From positions 7,808,001 to 7,872,000 of the forward strand of contig OZ245006.1 in the NCBI GenBank assembly GCA_965223545.1: DNA of 64,000 nucleotides, in the 5' to 3' direction. Below the pieces are notes generated by a model that saw only the letters and a program-made list of their open reading frames with translations, had not been told where the DNA came from and searched no databases. The first letter of the stretch is position 1. Each line of letters starts with the position of its first letter. Shown piece after piece: positions 1 through 64,000 of the stretch. Source of the DNA: Planctomycetota bacterium. GTDB taxonomy: Bacteria; Planctomycetota; UBA1135; UBA2386. The position numbers and the translations under genes are program-made.

Positions 1-150
1 TGCGCCAAGGAGATCGACTACATGGAGCTGGCGGTCAGTGGTGGGCTCGAAGAGGTCGCGAGGCTTGAGGCGCTTGCGCGGGGTGAGGTGGTGGTGATCG
101 AGAGGGCTGGCACGCGGCTTGAGCCGCGGCAGCAGGAGGTGCTGGGATGA
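1..150 (+). CDS. 3' end of an upstream phage gene (partial)
   Basis: Open frame CAKEIDYMELA...QEVLG*; its stop overlaps the next ATG (ATGA at 147-150). Confidence 0.5.
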   Translation, partial: CAKEIDYMELAVSGGLEEVARLEALARGEVVVIERAGTRLEPRQQEVLG

Positions 151-1208
151 CGGCGATTCAGTGGACCGACGAGACATGGAACCCGACAACAGGCTGCGCG
201 AAGGTCTCGACTGGCTGCAAGAACTGCTACGCGGAGCGACTTGCTCCCAGAGTCTTCGCAGGGCAGGTGGTCACCAAGGACGGGCGAGAGCGACCACGGC
301 GTTTCACCGACGTGTGGTTCCACCGGGAACGTTTGACCAAGCCGCTGAGATGGCGAAAGCCACGTCGCGTGTTCGTCAACTCCATGAGCGATCTGTTTCA
401 TCCCGCCGTCCGGGACGATCAGATTGACGAGATCTTCGGGGTGATGGCGCAAGCGGGGAGACACACGTTCCAGGTGCTGACCAAGCGGCCGGAACGTATG
501 CGTGACTACCTCGCGGCTGATGGCGTGCGCGAGCGGATCAACGCCGCTGCCAATGCGCTCACGGAGCCACCCGACAACGATTGCGCGCTGAACGCGGGTT
601 GGCCGCTTCCGAATGTGTGGCTCGGCACGTCGGTCGAAGATCAAGCCGCCGCCCGACAGAGGCTCAGCGCGCTGGCGGAAACACCCGCGGCGATCCGGTT
701 CGCAAGTGTCGAGCCTCTGCTTGGCCACGTCGACTTGAGCCCATGGCTGGACGAGATCGGGACCGCGGTCAACTGCGTCGACTGCGGCTTGCGCAAGGAG
801 CCATGGGGTAGGTCTGCTCCGCTGGAGATGGCGAACGGGCTGTGCGATCACGAGTGCCCGGGCTACGACAAAGACCCCCGTCCAGGCGGTCTGTGGCCGG
901 GCGAGAGCCTCCGCGAGTTTGGATTCCCGAAAGAGGTTGTCCGTCGCATCTGCCTTGACTGGGTGATCGTAGGTGGTGAGTCGGGACCAGGGGCACGCCC
1001 GTGCCTCTACGAATGGGTGCGTGACGTGGTCCGTCAGTGCGATGACGCGCGTACGCCGGTGTTCGTCAAGCAACTGGGTGGTTCGCCCTGGCGTGGCGAC
1101 GAGAGAGCGAGACGCTCCATGAACCTCTCGGATCCGAAGGGCGGCAACCCGGGGGAGTGGCCCGAGGATGTTCGGCGGCGTGAATGGCCGGAGGTGGATC
1201 GTGACTAG
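147..1208 (+). CDS. Phage Gp37/Gp68 (DUF5131) family protein
   Basis: IQWTDETWNPTTGCAKVSTGCKNCYAE, FVNSMSDLFH, LTKRPER, WVIVGGESGPGARP, PVFVKQLG motifs. Confidence 0.92.
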   Translation: MTAIQWTDETWNPTTGCAKVSTGCKNCYAERLAPRVFAGQVVTKDGRERPRRFTDVWFHRERLTKPLRWRKPRRVFVNSMSDLFHPAVRDDQIDEIFGVMAQAGRHTFQVLTKRPERMRDYLAADGVRERINAAANALTEPPDNDCALNAGWPLPNVWLGTSVEDQAAARQRLSALAETPAAIRFASVEPLLGHVDLSPWLDEIGTAVNCVDCGLRKEPWGRSAPLEMANGLCDHECPGYDKDPRPGGLWPGESLREFGFPKEVVRRICLDWVIVGGESGPGARPCLYEWVRDVVRQCDDARTPVFVKQLGGSPWRGDERARRSMNLSDPKGGNPGEWPEDVRRREWPEVDRD

Positions 1209-1449
1209 CCGATTCAAGTGCCCAGGCTGCACCTACTCGGTTGAGGTTGAGGTCGAGATCGGCCTCCGTGTCCGCGAAGGGCAGGAGCCTGTGGACATGC
1301 GTTGGGCGTCGATGACGTTCGGCGAGGCTCAGTTTCATCTGGTGCGCGCGCACTTGAAGGCGGCCGGGGGCCACCGTGAGCAGGCGGCGCGCTCCCTGGG
1401 CGTCAGCGAACGGACGCTATATCGGTGGATGGCGAAGGCGGGGATCTGA
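1201..1449 (+). CDS. Small Fis-type HTH protein with N-terminal CxxC
   Basis: GGHREQAARSLGVSERTLYRWM resembles the Fis HTH; GTG start overlaps the previous gene. Confidence 0.8.
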   Translation: MTSRFKCPGCTYSVEVEVEIGLRVREGQEPVDMRWASMTFGEAQFHLVRAHLKAAGGHREQAARSLGVSERTLYRWMAKAGI

Positions 1450-2273
1450 TGACGAGAAAGAACAAGCTGCACGCCCAGCACCCGAAGGCTTTGGCGCACG
1501 GGATGGGCAATGTCGCCTGGTGCGGCACCTACGGTGAGGTGGCGGCCGTGTCGGAGAAGGTGGATTGCTTGCGCTGCAAGGCGATGCAGGAGAACTCAGA
1601 CAGGGGTCGGGAGCCGACACGAACTGCCCGCTACCTGCTCAAGACCGTTGGCCCCAAGGGCGAGGCACATGGCGGCTTCCGTTGGCCGCTCACGCCTGAC
1701 ACAGTCGTCACGGCCCCGGATTGGGACCCGACTCCTGAGTGCGGCGGCGGACTTCACGGCGCGCTGAACGGCGAGGGAGATGGCGGCCTGTTCGATTGGA
1801 GCGAAGGCGCGATCTGGATTGCGGCCGAGATCCCAGAGGGCGTTGAGGTCGTCGACCTCGGCGGCAAGGTCAAGGTGCAATCATGCATCGTCTGGGTGGC
1901 TGGCACCCGCGAAGAGGCTACGTCATGGCTGAGTGAGCGGTGCCCGGGGGCGGCGATCATCGGGGGCACGAGCACGTCGGGCAACCGCGGCACGAGCACG
2001 TCGGGCGACGGAGGTACGAGCACGTCGGGCAACGACGGCACGAGCACGTCGGGCAACGACGGCACGAGCACGTCGGGCGACTATGGCACGAGCACGTCGG
2101 GCAACGGCGGCACTAGCACGTCGGGCGACGGAGGCATGCTCGCAATCAAGCGCTGGGACGGCTCCCGCCACAGGCTGCACGTCGCCTACGTCGGCGAGAA
2201 CGGCATCGAACCCAACGTGCCCTACCGGCTCGACGAGGACGGCAAGTTCGTGCGTGCGGAGGACGAGGAATGA
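1449..2273 (+). CDS. Ice-nucleation-protein-like protein with 7 octapeptide repeats
   Basis: N-domain (HGGFRWP..GGGLHGALNGEG..WIAAEI..KVK) and C-domain (WDGSRHRLHVAYVGENGIEPNVPY) resemble the InaZ terminal domains; (GTSTSGxx)7 core. Confidence 0.8.
   Translation: MTRKNKLHAQHPKALAHGMGNVAWCGTYGEVAAVSEKVDCLRCKAMQENSDRGREPTRTARYLLKTVGPKGEAHGGFRWPLTPDTVVTAPDWDPTPECGGGLHGALNGEGDGGLFDWSEGAIWIAAEIPEGVEVVDLGGKVKVQSCIVWVAGTREEATSWLSERCPGAAIIGGTSTSGNRGTSTSGDGGTSTSGNDGTSTSGNDGTSTSGDYGTSTSGNGGTSTSGDGGMLAIKRWDGSRHRLHVAYVGENGIEPNVPYRLDEDGKFVRAEDEE
1965..2132 (+). repeat. 7 x 24-bp coding tandem repeat (GGCACGAGCACGTCGGGCRACNNN)
   Basis: Read directly from the sequence. Confidence 0.95.
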
Positions 2274-2842
2274 AGCTCTACAACACGAGATCGCGAGAGG
2301 TCGAGACCGTCCAGCCACACACACCGGGCTTCGTCCGGATGTACACTTGCAGACCGACCGTCTACTCGACGCCGCACATCGGCAACTTCCGCTCGTTCCT
2401 GGTCGCCGACCTCATTCGTCGTGTGCTCGAAGACCAGGGCTACAGCGTACGCCACGTGATGAACATCACCGACGTCGGCCACATGACCGCGGACGACGTC
2501 GACAAGATCCAGGCCGCGGCCGACAAGCGCGGGTCAACGCCGGAGGAGATCGCGCGCTACCACGAAGAGGAGTTCCTGTGGTGCATGCGCGCGCTCCGGT
2601 GTCGGATGCCGCATGTTCTGCCGCGAGCGTCGGAGTTTGTGCCTGGCATGCTGAGGACCGTGGGCCGCCTGCTGAAGAACGGGCACGCCTACATCTCCAA
2701 CGGTAGCGTCTACTTCACGTCGTCACCTTCGATGGCTTCTGCGGGGTTGAGGGCCCACTTTCCCATCACGGCCAACACCCGTTCCCAGCTTGGCGTCTCG
2801 AGGAGGTCGTCGAGGCTAGACATGGCGCGTTGTCTTGCGTGA
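2270..2842 (+). pseudogene. cysS: Truncated cysteinyl-tRNA synthetase (N-terminal ~150 aa)
   Basis: MKLYNT, MYTCRPTVY, HIGN, NITDVGH, DKI, PRASE, GHAY..NGSVYF; similarity stops at ~2717; no KMSKS or anticodon domain. Confidence 0.85.
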
Positions 2843-3282
2843 TGTGAGGAGTGGGCCATCGTCAACTTCTCGGGGTGGGGGCGTCCGCACCATCTGCTAC
2901 GAAAGGTTGGCGCTGGCGCCACTTCGTTCAGTGTGTTCGCAAGCGCGCTCTGCAGCATGTTCCAGTGCTCCATCGTCGTCGCGATTGCGCACCATAGACG
3001 GACATTCACTTGCCTGGGCTCAGGCAGGTCTGGCTTTGCGATGCACGCGAGCGCCTCCAGACCGATCAGGGTCCCCTGACAGTCGACATCCGCGACAACC
3101 TTTCCGCCAGCGAGGATCTTCTGCTGCACTCCGCCGGCGTTGGACACCTGCAGCGCAAGATACGAACAGGAAATCCGTCGCCCCTCCGGTCCGTCCTCCA
3201 CAGAGAAGCTGAGACGGGCTTCTGGCAACCTCACGTACTCGTCAGGGAGGATGTCGAATCTGATCCGGTCCGACTTGCTCAT
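2710..3282 (-). CDS. Hypothetical protein with a DUF2283-like segment
   Basis: SYLAL...KVVADVDCQGTLIGLE pattern; the only antisense ORF in this operon. Confidence 0.5.
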   Translation of the reverse strand: MSKSDRIRFDILPDEYVRLPEARLSFSVEDGPEGRRISCSYLALQVSNAGGVQQKILAGGKVVADVDCQGTLIGLEALACIAKPDLPEPRQVNVRLWCAIATTMEHWNMLQSALANTLNEVAPAPTFRSRWCGRPHPEKLTMAHSSHHARQRAMSSLDDLLETPSWERVLAVMGKWALNPAEAIEGDDVK

Positions 3283-3401
3283 GTTTGCCCCTGTCTCCAG
3301 CAGGGTTTTGGGAGGTGTGAGCAGTGTACCGGCTTGCCCTAGCCCTGCCAGATCGCCCAAAATCACCCTCGAGATAGCTGGGCGGCCGAGCGCGAGCACG
3401 C

Positions 3402-3977
3402 ATGGCCGCGAAGAAGCGCGGGGCAAAGTCCGGGAAAGCCGGGAGCCCCAAAAAAAAGCGAGGCACCGATTACCGGTGGAGCACAGACGCGTTCTGCGCT
3501 GCCCTTGAGGAGCGAGGGACGGTCAAGGCTGCGTGTGACGCCCTCGGAATCGGCAAGTCGTCGGCCTACCGCCGGCGTAGTGCGCAGCCAGAGTTCGCCA
3601 AGGCGTGGGACGAGGCACTGGGCCCGTACCTCGACGATCTCGAGGAGGTCTTCCGCGACAAGGCGCGGCACGGCTGGGAGGAGGTGACCGAGGTCACGCT
3701 CTACAAGAAGGACGGCGAAGGCGCGGGCGAGCAGGAGATCCTCGTGGAGCGTCGAGTCGTGACCAAGTGGTCGCCGACGCCGGGCATCTTTCTGCTCAAG
3801 CACAGGCGACCGGAGGTCTTCATGGAGCGGGTGGTCGCCGGCCGCTTGCTCGCCGAGAGTGGTCAGGACCCGCTCGAGGTCGCCCGGCAGCTTGAGGAGC
3901 TTGGTCGTCAGATCCGCGAGACAGTGGCTCGGAAGCCCGACGAGGGCGAGGACCCGCACGAGGACGGGTTCGGGTAG
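3402..3977 (+). CDS. Terminase small subunit (putative)
   Basis: HTH (TVKAACDALGIGKSSAYRRR..PEFAKAWDEA), directly upstream of TerL. Confidence 0.8.
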   Translation: MAAKKRGAKSGKAGSPKKKRGTDYRWSTDAFCAALEERGTVKAACDALGIGKSSAYRRRSAQPEFAKAWDEALGPYLDDLEEVFRDKARHGWEEVTEVTLYKKDGEGAGEQEILVERRVVTKWSPTPGIFLLKHRRPEVFMERVVAGRLLAESGQDPLEVARQLEELGRQIRETVARKPDEGEDPHEDGFG

Positions 3978-5320
3978 TGCGTGCGCAGGCGTTGACCCCG
4001 CGGTGGCGGCCGCTGAGCTACCACCCCGCGCAATACGCGCTGTACTGGGCCTCACGCAGCCGGTTCCGGATCGTCCCGGCGGGTCGTCGATCGGGGAAGA
4101 CCGAGATTGCCAAGCGGTGGGTCGTAGCCCGGGCCTGCCGGACGTCGTGTGTTGGCCGGAAGTATGCATTCGCCGCACCGACGCGGGATCAGGCGAAACG
4201 CATCTACTGGATTGACCTCAAGGCGCTGGTGCCAGCGGCGTGGGTCAGCCAGGTTAGCGAAACCGAGCTGACCATCGTCCTGCGTAACGGCACGCGCCTC
4301 TGCGTGGTCGGGATGGACCGGCCAGAGCGCATCGAGGGCGAGCCGCTCGATGGCATCGTGCTCGACGAGTACGCCAACATGAAGCAGGAGACGTGGATGG
4401 CTCACGTCTTCCCTGCGCTCAACACTCCGGGTCGCCCTCCTGGCTGGGCGTGGTTCATCGGCGTCCCCGAGGGTCGCAACCACTACTGGGAGCTATGGCA
4501 GGATGTGCCTCGGCTGCAAGCTCTTGGCGAGAGTTGGGACCGTTTCACGTGGAAATCGGCGGACATCATGTCGCCGGAGCAGCTGGAGACGCTGCGCCGC
4601 TCGATGGACGAGCGCACGTTCCGCCAGGAGCTCGAGGGCAGCTTCGAGAGCTTCGCCGGCCTCGCCTACTACAACTGGTCCGACGCCAACGTCGCCCCGG
4701 TCGCCCAGCTCTACGACGCCTCCCGCCCGCTGATCTTCTGCTTCGACTTCAACACGAGCCCCGGCGTCTGCATCGTCGCCCAGCACTGGCAGGGCCAGAA
4801 GATCACGCCCGAGCAGGCCGACGACGGCTGCACGATCGTCATCGCCGAGACCTGGATCGAGAAGCACAGCAACACACCGATGGTGTGTCGGGCTGTCCTG
4901 AACGAGTGGGGGATGCATCCGGGCGAGGTGCATGTCTACGGCGACGCAACAGGCGGGGCAAAGGGCACGACCGCGGTCCTGGGCTCGGATTGGGACATCA
5001 TCGAACGCGAGTTCGCGCGTGCGTTTGGCCAACGGCTAAGCATGCGCAATCGGACGCAGAACTCCGACGAGCGCGCGCGAGTGAACGCCGTCAACAGCCG
5101 AGTGCAATCGACCGATGGCAAGATCCGCCTATACGTCGACCCCAAATACTCGGCAAAGACGATTCGCGACTTCGAACAAGTCGAGACAGTCGAAGGCAGT
5201 GGCGAGCTTCTGAAAGTGCAAGGTGGCCCATTGACTCACGCGACTGACGCGTTGGGATACTACATCGCCGACAAGTTCCCGGTGAGTGGCACCGAGCTTT
5301 GGTCGGCGGATGTTGCATGA
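3977..5320 (+). CDS. terL: Terminase large subunit
   Basis: Walker A GRRSGKT, Walker B IVLDE, nuclease motifs FDFN, YGDATG, HATDALGY. Confidence 0.95.
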   Translation: MRAQALTPRWRPLSYHPAQYALYWASRSRFRIVPAGRRSGKTEIAKRWVVARACRTSCVGRKYAFAAPTRDQAKRIYWIDLKALVPAAWVSQVSETELTIVLRNGTRLCVVGMDRPERIEGEPLDGIVLDEYANMKQETWMAHVFPALNTPGRPPGWAWFIGVPEGRNHYWELWQDVPRLQALGESWDRFTWKSADIMSPEQLETLRRSMDERTFRQELEGSFESFAGLAYYNWSDANVAPVAQLYDASRPLIFCFDFNTSPGVCIVAQHWQGQKITPEQADDGCTIVIAETWIEKHSNTPMVCRAVLNEWGMHPGEVHVYGDATGGAKGTTAVLGSDWDIIEREFARAFGQRLSMRNRTQNSDERARVNAVNSRVQSTDGKIRLYVDPKYSAKTIRDFEQVETVEGSGELLKVQGGPLTHATDALGYYIADKFPVSGTELWSADVA

Positions 5321-6912
5321 GCAACCACCAAGACGCCGCACAGCGCCAACCGCGGCTAACGCAGCTCGCGGGCATTCACCTGCCGTCCGATCCGGAGAAG
5401 GCGACGGTTGCGTCAGCGTGTCCAGCGTTCTGGCGCATGTTGCCCTTCTTCGACTTCGCCGACGACTTCGTCGATGGTGACGATGCGATCCAGGCAGCGA
5501 CTTCGACGTACTTGCCGAGGTACGCTGCCGAGAAGCCCCAGGATTACCAGCGCCGGCTCTCGGGCACAGTGCTGACGCCTGGGTTTGCGCGCGCCGTCGA
5601 CGCGAACAGCTTGCGGCCGTTCGAGAAGTCTGTGAAGGTGCAACAGGGTTGCGACGACGCGGGCGAGCCGTGTCCGCTGCCGTACCCGCTTGATCGCATC
5701 GAGAAGCGGGTGTCCGGCGGTGACGAAGACCTAACCGCGTTCGCGCGCTCGCTGCTCTTCGATGGCACGAAGTACGGGCCTGCTGGCTTCCTCGTGGACA
5801 TGCCGGAGGTGTTGGATGGCACCAGTCCGGCCGACGTCGAGCGTCAACGGCTGTGGCCTGGGTTCCGGGCGATCCCTGCGCGCGACCTGTTCTGGTGGTC
5901 CGAGGGCGTGGACGAGGCGGGCGACCCCACAATCGACGCCATTCGCTGGCTCGACCTTCGCTCTGAGCGTGTCGGGCTCTACGGCATGCGTGAGTTCCCG
6001 ATTATCCGCTCTATGTCGGCGCCCGAGTTTGGCGAGCGCGGAATGTGGACGACGCATGTGCTCGAGGGCAGTGGTACCGACGCACAGTGGGTGCTTGAGG
6101 AGAGCGGCGAGCACGAGTTCCCCGGGCTCCCGTTCGTCTGGGGTCAGTTCGGCCCGCGCAAGGCCAAGCGCATCTACGAGTGTCGGCCGCCGCTCTACCA
6201 CATCGCGCGAATGAACCTGGCGCACCTGCGGTCCGCGAGCCGGCAGTCGCAGTACGTCGAACGAGTGCGAATCGCGACGGCGTTCCTCTCTGGCGTCGAC
6301 AAGACGGAACTGGAAGAGGGGCTTTTGGTCGGACCGAATCAGATCAAGGGCGTCAAGAACCCGAACGCCAAGCTGTCATTCCACGAGCATTCGGGCGCGG
6401 CTGCGCAGACTGGCTGGGACGACCTCGACCGCTGGGAACTCAAGATGGCGGTCGCGAGCCTCGAGCCCTTGCGCAGCAAGACCGGCACGCCGACCGCGAC
6501 CGGCAAGGCGATCGACACCGCCGAGAGCACGTCCGACATCCAGTCGCGCGTGCGGCTGCTCGAGATCATGCTGGAGCGCGGCTACGAGCACGCTGCTACG
6601 TGGGCCAAGGAAGAGCTGCCCGAAGGCTGGGGAATCGACATCTGGGCCTCGTTCCGGCTGTCGCTGACCACGGGCGAGGATCTCGACCGGATCATGAAGC
6701 TGCATGAGCGCGGCGGCATCTCGACGGTCACGATGACGAGCGAGTTCGTTGCGCGAGGGGCCCTGAGCGACCGCGTTGATCCCGAGGCCGAGATCGAGCG
6801 GCGGAAGGAGGAGGCGCAGGCTGAGCTGGAGCTTGCGAGGTTCGCGATCGACGACGATGGCGATCAGGGGCAGGGCGAGCCCGATCCGGAGGGCAAGGAT
6901 GACGCAGCCTGA
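5317..6912 (+). CDS. Portal protein (DUF4055-like)
   Basis: TYLPR..E....YQRRL, PPLYHIARMNLAH, TPTAT motifs; follows TerL. Confidence 0.9.
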   Translation: MSNHQDAAQRQPRLTQLAGIHLPSDPEKATVASACPAFWRMLPFFDFADDFVDGDDAIQAATSTYLPRYAAEKPQDYQRRLSGTVLTPGFARAVDANSLRPFEKSVKVQQGCDDAGEPCPLPYPLDRIEKRVSGGDEDLTAFARSLLFDGTKYGPAGFLVDMPEVLDGTSPADVERQRLWPGFRAIPARDLFWWSEGVDEAGDPTIDAIRWLDLRSERVGLYGMREFPIIRSMSAPEFGERGMWTTHVLEGSGTDAQWVLEESGEHEFPGLPFVWGQFGPRKAKRIYECRPPLYHIARMNLAHLRSASRQSQYVERVRIATAFLSGVDKTELEEGLLVGPNQIKGVKNPNAKLSFHEHSGAAAQTGWDDLDRWELKMAVASLEPLRSKTGTPTATGKAIDTAESTSDIQSRVRLLEIMLERGYEHAATWAKEELPEGWGIDIWASFRLSLTTGEDLDRIMKLHERGGISTVTMTSEFVARGALSDRVDPEAEIERRKEEAQAELELARFAIDDDGDQGQGEPDPEGKDDAA

Positions 6913-7396
6913 GAGCGTTGGGCGGACGTGTTACGACTGTGCGCTTCTACGCGTGCACCAGACAGGGTACAGCGACTACACCCCGACCGGTGAGGTGGTG
7001 ACGTGTGCGCTAGGCCACTTCGACCGAAGAAAGTCGGACGATTATGGTCCGCGCTCCCTGCTCCACTACGACGATTCGTCCCCCTCGCTTGAGGAACTCC
7101 CGAATCTCTGCGGCGCGTTCATGGCGGGGGAGCCCGAGACTCGCTCCGTCGACGACGACTGGTGGGATCAGTTTCGCCCTGACTCGAAACGATGGGGGGA
7201 TGTGCTGCTGGCCAACAAGGCCAGGTGCCTCCGCTGTGACGAAACGGTTGAAAGCGCAGATCGATGTGGCGCGTGGTGGGCGCAGTGCACGTGCGGGAAT
7301 GTCCAGGTATCTGGAGGTCTGGACTTCGAAGGGCGGAAAGTCGAGAACCCCGGGCTGTTCGTGGAGCTGAGCGAGCGATCGGGAGATGAGGACTGA
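6899..7396 (+). CDS. Cys-rich zinc-ribbon protein
   Basis: CYDC..C plus NKARCLRCDETVES..CTCGNVQVSGG. Confidence 0.65.
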   Translation: MTQPESVGRTCYDCALLRVHQTGYSDYTPTGEVVTCALGHFDRRKSDDYGPRSLLHYDDSSPSLEELPNLCGAFMAGEPETRSVDDDWWDQFRPDSKRWGDVLLANKARCLRCDETVESADRCGAWWAQCTCGNVQVSGGLDFEGRKVENPGLFVELSERSGDED

Positions 7397-7662
7397 TGCA
7401 GGCTCTCGACTGGCACGCCGACCTCACGGTTGAAGGCTTCCGCCTGCGCGAAGGCGAGAAGCCGACCGACGCTCACTTTGCCAACCAGGAGGCTGAGATC
7501 GGCCTGATGCCGCGCGGCACTGCGGAGGGGCGGCCCACGGTCATGCTCAAGGCACGCACAGCGGGCGGGGAGCTTGTGATCGTCGAGACGACGTTGCGGC
7601 TGTTGGCTACGGCGGTGGACGCCATGCGGGCCTACCAGGCGGGCGAAGAGCAGAGGAACTGA
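7396..7662 (+). CDS. Hypothetical phage protein
   Basis: Coupled start/stop; protein-like composition. Confidence 0.65.
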   Translation: MQALDWHADLTVEGFRLREGEKPTDAHFANQEAEIGLMPRGTAEGRPTVMLKARTAGGELVIVETTLRLLATAVDAMRAYQAGEEQRN

Positions 7663-7666
7663 TCCG

Positions 7667-7969
7667 ATGCAGATTGGCACGCGCCGCACGTTCTCCGTCC
7701 ATCGCTACATCGGAGGAGGCATCGAGAGTGGTTGGATGGTCTGGATCTACTGCCCGGGATGCGAGGCCGCGCACGCTCTGCAGGTGCCCCGCTGGTCGTT
7801 CAACGGAAGCTACGACGCGCCGACCTTCACGCCATCGCTCCTGACCCGGGGCGAGAAGCTGTGCCACTTGTTCATCACCGATGGAAGGCTGCGTTTCCTG
7901 GGCGACTGTGAGCACGACTTGGCGAACCAGGTCGTTGACTTGCCCGATCTTCCGGAGTGGTTGCAGTGA
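7667..7969 (+). CDS. DUF6527-like metal-binding protein
   Basis: CPGC...H..W.FNG....PTFTPSL..CH.FI.DG...F..DC.H. Confidence 0.8.
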   Translation: MQIGTRRTFSVHRYIGGGIESGWMVWIYCPGCEAAHALQVPRWSFNGSYDAPTFTPSLLTRGEKLCHLFITDGRLRFLGDCEHDLANQVVDLPDLPEWLQ

Positions 7970-8538
7970 CACGGATCATCACGAACAAGGCCAAGTGCAA
8001 ATGCTGCGGCGAGGTCGTTGAGAGCCACTCCTCCCCCTCGAACTACGAGACATGCTCCTGCGGCAACCTGTGCGTAGGTGGCGGACAAAAGAACATCCTG
8101 AGGGCGGCTAGCCGCTGGGACATGTACGAGGAACTGAGCGAGATCCGAAGCATCGACGACGAGGATGTCCGCCTCGAACAACTCCCTGCCCCTGGTCCGC
8201 GTCCGGATCGGCATGTCTATCGTTTTGATGGCGTCGACCCTCGCGGAGAACGCACGCCACGACACTTCACAGCCATCATTCTGGCTACTCGGAAGGATGG
8301 TTCACCAGTGAGCAAGGTCTACTCAACCGACCCGCACCGGGCCGTTAACGGGCCGCTCAGGTTTGAGGGTGGGACTGCGGTCATGGAGTTCGATGAAGAG
8401 ATCAACATCAACTTCATGGAGATCCAGAAGCACCAGAGCGCCCACCACTCGGTGGAAGCGATTTCGTGGGAAGTGCAGACGCCCGTGCCCTGGGAGAAGC
8501 GAGAGCTGGGGGACATGATCCAGCTGGAGGTCAAGTAG
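7966..8538 (+). CDS. Zinc-ribbon protein; N-terminus paralogous to the C-terminus of 6899-7396
   Basis: NKAKCKCCGEVVES...CSCGNLCVGGG. Confidence 0.7.
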   Translation: MTRIITNKAKCKCCGEVVESHSSPSNYETCSCGNLCVGGGQKNILRAASRWDMYEELSEIRSIDDEDVRLEQLPAPGPRPDRHVYRFDGVDPRGERTPRHFTAIILATRKDGSPVSKVYSTDPHRAVNGPLRFEGGTAVMEFDEEININFMEIQKHQSAHHSVEAISWEVQTPVPWEKRELGDMIQLEVK

Positions 8539-8924
8539 TGGCCGCCAGAGATCCGGACGCACCCTCGTTCGATCGACGCTTCGTCGTCGATCGCGATGGT
8601 TGGGTCTACAGCCTGCCGACAGACGAGACTCGCAGCGTCCCTGAACTGGAAGACGCTGGTTTCACGGTGCTACGCGGGTCGGCCCCGCTGCAGTTCTGGA
8701 ATGGCGCTGCCTTTGTCCCGCCCGGCGAGTTGCAGCCAGGCTCTAGCGATCCCTCCTCGCCGAAGTTCCTGGTCAAGGACGCGGCGGAGAAAGCCAGCCA
8801 CCTCACCGCCGCCGCGGCTGGCATGGAGTGGGATGCGAAGCAGGTGGCTCTCGTCGTCGAACAGGTGTTCGAGGAGCTCGGGATTGGCGACGTGCCCTCG
8901 GATGACGCCCTGGAGTTCATGTGA
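8538..8924 (+). CDS. Hypothetical phage protein
   Basis: GTG start coupled to the previous stop. Confidence 0.55.
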   Translation: MAARDPDAPSFDRRFVVDRDGWVYSLPTDETRSVPELEDAGFTVLRGSAPLQFWNGAAFVPPGELQPGSSDPSSPKFLVKDAAEKASHLTAAAAGMEWDAKQVALVVEQVFEELGIGDVPSDDALEFM

Positions 8925-9337
8925 TCTCCGCCGACGAACTCGCCCGCTGCAAGGCCGCCATCCCTGCGATGAAGCACCGCCTCGGTCTGCATGACTGGCA
9001 CATCGAAGTGCTCTGGGGCAAGACCGAGGCAGACGTGCGCGGGGTGTGCACAGCCACGCCGCGCTACCGAACTGCGACGATCCGCATCGACGAGACCGAG
9101 CACGACGACGGCGAGAGTGTGCTACGCACTCTGCGGCATGAGATGCTGCACATCGCTACGTCCGAGTTCGAGCCGATGTACGACGGCGCGATCGCGCTGG
9201 CGCGGTCCGACGGCGAGCGTGAGCTGATCCAATGCTTGCATCAGGAGTGCGGCGACCGCCTCGTGCTGATGCTCGAGCGGATGCTGGAGCACGGTCTTGG
9301 CGTGACGCTGGAAGCCCTGGCGGAGGAGGTCGCATGA
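8921..9337 (+). CDS. Putative zincin-like metallopeptidase
   Basis: TLRHEMLH (HExxH). Confidence 0.65.
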   Translation: MISADELARCKAAIPAMKHRLGLHDWHIEVLWGKTEADVRGVCTATPRYRTATIRIDETEHDDGESVLRTLRHEMLHIATSEFEPMYDGAIALARSDGERELIQCLHQECGDRLVLMLERMLEHGLGVTLEALAEEVA

Positions 9338-9442
9338 GCCGCGGTCTGTTCGAGCTGCCGAAATGGGAGGCTGCTGGCTGCGTGGTGTCGTGTTGGGAGC
9401 AGGGACTGCATGGATCCTTCGATGTTTCGGAGGCTGTGGCCG

Positions 9443-9727
9443 ATGGATGAGTACGTCGTTACAGCCCTGAGTTTCGTCATCGGCATCGGGCTAGCGGGCG
9501 GCATCGTCATCCTCTGGGATGGCGTGACGGTGGACATGCGCCTATTCCGCGCACTGTTGCATCCGCACATCTACGTCGTGGAGCAGAAGTTACTCACGGC
9601 GTCGATGTCTCTGCGGTGCATCGCGAAGACCGCCTTGTGGATGCTCTGGCTGCGAGGTGAGGCGCGCACATTCAAGACCGAGGAAGGGCGGCAGTGGATG
9701 GCTTTGCCTCGGGAGGGAGTGGCGTGA
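9443..9727 (+). CDS. Small membrane protein
   Basis: Hydrophobic segment VVTALSFVIGIGLAGGIVILW. Confidence 0.5.
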   Translation: MDEYVVTALSFVIGIGLAGGIVILWDGVTVDMRLFRALLHPHIYVVEQKLLTASMSLRCIAKTALWMLWLRGEARTFKTEEGRQWMALPREGVA

Positions 9728-10455
9728 GGTACGTGCCCACGACAAGTCTTCCGGAGATGCAGTGGCGCAAGCTTCCAGGCCCACCGACGCGTTCGTGGAC
9801 TCTCGTTCCCGAGTGTGTGGAGCTAGCTCGGGTCGTGCCGACATGGGAAGTCGGCGAGTTGGTTGAGGAAATCAGTGTCTACGCCGCAAGCCCTGAGTTT
9901 GTTCGTCGGAACTGTGGACCGGTCGCCAACAAGATTCTCGACAGCATTCCTGCTGACTACTTCGAGCGGTGCCGGTCACTCGGGATGCTGCCGAACATCG
10001 ACTTCCGCGTACACCGTCTGAACGTGGGGGAGTACCCTGCCGTACCAGGGTGGCATTGCGACGGCGTTCGACGAGAGACCTACCACGGCCAGCCTGATCC
10101 TGACCGCATCACGATTCGCGACACGGTGCTGTGTTGCGTATCGAGCGGGGATGTCTGCAACCCCGAGATCGCGGTCGAGCCGTTGACCGTTGAGATTCTC
10201 GAGAGTCCCCGGAGTGACTCTGCCCTCTGGAGTCACGTCAACGATCAAGTGCCTGACGAGATGCCTCGCATGGTGCTATCGGACGGGGTCGTCATGCAGA
10301 TCGGTGCGACCACGTTGCACCGAGTACGACCAGCACAGAAGCGCGGAGTCCGTGCACTGTTTCGCATGAGCATGTGGCACAACGACTACCTGGGCGACGG
10401 CGGCAAGATCGCGAACCAACAGCAGGTCTACCTCGTCAACGAAGGTGGGTGGTGA
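9724..10455 (+). CDS. 2OG-Fe(II) dioxygenase-like protein
   Basis: PGWHCDG (HxD), distal LHR and R..FRMS. Confidence 0.7.
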   Translation: MRYVPTTSLPEMQWRKLPGPPTRSWTLVPECVELARVVPTWEVGELVEEISVYAASPEFVRRNCGPVANKILDSIPADYFERCRSLGMLPNIDFRVHRLNVGEYPAVPGWHCDGVRRETYHGQPDPDRITIRDTVLCCVSSGDVCNPEIAVEPLTVEILESPRSDSALWSHVNDQVPDEMPRMVLSDGVVMQIGATTLHRVRPAQKRGVRALFRMSMWHNDYLGDGGKIANQQQVYLVNEGGW

Positions 10456-10457
10456 CG

Positions 10458-10784
10458 ATGGCCGACCTCGCTCTCTTGGTTCTTCTGTGCGTCTGCGTCT
10501 TCTTCCTTTGGTCGCAGGCCCATGGGAGTCGGCGGATCGCTCGGTTGTTTGCGCAGAAGAAAGTCGCTCTCGCCGCCCCGCTCGAGCTCTCGACCGAGGA
10601 CTTCTTCGACCAGGCGATGGCCGTGATTGATGGCGCGCTGTTCCCCTCACCCTGCTGCCTTGAGGCGCTGTTCTGGCGCACCGATAGCCCAGGGCAAGAA
10701 TGCTCGTGTGGCCGCAAGTGGGTTTTGCGCCGTGCGGAGGACTGCTGGGTGCTCAAGGAGGTCGCTGATGACGAAGCCCGATAG
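10458..10784 (+). CDS. Membrane-anchored Cys-rich hypothetical protein
   Basis: N-terminal TM; PCC..ECSCG. Confidence 0.55.
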   Translation: MADLALLVLLCVCVFFLWSQAHGSRRIARLFAQKKVALAAPLELSTEDFFDQAMAVIDGALFPSPCCLEALFWRTDSPGQECSCGRKWVLRRAEDCWVLKEVADDEAR

Positions 10785-11352
10785 CTCGCCGTCGCCCTAC
10801 GGCTTCTGCCCGAAGTGTGGCGCTCCTGGCAAGACCCGAGAGCGGCGCCCGGACGGAAACGACAAGTGCTCGAAGGGCCACTCGTATCCGAGCAAGCAGG
10901 CGGTGCCTTCAAGCGGAGGGAATGTAAGGCACCGAGAAGCCAGCGTACTCATTGACAGAACACCCTCCGACGGAGAGGTCCTCATCGAAGAGCGCACCGG
11001 CCTCTTTCTTCCAGTTGTCGCCTTCGATGTCGGCGTAGAGACTTTTTCGTGCTCGTCAGACGCCCCTGAACTCGACGCGGCCCTCGCCAACATGGTCGCC
11101 ACCGCAACCGGCACCGGCCGAGAGAGTAGCGTTCGTGGCGATTTGATGATTACTCGGAAGCGTCCAGTGCTGGTTGCGCATGTTGTCCTCTGGTCCAGGA
11201 TCCCCGAGTGCCTGACACTTTCGGTGAGGGGTGGCGGTCTTTGTGCGGCACAAGACCCAGAGTTGGTCTTCGATGGAGTAACCCGCATGCGTCGATGCGG
11301 CGGGGAGGTTGCTTCCTGGTCGACGACGCGTTTCCGCTGGGCTGAGGACTGA
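10768..11352 (+). CDS. Hypothetical protein with N-terminal zinc finger
   Basis: YGFCPKCGAPGKTRERRPDGNDKCSKGH. Confidence 0.55.
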   Translation: MTKPDSSPSPYGFCPKCGAPGKTRERRPDGNDKCSKGHSYPSKQAVPSSGGNVRHREASVLIDRTPSDGEVLIEERTGLFLPVVAFDVGVETFSCSSDAPELDAALANMVATATGTGRESSVRGDLMITRKRPVLVAHVVLWSRIPECLTLSVRGGGLCAAQDPELVFDGVTRMRRCGGEVASWSTTRFRWAED

Positions 11353-12461
11353 TGCAGGGCCCCCAGTCGATCAACCAGCAGCTCAACGATCGCGCCATCC
11401 TGCACGCGGTCCTCATGGAGCGGTTCAAAGCGCGCGAGGTCCGCGCGGTCATGCGCTTCCTGGACGAGCACCTGATCCCGGACACGCTGCGGGAGGTCGA
11501 GCGCATCGCCAAGATTGCCGACAGCCGGCCGCTGTCGCGGCTCACGCAGGCACGGCGCATCCTGCTGGAGAAGCGCCTGCAGGACTTGCGCGACGTCCTG
11601 CGCGGAGGCGCGGTGGCGCTGAACGCCGACCTGCGCGAACGGTTGGTCGGGCTGGCGAAGCAGGAGGCGGCCTGGCAGGTGCGCGAGTTCCAAGACGTCG
11701 TCCCGGTCCAGCTCGGCATCGCATCGCCCTCGGCAGCGTTGCTGCGCGAGGTTGTCATCCGCCGGCCGATGCAGGGCAAGTTCTTGCGCGAGTGGGCGGC
11801 GGAGGTCGGCCAGAACACCGCGCGGCGCGTCAGCCAAGCGATCCGGATTGGGATCGCGCAGGGCGAGGGCGTCGACACGATCGTGCGCCGTGTGCGTGGG
11901 CGCCGCACCGAGGGCTTCACCGACGGCGTCATGCAGGCGACCCGACGGGAGGCGGAGATGGTTGTCCGCACCGCGGTCAACCACACGATGACGCAGGCGC
12001 GCGAGGCGGTGTTCGTCGAGAACGCCGACATCATCAAGCTGGTGCAGTGGGTCTCGACGCTGGATTCGCGCGTCTCACAGATCTGTGCGGGCCTACACGG
12101 AAGGCGTTGGCGCGTAGGTAGCGGCCCTCGTCCGCCGGCGCACCCATGGTGCCGAAGCACGGTGACCGCGATCCTGAAGCACGCTCGCAGTATCCCTGCC
12201 CTGCAAGGACTACCCCCGGCGCAGATGGCGAGCATGGATGGGTTGGTGCCCGATGTGGACGACATCGGTCCATGGCTCAAGCGCCAGTCGCGAGAGCGGC
12301 AAGAGGCGGTTCTCGGCAAGTCCAAGGCCGCCCTCTTCCGCCGGGGCGTCGTGCCGATCCAACGGTTCGTGGACGTGCCGACGCTGCGGCCGTTGCGCTA
12401 CGAGGAGCTGCTCAAGATCGAGCGCCGGCTACGCGGCATGGCCAACTCGGGGGCGAACTGA
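11352..12461 (+). CDS. Minor capsid/head morphogenesis protein (SPP1 gp7 / Mu F family)
   Basis: VVRTA.NH, WVSTLDSR...IC..L.G, PPAHPWCRS. Confidence 0.9.
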   Translation: MQGPQSINQQLNDRAILHAVLMERFKAREVRAVMRFLDEHLIPDTLREVERIAKIADSRPLSRLTQARRILLEKRLQDLRDVLRGGAVALNADLRERLVGLAKQEAAWQVREFQDVVPVQLGIASPSAALLREVVIRRPMQGKFLREWAAEVGQNTARRVSQAIRIGIAQGEGVDTIVRRVRGRRTEGFTDGVMQATRREAEMVVRTAVNHTMTQAREAVFVENADIIKLVQWVSTLDSRVSQICAGLHGRRWRVGSGPRPPAHPWCRSTVTAILKHARSIPALQGLPPAQMASMDGLVPDVDDIGPWLKRQSRERQEAVLGKSKAALFRRGVVPIQRFVDVPTLRPLRYEELLKIERRLRGMANSGAN

Positions 12462-12982
12462 TGAACCGGTTGCAGTTCCTCGACGCGCTCACCGGTCGGC
12501 ACCGTCTGTGCACAGCGACTGTACCCAGTCACCTGCGAAAAGCTGCGCAGCAGCGGGCCGAGCACCGCGGCGTGATCCTTGCGGCGATCGACGACGACGG
12601 TGTGTGCATCGCGCTGGCGGCGACCGATTGCGAAGTCGAGCGGACGGACAAGGGCGCTCTGGTGCGGACCGCCCAAGAGTTCGTCAGGACTGACGATGGC
12701 GCCTGCCTGGAGAAGACCTCTAAGGTCGCTCTGGCTGTGACCGTCTACGGCGCAACGTGTGTCTACGAGAAGAACGGAGCGCCCTTCACGATCAACAGGA
12801 ACTACGAGGACGGCCCCCCGAGGTTCTGGTTCCGCGACCGGCATGTCACGCGGATGACTGGCCCGATCAACGAGATCGTAGAGATGACGTACAGGCCGCG
12901 GGTCGGCTGCGACTGCAAAGAGACAGTTTCGTCGACATTGGGCGTCAGGGCCCGCCCATGCGACAAGCACAAACAGGAGTGA
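12461..12982 (+). CDS. Hypothetical phage protein
   Basis: ATG coupled to the previous stop. Confidence 0.5.
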   Translation: MNRLQFLDALTGRHRLCTATVPSHLRKAAQQRAEHRGVILAAIDDDGVCIALAATDCEVERTDKGALVRTAQEFVRTDDGACLEKTSKVALAVTVYGATCVYEKNGAPFTINRNYEDGPPRFWFRDRHVTRMTGPINEIVEMTYRPRVGCDCKETVSSTLGVRARPCDKHKQE

Positions 12983-12989
12983 GAAAGAG

Positions 12990-13808
12990 ATGGCACTACC
13001 ACTACACATCAAGACGCTCGAGGACGTCGACGAGCCGTTCCGCGAGCACTACGTCGAGTCAACGATCTCGGGCGTCGAGGGTTTCGTCTTCGACGGCACC
13101 TCCGGCAGTGGGCTCACGATCGAGCACAACGTCGAGAACCTCAAGCGGTCGCTGTCGAGCGCTCGCGCGGACGCCAAGAAGGCGCAAGACACGCTGGCCA
13201 AGTTCAAGGACGCCGACGGCAACGCCCTGGACCCGGACGAGGTAGCCCAGGCGATCGAGCGCCTCGAGCAACTCGGCGACGATGCGGACATCGAGGAGCG
13301 CATCAAGACGGCGGTCCAGGACAAGCTGGACCGCGTGCAGCGCTCACACGCTGACGAGGTGAAGCGCCTGACGAGCGAGCGAGACGAGGCGCAGACCATG
13401 CGCTCGAAGCAGGCAACGCGGTTCGAGCTGATGAAGTACCTGGCGCCCTCGGACAAGGAGGCCGCCCGTGCCCGCGACCCGGAGCTTCTCTTGCTGGCCT
13501 TCGAGGGCCAGGTCAAGCACGTCACGAACGACAACGGTCGTGACGAGTTCCACGTGCTCGACGAGAACGGCAACCGCCGCTACAGCGACCGAACTGGCCA
13601 GGCCGAGCAGTACATGGGTCTGGATGAGTTGGTCGAGTCGTCCCGTAATGGGCGGTTCAAGGACCAGTTCGTCGTCCCCGAGGTGAAGGGTACGACCTCG
13701 GCGCCGAGGAAGCCGCAGCCCGAGCGTCAGCCGGCGGCGGTCGACGGGGACCAACGCTCTGCAAGCGAGCGGCTGAAAGCCGTCTATGCGCAGAAGTACG
13801 GCGAGTAG
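12990..13808 (+). CDS. Head scaffolding protein (putative)
   Basis: Charged, coiled-coil-like; upstream of the capsid gene. Confidence 0.75.
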   Translation: MALPLHIKTLEDVDEPFREHYVESTISGVEGFVFDGTSGSGLTIEHNVENLKRSLSSARADAKKAQDTLAKFKDADGNALDPDEVAQAIERLEQLGDDADIEERIKTAVQDKLDRVQRSHADEVKRLTSERDEAQTMRSKQATRFELMKYLAPSDKEAARARDPELLLLAFEGQVKHVTNDNGRDEFHVLDENGNRRYSDRTGQAEQYMGLDELVESSRNGRFKDQFVVPEVKGTTSAPRKPQPERQPAAVDGDQRSASERLKAVYAQKYGE

Positions 13809-13929
13809 CTCCCGCCAACAAACCGGCAATGAGCCGGCAACACCGCGGCAAATTGAGAAAAACTAGCGCGCGCAGGGTTGACCTTCTGCGAGCGACTATG
13901 CGATAAGCGATCGCACTGGGTCCATTCCT

Positions 13930-14100
13930 CTGGCGCGTGGTGCGCGCCAGCCGTCTGGGCTCGCCGGTCTCCCGCCGCAAACCTGAGCGTGGTGCGCCAG
14001 GTTTGCACGGCAGGGGGGATCCCTGAGGGGCCGGGTTTACGGACGAACTCCGTGGGCCTGGCCATGTCCTCAGCCCCGGAGGGTTGAAACACCTGGGGCG
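13930..14100 (+). promoter_or_regulatory. Structured 5' leader of the capsid gene (4 hairpins)
   Basis: CTGGCGCG-tggtg-CGCGCCAG (13930-13950); GCAAACCTG.GCG-tggtg-CGCCAGGTTTGC (13977-14006); two more hairpins before the GAGG RBS. Confidence 0.65.
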
Positions 14101-14105
14101 AGGAA

Positions 14106-15044
14106 ATGGGACTCACACTATACGAGGCGTCGAAGCTGAACAGCGGCGACGTCCACCGCGCTGCGATCATCGAGCTGTTCGCGCGCTCGACGCCATTGAT
14201 GGGCGTCCTTCCGTTCGACGACATCACCGGCGGCGGCCTGACCTACAACCAAGAGCAGGCACTGCCCGGCATCGCGTTCCGCGGCATCAACGAGGGCTAC
14301 ACGGCGTCGGCTGGCGTCATCAACCCCGTGAGCGAGCCGCTGTTGGTTGGCGGCGGCGATCTCGACGTCGACAAGGCGATCATCAAGACCCGTGGCATCG
14401 GTGTGCGTAGCACGCACGAGGCGATGAAGGTGAAGGCGATGGGCCAGAAGATCGCCCACACCTTCATCAAGGGGGACGGCTTGACCGACCCCCGTGAGCC
14501 GACCGGCTTGCAGGCGCGGCTCATTGGCAGCCAGGTGCTGTCGAACTCGGGCGCGGCCGGCGGTGGCCCCCTCTCGATGGAGAAGGTCAACGAGGCAATC
14601 GACAACACCGAAGACGCCACGCACATCATCGCAACGAAGAGGGCGCGTCGCGTGATGAGCAAGGCGGCCAAAGAGACGTCAATCTCGGGCGAGATCCAGT
14701 TCGATACGGACGACTTCGGCATCCAGTTCGCGCGCTACAACGGCCTTCCGATCGTCGAGGTCGACGGCTTCGGCGTGGCGTCGCAGTACGTCGCCCTTGG
14801 CGACAACGAGGCGGCCACCGGCGGCGGTGCCGCGCAAGCGACCTCGATCTACGTCGTCAGCTTCCGCGAGGGAATGCTCGGCGGCATCCAGAACGGGATC
14901 ATGGAGGCCAGGGATCTCGGTGAGATCGACGAGAAGCCGGTCCTGCGCACTCGCGTCGAGTGGCTGGTGGGTTTCGCCCTCTATCACCCGCGTGCCGCGA
15001 CCCGGCTGCGCGACATCGACGCTGGCCAGGCGGCCGTCGCCTGA
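14106..15044 (+). CDS. Major capsid protein (HK97 fold)
   Basis: LPF..I.G....YN.E..LP..AFR.INEGY, GGDLDVDK, TSIYVV, RTRVEW..G. Confidence 0.92.
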   Translation: MGLTLYEASKLNSGDVHRAAIIELFARSTPLMGVLPFDDITGGGLTYNQEQALPGIAFRGINEGYTASAGVINPVSEPLLVGGGDLDVDKAIIKTRGIGVRSTHEAMKVKAMGQKIAHTFIKGDGLTDPREPTGLQARLIGSQVLSNSGAAGGGPLSMEKVNEAIDNTEDATHIIATKRARRVMSKAAKETSISGEIQFDTDDFGIQFARYNGLPIVEVDGFGVASQYVALGDNEAATGGGAAQATSIYVVSFREGMLGGIQNGIMEARDLGEIDEKPVLRTRVEWLVGFALYHPRAATRLRDIDAGQAAVA

Positions 15045-15061
15045 TCTGAAGGAGAAGCATC

Positions 15062-15520
15062 ATGCCACTCACTCGAGGCTACATGTTCGACAAGGAGCTG
15101 CAGCTGGCCGATGGCGCTGCGGCTATCACCGCCAGCGGCGTCACCCAGGTCGATGGCTCTGCGGCCTCTCTGGATCTTGGCGCTGCGGCGAACGGCTCCG
15201 GGGATCTCGTCGTCGATGTCAGCGCGATCGACATCACTACCGGCGACGAGTCGTACGAGCTGCTGCTGCAGGGGTCGTCGAACTCCGACTTCTCGTCGGA
15301 CGTCCAGACCATCGCGCGCGGCAAGCTCGGTGACTCCTCGACCCTCGGGACCGGTGTCGACGCCGACAGCGTTGTCGGTCGACACGTGATCCCGTTCCAC
15401 AACGACGTCGCACAGACCACCAGCTACCAGTACCTGCGGCTCGCCGTGGTCGTCGCCGGGACCACCCCGTCGATCACCCTCAGCGCGTTCGTGGGGATGA
15501 GCAAGGTCGTCAAGGCGTAG
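15062..15520 (+). CDS. Capsid cement/decoration protein (Bbp16-like)
   Basis: FDKEL..ADG..AITAS, DLG, LQGS....FS, YQYLRL; follows the MCP gene. Confidence 0.7.
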   Translation: MPLTRGYMFDKELQLADGAAAITASGVTQVDGSAASLDLGAAANGSGDLVVDVSAIDITTGDESYELLLQGSSNSDFSSDVQTIARGKLGDSSTLGTGVDADSVVGRHVIPFHNDVAQTTSYQYLRLAVVVAGTTPSITLSAFVGMSKVVKA

Positions 15521-15533
15521 GCGTGGACCTCCT

Positions 15534-15569
15534 GCTCGCTCCGTGGGTGCGCGCGGCCACGGAGCGGGC
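15534..15569 (+). promoter_or_regulatory. 13-bp stem-loop after the head operon (no U-tract)
   Basis: GCTCGCTCCGTGG / CCACGGAGCGGGC. Confidence 0.45.
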
Positions 15570-15608
15570 GCAGAGATCGCGCGCTAGGTCGAGCTTGGAG
15601 ATGACAAC

Positions 15609-16130
15609 GTGATCGAGAGAGATCGAGACCATGCCGGGATCACCGCACAGATGGTGGACCCGGCATCCGGGGCGGTACGAGTTTGGTTGCGCCACGAAAA
15701 AGAGTGGGGGCTGCGCTCACCCGTCGACGCGCGAGAGCTGTTGGCATCCGGGCAAGCATCGCTGATGCCGCCCGATGGTTCGGGGGGCGACCGCAAGGAG
15801 GCGATTCTCATCTCGCCCGACGAGCGCCGGCGCCGCTTCGCGGTGCTGTCGAAGCCGGACCTCCAGATTGCTTGCGAGGCGGTGGGCGTTGCCTACTTCG
15901 GCGACGACGCTCGAGGCGCTCTCGTCGAGAAGCTCGTCGGCAGCGGTGCCGATCCGAGTCAGTGCGAAGCCGCGATTGCTCAGGTCCACGCCGACCGCGC
16001 CGCCAAGGATGCGGCCGCGAAGCAGGAGGCCGAGGAAGCCGAAGCGAAGCGCAGAGCCGAAGCCGACGCCAAGGCGCAGGCTGAGGCCAATGCGAAGAAG
16101 GCTGCCGAGACGAAGGCGAAGGCGTCCTAG
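15609..16130 (+). CDS. Hypothetical virion-associated protein
   Basis: A/E/K-rich C-terminus; position in the head-neck block. Confidence 0.6.
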   Translation: MIERDRDHAGITAQMVDPASGAVRVWLRHEKEWGLRSPVDARELLASGQASLMPPDGSGGDRKEAILISPDERRRRFAVLSKPDLQIACEAVGVAYFGDDARGALVEKLVGSGADPSQCEAAIAQVHADRAAKDAAAKQEAEEAEAKRRAEADAKAQAEANAKKAAETKAKAS

Positions 16131-16133
16131 CGC

Positions 16134-16676
16134 ATGGCGCTCATCGTCGAGGACGGCACGGGGCTCGCGACGGCGGAGGCATGGATCTCCGTCGCCGACG
16201 CAGCCACGTACCTGACGTCCATCGGCGAAACCTGGACCGTGACCGTCTCCGAGCAGGAGGAGGATCTACGGGTCGGCACGCAGGAGCTCGAGAACCTCTA
16301 TGCGTGTCGCTGGCCTGGCACACGCGCGACCGACGTGCAGGCGCTGTCCTGGCCACGGATTGGCGCGACCGACTGTGACGGCTACGCCGTCGAGAGCGAT
16401 AGCGTCCCGGTGCTGCTGCAAAGGGCGAGCGCGCTCATCGCTGCTGCGCGTCGTCAGCTGATCGTTGCTGGCGATCCGTTCCAGCCGACAACGCTTTCGG
16501 CCGGCGGCACCGTCGTCAAGAGCACGGTCAAGCTGGGGCCGATCACCGAGTCGTTGGAGTACGGCTCTGGCGGCTTGTCGGCGGATGAGGCGGGCGTCGC
16601 CGTGCGGCGCTTCCCTCGCGTCGAGGCGATGCTGCGACCGATCTTGCTGCCCGCCGGGCGCGTGGAGATGGCGTGA
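16134..16676 (+). CDS. Head-tail adaptor (DnaT-like family)
   Basis: MALIVEDGTG...A.AW.SVADA, QALSWPR, KLGPI...Y. Confidence 0.85.
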   Translation: MALIVEDGTGLATAEAWISVADAATYLTSIGETWTVTVSEQEEDLRVGTQELENLYACRWPGTRATDVQALSWPRIGATDCDGYAVESDSVPVLLQRASALIAAARRQLIVAGDPFQPTTLSAGGTVVKSTVKLGPITESLEYGSGGLSADEAGVAVRRFPRVEAMLRPILLPAGRVEMA

Positions 16677-16930
16677 TGTCGGCCCCTGTCGGCAGCCAGC
16701 TCTGGGACATCGCCAAGGGCTACCAGCGCCAGTGCGTGCCCTACCGCGAGCTGCGTGACTGGGAGCTTGCCAGCTGGGTCGTGCTGGGAGAGCACGTGCC
16801 GCCGCACGAGATGGCCGAGGCGCTTGGTCCGCTGCCGCCGTTCTCAGCCGAGGAACAAGTCTTCGACCCCGCCTCACACGGCCCGATCGCCCCTGGCGAA
16901 ATGGGCTTCGGCTTCTCGGAGGTCGAGTGA
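16673..16930 (+). CDS. Hypothetical protein
   Basis: Coupled to both neighbours. Confidence 0.5.
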   Translation: MMSAPVGSQLWDIAKGYQRQCVPYRELRDWELASWVVLGEHVPPHEMAEALGPLPPFSAEEQVFDPASHGPIAPGEMGFGFSEVE

Positions 16931-17307
16931 TGGTCTCGCCGATCGTCACAAGGGGTCGGGCGACGGCCACGCGGCTCCTGCTCAAGCACGGGTTCGCGGG
17001 GGTTCTCAAGTATCCCGACGTGGCCCCAGTGCCGGGTTCGAGCATCGAGATTGCAGGGCCTGGCGAGACCTTCCCGGTCAGGGTTGTGCCGTTCACGACC
17101 GAGGCAATCACGGGCTCCGAGCTCGGCCGTACCGAGTCTGGCACGACCCTGATCGCCGGCGCATCACTCACGTCTCCGCCGCCGATGAACTCAACGCTCA
17201 CCGTCGGCAGCAAGACCTGGGTCGTCACGGCATCGTCGCCGTTTCCTGACGACGGCAGCGAGACGGCCGCCGATGTTGCCCTGTTTCAGGTGGGGCTGGA
17301 GCGGTGA
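16927..17307 (+). CDS. Head closure/stopper protein (putative)
   Basis: ATATRLL.KHG, beta-rich ~125 aa, synteny. Confidence 0.6.
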   Translation: MMVSPIVTRGRATATRLLLKHGFAGVLKYPDVAPVPGSSIEIAGPGETFPVRVVPFTTEAITGSELGRTESGTTLIAGASLTSPPPMNSTLTVGSKTWVVTASSPFPDDGSETAADVALFQVGLER

Positions 17308-17310
17308 TCG

Positions 17311-17757
17311 TTGCCTACCAACGCCGCGTCCTACTCGATCAACGTCCGGCGCTGGGCGCGGAAGACAGTGCCGGATCGGCTGGTCGAGATTCATCGCCAG
17401 ATCGCGTTCGAGGCGATGCGCCGCATCGTGCTGCGGACGCCGGTGGACTCCGGTCGCCTGCGCGGCAACTGGTGGCTGACGATCGACGTGATTCCGGTCT
17501 CCGAGCGCCAGGTCGCGGACCCGCTTGCGTTGGCGATCGGACGACTGACGACGCTTGGTCCTTACAAGGTCGTCCACATCACGAACAACGTCCCGTATGG
17601 ACCGATCGTCGAGCGCGGCGGCTTCATCCCGAAGAACCCAGGTCCGAGCAAGGACCCGCGGCCGGGACGCAAGGGCCGAGTGCTAGTGCTCGGCGGATTC
17701 AGCGTACAGGCGCCGCAGGGGATGGTCTCCGTGACCGTCCGGGAGCTCGCGGCATGA
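17311..17757 (+). CDS. HK97 gp10-like neck/tail completion protein
   Basis: TPVDSGRLRGNW, ITNNVPY, S.QAPQGMV. Confidence 0.85.
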   Translation: MPTNAASYSINVRRWARKTVPDRLVEIHRQIAFEAMRRIVLRTPVDSGRLRGNWWLTIDVIPVSERQVADPLALAIGRLTTLGPYKVVHITNNVPYGPIVERGGFIPKNPGPSKDPRPGRKGRVLVLGGFSVQAPQGMVSVTVRELAA

Positions 17758-17899
17758 GCGGAGTCGAGGGCGTGGGGGTGCGTAGGTTGGGCGATCCTAC
17801 GCAGCGGTGGATTTCGACGGACACACTTTCACAAGGGTCGTCCAGCTATCTCCTCCCACCGCAGACCTCCACGCCCTCACGTTTTTGCGGGGGCTGGCG

Positions 17900-18757
17900 A
17901 TGAGCGTCGGGCCCTACCAAGAGATGGTGGACTTGGTCGAGCGCCAGGTCTGCGGCGAGTGGGCTACGCAAAACGGTGCGCTCGTCGAGTTCGAGAATCG
18001 AGCTGTGCAGAAGCCGGAGCCATCGGCAGGCGCGTCGTGGTGGGGCGCTACGGTCGATCACTCGGGCACTGAGCAGCTGTGCATGGGTCGCTCGGTGCGG
18101 TACCGCAAGCGCGCGACCCTTCGTCTTGGCGTCCGGGGCCCTCTCGGGAGTCTAGCAGCCGGGCGCAACCAAGCCTCGGACGCCGCTTCTTCGTTCCCTC
18201 CGGGCCTGCGCGATGGCGTGATCTGGGAGCCGGGACACATCGAGCAGGTGGGCCGCGAAGGCGCCTGGTTCCGGTGGGATGCGGTCATCCCCCTGTACGT
18301 CGACGACGACCAGGACTCGGATGCAGGCATCGCCGCGTTTGCTCCGGTCACCTTCGGCTCAACGCTCGAGACGATCCGCGAGCGCATGTGCTCGACGGTC
18401 TCGAGCGTCTTGCCGGTGCGGACGCTGTGGGGCAACGAGTCGGTCACCGATGTGCCGGACGTTAGCGAGACCTGGTGCATGGTTTGGGCGGACTTCGGCA
18501 GCTCGACTCCGGAGTCGCTGGGGCTTGGCGCAGCGATCGAGTCGTCGGGCCTGACGCGCGTCCAGGTCTACAGCCCGCTTGGCAGCGGGCATGGTCCTGG
18601 GTTGGCGGTATGTGACGCGGTGGTGCGGCGGTTCCGCAACACCAGCGACCAGGGGGTGCGACTGGGGACGCCGTACCTCCAGAGCGTGGGCAAGGACGGG
18701 GCGTGGTGGAGGCACGACACACTCGTGCCGTTCAGCGTGGTTTCGGCAGTGGCGTAG
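17900..18757 (+). CDS. Tail terminator-like protein with two tandem domains
   Basis: Halves end in QVGREGAWFRWDAVIPL and SVGKDGAWWRHDTLVPF; precedes the tube gene. Confidence 0.7.
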   Translation: MSVGPYQEMVDLVERQVCGEWATQNGALVEFENRAVQKPEPSAGASWWGATVDHSGTEQLCMGRSVRYRKRATLRLGVRGPLGSLAAGRNQASDAASSFPPGLRDGVIWEPGHIEQVGREGAWFRWDAVIPLYVDDDQDSDAGIAAFAPVTFGSTLETIRERMCSTVSSVLPVRTLWGNESVTDVPDVSETWCMVWADFGSSTPESLGLGAAIESSGLTRVQVYSPLGSGHGPGLAVCDAVVRRFRNTSDQGVRLGTPYLQSVGKDGAWWRHDTLVPFSVVSAVA

Positions 18758-18770
18758 CGAGGGCGGATAG

Positions 18771-19973
18771 ATGGCAAGCGCAGAAGCAGTCCGGTTGGCG
18801 ATCGGCTACCAGAATGGTGGTCGCGGTGTGCCGGCGACGGTCACCGACAAGAAGATCTTCCGCTACACGAGCGAGTCGCTGGGCTCGACCGCGAACGCGC
18901 AAGAGAGCCCGGAGATGAACGACGGAGGGCAGCCGCAGACGGCGGTCCGCGAGTCGATCCAGAGCACCGGCGGCATCGATGGCGTGCTGCACGAGAGCGG
19001 GTGGGAGGAGAGCTTGGATGGTCTCCTCTACGCCGATCTGACGGGCAACAACTCGCTGAGCACCGGCCTCAACCCCGCCGTGCAGACCAACGTCGGGATC
19101 AACGGGAACAAGTACAACAAGACCGGCGGTTTCACGACGGCGAACGGCTTCACCAATGGTGGCTGGGTGCTGGCGAGTGGGTTCCCCGACGCCACGGCCA
19201 ACGGAATCGCGCGTGTCACGACCCGCACCGACAACGATCTGACCGTCGAGGGCCTCACGTTGCCGGCCTCGGTGACTGCGGCCGCGGGCCAGCACGTCGA
19301 GCCGGGTCAGCTCCTCATCCCCGATACCGTGCTCTCGTACTTCACGATCGAGCGCTACCACACCGACATCTCGACCGGCAACCCGTATATCCGGTTCATC
19401 GACGCCATCCCGACGTCGTTAGACGTCAACATGCCGACCACGGGGCCGATCACAGTCTCGTTCGGCTACATCACCGGCACGCCGAGTTTCGAGAGCACCG
19501 CTCTCGGGGGCACCTACAACGCTGCAAGCAGCAACGAAGCGTTCACCGGGGTGCAGAACGCGGTCGCGTGGTTCGAGGGTGGCGCCGGCAGCTACACCGG
19601 CATCCCCTGCCGCATCCAGGGCAGCTTCCGCATCACCAACGGTGCGCGCGCCGTGCAGTGCCAAGGCGAGTCGACGCCCTCGAGCTTCTCGCGCGGGTCC
19701 TTCAGTGCCACCGGGAACACCACGTTCCTGTTCGACGGCGACACCAGCATCCCGCAGAAGTTCCTGGACAACGAGCTGAGCGGGCTCGCGTTCAGCTTCG
19801 TCGAGAGCGCTGGCACGAAGGGAATGCTCTTCCATTTTCCTGCAACGCGCTACAGCTCGTACAGCGCGCCGGCGCGAGGCAAGGGCACCGACATCCAAGT
19901 CTCGATGGACTGGTCCGCTGAGCAGCCCGCCGGCGGCAGCTTCGTCGAGGTCTACTCGTTCGACGCGGCCTGA
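18771..19973 (+). CDS. Major tail tube protein with inserted domain
   Basis: FRYTSESL..S.E, YFTIER...D, S.F.ITN; synteny. Confidence 0.85.
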   Translation: MASAEAVRLAIGYQNGGRGVPATVTDKKIFRYTSESLGSTANAQESPEMNDGGQPQTAVRESIQSTGGIDGVLHESGWEESLDGLLYADLTGNNSLSTGLNPAVQTNVGINGNKYNKTGGFTTANGFTNGGWVLASGFPDATANGIARVTTRTDNDLTVEGLTLPASVTAAAGQHVEPGQLLIPDTVLSYFTIERYHTDISTGNPYIRFIDAIPTSLDVNMPTTGPITVSFGYITGTPSFESTALGGTYNAASSNEAFTGVQNAVAWFEGGAGSYTGIPCRIQGSFRITNGARAVQCQGESTPSSFSRGSFSATGNTTFLFDGDTSIPQKFLDNELSGLAFSFVESAGTKGMLFHFPATRYSSYSAPARGKGTDIQVSMDWSAEQPAGGSFVEVYSFDAA

Positions 19974-19999
19974 TCGAGGCCGGAAAGGGAGATAGCAGC

Positions 20000-20413
20000 A
20001 TGCCGAAGATCTCGGACTTGGCGCTCGATGTTGATCGAGCAACCGAAGGCGTCTGGGCGACGTACCCGTGGGATGACCGGGTGCGGGTCAAGTTGTCGCG
20101 GATCACGCATCCGGACTACGCGGAGAGGCTCGAGCAAGTGTGCGCTCCGCACCGCGATCCAGACGGGAACGTCCCCAAGGAGATGTACGAGCGCCTCTCC
20201 AGGCAGGCCATGGCGGTCTTGTTCCGTGAGTGGGAAGGCATTCTCGATGACGACGAGGAGCCGCTTCCCTGCACGCGAGAGAATGCTGAGCCGTTCATGG
20301 TCGAGGAGCGCCTCCGCCCGTTCGGCAACTGGGTCCGCAATGTCGTGATGGGCGTTGCGGCCTACACGCAAGCCTCCGCCAAGGCCGCGGCGGGAAACTC
20401 GTCAGCTTCCTGA
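20000..20413 (+). CDS. Tail assembly chaperone (gpG-like)
   Basis: Between tube and TMP; EGVW, WEG; slippery site at the 3' end. Confidence 0.85.
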   Translation: MPKISDLALDVDRATEGVWATYPWDDRVRVKLSRITHPDYAERLEQVCAPHRDPDGNVPKEMYERLSRQAMAVLFREWEGILDDDEEPLPCTRENAEPFMVEERLRPFGNWVRNVVMGVAAYTQASAKAAAGNSSAS

Positions 20414-20811
20414 GGTGGCGCCAGGAGCACGGAGACCAATGGCTGGACGAGGACGGCAACTGGACCAAGGCGCTGCGGGCAGCGATCGCAGCCGGGACGC
20501 CACCAGAGGATTGGACCAACCGGCCGGAGATCAAGACCGAGTGGGTGCCACTTCTCCATCTGTGGTTGGACTGCGACGCGACCCGGACCTACTGCACGGT
20601 GACGGGGCGTCCGCATCGGGTCCGTATGTCGGAGGCGCTTGCTGGATGCGAGCTGCATGGTCTTCGCCGACGGTGGTGGTACTGGACCGCGATCTGCGAG
20701 GTCGACGTCCAGATGCTCCGGGACCGCAAACCGAAGGAGAAGGGCCTCAACCCGCCGACCGATGACGGAATAGTCATCCGCGGCGCGCCCGAGAGCGATG
20801 CCGACCGTTGA
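20392..20811 (+). CDS. -1 frameshift extension of the tail chaperone (gpGT-like)
   Basis: G GGA AAC at 20392-20398; the -1 frame is open (KLVSFLRWRQ...PLLHLWLDC...) to 20811. Confidence 0.8.
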   Translation, partial: GKLVSFLRWRQEHGDQWLDEDGNWTKALRAAIAAGTPPEDWTNRPEIKTEWVPLLHLWLDCDATRTYCTVTGRPHRVRMSEALAGCELHGLRRRWWYWTAICEVDVQMLRDRKPKEKGLNPPTDDGIVIRGAPESDADR

Positions 20812-23503
20812 ACAGCTGCGACTCGACATTGACGCGCGGGGTGCGCGGCAAGGTGGGCGTCAGGCTGAGCAGGCGACGGATCGCGTAGCGGCGAGCGCGA
20901 AGCGGGCCGATCGCGCGATCAACAAGTTCGACGGTGAGCTGCGGACGATGGGGCGGACGACGCGTTCGCTGCTTGGTCCGCTGTTGGGGCTGGGTGGTGC
21001 GTTCACGGGGATCGCGGCGGCCCGGCAGGGGATCAGCACGATCGCGGGCTTTGAGCGATCGATGGCGCAGCTGCAGGGCGTTGCGACTGCGTCGGCCGGA
21101 TCGCTGGCCGAGGCCCAAGCGCAGATGGTCGAGCTCGAGGATGCTGCCCGCAACCTCGGCGCCACGACCGAGTTCTCGGCGAGCCAGGCGGCCGAAGGCT
21201 TGCTCTTCCTGTCTCGCGCAGGGTTCACCGTCCAAGAGTCGCTGCAGGCGATCCAGCCCACCATCAACGCGGCGTTGGCCGGCCAGGTCGACTTCGCGCA
21301 GGCGGCCGACATTGTCTCGAACGTCATCAAGCAGTTCGAGCTGAACGCATCGAGCGCAACCAAGGTTGTCGACGACCTGGTCATCGTCAGCAACCGGTCG
21401 AACACGTCGTTTGCGCAGCTTGCGGATGCGCTTGTGGTCGCAGGGCCGATCGCGCAGCAACTCGGCATCTCGCTAGAGGAGACTGCGTCCGCGATCGGTG
21501 TACTTGGCGATGCCGGTATCCAGACGAGCCAGGCGGGCACGAACCTGCGGCAGATCATGCTCAACCTCATCGACCCGAGCGATGAGGCCCGGAAGACGAT
21601 CGAGGCGCTGGGGTTGTCGTTCGAGCAGATCGACCCGCGGCGAGTTGGTCTTGATGGGGCGTTTCAAGCGCTGGCTGCAGCTGGTCTCGATGCCGCCGCG
21701 GCCACGCAGGTGTTCGAGGCACGCAACGTCGCCGCCGCCGGTGTGCTCAAGAACTCCGTCGACCGGATGCGGGAGCTGGAGGAGGCGACTGGGCGGTTCC
21801 AGGGTGAGGCGCAGAAGGCGTCGGACCTGGTTGCCAACACGCTATCGGGGTCGTTCAAGTCGTTCCGGTCCTCTCTCGAGGAACTCATGCTCGTCCTCGG
21901 CGAGAGCGGTCTGGACTCGGCCCTCAAAGAGATCGTCGACTTCTCAACCGACGTAGTGCGCGCGTTGGCAGGGATGGAGGGTGGCGCGGAAGGGTTTGCG
22001 GATGGCGCTGAGACTGCAGCCTCTGCCGCGAAGGTCCTGGCTGTGGCCCTTGGAACGGCGGGGTTGGCGGGGTCTTTGTCGCTGGCCGCAGGGGCGGTGC
22101 GGGGGCTAGGCGCAGCAATGCGCGCGAACCCAATCGCGGCCGCACTCACTGTTGGGTTTGCAGCCGCCACCGCCGCTACGGAGCTGCTCACAAGCAAGTT
22201 GAGGGACCTGCGGAAAGAGCAGGAGCTGGTTAACCAGACCGCGGCCGAGTTTGCCAAGTTCAACCCTCAGCTGGAGGCTGAAGTCCTCTCGCCCATCCAA
22301 CGTGTCCCTGACAACTTCATCGTGCAAGACGCACGCGAGGCTGCGGAGATCTTCCAGGAGATGGGGGAGAGCTTTGACCAGGCGTTTCTGGAGGTCGCTC
22401 AGGGTGGACTCAAGTTCCAGAGGGAGCAGATCGAATCCGAGATCGCGCGGCTGCGATCCGTGGAAGCGAAGATCTTCGCGAACCGGGCAGCGCTCGGTGA
22501 TGACCCTGCGTCACAACAAGCGCGCGCTCAGGCGGATGCACTCCTCGCAACAGCAAGGAACGAGCAAGAGAGACTGAGTCTGCTAGCCAGAAACGAGGCC
22601 CGTGAGGAACGGGCGAAACTGTTGCTCGAGGGGTTTCTGAGAGACAAAGAGCTTGCAGAGCAGCTCCGTCGCCAGGCCGAGGAGGAGGCAGCCCGCGAAC
22701 GAGAGCATGCCGCCGAGGTTCGCCGTGTGGCGAACGTGCAAGCGGGAGATCAGCTTGCGGGAGAGTTCCTCCGCCCGTTTCAGGAAGAAGCCCGCATCCT
22801 TCGGGAAACAGGAGATGCGCGCCAACGCGTCGTCGCCCTGATCGAGCTGGAGAACCTGGCGCGCGAGTCGGGGATCAAGCTCGAGGAAGTTCTAGCGGGG
22901 AAGCGGCTGGATCGCGTGCTCGATGAGCAGCAATCGCTAGAGAATGAGATCCTCTCCCGGAGAGAGCTCGAGCTGACTTTCGGGGATGTTGGGGCGACGA
23001 TCGGCGAGGCCCTCGGCCGCGGCATCCTGGATGCGATCGAGGGTGGCGACCTCGAGGAGATCGGCCAGTCGATCCTGCGCCAGATTGCGCAGGGGGCTGC
23101 CGAGAACTTCGTGGTCAAGCCACTGGCAGGTCTCGGGAACGAGTTGTTCGGGGCCTTGGGGTCAGCGATCGGCACGGCTCTCGGCGGCCGCGTTGGATCA
23201 ACCCAGGCAACTGGCGCCACGGGCACTCAGGCAGCCAACAACCAGTTGAACCAGCTCGGTCTCCCGACCTACGCGCCGGCTCGTTTCGCCGCCCCCAGCG
23301 TCTTCGAGCCTCGGGTGCCTCTCCCGTTTTCCGGAGCCCCAACGTTTCCGGATGGCTCTCGCGTCGCTCCTGGCGCGTCAAGCCCGACCGGTCGCGGCAA
23401 TGCCCCAATCATCATCAACGTCCAGTCGACCGACCAGGCCGTTCGGACTGCGCGCCAGATGAACGAGCAGCGCAAGCGCGAGATCATGGGAAGGCGGCGC
23501 TAA
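20798..23503 (+). CDS. Tail tape measure protein (TP901 family)
   Basis: T.FSASQAAEG..FL..AG, G.SLEETA.AIG.L.DAGI..S.AGT.LR. Confidence 0.95.
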   Translation: MPTVEQLRLDIDARGARQGGRQAEQATDRVAASAKRADRAINKFDGELRTMGRTTRSLLGPLLGLGGAFTGIAAARQGISTIAGFERSMAQLQGVATASAGSLAEAQAQMVELEDAARNLGATTEFSASQAAEGLLFLSRAGFTVQESLQAIQPTINAALAGQVDFAQAADIVSNVIKQFELNASSATKVVDDLVIVSNRSNTSFAQLADALVVAGPIAQQLGISLEETASAIGVLGDAGIQTSQAGTNLRQIMLNLIDPSDEARKTIEALGLSFEQIDPRRVGLDGAFQALAAAGLDAAAATQVFEARNVAAAGVLKNSVDRMRELEEATGRFQGEAQKASDLVANTLSGSFKSFRSSLEELMLVLGESGLDSALKEIVDFSTDVVRALAGMEGGAEGFADGAETAASAAKVLAVALGTAGLAGSLSLAAGAVRGLGAAMRANPIAAALTVGFAAATAATELLTSKLRDLRKEQELVNQTAAEFAKFNPQLEAEVLSPIQRVPDNFIVQDAREAAEIFQEMGESFDQAFLEVAQGGLKFQREQIESEIARLRSVEAKIFANRAALGDDPASQQARAQADALLATARNEQERLSLLARNEAREERAKLLLEGFLRDKELAEQLRRQAEEEAAREREHAAEVRRVANVQAGDQLAGEFLRPFQEEARILRETGDARQRVVALIELENLARESGIKLEEVLAGKRLDRVLDEQQSLENEILSRRELELTFGDVGATIGEALGRGILDAIEGGDLEEIGQSILRQIAQGAAENFVVKPLAGLGNELFGALGSAIGTALGGRVGSTQATGATGTQAANNQLNQLGLPTYAPARFAAPSVFEPRVPLPFSGAPTFPDGSRVAPGASSPTGRGNAPIIINVQSTDQAVRTARQMNEQRKREIMGRRR

Positions 23504-24526
23504 ATGGCGTTCCGCGAGACGCTGTTCCCCACGTCGATCTCATGGGGTAGCTCCGGCGGTCCTGGCTACCGCGCCGACGCCCAGGAGTGGCACAACGGCG
23601 GAGGCCTGCAGCGCTCGCTCAACCAGCTGCCGCTGCGAGTCTGGAACGTCCAGCATCGACTGACCACGGCGGTCAGGGCCTCGGCGTTGCTGGACTTCTA
23701 CCGAGCTCGAGGCGGCCCTGCCGACGGGTTCCGTTTCGAGGACTGGACCGACTACTCGACCGATTCGAAGCACAGCGTTGTCCCGACGCTGGCGAGCCTG
23801 GCCGACACGCGCAACCTGCACCTCCTCGGCTGCGGTGACGGGATTGGTGCGATCACTTTCCAGGCACGCAAGCACTACCGCCGCAACGGCTACGTCCGCA
23901 GCCGCCCGATCCAGAAGCTCAAGCTGCCGGGTGACCCCAAGGCTTGGCTCAGGGTCTACGCGCTCGTCGGGCTCTCGCTCATTGAGCTGTTCGAGGGGCC
24001 GGGCTACAGCGTCAACCGGAGCACTGGCCAGATCACGATCCCGGCGGCCATCCCCCGGGGCACGCAGGTGCTGTGGTCGGGGACCTTCGACGTCGCGGCG
24101 CAGTTCGACCCGACCGTGACGGAGCAGTTCCTTCAGCAGCAGGTCGACTACATCCGCAACGCGGGCGACGAGGAGGGCGTCTACGCCATGGCTCCTGTCG
24201 TCGTCCGAGAGATCGCCAACGGCATCGAAGACGCTGAGCCACGGTTCGCTGGCCGGCACGCGGACGTGTCGTTCGGCATCGACTACCAGCTGTCGTTCGG
24301 GCCCGGCGCGTCGCAGAGCCTGACCGCAACCGCGGGCGGGTTGACCGCCTACCTTCCGAAGCGCGACGGCGTGCCCGAGGGCGGCCCAATCATGTGGCTG
24401 CACAACGCCGGCTCAAACACGTTCCGGCTGGCTGACTTCGACAACAACACCGTGGTCAGCTCGTTCGCCGCAGGCGAGACGGTTCGGCTCTACACGCGAG
24501 ATGAGGCGGGTTGGCTGGGGGTGTGA
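23504..24526 (+). CDS. Distal tail protein, DUF2460 family (paralog 1)
   Basis: F.ETLFP..ISWGSSGGP, FY.AR.G...GFRF.DW.D. Confidence 0.85.
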   Translation: MAFRETLFPTSISWGSSGGPGYRADAQEWHNGGGLQRSLNQLPLRVWNVQHRLTTAVRASALLDFYRARGGPADGFRFEDWTDYSTDSKHSVVPTLASLADTRNLHLLGCGDGIGAITFQARKHYRRNGYVRSRPIQKLKLPGDPKAWLRVYALVGLSLIELFEGPGYSVNRSTGQITIPAAIPRGTQVLWSGTFDVAAQFDPTVTEQFLQQQVDYIRNAGDEEGVYAMAPVVVREIANGIEDAEPRFAGRHADVSFGIDYQLSFGPGASQSLTATAGGLTAYLPKRDGVPEGGPIMWLHNAGSNTFRLADFDNNTVVSSFAAGETVRLYTRDEAGWLGV

Positions 24527-24705
24527 GTGCCCCATGCCATGGGGAATCTCGAACTTTCTCGATCGCGCAAGCGCCGGTGCTGTCGAGGTTTGCGCCCTGA
24601 GATGCCCGTGCTGTCGTCGCGTCCGCGCTCGGGCTGAGTCAACTCGGCCTAGAATCTAGACGATGCTGACGAACCGGGTGTCCCCGCGCCCGGGGGGGGT
24701 GCGCC

Positions 24706-25227
24706 ATGACATCCGTGCTCGAGGTTGCAAAGTACGTACAGGCAAGGGTTGGTTCTGACTCCAACACGCTGAAGGTCCAGAAGCTGTGCTACTACGCGCA
24801 GGCGTGGCATCTTGCGTGGACGGGGACGCCCTTGTTCGCGGAGCGGATCGAGGCGTGGAGGCTCGGGCCGGTGTGCCCGATCCTCTACGACGCTCAGTAC
24901 CACCAGCAAGAAAAGTTGGTGGGCGAGGGCAAGTTGTCCGAGAAGCAGCGGTTGGTAGTCGACCAAGTGCTGGAGGCTTACGGCAACAAGTCTCCCGGCG
25001 AGCTGTCGGAGCTGACGCATCGGGAGGATCCGTGGCGTGATGCGCGTGGCGACGTGAGTCCCGAGGCGCGGACGAACACCGAGATCTCCCAGGCCGCGAT
25101 GCAGAGCTACTTCTCGGACCAGAAGCTAGCCAGGAGCGAGGAGGAGTGGTCTTCGGATCAATCCTTCGAGGACTTGGCGCGCTCTCTGGCCCGTCAGTAC
25201 TCCAGTCTGCTGCATCGGTTGGCGTGA
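24706..25227 (+). CDS. Panacea (DUF4065/SocA-like) antitoxin
   Basis: LKVQKLCYYAQAWHL, LF.E.IEAW..GPV, L..LTH.E.PW. Confidence 0.9.
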   Translation: MTSVLEVAKYVQARVGSDSNTLKVQKLCYYAQAWHLAWTGTPLFAERIEAWRLGPVCPILYDAQYHQQEKLVGEGKLSEKQRLVVDQVLEAYGNKSPGELSELTHREDPWRDARGDVSPEARTNTEISQAAMQSYFSDQKLARSEEEWSSDQSFEDLARSLARQYSSLLHRLA

Positions 25228-25616
25228 CTACCTGGCTGCCGAGCCAAGATGAGGTCCTCTTCTTGCATCGCCTCGCCCTGGAGAATGGCGGGGGGCAGTC
25301 AGGGGTTCGTGACGAAGCAGCCCTCAAATCTTGCATTGCGCAGCCATCCGGCAGTTTCGCCGGGCGCGACTTGTACGAGGGCACGGTTGCCAAGGTCGTG
25401 CAGCTGGGCTTCCTGATCATCCAGAACCACCCGTTTTTCGATGGCAACAAGCGGACCGGACACATGGCGTTGGTAACGACGTTGGCCGCGAACGGCTGGT
25501 TCCTCCTGGCTACTGACGACGAGCTCCATGACGAGATCATCAGAGTGGCGGAGGGGCGCTCGACTCGCGATCAGTTCCTCGAACGTGTCCGCTACTGGGC
25601 CCAGAGAAGGGTCTAG
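25224..25616 (+). CDS. Fic/Doc family toxin
   Basis: HPFFDGNKRTG, GVRD...L.S; GTGA coupling to the antitoxin gene. Confidence 0.9.
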   Translation: MTTWLPSQDEVLFLHRLALENGGGQSGVRDEAALKSCIAQPSGSFAGRDLYEGTVAKVVQLGFLIIQNHPFFDGNKRTGHMALVTTLAANGWFLLATDDELHDEIIRVAEGRSTRDQFLERVRYWAQRRV

Positions 25617-25753
25617 CCAAGCCCTTCGGGGTGGCGCCCACCTCCCGGCAAGGATAGCCTGACATTCGGAGATAGCTGGGCGCCCGCCGAGACCGCGGTG
25701 CGCACACGCACGACAAGATCAGAACTCGGTAGCTGGGCCCCGGAGCGGTGCTG

Positions 25754-26836
25754 ATGGGGTTCCAGCACCGCAACACGTTCCAGCGCTGCTCGGGCTTCGG
25801 CACGTCAACAGGACCGCGACACTCGGTCATCACCGCCGTTGCGGACAGCGGCCGCGTTGTGCGCAAAGGCCAATGGACCGCGAACCAGACCCGCCTCTCG
25901 ATCGACCTCGACCTGTCCGGCATGGCGCGCGACACGATCGCCGACGTGCTGTCGCAGTTGCACGTCGCACGCGGCCCGGCATTCGGATTTCCCGTGCGGG
26001 ACTGGGCGGACTGGTCGACCCACCCGAATCACGACAGCGCGCCAAATCCCGCCGACCCCACACACTGGACCTTCATCGGCCTCGGCAACGGTGCCCTGGA
26101 CCGCTTCCCGGTCTACAAAGCGTACGGCACCGGCACTGCGACCCTTCCAAACCTGACCGAGGACCGATTCCGCCGCATCAGCAAGATCATCCCGCCTGGC
26201 GAGGACGACCACCTGATGGCGGTCTCTGTCTACACGACCGACGTTGTCGCTGGGCAGCTCACCGAGGGCACGCACTACTCCGTTGACTACGACCAAGGAT
26301 TCGTCCGCTTCGCGACTCCCCCAGCGCCAAACCTGCTGGTGGGGGCGTGCTTCGCGTTCTACACGCCGGCGCGCTTCAGCACCGAGACCGCCGGCGGCAT
26401 GGAGATCACGTACAGCGGCCCCGACGAGGCCAGCGTCGACAACGGTCGCCTGAACGAGTGCAGCCTCCAGTCCCCGGGCGAGTGGCACGACGAGTGGGAC
26501 GCTGGCGGTTGGCGTGACGTGACCGTGACGCAGGGGTCACCGCACCAGATCAAGTTCGAGGACGGCCTGTTCCAGGAGTTCTCGGGGCACAGCGCGGGCC
26601 AGGAGTTGCGGTTGCCTGATGCCCGCGACCTGACCCACAGCTACCAGGGAACGGACTGGACAACGCCAGGCGGCCCGTACTTCCTCCTGCACAACAAGGG
26701 GCCGAACAACCCTGTGCTGCGCGAGGTCGGCGGCGGCAACCTGCTGACGCAAGGATCGATCACGATGACCTTGGGTCGCGTGCTCGAGGTCCACCTCATC
26801 GACGGCACGACTCGGCAGGGGTGGTTGGCGCTGTGA
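25754..26836 (+). CDS. Distal tail protein, DUF2460 family (paralog 2)
   Basis: GFGTSTGP, ARGPAFGFPVRDWADW, G.GNG...F...K.Y, F.TPARF. Confidence 0.8.
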   Translation: MGFQHRNTFQRCSGFGTSTGPRHSVITAVADSGRVVRKGQWTANQTRLSIDLDLSGMARDTIADVLSQLHVARGPAFGFPVRDWADWSTHPNHDSAPNPADPTHWTFIGLGNGALDRFPVYKAYGTGTATLPNLTEDRFRRISKIIPPGEDDHLMAVSVYTTDVVAGQLTEGTHYSVDYDQGFVRFATPPAPNLLVGACFAFYTPARFSTETAGGMEITYSGPDEASVDNGRLNECSLQSPGEWHDEWDAGGWRDVTVTQGSPHQIKFEDGLFQEFSGHSAGQELRLPDARDLTHSYQGTDWTTPGGPYFLLHNKGPNNPVLREVGGGNLLTQGSITMTLGRVLEVHLIDGTTRQGWLAL

Positions 26837-27243
26837 GCGTTCCAGCAACATCGCCCTTCGCCCGCGGGCAGAAGGTAACCGCCCCCGAGCAGCACTGGGG
26901 CAGAGTCACCTGGCTGACGGTGGACGGGGGCGGCACGCACTACTGGCACCCTGAGCACGCGCGGCACTGGCACATCCAGATCCTCCCGGTCGTGGCGGCG
27001 GACGAAGTGTTGCTGTTGCCCTACTTCGCCAAGGCGCTGGAAGAGGGCTATGTCGGCACGATCAGCAACGACGTCAACTCAGCGCGTCGGCTGCGCATCC
27101 GTAATGCGTTCGGCGCGGCGTTGCCGAACAACCTGATCCCGATCGGGTGGCATGCGGACATCTTCCTCACCGACAACTCCACTGATCTCGGTAGTTGGCG
27201 CATCGACGTCTGGAACTCGGCAAGCCGGGTGGCGAGGTCCTGA
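26833..27243 (+). CDS. Tail-tip accessory protein
   Basis: Resembles the C-terminal extensions of both DUF2460 proteins. Confidence 0.55.
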   Translation: MSVPATSPFARGQKVTAPEQHWGRVTWLTVDGGGTHYWHPEHARHWHIQILPVVAADEVLLLPYFAKALEEGYVGTISNDVNSARRLRIRNAFGAALPNNLIPIGWHADIFLTDNSTDLGSWRIDVWNSASRVARS

Positions 27244-28124
27244 TGGCGTTTCGCAACGGATCGACGGTGTCTGCGCCGACGCGCACGATGCAGGTGGCGC
27301 GGCTCTTTCGCGTGATCCGCACGGACGGGCAGGAGCACTTGCTGACCGACCACGATCGGCCGGTGCGGTACCGGGGCCGGAAGTACGAGCCGGAACCGGG
27401 AGTCAACGCGCACCCGATTCGAAACGAGTCGGGTTTGCGCCCGCGAACAAGCCGGATTGGCATCCTGATCGACCAGGAGACCGGGGTCGGGCCGACATTC
27501 GACGACGTACGCAACGGGCGGCTCGATGCGGCCACCATCCACGAGAGCTGGGTTGACTGGCGCTTTCCGGATGGTGGGGGGCGTTGGTTCGGGATCTGGC
27601 AGGTGCGAGATCCGGAGCCGGGTGAGCTGGAGTGGCAGGCGGACCTGGTGCGCTGGACAGAGCTACTCGATCGCAAGATCGGCACCGTCATCGAGCCGAA
27701 CTGCGGCAACGAGCTCGGCGTCAACGACGGCGTGCGATCGTTTTGCGGCCTCGATCTCGCACCGTTCACGAAGCCGAACGTTCAAGTCACGCAGGTCACC
27801 AACCGGCGCGTGTTCACGCTCTTCGCCGCCACGGGGTCGATACACGTCGCCGACTACTACGCCGAGGGACGAGTCACTTGGCTGACCGGCCCCAACGCGG
27901 GCAGCAAGGAGAAGATCGCGGCCAGCAGCGCCAACTTCGGAGGTTTCGTGACCATCACTCTCGCGATCCCGGCCGAGGAGCTGCCGCAGACTGGGGATCG
28001 CGTCGATCTGATCGCCGGCTGCAACCACAGCCCCGATCACTGCCAGAACAAGTTCGACGCCTACCACCTCTACTTCCGCGGTCACCCATACGTCCCTGGC
28101 ACGGACAAGCTCATCAACCCATGA
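27243..28124 (+). CDS. Baseplate hub protein, DUF2163/BR0599 family
   Basis: R.DG....TDHDR, C...LG...C..DL, G...WLTGPNAG, AGC.H...C..KF, FRG.PYVPG.D. Confidence 0.9.
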   Translation: MAFRNGSTVSAPTRTMQVARLFRVIRTDGQEHLLTDHDRPVRYRGRKYEPEPGVNAHPIRNESGLRPRTSRIGILIDQETGVGPTFDDVRNGRLDAATIHESWVDWRFPDGGGRWFGIWQVRDPEPGELEWQADLVRWTELLDRKIGTVIEPNCGNELGVNDGVRSFCGLDLAPFTKPNVQVTQVTNRRVFTLFAATGSIHVADYYAEGRVTWLTGPNAGSKEKIAASSANFGGFVTITLAIPAEELPQTGDRVDLIAGCNHSPDHCQNKFDAYHLYFRGHPYVPGTDKLINP

Positions 28125-28528
28125 CGCTCGCCGACAGGTTCGCTGCAGAGGCCGAGGCCCTGGTCGGGATCCGCTACGTTCACCAGGGCCGGAATCCGCG
28201 CGTCGGCCTCGACTGCGCGGGCGTTGTACGCGTGGCCGCGCAACGTGTCGGGCTCGTGCTGAGCGATTTCCTCGGCTACAGCAAGCGGCCTCGGTGGCGT
28301 GACCTCGAGCGCGTGCTGGTGGCGAACTTCGGCAAGTCGGTCGCTAGGCGGCCGCGGAGGGGCGACATCGTTCCGCTGCGCTGGGAGGCGTGGCCGGAGC
28401 CGAATCATCTTGGCGTTGTGATCGATGGGCAACGGTTCGTGACGTCTGAGCGCGAGATGCGGCATGTCTACATCGCCAAGCTCGCGAACTGGGAGGGGCG
28501 GGTGATGCCTGCCTACGAGGTGGCCTGA
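28121..28528 (+). CDS. NlpC/P60 peptidase (tail-associated)
   Basis: Y.HQGR...GLDCAG, GD, HLG. Confidence 0.85.
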   Translation: MTLADRFAAEAEALVGIRYVHQGRNPRVGLDCAGVVRVAAQRVGLVLSDFLGYSKRPRWRDLERVLVANFGKSVARRPRRGDIVPLRWEAWPEPNHLGVVIDGQRFVTSEREMRHVYIAKLANWEGRVMPAYEVA

Positions 28529-31215
28529 TGGCGTCGGGTCTACTTGGAGCTGCTGGCGCGGCGATCAACCCTCTTGTGGGCGCTTTCGGTGCTGTGCTCG
28601 GGGCGATCATCGATCAAGAGGTCGGGATCTTTGGTGAGTCAGAGCGCATCCAGTTCGAGTCGTTCGCGCCGAGTCTGGCCGATGAGGGCACCGCCGAAAC
28701 GGTCGCGATTGGCTCGAGGAATCGCGTCGTAGGGCACTACGTCTACATCAGCGATGCCTACGGCAACGGTGGCGGCAAGGGCGGAGGAGGCGGCAGTGGA
28801 TACTTCGTTGATGCTGTCGTGGCTCTTGCTGCGAATGAGCAGCAGACGATCACTCGTCTGATGTTCGATTCGTCGACGGCCTACAGCACATACCCATTCT
28901 CCTCCGCGTTCTCTGGTCAAGACTTCACGATCAACTGGGACGCGCCCCAAGGTTGGGGCTTCGGCATCTTCAGCCAAGAGTGGTACCTCGCTCGATGGCA
29001 TGTGGAGTTCAAGTCGACGAGCCTAAGTAGCGCTGTCCAGGCGTTTGGAAACCTGCAGCCTGGGGCTCCCGTGGTTGTAACGGACGACTTGGGCAACAAT
29101 GGCGTTCCTACCGCCGCTGGCGAGACGTCGAGCTTGCACCCGAACGGGCTTTCGTTGGCCGTCGTCAAGTCGTACTTCGACTCCAACGGGTTTGGGACAC
29201 TGGTCCTGGACCTGCGCCCATGGTTCGTGGCGATGCGCAGTACCGGGACGATCGCATCCTGGGCATCCGGAGTCATTAGTCCAACAAGGCCCACTGTCTC
29301 ACCGAGCAATTATCCGTGGCAGGGCAACCAGGCCAACGGAGCCTGGACGTTTCAGGCGGGGGACACCTTCTGGCAGGCGTTCTCAGTCGACGCTCAGAAC
29401 GTCGAGTTCTTCCTGGGCAAGAATGAGCCTCAGGTTTCGACCAAGTGGCAACTACGAAACCTTGGTTCCGACCCCGCACCAGCCCTTCCAGGGATGTGCT
29501 ACGTGTTCTTGCCCCGGCTCGATATCGGCCCGTTCGGTCTGCGGCCGCCGAACATCCATGCCTTCGTGAACGAAGCGTACGACGAGAGTCAGGGTCCAGG
29601 GCAAGAGACAACTATCGGTGGGGCGATCGTCAAGATCACGGGTCTAGCCGGGATCCCGTCTTCCAACGTCGATGTCTCAGAGTTGCCGCCGGACCCGATC
29701 TACGGACTCCAGTGGCAGTCGACTGACGACCTTAAGAAGCCGCTCTCGGATCTGATGGTGATGCACGACGTGGCGGCCAGTGATCGAGGCGGCGTGCTAC
29801 GTTTTCATAGCCGATTCAGCAGGTCTCGTGTCGATCTCGATCCCGATCTGCTCGATGCCCGGCCTTTTGGGGATTCACCGGCCTCGCAGATGGTCGGCAT
29901 TTCAAATGGAAGCCTGGCTCACCTCCCGAGACGGGTCAACCTTCGCTACTACGACGTAGACCGCGACAACCAGTACGGTCTCCAGCACGGGTCACGAGAT
30001 GGTCTTGGGAAGGTGGGGGTCGACACCGAGCGGCGACTGATGCAGACGGGATTGGCTCTGGACTCCCAGTTCGCGAGCCGGGCCGCCCGCCGCATCGAGA
30101 ACGACCTCCACGAGAAGCGGCAGCGCTACCGCTTGATGCTGCCGACCTACTTCCTCAACCTCGAGGAGACCGACCTCTTCGAGTCGATCAAGCAGTACCA
30201 GGGCCGAGACTGGAAGCTCGAGATCGACGTCGTGCACATCCGCAACGACGGCTTGATCGAGGCCGAGTGCATCGCCCTCCGCGAGGATCCAGTCGTGCAG
30301 GCGGGGTCCAGCGGCCTCCGCACCGCGAGTCCCACGGCCGGCCAGCTCGAGTGGTCGCCGCTGGTCACCATCGAAGCGTTCGAGCTGAGCGGCTTCCGCG
30401 AGTACGAGGACGGCCGGTCCGGTGTCTACGTGGCTACGTCGCAGACGGCCGGCGACTGGCCTGCGTCGGAGATCTACCTGGTCGAAGATGGCGACGTTGG
30501 CAACGCGACCCCCGTTGGCACAGCCAAGCCCGGAACGATCGGATACTTGGTCGGCGGGACCCTCCTCAGCGGCGACGCGGTGCCGGGCGGCCTCGAGCTC
30601 GGGGCCAGCATTCGGGTGCAGCTCTACGCGGACGGTGAGCTGTCGTCACAGACCACCGACGCTGCCCTCGCGGGCAAGCAGATGGCGTTGGTCGGCCGAG
30701 AAGCGATCTCATGGACCAACGCCACGCTGCAAGAGGACGGCACCTACATCCTCACCGGCATCGTCCGCGGCATGTTGCGTTCAGCCGACGCGATCCCCAC
30801 GCACTACGTCGGCGAGCGCTTCGTGTTGCTCGATGAGCACGTCGTGTTTGTGCCAATCTCTGGCCACGACATTGGCGACTCTTTGACATTTGCTGCCGCG
30901 CCAAGCGACACGCAGTTGCCGCTCGCTCCACAGGCCATTGTTTCGCTCGAGGGCCTGCACGGAGGCACGTCAGGCTACGTGACGCTGACTGGCGAAGACT
31001 CTGGCAGCGCGGTAACGTCCGTGGACCTACACGACGGAAGCGAGCTGGGAGGCGTGTTTGCCAAGCCCGCGGTTGCGACCGGCGTGAGCGTGACATTCAA
31101 ACATTCGTCCGTCGATCCAGGTGCATTGGGCACCTGGACGGCTCGCTTGAAGAAGTGGAACCCAGAGACTGGAGCTTTCGAGGAGATGGCAAGCCTGGAG
31201 GTGAATACCTCCTGA
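28528..31215 (+). CDS. Tail tip/host-specificity protein (RcGTA gp15-like)
   Basis: FG.RPPN, LP.RV.LRY.D.DR..Q, LVG.E.I....A.L..DGTY.L.G..RG, H..GERFVLL. Confidence 0.85.
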   Translation: MASGLLGAAGAAINPLVGAFGAVLGAIIDQEVGIFGESERIQFESFAPSLADEGTAETVAIGSRNRVVGHYVYISDAYGNGGGKGGGGGSGYFVDAVVALAANEQQTITRLMFDSSTAYSTYPFSSAFSGQDFTINWDAPQGWGFGIFSQEWYLARWHVEFKSTSLSSAVQAFGNLQPGAPVVVTDDLGNNGVPTAAGETSSLHPNGLSLAVVKSYFDSNGFGTLVLDLRPWFVAMRSTGTIASWASGVISPTRPTVSPSNYPWQGNQANGAWTFQAGDTFWQAFSVDAQNVEFFLGKNEPQVSTKWQLRNLGSDPAPALPGMCYVFLPRLDIGPFGLRPPNIHAFVNEAYDESQGPGQETTIGGAIVKITGLAGIPSSNVDVSELPPDPIYGLQWQSTDDLKKPLSDLMVMHDVAASDRGGVLRFHSRFSRSRVDLDPDLLDARPFGDSPASQMVGISNGSLAHLPRRVNLRYYDVDRDNQYGLQHGSRDGLGKVGVDTERRLMQTGLALDSQFASRAARRIENDLHEKRQRYRLMLPTYFLNLEETDLFESIKQYQGRDWKLEIDVVHIRNDGLIEAECIALREDPVVQAGSSGLRTASPTAGQLEWSPLVTIEAFELSGFREYEDGRSGVYVATSQTAGDWPASEIYLVEDGDVGNATPVGTAKPGTIGYLVGGTLLSGDAVPGGLELGASIRVQLYADGELSSQTTDAALAGKQMALVGREAISWTNATLQEDGTYILTGIVRGMLRSADAIPTHYVGERFVLLDEHVVFVPISGHDIGDSLTFAAAPSDTQLPLAPQAIVSLEGLHGGTSGYVTLTGEDSGSAVTSVDLHDGSELGGVFAKPAVATGVSVTFKHSSVDPGALGTWTARLKKWNPETGAFEEMASLEVNTS

Positions 31216-31225
31216 GTGCGAGTCA

Positions 31226-31681
31226 ATGGCATGGTACCAGGAAGGGAAGCTCGTCATCTTCGACGCTTCCGCGGACACGGATCCTCCCGTCAGTCTTCTG
31301 AGCGACACGATCAAGGTCGCCTTGATGAAGACGACCTACACGCCGTCGGCAACGACGGACGACCACTTCAACGACATCGCGGCCAGCGAGATCGTTGCAA
31401 CCGGCTACACGTCACGCGGGTTCGCGCTGGCGTCGAAGACGCTCGTGCGCGACGACGGCAATACCCGTGTCGAGTTCGATGCTGCCGATTCGGTCTTCAC
31501 AATCGGCAACGGCACGAATGACACCTTCGACAAGGTCGTCTACCTGCGAGAGACGCCGACCACAGCCTCCACGGACGCCAACTCGGTCCTTCTCGGCTGG
31601 GCAACGGTCGCTTCGACGACCACGAACGGCACGCAGATCACTCTCCAGTATGATGCTGAAGGCATCATGCGCGTCGCCTGA
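31226..31681 (+). CDS. Virion structural protein, putative fibre subunit
   Basis: TIKVAL...YTP..D.....EI...GY...G..L, FDAAD; beta-rich 151 aa. Confidence 0.65.
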   Translation: MAWYQEGKLVIFDASADTDPPVSLLSDTIKVALMKTTYTPSATTDDHFNDIAASEIVATGYTSRGFALASKTLVRDDGNTRVEFDAADSVFTIGNGTNDTFDKVVYLRETPTTASTDANSVLLGWATVASTTTNGTQITLQYDAEGIMRVA

Positions 31682-31698
31682 ATCGGGGAGGAGAGGAG

Positions 31699-32019
31699 AT
31701 GGCGCAACCGAAGATCAACGACGCCTGCATGATCGACTGGCAGTTTCGTTACGACGAGCCGACGAAGCTGTGGGTCATCTGGCGGCGTGACAACACGGGC
31801 GGGGTGATCCAGGCCATGCACCTGGAGACGGATTGCCCCGTCCAATACCAAGGGCTGATGCACTACTGTCGCGCCGAGCTTCTGGTCGAGGGCGCGACGA
31901 ACAAGGGGTCGTCGGTGACATGCAGTCGGGCGAAGTTGCGTACCTTGGTGCTGCAGGAGCAGGTCGTGCACGTGCCGAAGATCGAGCTGACCGGCACTGT
32001 GATGCAGCCCGGGGGGTGA
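31699..32019 (+). CDS. Hypothetical protein
   Basis: Strong RBS GGAGAGGAG. Confidence 0.6.
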   Translation: MAQPKINDACMIDWQFRYDEPTKLWVIWRRDNTGGVIQAMHLETDCPVQYQGLMHYCRAELLVEGATNKGSSVTCSRAKLRTLVLQEQVVHVPKIELTGTVMQPGG

Positions 32020-32300
32020 GCTGGCTGGCGTGGGAGTGGCGGCACGGCAGGATCATCCGACGTACATCCACTCGTGACCGTTGGGCGGACCTTGGGCAGG
32101 TTGTGGCCGTGCGAGCGTTTCGCGTCGATGGGCGCTCGGACGTCTACTACGGTCACGACTACATCTGGCCCGATGGCGACGGGTTCGCGCAGGGTGAGAC
32201 CCCGCCTGTAGGCGTAGAGTCCCGGCCCGGTCGCTTGTTGAGTGACCGGCGCTGGGAGCGTCTGCGTGCGCGCGTGCATGCGGCGGAGGCCCCGGCGTGA
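32016..32300 (+). CDS. Hypothetical protein
   Basis: Coupled at both ends. Confidence 0.55.
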   Translation: MSWLAWEWRHGRIIRRTSTRDRWADLGQVVAVRAFRVDGRSDVYYGHDYIWPDGDGFAQGETPPVGVESRPGRLLSDRRWERLRARVHAAEAPA

Positions 32301-35300
32301 CCGTCGAGTACCGGCAAACGGACACGGCCGCGACCCACGGGTCTGCGGCCTATTGCTCCGGACTGTCCGCGGCCCAGACTGAGGTCAACAAGGCAGCCTC
32401 GGTCGGCGGTGCCGCAGGTACCGCCACGCTCACGGCTCAAACGAACAGCGAGGGCACTCGCTACGCGGTCATTTGGGAGACCGATGCGGTTGGGGATGTC
32501 GGCGCCTGGCCCGCGTCCACGGCGACGGTCCGACTCAACATCACCACCGGCAACTCGAATGTCTCCGTCACAGAGGTCTACCTGTGCCGCGTCAATTCCT
32601 CGGGAACCTCGCAGGGGACATGGGGCAGCAGCACGGGTCTGACTACCTCGTGCACGTCGGGCGTCAAGAGCTGGAGCGTCACGACGAGCGAGATGACAGC
32701 GGGGCAAGGTGTCTCGTCGACCGACCGTCTGGTCGTCGTGATCGGCATCGCCCGCACGGGGGGGCATGGCGGTCAGTCGTTCGATTGGCAGTCGGATCAG
32801 CTCATCACGACGCCCTTCACAGCGGCGACGGTTCTGACGCCATCGGCGCAGGAGGCGACGAGCTCGACGGTTGCCCCCACGCTCTCGCGCGTCGTCACCG
32901 TTCCTACGCAGGAAGCGACGACATCAGCCCCGAACCCGACAGCTACAACCAACACAACGGTTGTGGTCTCCGCGATAGAGGCGACGACTAGCACGCCATC
33001 GCCTGTCGCCGGAACCTTCACGCCCGCGCAAGGCGTGTGGCGCTGGTACTCGGATGCAACGCCGGATGGCAGCATGACGGCGCTGGCGGCGGAGAACATG
33101 GCGCCGACGTTGACGGCTGCGCAACTTGAGAACGGAACGCTGCGGTTACGCGTCCGACTCATCGAGCAGGGCGGAATATCGGGGTCGGATGTGGCGGCAG
33201 CCCTGCAGTATTCGCATGACGACGTCGAGTGGTCTCAGCTAGGGGACCAGGGCGACGCAGATGCGTACTGGTTCCGATACGAGGATGGCGCAGCAGTCGC
33301 CGGAGCAACTGTCGGCTCGACCCTGCTCTCGGGAGCATCGACAAAGGGTAAGTACCACGAAACGGCAGTAGGGACCGAGAGTCTCTCGGCCAACGGCGAT
33401 CTAGAGGTCGATTTTGCGATTCGCGCACGGTGGCCGTGCGAAGGATCGGTCTCGTTCCGTATGGTGCTTGGTGGCACGTCCGTGCCGCTTGACACAGGAG
33501 CGTCCTACCCAGGTGTAGTGATCCCTGGTACGCCGACTCGACGCCACTCGATCACTTCACTAGGCTTCACCGATGTCTCGACGGCAAACGTCGAGCTTCG
33601 ACAATCTCCGGTCAACCACGGCTTCTACCATGCAGACCGGTTCTGGGTCTTCCACGCGGTTGCGACCGGGCTAGACCCCTTGATTCGCTACCGCCACTGG
33701 TCCGGCCCAGGATCTGAGTGGTCGTCCGAAGCCTCATTTTCAAGCGGCGACACATCTACGAATCAGGGCAAGATCCGAGTGGCGCTCTGGGGCGCGACGG
33801 ATCGGGTGTACGTCCTCAACGGGAACAACAACGGGAGCAGCGATCGTTACCTGAACCGTGGCACGATCAGTGGCGGCACGATCACGTGGGATGGGAACAC
33901 GACCGTCAACGCGGAATGGGCCAACGACGGGAATGGGCTGAGCCTCGACGATGGGGGACACATTTGGGTTGGCGGCGTGCGAGGGACGGCCGGTGATCAG
34001 CTGTGGGCTCGGCGCTCAACAAACGCGGACAGCCTCTCCGCGTTTGAATCCACGCACACCGTTGCGACACCGAACACTGTAACCGTCCATCGCGGTGCGG
34101 CGTGCATCGGCCTGGCCTCAGGGAAGGCAATTGTCATCTATCACGATGACGTGGATTCAAAGATCAAGTCCGCCACCGTTTCCAACGACGGATTTGGGAC
34201 TGTCACCACAGCGATCGCCAGCACTGCCGCACACGACATGGACTGGGGGGTGGCGCGTGGTGGCGGACACGTGTTCCTTGTGCACACGGACTCGGCATCT
34301 AACGGCGGAGATCTGAAGCTCAGGGTATTCGACGAATCAAGCGAGACCTGGTCAACTGCGACGACCCCTCCAACCGGTACAGCGAATCGACCTATAGGGA
34401 CGGACGATCAGGTCGCATTACAAGTTTGCGGCGACGATCTGCTGGTCTACTTCGTGGTACGCGATCCTCTTGGGGGAGACGATCGCGTTGTCAAGATGCT
34501 GCGGTACACGGGGCTCGGGCCGTCGGGTACATGGGATGCAGCCGTCACGATCTCTGAAGGAGATCGGGGGAGAATCGATCGGATCTCGTCGATCTACGGG
34601 GTAGACGCGCCTGCCGCGCTCTGCTTTGCCCAGTTCGGCTACGACGGCAGTGCTACCGGCATTCGGAAGTCGCCCATCCAGCTGGAGTATTACACACTGG
34701 CTCGCCCTGAGGTCGGCGCGCAGGAGGTCACCACGACCGTTCTGAGCCCGACGGTCATCACGAGCAGCAACCTCAGTCCTGCACCCCAAGAAGCCACGAC
34801 ATCGACGGGGTCGGTTGGCTTAGCTCGCGACATTGACGTTGGCGCGCAGTCGGTCACGACCGACACGCCGGCGCCGAGCCTTGACCGTGCACTGCCGACC
34901 GGACCGCAGGAGGCGTCGACCTCGACCACTGCGGTTGGCCTCTCGCGAGTCATCCAAGTCGGGGCGATCACTGCGACGACGGATACCGTTGCCGTCGGTC
35001 TTGACCGCCACCTGACGGTTGGCGCGCAGGAGGTGACGACGTCCGAGGCCGCGGTTGCGCTGCAGCGCACGGTCGCGGTCGGGAGTCAGGAGGCGACGAC
35101 CTCGAGCCCGGCAGTGGGCGAAGACCGCGCGCTGCCTGTTTCAGGCGAGGAGGCAACCGCGTCGACCGGTGCGGTGACGGTGCTCGAGGCTTCGAACCTG
35201 ACGCCGGCAGCCCAAGAGGTGACCACTGACACGCCTACAGTCGGGCTCGCCAGGACCATATCGGTCCCGTCGCTGGAGGTGGCGACCGACGCCCCCGCGG

Positions 35301-36682
35301 TTGGACAAGACCGGGCTTTGTCGGTTGCGCCGCAGTCCGCGGCAACCGACACGACTGCCGTTGGGGAGGACCGAGCGGTCGCGGCCACGGCCCAGGAGGC
35401 GACGACCTCGACCGGATCGGTCACGGTGGTGGGGTCCTCGGCGCTTGCTCCGGCGGCGCAAGAGGCGGTCACCGACACGCCGGCCGTTGGCCTGAACCGG
35501 ACACTGACCGTCCCGGCGCAAGAGGCGTCCGCAACGACGGCAGACCCGGGCCTGAGTCGCTCTCTCGTCGTGGGGGCTCAGGAGGCCACGGCAGACACTA
35601 CGGCTGTTGACGAGCTGCGCACGATCGCGGTGCCTGCCCAGACCGCGACCACAGACACGCCGGCGGTCGGAGAGGACCGAACCCTCGCAGTGAGTGCTGA
35701 GACGGCAACGGCCTCGACCGGCGCCGTCACCCCAACCACTGAGACCATAGTCTCGGTGCCGGCGGTAGAGGCCACGACGTCGACCGTCGACCCGGCGCCG
35801 CAGAGGCTCCTGACTCCAGCGGCTCAGGAGGCAGTGGCAAGCACGGTCGACCCGACCTTGGCCCGCACGCTCCAAGTGCCGCCCGAGTCGGTGACGACTG
35901 ATGCGCCGGCCGCAGAGCCCCAGCGGACCCTGCCGGTGTCGGCCGAGGAGGCCACCGCGACCACTGGCTCGGTCTTGGTGCAGGGAAGCGCCGCGGTCTC
36001 GGTGCCGGCGCAGGAGGCGACCACCGATGCGCTGGCTCCTACGGTCCAGCGCACGGTCACGGTTCCGGCGCAGGAGGCGACAACCTCGGCGCCGGCCGTG
36101 GGGCAGAGTCGGATCGTGGCCGTCGGAGTCATCACGGTCACAACGTCGACAACGACTGTGGTCACCGGTACCGCCGAAACCAAAGGCGTCCTAGCGCAGG
36201 AAGCGGTCACGGACACGCCAGCGCCCGGGATCAACCGCACGATCGCGGTCGGGCCCATCGACCTGGTCACCGAGGCGCCCAACATGGGGCCGTTCGCGCT
36301 CGGAGTCGACGGGCTGCTGCTCAGCACTCTGGTGCTCGAGCCGACCGTCACGCGGACGATCTCGGTGTCGGCGCAGGAGGCGACCACCGATGCTCCTGCG
36401 GTCGCGGATGTCTTCCCCTCCATCACGCCCCCGGCGCCCGAGGCCACAACCTCCACGGCCGCCCCGGTCGTTACGCGTCAGATCCCCGTTGCTTGCATCG
36501 AGGCCACGACCGAGGTGGCTGCCCCGTCGGGTATTGGCGCGATCACGACTCGCACGGTCACGACTACCGGCGAGTGGAGCAAGCCAGTAGTCTTTGCCCC
36601 CGGAGATCGCTGGATGGTCCAAGTCGATGGGCCCGCAACCGATGACGTGAGCGTCTCGGTCGGGCTTCACTTCGGAGACTGA
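32297..36682 (+). CDS. Giant fibre/adhesin protein: globular beta domains plus ~30 ~20-aa repeats
   Basis: T/S/V/A-rich repeats QEATT[SD]..VG..R.L.V.A; W/G/D-rich propeller-like middle region. Confidence 0.8.
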   Translation: MTVEYRQTDTAATHGSAAYCSGLSAAQTEVNKAASVGGAAGTATLTAQTNSEGTRYAVIWETDAVGDVGAWPASTATVRLNITTGNSNVSVTEVYLCRVNSSGTSQGTWGSSTGLTTSCTSGVKSWSVTTSEMTAGQGVSSTDRLVVVIGIARTGGHGGQSFDWQSDQLITTPFTAATVLTPSAQEATSSTVAPTLSRVVTVPTQEATTSAPNPTATTNTTVVVSAIEATTSTPSPVAGTFTPAQGVWRWYSDATPDGSMTALAAENMAPTLTAAQLENGTLRLRVRLIEQGGISGSDVAAALQYSHDDVEWSQLGDQGDADAYWFRYEDGAAVAGATVGSTLLSGASTKGKYHETAVGTESLSANGDLEVDFAIRARWPCEGSVSFRMVLGGTSVPLDTGASYPGVVIPGTPTRRHSITSLGFTDVSTANVELRQSPVNHGFYHADRFWVFHAVATGLDPLIRYRHWSGPGSEWSSEASFSSGDTSTNQGKIRVALWGATDRVYVLNGNNNGSSDRYLNRGTISGGTITWDGNTTVNAEWANDGNGLSLDDGGHIWVGGVRGTAGDQLWARRSTNADSLSAFESTHTVATPNTVTVHRGAACIGLASGKAIVIYHDDVDSKIKSATVSNDGFGTVTTAIASTAAHDMDWGVARGGGHVFLVHTDSASNGGDLKLRVFDESSETWSTATTPPTGTANRPIGTDDQVALQVCGDDLLVYFVVRDPLGGDDRVVKMLRYTGLGPSGTWDAAVTISEGDRGRIDRISSIYGVDAPAALCFAQFGYDGSATGIRKSPIQLEYYTLARPEVGAQEVTTTVLSPTVITSSNLSPAPQEATTSTGSVGLARDIDVGAQSVTTDTPAPSLDRALPTGPQEASTSTTAVGLSRVIQVGAITATTDTVAVGLDRHLTVGAQEVTTSEAAVALQRTVAVGSQEATTSSPAVGEDRALPVSGEEATASTGAVTVLEASNLTPAAQEVTTDTPTVGLARTISVPSLEVATDAPAVGQDRALSVAPQSAATDTTAVGEDRAVAATAQEATTSTGSVTVVGSSALAPAAQEAVTDTPAVGLNRTLTVPAQEASATTADPGLSRSLVVGAQEATADTTAVDELRTIAVPAQTATTDTPAVGEDRTLAVSAETATASTGAVTPTTETIVSVPAVEATTSTVDPAPQRLLTPAAQEAVASTVDPTLARTLQVPPESVTTDAPAAEPQRTLPVSAEEATATTGSVLVQGSAAVSVPAQEATTDALAPTVQRTVTVPAQEATTSAPAVGQSRIVAVGVITVTTSTTTVVTGTAETKGVLAQEAVTDTPAPGINRTIAVGPIDLVTEAPNMGPFALGVDGLLLSTLVLEPTVTRTISVSAQEATTDAPAVADVFPSITPPAPEATTSTAAPVVTRQIPVACIEATTEVAAPSGIGAITTRTVTTTGEWSKPVVFAPGDRWMVQVDGPATDDVSVSVGLHFGD

Positions 36683-36686
36683 GACC

Positions 36687-36968
36687 ATGAGACGAGGAGT
36701 GCGGACCAGCGAATTCTGGCTGGCGCTGTTTGTGGCGGTCGCCTCCGCGATCCCTGCCGCATGGGCTACCTCGCCCTGGGCGCAGGCGGCCGGTGCGATC
36801 GCTGCGGCGCTTGCGTCCATGGGCTACGGGATGGCGCGGGCCGAGGTGAAGAAGGCGGAGCAGAAGGCGACCCTCGGGGCGCCGGCCGCTCCGTTCACTT
36901 TCACGACTAGTTCAGGTGGTCATGGCCCCTGGCGCCCGGGGCCGGGCTCCACAGGAGGAGTGTCGTGA
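36687..36968 (+). CDS. Holin-like two-TM protein
   Basis: G..TSEFW motif and 2 TM segments; follows the tail genes. Confidence 0.65.
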   Translation: MRRGVRTSEFWLALFVAVASAIPAAWATSPWAQAAGAIAAALASMGYGMARAEVKKAEQKATLGAPAAPFTFTTSSGGHGPWRPGPGSTGGVS

Positions 36969-37213
36969 GACGGCTCTGTGCGGCGGTTTTTTTGGCTCTT
37001 TCGCTCACCAGCTGCGCCGACCTCCGTCCCGACGCCGCCTACGTGCGGGCTGACCGAGCTCGGTTCGACGTGATCGAGCCGATCGTGCGCGCACTCGCGG
37101 ACGAGGACCCGGCCAACGATCCCGACCTTCGGTCCAGCAACGGCCTGGCCCTGTTGGCGCTCCTCGACGGCTGGCGCGTCCAGCTCGAGGCTGCAGAGAG
37201 GGCGAATCGATGA
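36965..37213 (+). CDS. Small lipoprotein (possible spanin component)
   Basis: Signal peptide with lipobox LTSC. Confidence 0.6.
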   Translation: MRRLCAAVFLALSLTSCADLRPDAAYVRADRARFDVIEPIVRALADEDPANDPDLRSSNGLALLALLDGWRVQLEAAERANR

Positions 37214-37518
37214 GTAGGGTGTCCACGTTCGTCGAATCCGTGCGCGACGACATCGACGCCAGCCTGCAACGCTTCCTGGAGGAGGACACGCCGGAGATCC
37301 GCGCCATCGCGCACCGGCTCGTCGAGATCTCAGCAGAGGTCGCCGTGGACCGGATGACGGGCATCGATACGTCGGTGGCCGAGAGAGCGATCGCGGCGAC
37401 GTACCTCGAGCTCGCGAGCGCGACGAGCACCGAGACCGCCGCGGCGGTGGTGGGCCTGGCGACTCGGATCCTCAGGGGCGCAACCGGTGTTGCCCTACGG
37501 GTGGTGGCGGGGCTGTGA
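37210..37518 (+). CDS. Hypothetical protein
   Basis: Coupled; helical. Confidence 0.55.
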   Translation: MSRVSTFVESVRDDIDASLQRFLEEDTPEIRAIAHRLVEISAEVAVDRMTGIDTSVAERAIAATYLELASATSTETAAAVVGLATRILRGATGVALRVVAGL

Positions 37519-38075
37519 GCTTTCCCGAGCACATCGAGTGGCTCATCGGAGCGCTCACAGCGTTCGTCGCCGGCTGTGCCGCGGTCCTGAAGTCGCTGAA
37601 GGGGCTCCAGACCAAGGTTGATGAGGTCGCCTACGAGACGCAGCCGAACGGTGGGGAGTCAATGCGGGATGCGATCGACGAGATCGGCAAGCGCATCGCT
37701 CACCTGGAGGCTCGATCGGCCGCATCGATGCGCGCCATGCTCGATACGACTTCGGAGCCCTGGTGGGAGAGCGACGCCGAGGGCGAGTGCCTGTTCATCA
37801 ACCGCGCAATGGAGCGGCTGACGGGAATGGGCCGGTCAGAGGCTCGCGACCACGGGTGGGTGAGCTTCTTGCACGTCGATGATCGCGACGCCGTGCGTGA
37901 CGAGTGGTACAGCGCGGCGCGCGAGGGCCGCATGTTCGACATGCGGTATCGATACGTGAATCTGGCGACAGGCGATGTCCATCACGTGCACGCCGTTGCA
38001 CAGCACTACACCGTTGACGGTGTACGGCTCGGGTACTACGGGCGCGCGGTCGTCGAGTCCACGGACGAGCGGTAG
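37515..38075 (+). CDS. TM + coiled-coil + PAS domain protein
   Basis: TM, then PNGGESMRDAIDEI; PAS motifs WESDAEG...FINRAM..LTG, GW...LH.DDR..V..EW, F...YR. Confidence 0.85.
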   Translation: MSFPEHIEWLIGALTAFVAGCAAVLKSLKGLQTKVDEVAYETQPNGGESMRDAIDEIGKRIAHLEARSAASMRAMLDTTSEPWWESDAEGECLFINRAMERLTGMGRSEARDHGWVSFLHVDDRDAVRDEWYSAAREGRMFDMRYRYVNLATGDVHHVHAVAQHYTVDGVRLGYYGRAVVESTDER

Positions 38076-38076
38076 G

Positions 38077-38112
38077 AAAATGCGGCCCCGGGTTTGAGGC
38101 GCCCGAGGCCGC
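38077..38112 (-). terminator. Intrinsic terminator of the minus-strand cargo operon (putative)
   Basis: GCGGCCTCGGG / CCCGGGGCCGC stem followed by ATTTT on the minus strand. Confidence 0.5.
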
Positions 38113-38148
38113 GGAGCTGGGGGCGGTGGACGCCCCGAATGCTGTGGG

Positions 38149-39042
38149 TCAGAACAGCTCGAGATCGACGAGCACCGGGCAGTGGTCGGACGCTTTGGGC
38201 TGGTCCTCGCCAACATCGTCGAACCGCCCGCCTTGATATCTCGTGGCCCGCCAAGGCAGTCCTGAGCGGACGACCTCAGGCGTGGCGTCCGGGTTCGCTT
38301 CGGCCAAAAGACGGCCGCAGAGGATGTAGTCGAGCTGGTTGTACTCGCCACCGCCCGCCCAGTAGTGCGTCCAGCGGTCCTCGGCAGGAAGGCGACCGGC
38401 CAGGTCGACGAGTTCCGGATGGTCGAGCAACGGAGAGAGGGCCGTGCCTTCGCCGCGGTAGTCGTTGAAGTCGCCGACAACCACGAAGTTCGCGGGTATG
38501 CCTGGCTCGTAGTAGTCGTCGATCATCGAGGCCACGGCGGTGACCTGCTCTTCGCGCCGCGGCCGCGTCGCGCTTCGGCCGCCCATCATCGACTTGAAAT
38601 GGTTGACGAAGAGCGAGAGCACCTTGCCGCCGACGTTGATGTCGACCTCCAAACAGTCGCGCGAAAACAGCCAGCTCGTACCCGCGGCATTCCGGTCGTC
38701 GCGGTGTGAGCGGATCGCCACGATGGGGTAGCGGCTCAGGACGCCGACATCGATCTTCCGGGGGTCGTGGCTGTCCACCACGATCCGGTGGCGGTAGCCA
38801 CGACCGCCGAGGTAGCGCGAGTTGAACCGTTCGAGCACCTCGAGACTCTCGACTTCTTGGAGACAGACGACGTCTGCGTCGGTCGCCCTGATCGTCTTCG
38901 CGGTGATCTTCTTGGCGTCGTCGTCGTGCAGGTCGAACGCCAGGTTGTTGATCGTGAACCCGTCGTCGCTGGGGGTGAAGTTGCGGCGGAAGCGGTAACG
39001 GGCGAAGAGGTTCTCGCAGTTGACGGTTGCGATGCGGACCAT
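38149..39042 (-). CDS. Endonuclease/exonuclease/phosphatase (EEP) family protein
   Basis: T.N.ENLF, DVVCLQEVE, NHFKS, GDFND, LDY, ASDHCP. Confidence 0.92.
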   Translation of the reverse strand: MVRIATVNCENLFARYRFRRNFTPSDDGFTINNLAFDLHDDDAKKITAKTIRATDADVVCLQEVESLEVLERFNSRYLGGRGYRHRIVVDSHDPRKIDVGVLSRYPIVAIRSHRDDRNAAGTSWLFSRDCLEVDINVGGKVLSLFVNHFKSMMGGRSATRPRREEQVTAVASMIDDYYEPGIPANFVVVGDFNDYRGEGTALSPLLDHPELVDLAGRLPAEDRWTHYWAGGGEYNQLDYILCGRLLAEANPDATPEVVRSGLPWRATRYQGGRFDDVGEDQPKASDHCPVLVDLELF

Positions 39043-39055
39043 GGCTGCCGCACCC

Positions 39056-39394
39056 TCAAGCAGGGCCCCAACCGCCTGGGATCAGGATCCGATTCCCCGG
39101 ACGGACAGTCGGCGCCCAGTCCAACGGGACGATCTCAACGCCGCGGATCCCGGGCCCGGCGACCGCCAGGGCGTCACAGACGAAGTCCTGACGCGCTTCT
39201 GGGAACTCGACGTATTCGTCCAAACTCCCAACCCGCACGGCCTGGACCACTTCTCCCCGATCACTGACCAGCCCCACGCGGTAACCCGGCGACCGTTCGC
39301 CCCACTGCTCCGGTTGTGGCGGCAACCACCGTGGCACAGCAAACGAGGCGCCGAGGGCGCTGAGGAAGTCGCGACGGCATAGTCCGCGCGCCAT
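39056..39394 (-). CDS. Hypothetical protein with twin-arginine-like signal
   Basis: CRRDFLSALGA. Confidence 0.45.
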   Translation of the reverse strand: MARGLCRRDFLSALGASFAVPRWLPPQPEQWGERSPGYRVGLVSDRGEVVQAVRVGSLDEYVEFPEARQDFVCDALAVAGPGIRGVEIVPLDWAPTVRPGNRILIPGGWGPA

Positions 39395-39479
39395 CTCGCG
39401 CCCGCCGAGACGGATCAACGCCGCAGACCAAGTCATGCTTCGCTCTCCTGCGGACTGTGAGGCAACATGCCGGTCAAGA

Positions 39480-40196
39480 CTACCACTCTCCAGCGTCATC
39501 ATCGTCATCGTCGGCGACAGCGCCTTCCGGCAGTGCGCCGCCGTTGGCAGCCGCTGGAGTCTCAATCGTCAGGCTCTCGTTCCCGCGAAGTACGAGCAAC
39601 GTCACAAGCTCGCCAGGCTCGAGCGTGAGAAATTGCTCTGCAGCTGGCATCACCCCCACTGCGTTGACCTTGGTCGATTTCCCGTTCACCGCGAGAATGC
39701 GGTCGCCAGCGCGGAGGCCGGCCCCTGCGGAATCGGGTGTGGGCGCCAACACGAAGCCGTCAGAATCGATCGATGCACCGATACAACTCTTGGCGATGCG
39801 GTACAAGCCAACTGCGAAGTGGTTTCGATAATTTGCGTACGATCCAAAGATGCCGTAGCCGTGGTACATCGTCGTCGAGCCTGCGTATTGCGAACCTCGA
39901 AACGTCCAAGCTATGACGTCGGGCTTGTGCTTCTTCGACTTGCTCGTCACCCCTTTCGCACCGAGCCGAGTGATCGTCCCGTGGGTGGAGTACGACGCCG
40001 TGGCGTACGGCACCAGCACAGCGACGCCTTCCTCGAACAGTTGCTCGAGCGGTGCGACGATGGGCGGGTCTTGAGTCTGCTCGACTGCGAGTGCGGACTC
40101 GTAGCACGGTAGCTCGCGCAGCTTCCAGTGGCTGCAGGATGGAAGGAGGGCGAGCAGGAGCAGCGAGCGGCAGGGGGTGAGTATCGGCTGGCTCAT
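39480..40196 (-). CDS. PDZ-domain lipoprotein
   Basis: Lipobox LPSC; AGLRAGDRILAVNG..GELVTLLVLRG. Confidence 0.75.
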   Translation of the reverse strand: MSQPILTPCRSLLLLALLPSCSHWKLRELPCYESALAVEQTQDPPIVAPLEQLFEEGVAVLVPYATASYSTHGTITRLGAKGVTSKSKKHKPDVIAWTFRGSQYAGSTTMYHGYGIFGSYANYRNHFAVGLYRIAKSCIGASIDSDGFVLAPTPDSAGAGLRAGDRILAVNGKSTKVNAVGVMPAAEQFLTLEPGELVTLLVLRGNESLTIETPAAANGGALPEGAVADDDDDDAGEW

Positions 40197-40283
40197 GGGG
40201 GTGGGTCGATGTTTGGAACGGCGCTCGCCGTCCCAGCTTTCCTCCCCTGCCCCCGCCCCCGGGCTACGAAACGATGTGCTCGG

Positions 40284-40544
40284 CTAACCGGGTGCTGGCT
40301 GGATCGATCGCGAAATCTGCGGGCAATCTCCGAAATTGAAGTTTGCAAGTGTCCACCCGTGCGACGGGACGGGCCATTCTCCGCAGCCATTCCCTTCAGC
40401 ATCCACGTCGAACGTGACAGAAGATGTTTGCTCTCCGCCATCGTCGATGCTGACCGTCACAGAGCTGTTGGGAGGCCGGCCTGAGATGCAGACTGTCGCG
40501 GTTCCGCCGGCGGTGAGTGGGTCGGGGGTGACGCTCAGGGTCAT
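40284..40544 (-). CDS. Small beta-rich (Ig-like) hypothetical protein
   Basis: LSVTPDP..G.TATV; coupled to the upstream gene. Confidence 0.5.
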   Translation of the reverse strand: MTLSVTPDPLTAGGTATVCISGRPPNSSVTVSIDDGGEQTSSVTFDVDAEGNGCGEWPVPSHGWTLANFNFGDCPQISRSIQPAPG

Positions 40545-40900
40545 CGGAGTTCCTTGCGAAAGTGGTCTTGTTGGATGGAGGCGTCGAGGGCTAAGCCCGG
40601 GTCGTTCTCCGCCTGTCGAATCGCGCGGATTCCGTCGCGGATCGTCGCCGCAAGCTGAAGCAGTGCGGCTTGCCTTCTGCCGTGGGGCTCGCCCGGGGCC
40701 TGAATAATCGAGATGGCTTCACGAGCCGGAAGGCTTGTTCTGCTGCTCCGGCCGTCCCACTTGGCGAACGCATAGCCCGACCCGACCAACGGCGCCGCGC
40801 AAATCAGTATGACCAGCGCCGACCTCAGCGGCCCCGATCGGCGGCGCCTGGGTCGGAAGTCGTCTGGGTAGCGCTGCTCCACTCCCCAGCCCACTAGCAT
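40541..40900 (-). CDS. Single-TM hypothetical protein
   Basis: TM ALVILICAAPLVG; TAATG coupling with the repressor stop. Confidence 0.55.
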   Translation of the reverse strand: MLVGWGVEQRYPDDFRPRRRRSGPLRSALVILICAAPLVGSGYAFAKWDGRSSRTSLPAREAISIIQAPGEPHGRRQAALLQLAATIRDGIRAIRQAENDPGLALDASIQQDHFRKELR

Positions 40901-41391
40901 TAGTTCGGGTCTCCCCTTTGCATCGCTGCCCACTGCTCCCATGCGCCGGGCGCGCGTTCCCGCACGTGCTCCTCACACTGCCGATGCAACGCCTCAGCCT
41001 CTTCCGGTGTGGTCACCCGGAAGGGTGTTGGCACAAGGAACGCAACCTGAAACGGGGGCAGGACCCTCTTGACCAACAGTCCGCGAGCATCCGCGTCGGC
41101 GTTCACGGCCAGCAAGCGTTGGGCGAGGGTTTCGTCAACGACAGCAACCCCACCGAGCAGCTCTGACGGAGGCGTGCCGAGGAGGTAGTTGGCGTCAACC
41201 CGACACCCCTTGCCCTGCAACAGGAGGACGAGGTCGGCCAAGTTGTCAGCGGGTGGTGTCGCCGAACCTGCTTCCCAGTTTTGGAGGGTTTTAAGGCCGA
41301 CGCGGATTGCCTCGGCGGCCTCCTTCTGCGTCAGCCGGGCCTGGCGACGCGCTTTTGCAAGCCGTTGACCGATCGCGATCCTGTCAACCAC
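40900..41391 (-). CDS. XRE-family (CI-like) repressor
   Basis: IGQRL..AR....LTQKEAA..I.V...T..NWE.G...P. Confidence 0.85.
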   Translation of the reverse strand: MVDRIAIGQRLAKARRQARLTQKEAAEAIRVGLKTLQNWEAGSATPPADNLADLVLLLQGKGCRVDANYLLGTPPSELLGGVAVVDETLAQRLLAVNADADARGLLVKRVLPPFQVAFLVPTPFRVTTPEEAEALHRQCEEHVRERAPGAWEQWAAMQRGDPN

Positions 41392-41468
41392 GAGCGGGAA
41401 TGTCCCACCCGGGCCAGACTCCGGCAAGAACAGCCCCAACAAAACTGGGAAAGGGCGGAATGGTGCGC

Positions 41469-41496
41469 TTGACACACGCCAAAAAGTACGTATCCT
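41469..41496 (+). promoter_or_regulatory. Sigma70-like promoter divergent from the repressor
   Basis: TTGACA-N16-TATCCT in a locally AT-rich segment. Confidence 0.65.
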
Positions 41497-42044
41497 GCCC
41501 CCATCAGTCAAGCCCGGACATGATCCAAACCGCCCACTACGCCCCCGGAAGCCGCGATGCGATCGACATCGTGAGCGCGCAGAAAAACGCCGTAGAGGTG
41601 CTGAGCAGGTTGCAGTCATGGGCTCCGACAGGGAATCCCCGAGAGGATGGTCTATCCCGATCAACGCTCAGTTGGCAGGGGCACGGACGCGCAATCTCGG
41701 GCGAAACCCTTCGCATGGGACGCGAACCCGCCGCGAGAAAGTATCGCAGCGGTCTACCGCAAGTTTGCGCGGCGACGCAAGTTGCGCTCTCGCAACCAGC
41801 TTCTGTCACTCTCCCTGGCCTGAACGGGCTCCAGGAGGAACGTTCGCCGTCCCAGGGGCTGGACGACTTTTTTCACGAAATCCGCCGGGTCGGCAACCAG
41901 CCCGGCACCGCTCGACTCCTGGCCAGCACGACGGCGCGGAAGGTGCGCCAAAGCCGGTCAGAGTGGAGCACCTTGAACATGGCGCTGGCGCGCTGCTGCT
42001 CCGGCAGCAACGTCATGGGGCGCGCCAGCGCCGATCTTCCAGGA

Positions 42045-42177
42045 GCGGGGCACCACCCGGGCTACGGCCCGGCCCGCGAGGAACAAGTCGAAGCGGGTCA
42101 CCACCCGAGCCAAAAGCTCGGCCCGCTAGGAACAAGTCGCCGCGGGGCACTACCCAGGCTCGACCAGCCTGGCCCGC
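42045..42177 (+). ncRNA. Candidate structured RNA: three tandem ~48-nt bulged-hairpin units
   Basis: GCGGG-[G/T]CAC[C/T]AC-hairpin-CCCGC-(NAGGAACAAGTCG); inner stems covary; cUACGg tetraloop in unit 1. Confidence 0.7.
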
Positions 42178-42178
42178 A

Positions 42179-42238
42179 CCGTGTTCCGCTCTCCCCGATG
42201 CCTTCCGGTTTCGAGGAGAGCGGGGCGCGGGTCTTTTT
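42179..42238 (+). terminator. Intrinsic terminator
   Basis: 16-bp stem CCGTGTTCCGCTCTCC / GGAGAGCGGGGCGCGG (3 G-U pairs) followed by GTCTTTTT. Confidence 0.7.
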
Positions 42239-42452
42239 CAAGGCGGCGATGGCCGAGCCTCGCCCCTGTCGCTCACTCACTCTTCGCCGCTACCCACAGC
42301 TGACGTTAGTCGCGGGACTCACCACAAGTACACCGGCACCAGCCGCGGGGGAACAAGTCAGGCGAAGAGCAAGGTCGCGTCCAGGGGGTCATCGGCCCGG
42401 TCTGTCGACCGATCTCAACCTATACGCGGCCCCGTGGGAGGGGGCAAGGCGC

Positions 42453-42836
42453 ATGGAGAATTCCGACGTAGATCAGGTCGCCCGTATCGTCTCCTGGCAC
42501 TTCCGATTGCCGCTCGACGAGTTTCACGACCGCGAGGTCCGCACTCGCCAGGCGGTCGCGGCCCGCAGCGTGGCGATGGCTGTGCTGCACCGTTGCGATC
42601 CATGGGCGACGCAGCGTCGCATCGCGGAGGCGATGGGCTGCACCCACCAGACCGTTGGGAACGGCATGGCCCGTGCGCGCGGGACGTACGAGATCCAGCT
42701 CGAGCGTTGCGCGGAGGAGTTCGAGGCATGGCTCGAGCTGCGGGAACAGCGACGGGCTGAACAGCGGGCGGCGGAGCCGGTGGCTGAGGCTGGCGGTGAC
42801 GAGTTCGAGGCTGCGGAGCGGGAGGTCGAGGCGTGA
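42453..42836 (+). CDS. DnaA C-terminal-like HTH protein
   Basis: V...F.L....R.R..V.AR.VAM...L...T..RIA..M..THQTV. Confidence 0.7.
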   Translation: MENSDVDQVARIVSWHFRLPLDEFHDREVRTRQAVAARSVAMAVLHRCDPWATQRRIAEAMGCTHQTVGNGMARARGTYEIQLERCAEEFEAWLELREQRRAEQRAAEPVAEAGGDEFEAAEREVEA

Positions 42837-43036
42837 TTCCGATCGACGAGATCGAGTCGTCGCATGGAAAGCATGCGACACGTGAGAAAGGCGTCTGCCT
42901 CATGGAGGCTGTGGCCTGGTGGCAGGGCGAAGAGCACTCGGACATGCCGGAGTGTGTGTGCTCAGTGATCTTCTTCGCCTCCAACGAGGGTGCGATGGCG
43001 GACTTGGAAGCGTGTGCGGCGGAGGCGGGGGCTTAG
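42833..43036 (+). CDS. Small phage protein (possibly truncated)
   Basis: G.CLMEAVAW..GE.HSD.PECV motif. Confidence 0.5.
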   Translation: MIPIDEIESSHGKHATREKGVCLMEAVAWWQGEEHSDMPECVCSVIFFASNEGAMADLEACAAEAGA

Positions 43037-43040
43037 GGCT

Positions 43041-43487
43041 ATGATGTCAACGCTGAGCAAGTGCCGTTTCTGCCGCAACGGGAAAGTCCTGTTGACGAGG
43101 ACAGATCGCGGGTGGCGACACGTGACCGCTGATGGTCGGCATTGCCGCTGCACTGACCTCAGTCGGGCTACACGGAGCTTGGTGTGGTCCCGCGGGCACA
43201 GGCATCTGGACCGTTGGGGGTGGAACAGCGGGGTTCCGCTGTATTTCATTGAGCTGCTCACCCCCTCGCGAGACGACACGGACCGTCGCGAGTTGTCGAT
43301 CGAATGGGCAGCCCACTGGAGTAAGGTGGTCGGTAGGTTTACGCCAACGCTGCGGGCGAAAGATCTTTGCGAACTGCAGGAGGAGTGTCGGCGGGACTGG
43401 TGTCAATTATCCACCCTGCAGCGAGAGGACATCCTTGCGTCTGAGCGTCGAGCGATGTGGGAACAGAATGCATTGAGGGGCGCTTAG
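43041..43487 (+). CDS. Hypothetical protein
   Basis: CRFC..C zinc-like N-terminus. Confidence 0.45.
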   Translation: MMSTLSKCRFCRNGKVLLTRTDRGWRHVTADGRHCRCTDLSRATRSLVWSRGHRHLDRWGWNSGVPLYFIELLTPSRDDTDRRELSIEWAAHWSKVVGRFTPTLRAKDLCELQEECRRDWCQLSTLQREDILASERRAMWEQNALRGA

Positions 43488-43491
43488 GGCT

Positions 43492-43776
43492 GTGGCAACC
43501 CACCGACAGCCGCGGCCGATCATGCGGACCGCCGAGATTGCGAGGGACTACGGGATCACCGTCTCCGACATTCGGGCCATGGAGCGCATGGGGCAGTTCG
43601 TTGCGATCCAGTGGACAAGCCAGCGTGCCGGCTTTGTCTGCCGTGCTGACTTCTTGCGGTGGTGGGACACGCGTGACGAACGCTGTCGCCAACGCATCGA
43701 ATCCGAGCGCCGCCGCGAGCAGGCGATCACCCACCCAGGGACGACCGCTTATGACTTTCTCTCTTCCTCCAAGTGA
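43492..43776 (+). CDS. Excisionase-like winged-HTH protein
   Basis: MRTAEIARDYGIT..IR.M...G.F; convergent with the integrase. Confidence 0.55.
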   Translation: MATHRQPRPIMRTAEIARDYGITVSDIRAMERMGQFVAIQWTSQRAGFVCRADFLRWWDTRDERCRQRIESERRREQAITHPGTTAYDFLSSSK

Positions 43777-44806
43777 TCGGCTGGATCGCGCGCCGAGCGT
43801 CGCGTCCGACGATACGCGCGTAGTGGCGAGCCATCGAGAGACTGCGGTGTCCGAGCATCTCAGCGATCTGGAACTCGGAGGCTCCGCTCATGGCCATGAT
43901 CGTTCCGAGTGTGTGGCGCAACGCGTGGCAATGCAGTCGTGGCTCACCCAGGCGTTTGCTCCAACGTTTCATCATCGAGAGCAACCCGGAGTAGGAGAGT
44001 GGAAGGAGCGATGCTTGCGGAGTCGCTGGTCCGCGCAGCGCGAGCAGCTCCCGGAACGCGGTTCGCGCATCCTCGTGCAGCGGCACGGTACGCGGTCCTC
44101 GCTTGCCGTGCGGCACCTCAAGCACTCCGCGACGCAGCTGCAGGTGCTCGAGGCGGGCATCCGCGGCCTCGCGCAGGCGGAGCCCGGTCATCAGAAGCAA
44201 CTCGATGATGAGTGCATCACGATCGGAGTTGATGCGCGCGTCACCCTCCCAGCGGCGAATCGCTCGAAGGCCGAGTCGGACCTCGGTGGGGCCGAACCAG
44301 TCGATCTTCGGGGGAGGAGCATCGGGCAAGAACGCGAGGACGCGCTTCAGAGGACTCGGCACACCAGCGACGACGAAACACCGGCCAAGCGCTCGGAGGT
44401 CGGCTCGCACGGTCGACCAGGAGACGGTCTGCGCGCGACGTCTCGCGAACGACTCGATGGCCTCAGGCGTCAGTTGGTAGAGCGCGGGGTTCTCAGGGAA
44501 CTCGCGGGCGAGGAGTTGGAATCGTTCGACGTACCACTGGTGCGTGCGCGGCTTGCGTTCTTTGCGCTCGCAGAGTTCGAGGGCGAGACGCATCGCGCCG
44601 GCGAGCGACATGGGGTCCGGAGGGATGACCCTCTCGCGATGTCGCATTCGCTCGAGGTCGGCGAGCGCTTCGGCTACCGTTGCCCTCGCTGGGCTTGGCA
44701 GCTGTCGACCGTGCTCGAAGACTCGGGCCTTGTAGACGAAGCCGTTCTTGCGGGTGCGAACCTGGATTCCGGCGGGGACTCTCGGCAGCTTCCGACGCGT
44801 GGCCAT
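43727..44806 (-). CDS. int: Tyrosine integrase
   Basis: TGLRL.E, GKRG.R.VP, H.LRH, LGH.S..M..HY. Confidence 0.95.
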   Translation of the reverse strand: MATRRKLPRVPAGIQVRTRKNGFVYKARVFEHGRQLPSPARATVAEALADLERMRHRERVIPPDPMSLAGAMRLALELCERKERKPRTHQWYVERFQLLAREFPENPALYQLTPEAIESFARRRAQTVSWSTVRADLRALGRCFVVAGVPSPLKRVLAFLPDAPPPKIDWFGPTEVRLGLRAIRRWEGDARINSDRDALIIELLLMTGLRLREAADARLEHLQLRRGVLEVPHGKRGPRTVPLHEDARTAFRELLALRGPATPQASLLPLSYSGLLSMMKRWSKRLGEPRLHCHALRHTLGTIMAMSGASEFQIAEMLGHRSLSMARHYARIVGRDARRAIQPITWRKRESHKRSSLGG

Positions 44807-44896
44807 GCTCCATTTGTACCGCGCATCTGTACCGCGGCAAGGCGGGATAGCCGTGGACGGGCGCGAGAAGGCGTCTCCGGTCAATACGGCCGACAG

Positions 44897-44941
44897 CTGT
44901 TAATCAGTGGGTCGCAAGTTCGAGTCTTGCTCGGGGAGCCA
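44897..44941 (+). tRNA. 3' half of tRNA-Asn(GTT): displaced att-site copy, not a complete gene
   Basis: CTGTTAA anticodon loop, T arm GCAAG-TTCGAGT-CTTGC, acceptor 3' strand plus CCA; no D arm or 5' strand upstream. Confidence 0.85.
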
Positions 44942-45005
44942 TTGACGCAAGGAGCCCGGCCTTTGGCCGGGCTCCTTGCGTTAATGGCTCCCCGAGCAAG
45001 ACTCG
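44921..45005. repeat. 41-bp inverted repeat that includes the tRNA 3' end
   Basis: 44921-44961 vs 44965-45005, one mismatch, TTT loop. Confidence 0.9.
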
Positions 45006-45133
45006 GTCCCGCGTTCGTCGTGGCTGGCGCCACTCCGGCCGCGGGATCGAGTCTTTGGGGTTGCGCCGGCTTCGGGACGACGGGAATCGTTCGGCGAGGC
45101 CGGCCTGGGTGGTCGAGGCCGGTACCTGTTGTC

Positions 45134-46993
45134 TCACCACAGCCCCGTCGCCAGTGGGATCCCGAGCGAGGCCACCAGCCAGACGACCAGCGACAACGGG
45201 AGGCCCAGCTTGACGAAGTCCAGGTAGCGGTAGCCGCCGGGACCGCAGACCATCAGATTGACCTGGTGCGCGATCGGGGAGGCGAAGCACATCGAGCCGC
45301 CGTAGCAGACCGCCAAGAGCATGGCGCGCAGCAGGGCTTGGGCTTCGGCGGAGTCGGCGGCGACGCCGCGCGCGGCGGCGAGCTGGGTCGCGGCGGCGAG
45401 CGCGATCGGCGTGAACAGGACTGCCACCGCGCTGTGCGCCACCAGGAAGTTGAACAGTAACCCGAGCAGGACGAAGCCGCTGGCTACCGCGGCGGCTCCC
45501 CAGGGCGAGAGTAGGATCACCAGGTAGTCCGCGCACCAGGCGGCGACGCCGGTTTCCCGCATCGCCTCGCCGAGTGCGAGGGTTCCCGCCAGGAAGACCA
45601 GGATCGACCAGTCGATGGCGCCAAATGCGTGGCGCGTGCTCACCACGCCGGTTGCGACCATCGCCAGCGCCCCGGCGAGGGCGACCGAGCTCGCCGGCAT
45701 CGCCTTCCAGTGGAAGATGGATTGGGCCGACAGGAGCGCGATCACTGCAATTGCGATCAACAGAGCGATGGCCGTGTGGCCGCGGAGTCGCGCGGGCTTC
45801 GGCTCGCCGGCGAGGGCGAAGAAGTCCTGGCTGCCGCGCAGCCGGGCGCGGGATGCCTCGTCGCCGCTCACCAGCAGGACGTCGCCGGGCTGCAGAGCTT
45901 GTTGCCCCACCCGTTCGTGGATGTGGCGGCCGGCGCGCAGCACCGCCATCGGGGTGACGCCGAACCGGGAGTGCATGCCGAGCTCGGTGATCCGCTGTCC
46001 CGCGAGCGTGGAGCGCGGTGCCAGGGCGACCTCGAACAGCTCCACCGTGCGCGGGTCGACCTTCAAGCCGTGCAGCCAATCGAGTCCCGCCGTCCCCGTG
46101 AGAGTGCTGAAGGCTTCGAGCGTGCCGCTGACGACGATCACGTCGCCCGGTTGCACGATTGCGTCGCCGAACGGCTTCTGCTGCATCACCTCGTCCCGGA
46201 TGTAGCACAGCGCCGATGCGCCGCCCTCCGTCAACGGCAGCTCGTAGCGCCGGCCGAGGAGTGCGCTGTCGGCACCGACGCTCAGCTCGGTGACGAAGTC
46301 GCGCTGCGGGCTCTTCTCGATCAGCACGGTCAAGCTCTGCCGGTTCGGCAGGGCGCGGCGCGACACCAGGGCGAGGAAAGCGATCCCGGCCAGGGCCATC
46401 GGCACACCGACCGGTGTCACGCTGAACATCGTCAGCGGCGGGGCGCCCAGCTGTTCGGCGAGGCCGCTGACGATCAGGTTGGTCGACGTGCCGACCAGCG
46501 TGCAGATGCCGCCGAGGAGCGCGGCGAACGACATCGGCATCAGCAATCTCGAGGCCGGGATCCCGCTCTTGGCCGACAGCTTGAGCAGCACGGGGATCAT
46601 CACCACGACCACCGCCGTGTCGTTGAGGAACGCGGACATGGCGGCCGCCATCAGGCACAGCACCAGCACCAGGCGCCACTCCTGGCCGGCACTCAAGCGG
46701 GCCAGCAGCCGGCCGAACAGCTCCATTGCCCCGGTGCGCGTCAGTCCCTCTCCGATGACGTAGAGGCCGGCGATCGTCAGCACCGCCTTGTTGGCGAAGC
46801 CTGCCGCCGCGGTGCCGGTATCGATGACTCCCAGCAGGGGCAGCGCGACGACCAGCATGAGGCCGAGCGCGGCGAACGATGCCAGCTCGGTCACCAGCAG
46901 CACCAGAAAGACCGCGGTGGCGGCGAGTACCAAGAAGCCGTCGGAACCGAGCTCCGCGGCCGCGATCGTGGACAGCGCCATCCGGTCGGTCAT
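45134..46993 (-). CDS. SLC13 family permease with TrkA-C domains
   Basis: SAFLNDT..V, LMPMSFAALLGG.CTLVGTSTN, SPI.HQ.N.MV.GPGGY...DF.K.G. Confidence 0.92.
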   Translation of the reverse strand: MTDRMALSTIAAAELGSDGFLVLAATAVFLVLLVTELASFAALGLMLVVALPLLGVIDTGTAAAGFANKAVLTIAGLYVIGEGLTRTGAMELFGRLLARLSAGQEWRLVLVLCLMAAAMSAFLNDTAVVVVMIPVLLKLSAKSGIPASRLLMPMSFAALLGGICTLVGTSTNLIVSGLAEQLGAPPLTMFSVTPVGVPMALAGIAFLALVSRRALPNRQSLTVLIEKSPQRDFVTELSVGADSALLGRRYELPLTEGGASALCYIRDEVMQQKPFGDAIVQPGDVIVVSGTLEAFSTLTGTAGLDWLHGLKVDPRTVELFEVALAPRSTLAGQRITELGMHSRFGVTPMAVLRAGRHIHERVGQQALQPGDVLLVSGDEASRARLRGSQDFFALAGEPKPARLRGHTAIALLIAIAVIALLSAQSIFHWKAMPASSVALAGALAMVATGVVSTRHAFGAIDWSILVFLAGTLALGEAMRETGVAAWCADYLVILLSPWGAAAVASGFVLLGLLFNFLVAHSAVAVLFTPIALAAATQLAAARGVAADSAEAQALLRAMLLAVCYGGSMCFASPIAHQVNLMVCGPGGYRYLDFVKLGLPLSLVVWLVASLGIPLATGLW

Positions 46994-47098
46994 TGGAGCC
47001 GGACCGTTCGCGCGAGGCTCGGCCTTTCGACCGCCGGATTCCAGAAAACACCGGCCCGGGGATTGCCGCGGGAATCGAAGAACGCCGCCGCGACGTTG

Positions 47099-48562
47099 TC
47101 ATCGATCGGGGCGAAGCTCGACGAGGTGGGCGAGGCGAAACCTGCCTTCCGCTTCCGCGTAGGCGATGCCGGTCAGGGTGTCCCCGGTCAGCCGGAGGTC
47201 GAATCTCCAGGTCGGCACCGCGCGGAACTGTGTTCCGGGGAGGTGGTGGTCGGGGGCGAACGATGCTCGGAACGTAGAAGAACGGATCCTGGACTCCGTG
47301 GATGGAACGGTTTCGCCGCCGACGGACAGGATCGCGTGCCCCTCGCCGATCTGAAGTCCCACCTCCAGGGTGTCGCGTGGCAGCTGCACGGTCCCTTCGA
47401 AAGCACCCTCGATCGGTGGAGCGTCGTCGACACCGTAGCCGACCGCCATGTTTGCATCGGCCATCTCGAGTCCCATGTCGACGATCAATTGCGACTCGGC
47501 GTCGAGCAAGACCGATTCCGGGCCGTTCGTGAGCAGGACGTAGCCATCATCCTGGCGGGGATACCCGCGGATGCGACCACCCGCGGTCGATGCCGATCCC
47601 GTGAAGAAGAAGTACTCCGGCTCGGGCCAGGGACGCCAGCCGATGTGTTGCTCCGAGTCGACGCGGCCAAGCAAATGGTCCTTGCGACGAAGCTCGGTGC
47701 GCATGCGGCGCATCTGCCGAACCCGCATGATGCGCTTGCCGTCGAATCCCCCGCCCTGGAGATACAGGAGGACAAAGTGTGCCAGATCGGAAGCCGAGCT
47801 CCAGAGGCCGTTGGCGGCTGGATTGTCGCTGGCGAGCGGGGCGACCGGTGCGAGCGAGCCAGTCGTGTCCTTCCGATAGATGGTGGCCACGTCTGCGGTG
47901 CTGGCCAGCGGTCCGGTGGCGTGCATTCGCAGCTGGGAGAACAGATCTTGCCGCAAGAACCGATCCCAGGGTTGGTCGGTCGCTGCTTCGATCACGCGTG
48001 CCAGCGCGACATAGCCCACGTTGTGGGTGACGCGGAGGTTCCTGAAGCCTGCGGTGATTCCGTAGTCTCGCAGCGTCTGCTCCAGGCTGGGCACCATCTC
48101 CTCGGCCTCGAAGGCGTTCCAGTGCCCGGGCAGGCCGGCACCGTGCTGCATCACCGCTTCGACCGTGAGCGTGTCCGGGTCGCCCGAGGGAAACCGCAGC
48201 TTCGCGCCGGGGAGATAGTCGTTGACCGGCTTGTCGAGGTCGATGACCTCGCGGTCGGCCAAGAGCATCAACCCGGTCGCCGTCAGCACCTCCGAGATCC
48301 GTCCGACCGGGTAGACCGTGTCGGGTGTGGCCGGGCGCTGCGTCGCGAGGTCGGCGAAGCCGAATCCCTCGGCCCAGACGATTTCGCCCGCGCGCAGTAC
48401 GACGACCGAGGCTCCCGGGAGCTCCCCGTCGCCGACGGCCCGCTGGAGCAAGCGGCGGGTCTCTTCGAACTCGGCGGGCGGGGCGATCGTCTGCGCGGCA
48501 AGCCCCGCGGCCAAGAGCAGGGCGGAGAACGAGCAGACTGTTTCCCGGCATTGACTCGTCAT
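47099..48562 (-). CDS. Serine hydrolase/beta-lactamase family protein with degenerate active site (paralog 1)
   Basis: PGAS.VV, GFG.AD, T.Y.VGRISE, DLD.PV..YLP, GLWSSASDLA. Confidence 0.85.
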   Translation of the reverse strand: MTSQCRETVCSFSALLLAAGLAAQTIAPPAEFEETRRLLQRAVGDGELPGASVVVLRAGEIVWAEGFGFADLATQRPATPDTVYPVGRISEVLTATGLMLLADREVIDLDKPVNDYLPGAKLRFPSGDPDTLTVEAVMQHGAGLPGHWNAFEAEEMVPSLEQTLRDYGITAGFRNLRVTHNVGYVALARVIEAATDQPWDRFLRQDLFSQLRMHATGPLASTADVATIYRKDTTGSLAPVAPLASDNPAANGLWSSASDLAHFVLLYLQGGGFDGKRIMRVRQMRRMRTELRRKDHLLGRVDSEQHIGWRPWPEPEYFFFTGSASTAGGRIRGYPRQDDGYVLLTNGPESVLLDAESQLIVDMGLEMADANMAVGYGVDDAPPIEGAFEGTVQLPRDTLEVGLQIGEGHAILSVGGETVPSTESRIRSSTFRASFAPDHHLPGTQFRAVPTWRFDLRLTGDTLTGIAYAEAEGRFRLAHLVELRPDR

Positions 48563-48600
48563 TGCTTCAGTCTACGGCGAAGGTCGCTTGGCCACCGCGG

Positions 48601-50811
48601 TCAGTACGCAACCGTCACCGCGAGCCCCCCCGACAGCGCCAGCCCCGGCGCCGAAGCCGCGGGATCCGCCGCGGCCGCCTGGCAGTAGAGCACTGCACCG
48701 GCCAGGGTTGCCGTCGCGGGAAGGGGCAGGGAGAACGACGCGATGCCCGCGTTGTTCGTGCTGAGGTTGCTCAGCAACGCGGTGCTCGGGTCGACGAGCA
48801 CCGTGCAGCCACCGCCGATGGCGATGCTTGCCTGGCGAGGCGCCAGCAGCAGCGCCGCGGTTGCGAGGGCAGGGGCGTCGGAGAGCTCGATCGCGAATCC
48901 CTGTCGCCCGAGCAGCGGCGTGCCGAAGGCGCTCAGCGTTGGCGGGTTGCCGGTGGTGGCGCAGCCCTGGCCGTAGGGCGCCGCCCCGGGAAGGGCTGGA
49001 CTGCCGTAGAGCCACGTCGATCGTCCCAGCAGCATGACCGCGCGCTGGCGAAATGCGTCGTACGCCATCAGCCCCGTTGCGGGGGGAAAGCCGGTGCTCG
49101 ATTGCTGGGTCCAGTCGGTGCCGTCCCACTCCCAGATGTCGGCCAGCGGAAACAGCCCGAGTCCGCCGAACACCACGACCCGGCCGCGCGCGGCGTCGTA
49201 CAGCATGCCGTGTCCCGACCGCGCCGGCGGACTCGTCTTGGGGTTGAGTTGGATCCAGCGCGTGCCGTCCCATTCCCACGTGTCGCCGAACGCGCGCGTG
49301 CCGCTGTAGCCGCCGAACAACACGATGCGCTGGCGCCGGGGGTCGTAGGCCATGGCCAAATCGAAGCGCGCGGCGGGGCTCGTGGCCGGCACCCGGACCG
49401 ACCAGTCGGTGCCGTCCCACAGCCAGGTGTCCGCCAACGCGGCTCCGCGGATGCCGCCGAACAGCAGCGTGCGCCGCCGCGCCGCGTCGTACGCCATCGC
49501 CGGCTGTACTCTCGCCGGCGGCGTCACCGCGGGGGCAGTCTCGTGCCACTGCGTGCCGTCCCACTCCCAGGTGTCGTCGCGGGTGGTCTGGCCAAACCCG
49601 CCGAAGACCACGGTGCGGCCGCGGTCGCTGTCGTGCGCCATCCCGTGATTCTCGCGAGCCGGAGCGCTCCTCGCCGGGGAGCGCCGCATCCACGAGGTGC
49701 CGTCCCATTCCCAGGTCTCGGGCGCCGCGTTGCGCCCGGCCTGCTTGCCGAACAAGACGGTGCGCTGGCGCGCGTCGTCCTGCGACAGCGCAGCGAACTG
49801 CAAGAACGGCGGTGCCGGAGTCGGTTGTAGAACCCATCCCGTGCCGTCCCACAGCCACGTGTCGCTGCTCCACCGCGTCCCGTCGAAGCCGCCGAACAAC
49901 ACGACGCGTTGTCGCGTCGCGTCGTATGCCAGCGTCTGGCGAGACCGGGCCGAGGGCGTCGCCGCCGCCGGTAGCAGCTGCCATTCGGTGCCGTCCCACA
50001 GCCAGGTCTCGGCCGACGCCGCGCCGTTGTCGGTGCCGCCGAACAGCAGCGTGCGTTGTCGCGTGGAGTCGTAGGCCATCGCGTGCTCGGCGCGGGGCGC
50101 GGGGCGGGTCGCGGGCGAGCGCACCGCCCACGCGGTGCCGTCCCACAGCCACGTATCGTTCAGCGTGCCGATATCGCTGTCGCCGCCGAACAGCAGCACG
50201 CACTGCCGCGCGGCGTCGTAGACCATGGCGTGGCGGTCACGTGGCATCGGGCTTTCACTCGTGCTCCGCTCGGTCCAATCGCTGCCGTCCCATTCCCAGG
50301 TGTCGGCAAACTTCTGCGATGCATCGGCGCCGCCGAACAGCACGACGCGGTTGCGCTCGGCATCGTACGCCATTGCGTGGCCCGCGCGCGCGGGAGGCAC
50401 ACGGACCGGCGAGCGTTGGGCCCACGCCACTCCGTCCCATTCCCAGGTCTCCGCCAGCGGGGATTGGCCAGCATCGCGCCCGCCAAACAACACCAAGCGT
50501 GCGCGGGCAGCGTCGTAGGCCGTGGCGTGCCCCATCCGGGCGGTCGGGCCTGCCGGCGTCGACCGGGCAGTCCATTCGCTGCCGTCCCATTCCCAGGTCT
50601 CCGCGCGCGTGTTGCCGTAGTCGCCGCCGACCAGCACGACACGGCGCCTGGCCTCGTCGTAGATCATGGCGTGTTGGTCGAACGCGTCGGGACTGGCCTG
50701 TCGCTCGACCCAGTGGCGCGGTTGCGACCGAGCGGCCGTGGCGGCAATCCCGAAGAAGATCAGGACGCGCGTGAGCTGCGCGAGGCGGGGTGCGGACCGT
50801 CGGGGACTCAT
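48601..50811 (-). CDS. Secreted Kelch-repeat beta-propeller protein
   Basis: Repeated P.AR..HAMAYD..R.R.VLFGG...DTWEWDG..W; C-terminal YG.GC domain. Confidence 0.9.
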   Translation of the reverse strand: MSPRRSAPRLAQLTRVLIFFGIAATAARSQPRHWVERQASPDAFDQHAMIYDEARRRVVLVGGDYGNTRAETWEWDGSEWTARSTPAGPTARMGHATAYDAARARLVLFGGRDAGQSPLAETWEWDGVAWAQRSPVRVPPARAGHAMAYDAERNRVVLFGGADASQKFADTWEWDGSDWTERSTSESPMPRDRHAMVYDAARQCVLLFGGDSDIGTLNDTWLWDGTAWAVRSPATRPAPRAEHAMAYDSTRQRTLLFGGTDNGAASAETWLWDGTEWQLLPAAATPSARSRQTLAYDATRQRVVLFGGFDGTRWSSDTWLWDGTGWVLQPTPAPPFLQFAALSQDDARQRTVLFGKQAGRNAAPETWEWDGTSWMRRSPARSAPARENHGMAHDSDRGRTVVFGGFGQTTRDDTWEWDGTQWHETAPAVTPPARVQPAMAYDAARRRTLLFGGIRGAALADTWLWDGTDWSVRVPATSPAARFDLAMAYDPRRQRIVLFGGYSGTRAFGDTWEWDGTRWIQLNPKTSPPARSGHGMLYDAARGRVVVFGGLGLFPLADIWEWDGTDWTQQSSTGFPPATGLMAYDAFRQRAVMLLGRSTWLYGSPALPGAAPYGQGCATTGNPPTLSAFGTPLLGRQGFAIELSDAPALATAALLLAPRQASIAIGGGCTVLVDPSTALLSNLSTNNAGIASFSLPLPATATLAGAVLYCQAAAADPAASAPGLALSGGLAVTVAY

Positions 50812-50894
50812 CGTGTCACCTCTCGTCGTGGCGTGGATCGTCGGCGCGATTCTCCGGATTGTAGCGCGCCAGCGGTTGCGGGGAGGGCTACGCC

Positions 50895-51001
50895 CAGCCT
50901 GCTGCGACGCCAGGGCTTGTGAGTGCGACCGGCGCGCGGGACGATGCCATGATGGAACCCGAGCGCCGACCCGCGGGCCCCCCGGAATCGGTGCGCGCCG
51001 C
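50895..51001 (+). repeat. 107-bp direct repeat, copy 1
   Basis: Matches 53798-53904 with one mismatch. Confidence 0.9.
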
Positions 51002-51093
51002 TGCGCCAGATTCGGCGTGCATGAGGAGCGCCTCCCACGTTGGGCGTTATCACCATGTGACCCCTTTATTGAGTGGAAAAAATGCATCGTAAG

Positions 51094-52290
51094 ATGAACA
51101 TTGTGGCACTCCTGTTCTCCGGGGCTTTGCCTTGTCAGAATACGTGGATCGTTGACGCGAGCGACCGCCCAGGGGCCCATTTCACAGACCTGCCTCCCGC
51201 GGTTGAATCGGCGGCTCCCGGAGACACGCTCGTCGTTCGAGTAGGGCTTTACTCGAGCACGACTGTGTCCAAGGGGTTACAGATTGTTGCCGCACCTGTC
51301 CCACCCTATAGTTCCAAAAGTGGATTCGAAGTACGGGAAAGTATGACGATCAGTGGCTTGGGCCCGGGGCAGAAGTGTACCATCAGGGGGCTTTTTCCGG
51401 TCACTGTTCCGCGATTTCAACTGAACATTTGGGAGAATGCCGGACCAGTCTATGTCGACTCCTTTTCCAACCGCAGTTTTGGGAGTGCAGGGGTTTCTAT
51501 CAGAGACTGCGCACAGGTCACTCTGAACTGGTGCTCGATTGACTGGGTTTGGGCGAAATCCAGCGGGGTCCTTATCTCTGAATCCATGATCGGAGTTAGG
51601 CGCGACCCAATGGCGGGCATCGATGTTTGTGAGGCGCGTATCGTAATTGCGTCCTCCTCCGTGGTTGCGTCAGGGAGGATGCTCGGGGTGGGTTGTCAAG
51701 TGACCACGTCCCCGTTGCCAGCGCTCCGTGCTGTAGATAGCGATATCCTCGTAACTGGTCCTTCGGCAATTATTGGTGGCCAGGCCATTCGCCGGGGGTG
51801 CGAAGGCGTACAGGTCGACGGTGTGTCCGGGCGTCGCGGCTCGATTGTTCTTGGCAGCCTAGCGCGCGTCGATGGTATCGCAGGTAGCATCAGGGTGATA
51901 CGTCAAGATTATCCCCATATCGGCGCACATAATGCGATGGGGTTGGGGGTCGTATCGCTTACGCTGTGGGGTCCGGCAAATGCCGCTTCGGTAATACTCA
52001 CGAGCGTGGCGCAGCCAGGGCCGTCGCAGCCACTTGGCGCATCCCCTGGCTGGCCGGGCATTTGGGTGGGATCCATTTTTGCTGCCGTGCATGCCGCAAC
52101 TCTGCCGGCGACGGGACGCGCAAGTATTGAGTATCCCTTGCCGGGAGCCTTGCCACCATCATGGGTTGGCTTGCCGGTCGCTTTTCAGGCACTGACGCTA
52201 TCCAGCTTGGGGGTCGTCGATGTGTCCACTGCTAGTGTGGTGCGTCAGACAGATGGGAATTATCCGCGAGTGCGGCCTTGGCTCGGGTGA
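51094..52290 (+). CDS. Secreted beta-helix-like protein; C-terminus altered by IS630 (native end at 53427)
   Basis: TWIVDA...GAHFTDLP.AV..A.PGD.L.VR.G.Y; visibly lower GC. Confidence 0.7.
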   Translation: MNIVALLFSGALPCQNTWIVDASDRPGAHFTDLPPAVESAAPGDTLVVRVGLYSSTTVSKGLQIVAAPVPPYSSKSGFEVRESMTISGLGPGQKCTIRGLFPVTVPRFQLNIWENAGPVYVDSFSNRSFGSAGVSIRDCAQVTLNWCSIDWVWAKSSGVLISESMIGVRRDPMAGIDVCEARIVIASSSVVASGRMLGVGCQVTTSPLPALRAVDSDILVTGPSAIIGGQAIRRGCEGVQVDGVSGRRGSIVLGSLARVDGIAGSIRVIRQDYPHIGAHNAMGLGVVSLTLWGPANAASVILTSVAQPGPSQPLGASPGWPGIWVGSIFAAVHAATLPATGRASIEYPLPGALPPSWVGLPVAFQALTLSSLGVVDVSTASVVRQTDGNYPRVRPWLG

Positions 52291-53332
52291 CCTTGGCCAG
52301 GATGTCGCTTGCTTTGGCCGTCCAGATGAACGGTTTGGGGTCCATGTTGTGCTGCTCGATGTATGCCTGAATCGCTTCGATGAGTCGTCGGACGCTCGGG
52401 AACGCGCCGCGCCGGATTCGTTTTGTAGTGATGTCGCGAAAGAAGCGCTCGACCATGTTGAGCCACGACGCACTCGTTGGCGTGAAGTGCATGTGAAACC
52501 GAGGGTGACGCTTCAACCAGCGCTTCACCTTCGCGTGCTTGTGGGTCGAGTAGTTGTCAGCAATGATGTGGACGTCCAGGTGCTTGGGGACCTCCGCGTC
52601 GATCAGTCGGAGGAACTTCAACCATTCGATGTGCCGATGCCGCGGTGCACACATGCTGATGATCTTGCCGGTTGCGGTGTTCATCGCGGCGAAGAGCGTG
52701 GACGTCCCGTTGCGCTTGTAGTCGTGAGTGACGGTCTTGGTACGGCCCGAGCGAAAGGGCAGGGAGGGCTGCGTCCGATCGAGCGCTTGGATCTGCGACT
52801 TCTCGTCGCAGCTGAGCACAATCGCGTTCTCGGGAGGGCTCAGATAAAGGCCGACGACGTCCTCGAGCTTCTCGACGAAGTTGGGGTCACGACTGACTTT
52901 GAAGGTGCGGAAGAGGTGCGGCTTCAGCCCGTGTGCAACCCAGATTCGGCGAATCGTCGCCGCACTCACGTCGACCAGCTTCGCCATGTCGCGAGTGCTC
53001 CAGTGCGTGGCGTTCGGTGGATCCTCCTGCGTCGTGATCCGAATGATCTCGGCGACAGTTTCCTCGTCTATGGTACGTGGGCGACCGCGGCCAGGTGCGT
53101 CTTTTTCGATGCCCGCTATGCGCTCCTCGGAGAACCGTTTGCGCCACAGGCTCACGGTCTTCTGCTGTGTCTCGAGCTTCTCCGCGATCTCCTTGTTCAG
53201 CATTCCTGCTGCAGCGTGCAGAACGATCTTTGCGCGCAGGACGAGGCGCGCCGGCGTGCTTCGGCCTCTGGCAAACTTGTGCAACTGCCTTCGCTCGTCT
53301 TCGGTGAGTGTGATCGGAACTGCTACTCGCAT
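52232..53332 (-). CDS. IS630 transposase
   Basis: DEKSQIQALDR, HDYKRNGT, DNYSTHK, HFTPTSASWLN.VERFF. Confidence 0.95.
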   Translation of the reverse strand: MRVAVPITLTEDERRQLHKFARGRSTPARLVLRAKIVLHAAAGMLNKEIAEKLETQQKTVSLWRKRFSEERIAGIEKDAPGRGRPRTIDEETVAEIIRITTQEDPPNATHWSTRDMAKLVDVSAATIRRIWVAHGLKPHLFRTFKVSRDPNFVEKLEDVVGLYLSPPENAIVLSCDEKSQIQALDRTQPSLPFRSGRTKTVTHDYKRNGTSTLFAAMNTATGKIISMCAPRHRHIEWLKFLRLIDAEVPKHLDVHIIADNYSTHKHAKVKRWLKRHPRFHMHFTPTSASWLNMVERFFRDITTKRIRRGAFPSVRRLIEAIQAYIEQHNMDPKPFIWTAKASDILAKVTRAKAALADNSHLSDAPH

Positions 53333-53405
53333 CGTGGTGGCCTCCCACGATACACAACGCGCGCGCGCCCAAATAATTACACCTATTTACGAGGCACTAC
53401 ACTAG
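52232..53405 (-). mobile_element. IS630-family insertion sequence
   Basis: CTAG at both ends; terminal inverted repeats TAGTGTGGTGCGTC / TAGTGTAGTGCCTC. Confidence 0.92.
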
Positions 53406-53797
53406 CGTGACCGTGCTGGGGTACTAAGTGGTGCTAAGCACGGCGGGGCTTTGCCAAGATGTCCGAGCCCGGGATACGGACCCTGGTGGAGCGGATCGAG
53501 ATGGAGGTCTCGACTCTGTGCGAACATCGGTCGTTCCGTTGGCTCGTAGTGCTCTGTGACGGCAAGGAGTTCGTCTGGCGCATGGCTGAGGTCGCTGGGT
53601 GTGCCAAGAGCCCGCGACCTTCATCCTCGACTGCGACCACGGATCGTCCTACATCGCGGACGCGGGCGACGCGATCTACGGAGACAGGACGCCGGAGGCC
53701 GAGCGTAGGCATCGGTGATGGCGCGACGAACTGCAGCGCGACGGAAACGCCGTCGACACCGGATCGTAGCGCGATCGCGCTTGCGGAAAGCCGCACA

Positions 53798-53904
53798 CAG
53801 CCTGCTGCGACGCCAGGGCTTGTGAGTGCGACCGGCGCGCGGGACGATGCCATGATGGAACCCCAGCGCCGACCCGCGGGCCCCCCGGAATCGGTGCGCG
53901 CCGC
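53798..53904 (+). repeat. 107-bp direct repeat, copy 2
   Basis: Matches 50895-51001; contains the start of the downstream gene. Confidence 0.9.
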
Positions 53905-55123
53905 GGCCGCCGCGCTCCCCTCGCGCCGCCATGCGGAGATGCTGTACGACGCGGTCGTCGCCCTGATCGGCAGCGCGGGCTGGGAGGAGACGGCGAACGG
54001 CGGTGCGATGCGGCGGTTGTTCCGGCGCGATCCGCACCATGCGTCGCAGATCGTGCCTTGGCCGGTGCTCGAGCTCAGCATCGGCCGCCGGTTCGCCGTC
54101 GTCACCGACTGGGTACCCTTCGGCGTGGAGCCCATCGATGTGCCGCCTCCGCCGCCGGCAAAGCCGCCGAAGCTGCGCGGGCTCGGCGCGGGCGAGATCC
54201 GCCTCGTGGACGGGCCCGAGCACATCGAGATCGTCTACGGCGACGACGGTGCCAAGCTCGAGACCTGCCGGTCGCACCATCGCCATCCGCTCGCCGCCTT
54301 GCCGAGTGCGGTCGCGGCCGAAGGCGGGAATCCGACCGAGTTGCTCGCGCAGTTCATCGCCGGGCTCGCCCCGACCCGTCACGGCCCGGGGTGCATCCAA
54401 CTGCCGGTGGCGATGCCGCACGGCGCGCAGGGCGTTTGGTGTTGCGGACTCGGGGCGTTGCGACGCGCGCTGTTCGAGGAACGCGTGGGGCGGGGTGCGA
54501 GGTGGGCGGTCGCCGATGGGATGACCGGCACGGCGGTCGCCTCCGGCGAAACGCGGGAGGAGGCGCTGTCGCGCTGGCGCACCGCGGTCGCCGAGCGCTT
54601 GCCTTGGCCCGAGCCGCAGTCCGAGCCGGAAACGCCGCCGGACCTTCCCCCCGGCACGATGACGATCCGCGCGCCCGAGCCCGACGTGCCACTGCCCGAC
54701 GCCGTCCCCGCAAACGTTCCCGCCGTGCTCGTGCCGATCGAGCCCGCGCCGGCGGCGCCACCCACCTTCGGCTCGTGGATCACGCTGCTCGGCGCGTACG
54801 GAGCGACGTTCTTTGCCGCGTGCCGCCGCAAGCGCGCGGGCTTCACGCTGATCGGCCGAGAAGCTCTGGAGGTCGTCGACTTCGAGCGCCTGGATGCCGA
54901 GATGGACTGCGTCGACGACGCCCAGGAAGAGCAGTTTCTCGACGCCATCGCGAGGACCCCGGGGGGTGCCCAGCGTTGGCCGTGCCGGACGACGACCTAT
55001 CGGGTGCGCGACGACGGCGGCCTGGTCTTCGACAGTTCCCACGAGGGGCCGGAGTGGCGGGCGGACCACCTGGACGGCGACGCCGTCGTGCGGCGCGTCG
55101 TACGGCAACGTTGGGTGCAGTGA
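53852..55123 (+). CDS. Hypothetical protein
   Basis: Long ORF with host-like codon usage. Confidence 0.6.
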   Translation: MMEPQRRPAGPPESVRAAAAALPSRRHAEMLYDAVVALIGSAGWEETANGGAMRRLFRRDPHHASQIVPWPVLELSIGRRFAVVTDWVPFGVEPIDVPPPPPAKPPKLRGLGAGEIRLVDGPEHIEIVYGDDGAKLETCRSHHRHPLAALPSAVAAEGGNPTELLAQFIAGLAPTRHGPGCIQLPVAMPHGAQGVWCCGLGALRRALFEERVGRGARWAVADGMTGTAVASGETREEALSRWRTAVAERLPWPEPQSEPETPPDLPPGTMTIRAPEPDVPLPDAVPANVPAVLVPIEPAPAAPPTFGSWITLLGAYGATFFAACRRKRAGFTLIGREALEVVDFERLDAEMDCVDDAQEEQFLDAIARTPGGAQRWPCRTTTYRVRDDGGLVFDSSHEGPEWRADHLDGDAVVRRVVRQRWVQ

Positions 55124-55133
55124 ACGCCGGTGG

Positions 55134-56579
55134 CTACTGCGCCCGGCGCAGCTCGACCAGGTGGGGGAGGGTGAAGCGGTCCTCGGCAACCGCGTAGGCG
55201 ATTCCGTCGAGGGCGTCTCCGATCCGCCGGAGATCGAAGCGCCAACTGGGAACGGCTCTGAACTCCGTTCCCGGCAAATGGCCGTCGGGGGTGAACGTCG
55301 CCCACAGCCTCGACGAAGAGACGCGCGTGTCGAGGGACCGGACGGTTTGACCGCCGGCGGACAAGGTCGTGGCGTGCACACCGATGTCGAGCACGACCTT
55401 TAGCGCGCCGTTTTCGAGCTGCACCGCGCCCCTCCAGGTTCCGTCCATGGGCGGGGCGCCGCGGTTGCCTCCGGGTCTGAGTGGCTGTCGCCAGTCCGCG
55501 CCCTCTTCGTAGCCGAGGTCCGCGATCAACTGCTGTTGGACGGCGCGCAGGGCTCGCGGCGCACCGTTCGTCAGCAGGACGAACCCATCGTCGGCGTCCG
55601 GATAACCGCGGACGAACCCCGGCAGCTCATCGAGGTAGATGTACTCGGGCTTCGGCCACGGACCGATGCGCCATCCGATGCCCCGTCCACGACCATCCTT
55701 GCGGTCGATGGCCGTGCGCATGCGGCGGGTGAGGTTCTCGTTCAGGATTCGCTCACCGCCAACCGCACCGTCTTGCAGATGCAGGAGCAGGAACCGGGCT
55801 TGGTCGGAGGCGGAACTCCAGAATCCGTACGCGGCTGGATTGCTGCTCTTCGCCGGCGCGACCGGCGAGAAGCCGCCGGAGACTTCTCTCCGGTAAAGGG
55901 TTGCCGCCTTGCTTTCGTCGGGAGCAAGACCGGTGGCCCGCAGCCCCAGGTGAGCAAAGAGCTCTTGCCGGAGGAACCGATCCCAAGGTTGCTCGGTCGC
56001 GTGCTCGACCACGCGCGCCAGAGCGACATAGCCGATGTTGGTGGGGCGCGGCCACTCGGCGTAGCTGGCCGTGACTCCGAATGCGCGGAGGGTCTCCTCC
56101 AGGGCCGGGACCCTCTCGTCGGCGTCGTAGAAGCTCCAATGCACTGGCAAACCGGCAGCGTGCCCCATCACCGCCTCGATGGTCACCGAGTCTGCATCGC
56201 TCGCGGGGAAGCGCAGCTTGGCGCCTGGTAGAGCGTCGTTGAGGAGGGTGTCGAGCTCGAGGACGTCGCGGTCGACCAAGATCATCAAACCGGTCGCCGT
56301 CAGGACCTCCGAGAGTCGTCCAACCGGGTAGACCGTCTCCGGCGTAGCCGGGCGCCGCGTCGCGACGTCGGCCATACCAAATCCCTCTGCCCAGACGGTC
56401 TTTCCCCCACGCAGCACGACGATCGAGGCTCCCGGGAGATCGCCGTCGTCGATGGCTCGCTGGAGCAAGCGACGCGTTTCCAGAAACTGGTCGGGCGCGG
56501 CGATCTCCTGCGCGGCGGGTCCGGCGGCCACCGCGATTACGGAGCACGCGAGAGCGGCATCTTGGCACCGACTCGTCAT
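55134..56579 (-). CDS. Serine hydrolase/beta-lactamase family protein with degenerate active site (paralog 2)
   Basis: Colinear with 47099-48562; TVYPVGRLSE. Confidence 0.85.
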   Translation of the reverse strand: MTSRCQDAALACSVIAVAAGPAAQEIAAPDQFLETRRLLQRAIDDGDLPGASIVVLRGGKTVWAEGFGMADVATRRPATPETVYPVGRLSEVLTATGLMILVDRDVLELDTLLNDALPGAKLRFPASDADSVTIEAVMGHAAGLPVHWSFYDADERVPALEETLRAFGVTASYAEWPRPTNIGYVALARVVEHATEQPWDRFLRQELFAHLGLRATGLAPDESKAATLYRREVSGGFSPVAPAKSSNPAAYGFWSSASDQARFLLLHLQDGAVGGERILNENLTRRMRTAIDRKDGRGRGIGWRIGPWPKPEYIYLDELPGFVRGYPDADDGFVLLTNGAPRALRAVQQQLIADLGYEEGADWRQPLRPGGNRGAPPMDGTWRGAVQLENGALKVVLDIGVHATTLSAGGQTVRSLDTRVSSSRLWATFTPDGHLPGTEFRAVPSWRFDLRRIGDALDGIAYAVAEDRFTLPHLVELRRAQ

Positions 56580-56854
56580 GTGGGCAGCTTACGCTCCGCC
56601 CGGCCTCGCGGCGCCTCAGGGGGAAAGGGCTGGATTTCGTCAACCGGAGCCGCGCGCGGAGACGGTTCCTGGGCAGAAGAATGACCTCCAGAGTCTCTAC
56701 GCTGTTGTTCGTTGCGGGGCGGCCGCTGCGGCCGCGACGCAGACCGTGGCGCTGCGACCCCCCAGAACTGCTTTCGACAGGGCCGCTTGGTCCGAGCAGG
56801 TCGAAGCGACCGCCGCCGCCGTCCGAGAGGCCAACGTGATGGCGGTCTGGGCCC

Positions 56855-60184
<3,330 letters not shown>

Positions 60185-60246
60185 CGAGAAAGGCGGGGGG
60201 GGTCACGCGGATCACGCAGTGCCGCGGTCGGGCGCGACTTCGTCGC

Positions 60247-62118
60247 TCATTGGACCACGACGCGCAGCACGTTGCTCGCGCTGAGCAGGGCGCCACTGCA
60301 GGCCGCCGGGTTGATCCAGGCGAACTGGAAGCTCGCGCTCGCCCCTGCGGGAACCGTCGCGAGCGGCAGCGGCACGGTGATCGTCGTCGGCGCGCCGGGA
60401 ATCGGCAGCGCCAACGAGAACGGCAGCAGATGGCTCCCGAGGATCGGTTGCAGCGGGCCGCACGACGCGGTGACGTCCACCAGCAGCGCGCCACTCGGCG
60501 GAGTCGTGCCCGCCGCCGGCATGCCCGAGCAGCGCAGGGCGCACGCGGTGCTGCCACTCGCCGGCCACGCAGTGACTCCGGTGAACAGGCGCGCGCCACA
60601 GGTCGGCGAGTCGAGCGCGCAGCGCTGCGCTCCCGCCGGCAGCAAGTTGAAGCGCGCGACGGTGATGTCCCAGCCACCTGAGTGCGGATTGGTGGCAAAC
60701 GGGACCGTGGCCTGCGCGGCGCCGGCCCACACGATGCCGCCGAGCGGATCGGGCGCCGCCGCGAGGAGAGCGGTGTAGGTGGTGCCCGGCGTACCGAAGA
60801 AGCTGGCGTACTGGATGCGATCCGCCGCGGGGTCGAACTGCGCGACGAACGAGCACGGCAGCGCGCCGCTCTGCACGGTGCAGGGTTGTGTTGGCTGTAG
60901 GCTTCCCGCGTTCGTACCCGGCAGCGTGGCGGAGGCCGTCGAGCCGACCAGCGTCACCAACCCCGCGGCGTCGACCGAGATCCCGTTGCCGCCGTCGTCG
61001 CGGCCGCCGCCGTAGTAGGTTCCCCAGACGACCTGGCCGGAGCCCGCGCGTCGCGGGTCGAGGCCGAACACGAACGCGTCGTAGACGCTGGCCAAGAGCG
61101 GCTGTGGTGCCCCCGCCGTCACCGGCAGATCAGCGGACCGCGTGTGTCCGGTGATCCAGAGGACGCCGTTGTGCTCGGCCAGGGCGTTGCCGTTTTCGAG
61201 CAGTGTGCCGCCGAAGTAGGTCGACCACACGAGCTGGCTCGCCGGCGGCAGGGAGGGGTCCAGCTGGCAGAGCACGACGTCGGTCGCGCCGCCCGAGAAC
61301 TGGCGTTGGAACGCGTTGGCGGTGGTGGGAAAGGCGTTGGAGTCGGTTTCCGCGAGCACCGTGACGACGCCGCGGGCATCGACGTGCAGGTCGCTGGGCG
61401 TCAAGGCGGGCTCGCTCCCCGCGCTGCCGAGATAGGTCGAGTAGCGCATTGCAGCGCGACCGGCGATGTTGGGGTCGAAGTGGGTCACGAACAGGTCCGG
61501 CGGGCCCGGCGCCGCCGTCGCCCACGCATTGGCGGTGGTGGGAAAGTCGGACGATGTGGTCTTGCCGTGGACCCAGATCGAGCCGGTGCGATCGGTGTGC
61601 ACGTCGGAGGCATCGTCGTCGCCGCCGCCACCGAGGAACGTGGCGTAGCGCAACGCGCCGCCTTTGGCGTCGAGCACGGCGACGAACGCGTCGAGTCCCG
61701 GCGCCAGCGACGCTTGTGTCGCGGTGCTCGTGGTCACGGGGAAATCGGCGGAACTGGTGGCACCCGCGATGACCACGCGTCCCGTGACCGGATCATGGCA
61801 GACCGCGTTGGCCCAATCGTCGCGGTTGCCGCCGAGAGTCACGGTCCAGAGCACGGCTCCGGCCGGCGACAGATGGGCGACCAGCGCGTCCTGTGCGCCG
61901 GCAGTGGGCTGAGTGGTGGTCGAACCGACGACGAAGCTGCTGCCGTCATCGAGGGCGCACACGCCCCTGGTGGACCAGCAGACCTCGTCGCCGGCTCCGC
62001 CGACGTGAACCGCCCAATCGATCCCTCCGTTTTGCGCCGCGGCGAAGGCGTTCGAGAGTGCGAGGCACAGGCCGATGCGGGCGCCCGTGCAGAAGCCGCC
62101 AGGTTGTCTTGTCGTCAT
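60247..62118 (-). CDS. Secreted SBBP beta-propeller repeat protein
   Basis: YSTY.GG...D, G.T.S.DFP.T repeats. Confidence 0.85.
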   Translation of the reverse strand: MTTRQPGGFCTGARIGLCLALSNAFAAAQNGGIDWAVHVGGAGDEVCWSTRGVCALDDGSSFVVGSTTTQPTAGAQDALVAHLSPAGAVLWTVTLGGNRDDWANAVCHDPVTGRVVIAGATSSADFPVTTSTATQASLAPGLDAFVAVLDAKGGALRYATFLGGGGDDDASDVHTDRTGSIWVHGKTTSSDFPTTANAWATAAPGPPDLFVTHFDPNIAGRAAMRYSTYLGSAGSEPALTPSDLHVDARGVVTVLAETDSNAFPTTANAFQRQFSGGATDVVLCQLDPSLPPASQLVWSTYFGGTLLENGNALAEHNGVLWITGHTRSADLPVTAGAPQPLLASVYDAFVFGLDPRRAGSGQVVWGTYYGGGRDDGGNGISVDAAGLVTLVGSTASATLPGTNAGSLQPTQPCTVQSGALPCSFVAQFDPAADRIQYASFFGTPGTTYTALLAAAPDPLGGIVWAGAAQATVPFATNPHSGGWDITVARFNLLPAGAQRCALDSPTCGARLFTGVTAWPASGSTACALRCSGMPAAGTTPPSGALLVDVTASCGPLQPILGSHLLPFSLALPIPGAPTTITVPLPLATVPAGASASFQFAWINPAACSGALLSASNVLRVVVQ

Positions 62119-62228
62119 GGTTGCTGCCCAAGGAGCAATTGGCGGGGGATGTTTCACGCGATCTCGTGTTTCGGCCGGGGCGCGGATCCAAGGCGCCGGC
62201 GCGGCGCGGAGATAAACTCCGGCGCACA

Positions 62229-62888
62229 GTGGATCCCACAAGGTCGAGCGTCGGGCCCGAGCAGGGCGATGGGCTGGTCGCTGCGGCGCAGCGCGGCGAG
62301 CCGGGCGCCATCGACGCGCTGATCGCGGCGCATCTCGACGACCTACGGGCCTACGTGCGTCTGCAGCTGGATCCGCGGCTGCGCGTTCGGGAGTCGAGTT
62401 CCGACGTGGTGCAGTCGGTTTGTCGCGAGGTGCTCCGCGATCTGCCGCGCTTCGGCGACCGCGGCCCCGGGGCGTTCCGCGCTTGGCTGTTTGCGGCCGC
62501 GCTCAACAAGATCCGGCGCAAGCGCGCGTTTCACCGGGCTCGCAAGCGCGACGTGGGGCGTGAGGTCCGGGTCGCGAGCGGCGACCACGGCAGCGGGCCG
62601 GTGCGCGCGGGGCTGTACCTCAGCCTTGCCGGTGGCGAACCCAGTCCGAGCCAGCAGGCCATCGCCCACGAGCAGGCCGAGCGCATCGAGCGCGCGATCG
62701 ACCGGTTGCCCGCTGACTATCGGGAGGTGTTGCTGCTCGCCCGCGTCGTCGGCTTGAGTGGCCGGCAAGTGGCCGAGCGCATGGGGCGCAGCGAAGCCGC
62801 CGTGCGGACGCTGCTGACCCGAGCCGGGATTCGGCTGTTGGCGGCCTTGGAGGAACGCGATGGTGATCCCGAGACGGCGCCGGAATGA
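62229..62888 (+). CDS. ECF RNA polymerase sigma factor
   Basis: SSDVVQ, F.AWL, PSPSQ, I..LP.DYREV..L....GLS..VA.RMGRS..AVR. Confidence 0.9.
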   Translation: MDPTRSSVGPEQGDGLVAAAQRGEPGAIDALIAAHLDDLRAYVRLQLDPRLRVRESSSDVVQSVCREVLRDLPRFGDRGPGAFRAWLFAAALNKIRRKRAFHRARKRDVGREVRVASGDHGSGPVRAGLYLSLAGGEPSPSQQAIAHEQAERIERAIDRLPADYREVLLLARVVGLSGRQVAERMGRSEAAVRTLLTRAGIRLLAALEERDGDPETAPE

Positions 62889-62915
62889 TCGCGCGACGTG
62901 CGCGGACCTCAGGCC

Positions 62916-63287
62916 TCAAGCCAGCAGCCCGTCACCGCCGTCGTCGTGCCGGTCGAGCCAATCGCGCACTCTGCCGACCACGTCGGCGACGTCCGCGCCG
63001 GCCTCGATGGCGACCGACACGTGCCCGTCCGCGCGCGGAACCACGAGTTGGAAGAAGTTGCCGTAGCGGATCAAGAGGTACTTCATGCCACCGCAGTCGA
63101 TCGATCCCCGTTGGGTGGTGAGCTTGAGGAGCGTCGGGTTGACGAGGAGCTCTTCGTAGCGATCCGACTCCGCGCTGCTCGCGCCCCTCGTGTCGGCGCG
63201 GGCCACCGTTGTCAAACGTCCTCCCCGGTAGACCGCGACGTAGCGGATCGCGGCGTTCAGGTGCAACAGCTGCTCCACCAGGCGCAT
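62916..63287 (-). CDS. Small roadblock/longin-like hypothetical protein
   Basis: IRYVAVY..G, IRYG.F.Q.V.P...GH.SV..E. Confidence 0.6.
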   Translation of the reverse strand: MRLVEQLLHLNAAIRYVAVYRGGRLTTVARADTRGASSAESDRYEELLVNPTLLKLTTQRGSIDCGGMKYLLIRYGNFFQLVVPRADGHVSVAIEAGADVADVVGRVRDWLDRHDDGGDGLLA

Positions 63288-63364
63288 GGCGAGCAGTCTG
63301 TCATCTAGTCGGGCTCGCGAGAGAAGAGAATCCGGATTTCATTCGGTAGGATGAGGTGGTGGGT

Positions 63365-64000
63365 ATGAAGAACCTTGTCGCGGTCGTGATCGCGGTCGCG
63401 ATCTTCCAGGCAGCACCAGCGGCGCAAGCCCTGCTCGTGGGCGCCACCCGTGCGTATCGATCGATTCAAGACGCGGTCGACGCCGCTGCTCCGGGGCAGC
63501 TGATTCTGGTGGATCCCGGCATCTATCCCGCGGTCCGGATCGACGGCAAGGGCGTCTCGATCCTGTGCAGGGGATCGACGAGCGGCTGTTTCGGCGTGCT
63601 GAGTGGCGGAGCAGCGCCCGCCATCGAGATCGTCAACGTGCCCGCCGGGCAGTCCATGTCGTTGGTGGGGTTCACCACCGACTTCGAGACGGGCGCGGCT
63701 CCCGCCGTGAGGATCGCGCAGTGCGACGGGACGGTGAGCTTGCGGCAGGGAGGCGCGTACGGGCGGGCCGACCTTACCGGGATCAGCGCGCGCGCCGCGA
63801 TGGATCGTCGATGCTCGATCGGTCGTGCTGAGACACGTGTATGCCGGCGCGGTCGGCACCAGCGCGACGCGCGCGAGGCTGACCGCGGTGCCGGTGGCGG
63901 CGGGTGGAGGCCTCGATGCAGGGGTCCACGGGCTGTTGATCGAGCGCAGCAATGTGGTCGTGATCGCCGGTTCCGGAGCTGGATTCGACAACTTCACCGC
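63365..64000 (+). CDS. Secreted beta-helix-like protein (partial, runs off the window)
   Basis: MKNLVAVVIAV signal; YRSIQDAVDAAAPGQLILVDPGIY; absent from the ORF track because it has no stop. Confidence 0.75.
   Translation, partial: MKNLVAVVIAVAIFQAAPAAQALLVGATRAYRSIQDAVDAAAPGQLILVDPGIYPAVRIDGKGVSILCRGSTSGCFGVLSGGAAPAIEIVNVPAGQSMSLVGFTTDFETGAAPAVRIAQCDGTVSLRQGGAYGRADLTGISARAAMDRRCSIGRAETRVCRRGRHQRDAREADRGAGGGGWRPRCRGPRAVDRAQQCGRDRRFRSWIRQLHR

What the first reader, a model, noticed from the sequence alone, without database searches (positions are those of the whole stretch)
42045..42360. Tandem array of covarying bulged-hairpin RNA units in the immunity region
Seen: units at 42045, 42093 and 42142 each have an outer stem GCGGG/CCCGC and a 7-nt bulge (G/T)CAC(C/T)AC. 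The inner hairpin changes sequence but keeps its pairing (CCGGGC-tacg-GCCCGG; CCGAGC-caaaa-GCTCGG; CCAGGCT-cgacc-AGCCTGG), and a conserved linker AGGAACAAGTCG joins the units. A fourth degenerate unit (CGCGG..CACCAC..CCGCG-GGGGAACAAGTC, ~42321-42359) lies after the terminator, inside another stem. Compensatory changes and a C(UACG)G tetraloop indicate + strand RNA structure. Inference: a multi-unit phage RNA that could be processed at the linkers into small RNAs, titrate a protein that also binds the fourth unit in the early-gene leader, or act as a decoy for host defence (type III antitoxin or crRNA mimic). This is the best candidate for an undescribed system.
Basis: partly seen in the sequence, partly recalled or inferred. 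Interest (0 to 1): 0.88.

Follow-up and report, generated by a model that had tools for sequence, protein, structure and literature searches.

The report
Prophage RNA array matching gene-start signals
A bacterial prophage has three tandem RNA hairpins just before a transcription stop signal, and they display the same two short signals found at the starts of four of its other genes, which suggests an untested RNA switch or decoy that coordinates phage gene expression.

Summary
The array is real. Three bulged hairpins lie at 42045-42177, joined by two identical linkers and followed by a terminator-like hairpin; they are the only such tandem in the 8.1-Mb genome. The fourth unit keeps the motifs but folds weakly. 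The window is part of a 77.5-kb prophage. The units' two exposed motifs, a (CACYAC) and b (RGGAACAAG), recur outside the window. In three gene leaders, a is a hairpin loop and b is the Shine-Dalgarno region. In a fourth gene they are joined (b-a) in the first codons, sharing 13 nt with linker 2. Folding predicts a 12-bp antiterminator between unit 1 and the terminator. Best reading: a multi-site RNA operator and attenuator, also a titrating decoy, for a phage post-transcriptional repressor; the logic resembles P1 c4 and P4 CI. The effector was not identified: it could be an antisense RNA or a protein. It is not a C4 Rfam member. No homologue and no expression data were found, and the covariation is not significant and does not fix the strand. 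Type III antitoxin and crRNA mimicry are unsupported.

The parts
40900..41391 (-). CI-like HTH repressor gene (start codon uncertain)
   Evidence: Pfam HTH_3/HTH_19 E 2e-8 to 3e-8; PHROG repressor families
41469..41496 (+). sigma70-type rightward promoter (PR-like) upstream of the array
   Evidence: TTGACA-16-TATCCT, 10 of 12, the only hit in 40000-45200
41483..41511 (-). possible leftward repressor promoter overlapping PR; it would not transcribe the array
   Evidence: TTGACT-17-TACTTT read by eye; 8 of 12, below the scan threshold
42042..42053 (+). predicted antiterminator strand (unit-1 5' stem plus the first three bases of a1); pairs with 42181-42192
   Evidence: pair probability 1.0 in nascent RNA, 0.27-0.47 when a1 is held unpaired; 12-bp helix reached by 1.0% of 3000 random windows
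42045..42077 (+). unit 1: 5-bp stem, 7-nt bulge carrying motif a, hairpin with UACG loop
42079..42090 (+). linker 1, motif b
   Evidence: mean unpaired probability about 0.69
42093..42126 (+). unit 2
   Evidence: (z -3.54)
42128..42141 (+). linker 2, motif b; 13 nt (42129-41) identical to the 5' end of the leftward gene at G000:C1:7803342
   Evidence: the 13-mer occurs 3 times in the genome
42142..42177 (+). unit 3 (bulge variant CACTAC, no linker behind it)
42179..42239 (+). terminator-like hairpin with G.U pairs in its lower stem and a U-run
   Evidence: Rfam gives only chance miRNA matches; not flagged
42280..42369 (+). fourth a-b site (a 42320-25, b 42349-59) inside a 9-bp closing stem
   Evidence: internal fold weak
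42419..42447 (-). weak candidate leftward promoter (7 of 12) that would transcribe the array antisense; not significant
   Evidence: read by eye; not found
42453..42836 (+). first clear gene behind the leader, DnaA_C-like HTH protein without relatives
   Evidence: PF08299 E 3.5e-6, below cut-off
43492..43776 (+). excisionase-like gene
   Evidence: phrog_66 E 9.9e-6
43727..44806 (-). tyrosine integrase
   Evidence: PF00589 E 2.4e-23
44897..44942 (+). attR: 46-bp copy of the 3' part of a tRNA gene; defines the prophage G000:C1:7775442-7852941

Best explanation
The array is a multi-site copy of a phage-wide bipartite RNA operator: motif a (CACYAC) shown in a 7-8-nt loop or bulge, and motif b (RGGAACAAG) single-stranded. 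A phage trans-acting repressor binds it. At four gene starts elsewhere in the prophage, binding would block translation. In the PR leader, binding to a1 would keep unit 1 folded, prevent the unit-1/terminator antiterminator and so favour termination before the HTH and excisionase genes. The released RNA, with three a and two b sites, would also soak up the repressor and set a threshold. Shown: the sequences, their enrichment and their positions. Predicted: the folds and the antiterminator. Inferred: transcription, the repressor and the sign of regulation. Within this model I put about 55:45 on an antisense RNA (complement of the b-a start of the leftward gene) against a protein.
For: The a..b pattern occurs 6 times in the 77.5-kb prophage and once in the other 8.0 Mb (0.01 expected). 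Three of the six are independent of the array from which the pattern was drawn; each has a in a hairpin loop and b 2-4 nt before the ATG of a predicted gene. The b..a order occurs at the two array junctions, at the start of the leftward gene and once in the host. That gene is real (relatives to E 2e-18) and its relatives have other N-termini. Two of the three promoter hits in 18 kb of L011 lead directly into such sites. a sites are 97-99% unpaired in the terminated RNA. Antiterminator. The variants CACUAC and GGGAAC keep pairing to a complementary RNA through G.U. Published c4 targets have the same layout, with b' occluding the ribosome-binding site and a' binding upstream (PMC5320573 passages).
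Against: No effector was identified. No separate RNA with the c4 order b'-a' exists in the prophage, and the only a'-b' stretch has no promoter, terminator or stable fold. Its order suits the array junctions but not simultaneous pairing with the a-b leaders. No homologue of the array was found. The antiterminator is not unusual when interior loops are allowed (12.5% of random windows, 25.6% of shuffles), and the finished terminator beats it by 11 kcal/mol, so the switch needs kinetic control. Blocking the b linkers alone did not change it. b contains an ordinary Shine-Dalgarno core; 1 of 68 vipr leaders has it without a. Unit 4 precedes no start codon.
Confidence: 0.55

Rival explanations
1. 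The array is a trans-acting decoy only (CsrB-like protein sponge or anti-sRNA). The hairpin at 42179 merely ends it, and there is no attenuation switch.
For: Repeated exposed sites in the same sense as the targets, followed by a terminator. Linker 2 plus bulge 3 copy the leftward gene's 5' end once the stem strand is left out. The antiterminator statistics depend on the test.
Against: No CsrA or Hfq was found in the 91%-complete host (controls rang). The 12-bp helix covers a1 and the G.U-rich arm of the terminator.
Confidence: 0.2
2. The - strand of the array is the effector: tandem c4/CI-like antisense units (b' single-stranded, a' in a bulge) made from a leftward promoter near 42420-47. They would pair with the a-b leaders within a unit and with the b-a gene across a junction.
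For: The stems are strand-symmetric. One RNA would explain both motif orders. Predicted net binding is -9.7 to -25 kcal/mol to the four gene starts.
Against: The promoter is only 7 of 12 and was not found by the scan. The unit-3 and unit-4 variants become mismatches. The UACG loop and the G.U pairs favour the + strand.
Confidence: 0.1
3. The sites are nut/put-like positive elements: a phage antitermination or translation-activating factor is loaded at a-b sites behind early promoters.
For: The sites lie just behind promoters and just before a terminator. A 58-codon arginine-rich ORF at 41647-41823 could encode an N-like peptide (resemblance recalled).
Against: In the folding model, occupying a1 weakens the antiterminator. 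The ORF has no family hit and a poor ribosome-binding site.
Confidence: 0.08
4. The motifs are DNA sites (stoperator- or SAS-like) and the hairpins are incidental.
For: The a-to-b spacing is 29-32 nt at 5 of 6 sites and 21 nt at one. Start-associated repeats of unknown function are known in cluster K mycobacteriophages (PMC3203893 passages).
Against: a is unpaired inside stems of unrelated sequence, one of them with G.U pairs.
Confidence: 0.04
5. Decoy against host defence (type III antitoxin or crRNA mimic).
For: About 48-nt tandem units with conserved single-stranded linkers.
Against: No toxin neighbour or ToxN hit. The bulge and linker are not complementary, so no pseudoknot. No CRISPR array was seen (uncontrolled). 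It does not explain the gene-start copies.
Confidence: 0.03

Closest known systems
P1/P7 c4 antisense RNA with its a/b targets (Rfam C4, RF01695; C4-a1b1)
   Same: Two-part recognition, with b over the ribosome-binding site and a upstream (PMC5320573 passages); prophage control region.
   Different: No Rfam match anywhere in the prophage; no three-stem c4 RNA with b'-a'; sites are spread over four distant genes and repeated in tandem.
P4 CI RNA / seqA / seqC (and Gifsy-1 IsrK)
   Same: A leader RNA whose recognition is predicted to cause premature termination (PMC4825925 passage).
   Different: CI lies in the same transcript between its complementary targets. Here the leader holds only same-sense sites plus a 7-nt partial complement in the terminator arm.
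P22 immI arc-ant-sar (recalled)
   Same: An RHH-like gene (NikA-like E 2.8e-4) precedes the leftward gene whose start would be covered by an antisense RNA.
   Different: The gene is not shown to be an antirepressor (no fold match), no antisense promoter was found, and no tandem decoy is recalled for Sar.
CsrB/RsmZ sponges; prophage anti-sRNA AgvB and sponge SprY
   Same: An RNA that repeats or mimics target sites of a repressor (AgvB and SprY: PMC12197685 passages; CsrB recalled).
   Different: The targets are the phage's own genes, the site is bipartite, and CsrA and Hfq were not found in the host.
Start-associated sequences of cluster K mycobacteriophages
   Same: A phage-specific repeat over ribosome-binding sites, with an upstream inverted repeat in some (PMC3203893 passages).
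   Different: Different sequence, only four gene-start copies here, a conserved loop motif, and a tandem array with a terminator.

Membership tests
C4 antisense RNA / P4 CI | Match to the Rfam C4-type models | tested here: not met
   0 hits at gathering score in the window; none at E<=1 in L010/L011 or at E<=10 in 41300-43800
C4 antisense RNA / P4 CI | Separate effector with b' and a' complementary to the targets, on the same strand and transcript | tested here: not met
   0 b'..a' on the + strand of the prophage even with wobble; one a'-b' stretch, 46 kb away
C4 antisense RNA / P4 CI | Targets with b over the ribosome-binding site and a upstream | tested here: met
   3 leaders
C4 antisense RNA / P4 CI | RNase P processing and repression by pairing | not testable with these tools
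   no RNA holder listed
Transcription attenuator | Mutually exclusive terminator and antiterminator | tested here: inconclusive
   predicted; 0.5-1% of random windows by the contiguous test, 12-26% by the looser test
Csr/Rsm sponge | CsrA in the host | tested here: inconclusive
   PF02599 not found in a 91%-complete genome; control rang in 3 of 14
Csr/Rsm sponge | GGA motifs in hairpin loops | tested here: not met
   GGA lies in the linkers; loops are TACG, CAAAA, CGACC
Type III toxin-antitoxin antitoxin | Toxin gene right behind the repeats and terminator | tested here: not met
   the next gene is a DnaA_C-like HTH; PF13958 not found, but that control did not ring
Type III toxin-antitoxin antitoxin | Pseudoknotted units | tested here: inconclusive
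   bulge and linker are not complementary by inspection; no pseudoknot program was run
RNA anti-CRISPR (crRNA mimic) | Likeness to a host CRISPR repeat | tested here: inconclusive
   no array found by a simple scan without positive control; no Rfam CRISPR-repeat hit
VIPR RNA | Five-base periodic triplet/NN tract | tested here: not met
   9 tracts on the + strand of the prophage, all beside the vipr-like gene, none in the array; 0 of 68 distinct vipr-relative leaders carry both a and b

The most novel reading that the evidence does not exclude
A phage-wide post-transcriptional regulon is run by one two-part RNA code. A tandem RNA rebuilds, on its single-stranded surface, the 5' end of a phage mRNA, and acts at once as attenuator sensor and as titrating decoy for the repressor. 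The repressor also controls the recombination operon and a VIPR RNA-guided system. This would be a second, RNA-level lysis-lysogeny switch with a built-in threshold.
Probability: 0.3. Interest if true: 0.8.

Novelty: new variant of a known kind. Interest (0 to 1): 0.58.

Why it matters
RNA-level immunity is well known from a few enterobacterial phages, where one antisense RNA controls the operon it lies in. Here one two-part code seems to link a tandem leader array, an attenuator and four distant gene starts, including that of a VIPR system, in an uncultured lineage. If true, it shows phage regulons coordinated by a shared RNA operator with a multi-site decoy. The predictions are exact and cheap to test with reporters. 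The weight is limited by having one genome, no homologue, no RNA data and no identified effector.

Tried and rejected
Homologue searches, all empty or at chance level. Viral contigs with DNA patterns: 9 loci, 67, 25 and 20; none was array-like. Species genomes: 5 loci, none an array. 200 order-level genomes matched the a..b pattern at the rate of the reversed control. blastn over 338 class genomes gave a best E of 3.9e-6, inside a coding sequence; 11 loci were examined. Sequence model R1: only its 7 training sites in the own genome, 8 single hits with E>=0.001 in 149 other genomes, of which 2 were inspected, and 0 in 81 phage loci. GenBank phages gave 3 short chance hits. The repressor and the DnaA_C-like protein have no relatives. 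The leftward gene had none in 338 class genomes (54) or viral contigs and one metagenome locus without the motifs. Six integrase relatives were fetched: 0 tandem arrays; three leaders were read and two have a single terminator hairpin. One tandem in vipr-relative loci is a duplication inside a gene. Sequencing runs: no RNA holder listed; four low-share runs gave 5 short identical pieces of flanking DNA and one unrelated piece, none over the array. Vipr autoregulation was rejected. Linker-to-terminator pairing as the antiterminator was rejected (P<=0.01). The long open frame 41520-42836 and the small leader ORFs have no family hit; the Atlas hits to DUF1403 were taken as uninformative. The leftward protein has no clear fold match. 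No tRNA or tmRNA carries both complements. Literature searches (listings only) showed no such array. The host lineage was not determined.

Full report
Observation. The three units, two linkers, terminator-like hairpin and fourth site are present as described. The region folds far better than shuffles (z -4.52). A structure-only scan of both strands of the genome gave 2 tandem pairs among 2141 bulged-hairpin positions, both in this array. Two claims need trimming. Covariation is 2 of 11 pairs, matched by 50 of 500 shuffles. All unit pairs are Watson-Crick, so they cannot fix the strand. The + strand is favoured by the promoter at 41469-96, G.U pairs in the terminator and one leader, and the UACG loop. 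Unit 4 keeps the motifs but has no significant fold. Rfam has no match.

Context. The window is G000:C1:7808001-7872000. A 46-bp repeat of a tRNA 3' part bounds a prophage at C1:7775442-7852941. The array lies about 550 nt behind the rightward promoter that diverges from an HTH repressor, and ahead of a DnaA_C-like HTH gene, an excisionase and a convergent integrase. No protein family was found in the 950-nt leader.

The motifs recur at gene starts. Call the bulge motif a (CACYAC) and the linker motif b (RGGAACAAG). The pattern a..b occurs 6 times in the prophage and once in the remaining 8.0 Mb, against 0.01 expected. Three hits are units 1, 2 and 4, which defined the pattern. The other three are independent: C1:7790736 (before a Vipr/RAMP-like gene), 7803701 (first gene of the operon holding the RecE-like gene) and 7804436 (an internal gene of that operon). 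In each, a is a 7-8-nt hairpin loop closed by an unrelated stem, and b ends 2-4 nt before the ATG. A further site has the motifs joined as b-a in codons 1-7 of a leftward 86-codon gene at C1:7803344, directly behind a promoter hit. It shares a 13-mer with linker 2 that occurs 3 times in the genome. The gene is real, and its relatives have different N-termini, so the match is not a protein constraint. Linker 2 followed by bulge 3, with the stem strand left out, nearly reproduces that 5' end. Against over-reading: b holds an ordinary Shine-Dalgarno core, 7 of 10 b-ATG matches lie outside the prophage, and 1 of 68 vipr-relative leaders has b without a.

A predicted switch. Before the terminator's 3' arm is made, 42042-53 (unit-1 stem strand plus the first three bases of a1) pairs with the terminator's 5' arm, 42181-92. 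Its probability is 1.0 in nascent RNA, 0.27-0.47 if a1 is held unpaired, and unchanged if only the linkers are blocked. A contiguous helix this long occurs in 1.0% of 3000 random windows, and one this stable in 0.5%. With interior loops allowed, 12.5% of windows and 25.6% of shuffles do as well. The finished terminator wins by 11 kcal/mol, so the switch would have to be kinetic. It is plausible, not established.

Mechanism. Most likely (0.55) the array is a multi-site operator for a phage post-transcriptional repressor: it senses the repressor to trigger termination, and it titrates it once released. The same repressor would block the four gene starts. The layout of the leaders is that of c4 targets (PMC5320573, passages), and termination on recognition is the P4 CI logic (PMC4825925, one passage). 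The effector is open. An antisense RNA over the leftward gene's start fits the long shared sequence and the wobble-compatible variants, and binds the folded array with a predicted -15 to -16.5 kcal/mol. But it has no promoter or fold, and its a'-b' order does not suit the a-b leaders. No b'-a' RNA exists in the prophage apart from the antisense strands of the sites. A protein fits the flexible order and spacing, but no candidate was found; CsrA and Hfq were not detected. Rivals: decoy only (0.2), - strand units as effector (0.1), positive nut-like sites (0.08), DNA sites (0.04), host-defence decoy (0.03).

Relatives. None was found; see Tried and rejected. Three related integrative elements whose leaders were read lack the array. 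No RNA run was listed. The claim rests on one genome.

Comparison and verdict. It works like c4/CI immunity or a target-mimic sponge, but fails the C4 membership tests. It is not a VIPR RNA (10.64898/2026.04.26.720920, parts 1-2 of 6 read; 10.64898/2026.10.15.759431, abstract and outline only, whose supplements are closed). For PMC2864571 I saw supplement passages only; for PMC3203893 and PMC12197685, passages. P22 sar, lambda nut and PRE, and CsrB are recalled. Seven literature searches, seen as listings only, showed no tandem array of this kind; subscription papers are not covered. Two earlier AI notes describe related themes in other genomes and were not checked. Verdict: a real feature and a new variant of RNA-level phage control with an unidentified effector; interest 0.58.

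Noticed in passing
L011:776-2930 (G000:C1:7790776-7792930, same prophage, outside the window): VIPR-like system: a RAMP-type gene with 530 relatives, two small genes, and 9 five-base periodic tracts with a CGC/YRC triplet rather than GGY. Its leader carries one a-b hairpin.
   Followed up: partly
G000:C1:4165824 and 4170953 (L263): Two of the 9 tracts have their best one-skip match (29 of 38 and 27 of 34 positions) 5 kb apart in a satellite-like element with an integrase-like gene; no null model was run.
   Followed up: partly
G000:C1:4165094 (+): The same satellite-like element holds a near-contiguous b'-a' complement inside a long ORF; 2 such near-contiguous matches are listed genome-wide. 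Possibly chance.
   Followed up: no
L011:13084-13740: Second control region: an RHH-like gene between two divergent promoters that share a 10-nt sequence over their -35 boxes, probably an operator.
   Followed up: partly
window 41829-42045: Further stable hairpins ahead of unit 1, among them a terminator-like one at 41848-71, a 13-bp inverted repeat (41981-93/42020-32) and a possible degenerate unit near 41918-60.
   Followed up: partly
L257 and L258 leaders; window 42013-18: The leader terminators of two related elements share a CATGG loop motif, also seen in a bulge of this leader.
   Followed up: no
window 41520-42836 (+): An open frame of 438 codons runs through the whole leader into the HTH gene; part of its first 80 codons looks faintly Cro-like by eye, but has no family hit.
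   Followed up: partly
window 24706-25616: Panacea (SocA-like) antitoxin and Fic/Doc gene pair among the tail genes.
   Followed up: no
window 16851-16861: A lone b motif inside a gene, with no a nearby.
   Followed up: partly
L100:1100-1998: A relative of the leftward gene lies among small genes each preceded by a repeated promoter-like 40-nt sequence.
   Followed up: no
G000:C2 (39.6 kb): The second contig looks like another phage genome and lacks the a-b pattern.
   Followed up: no
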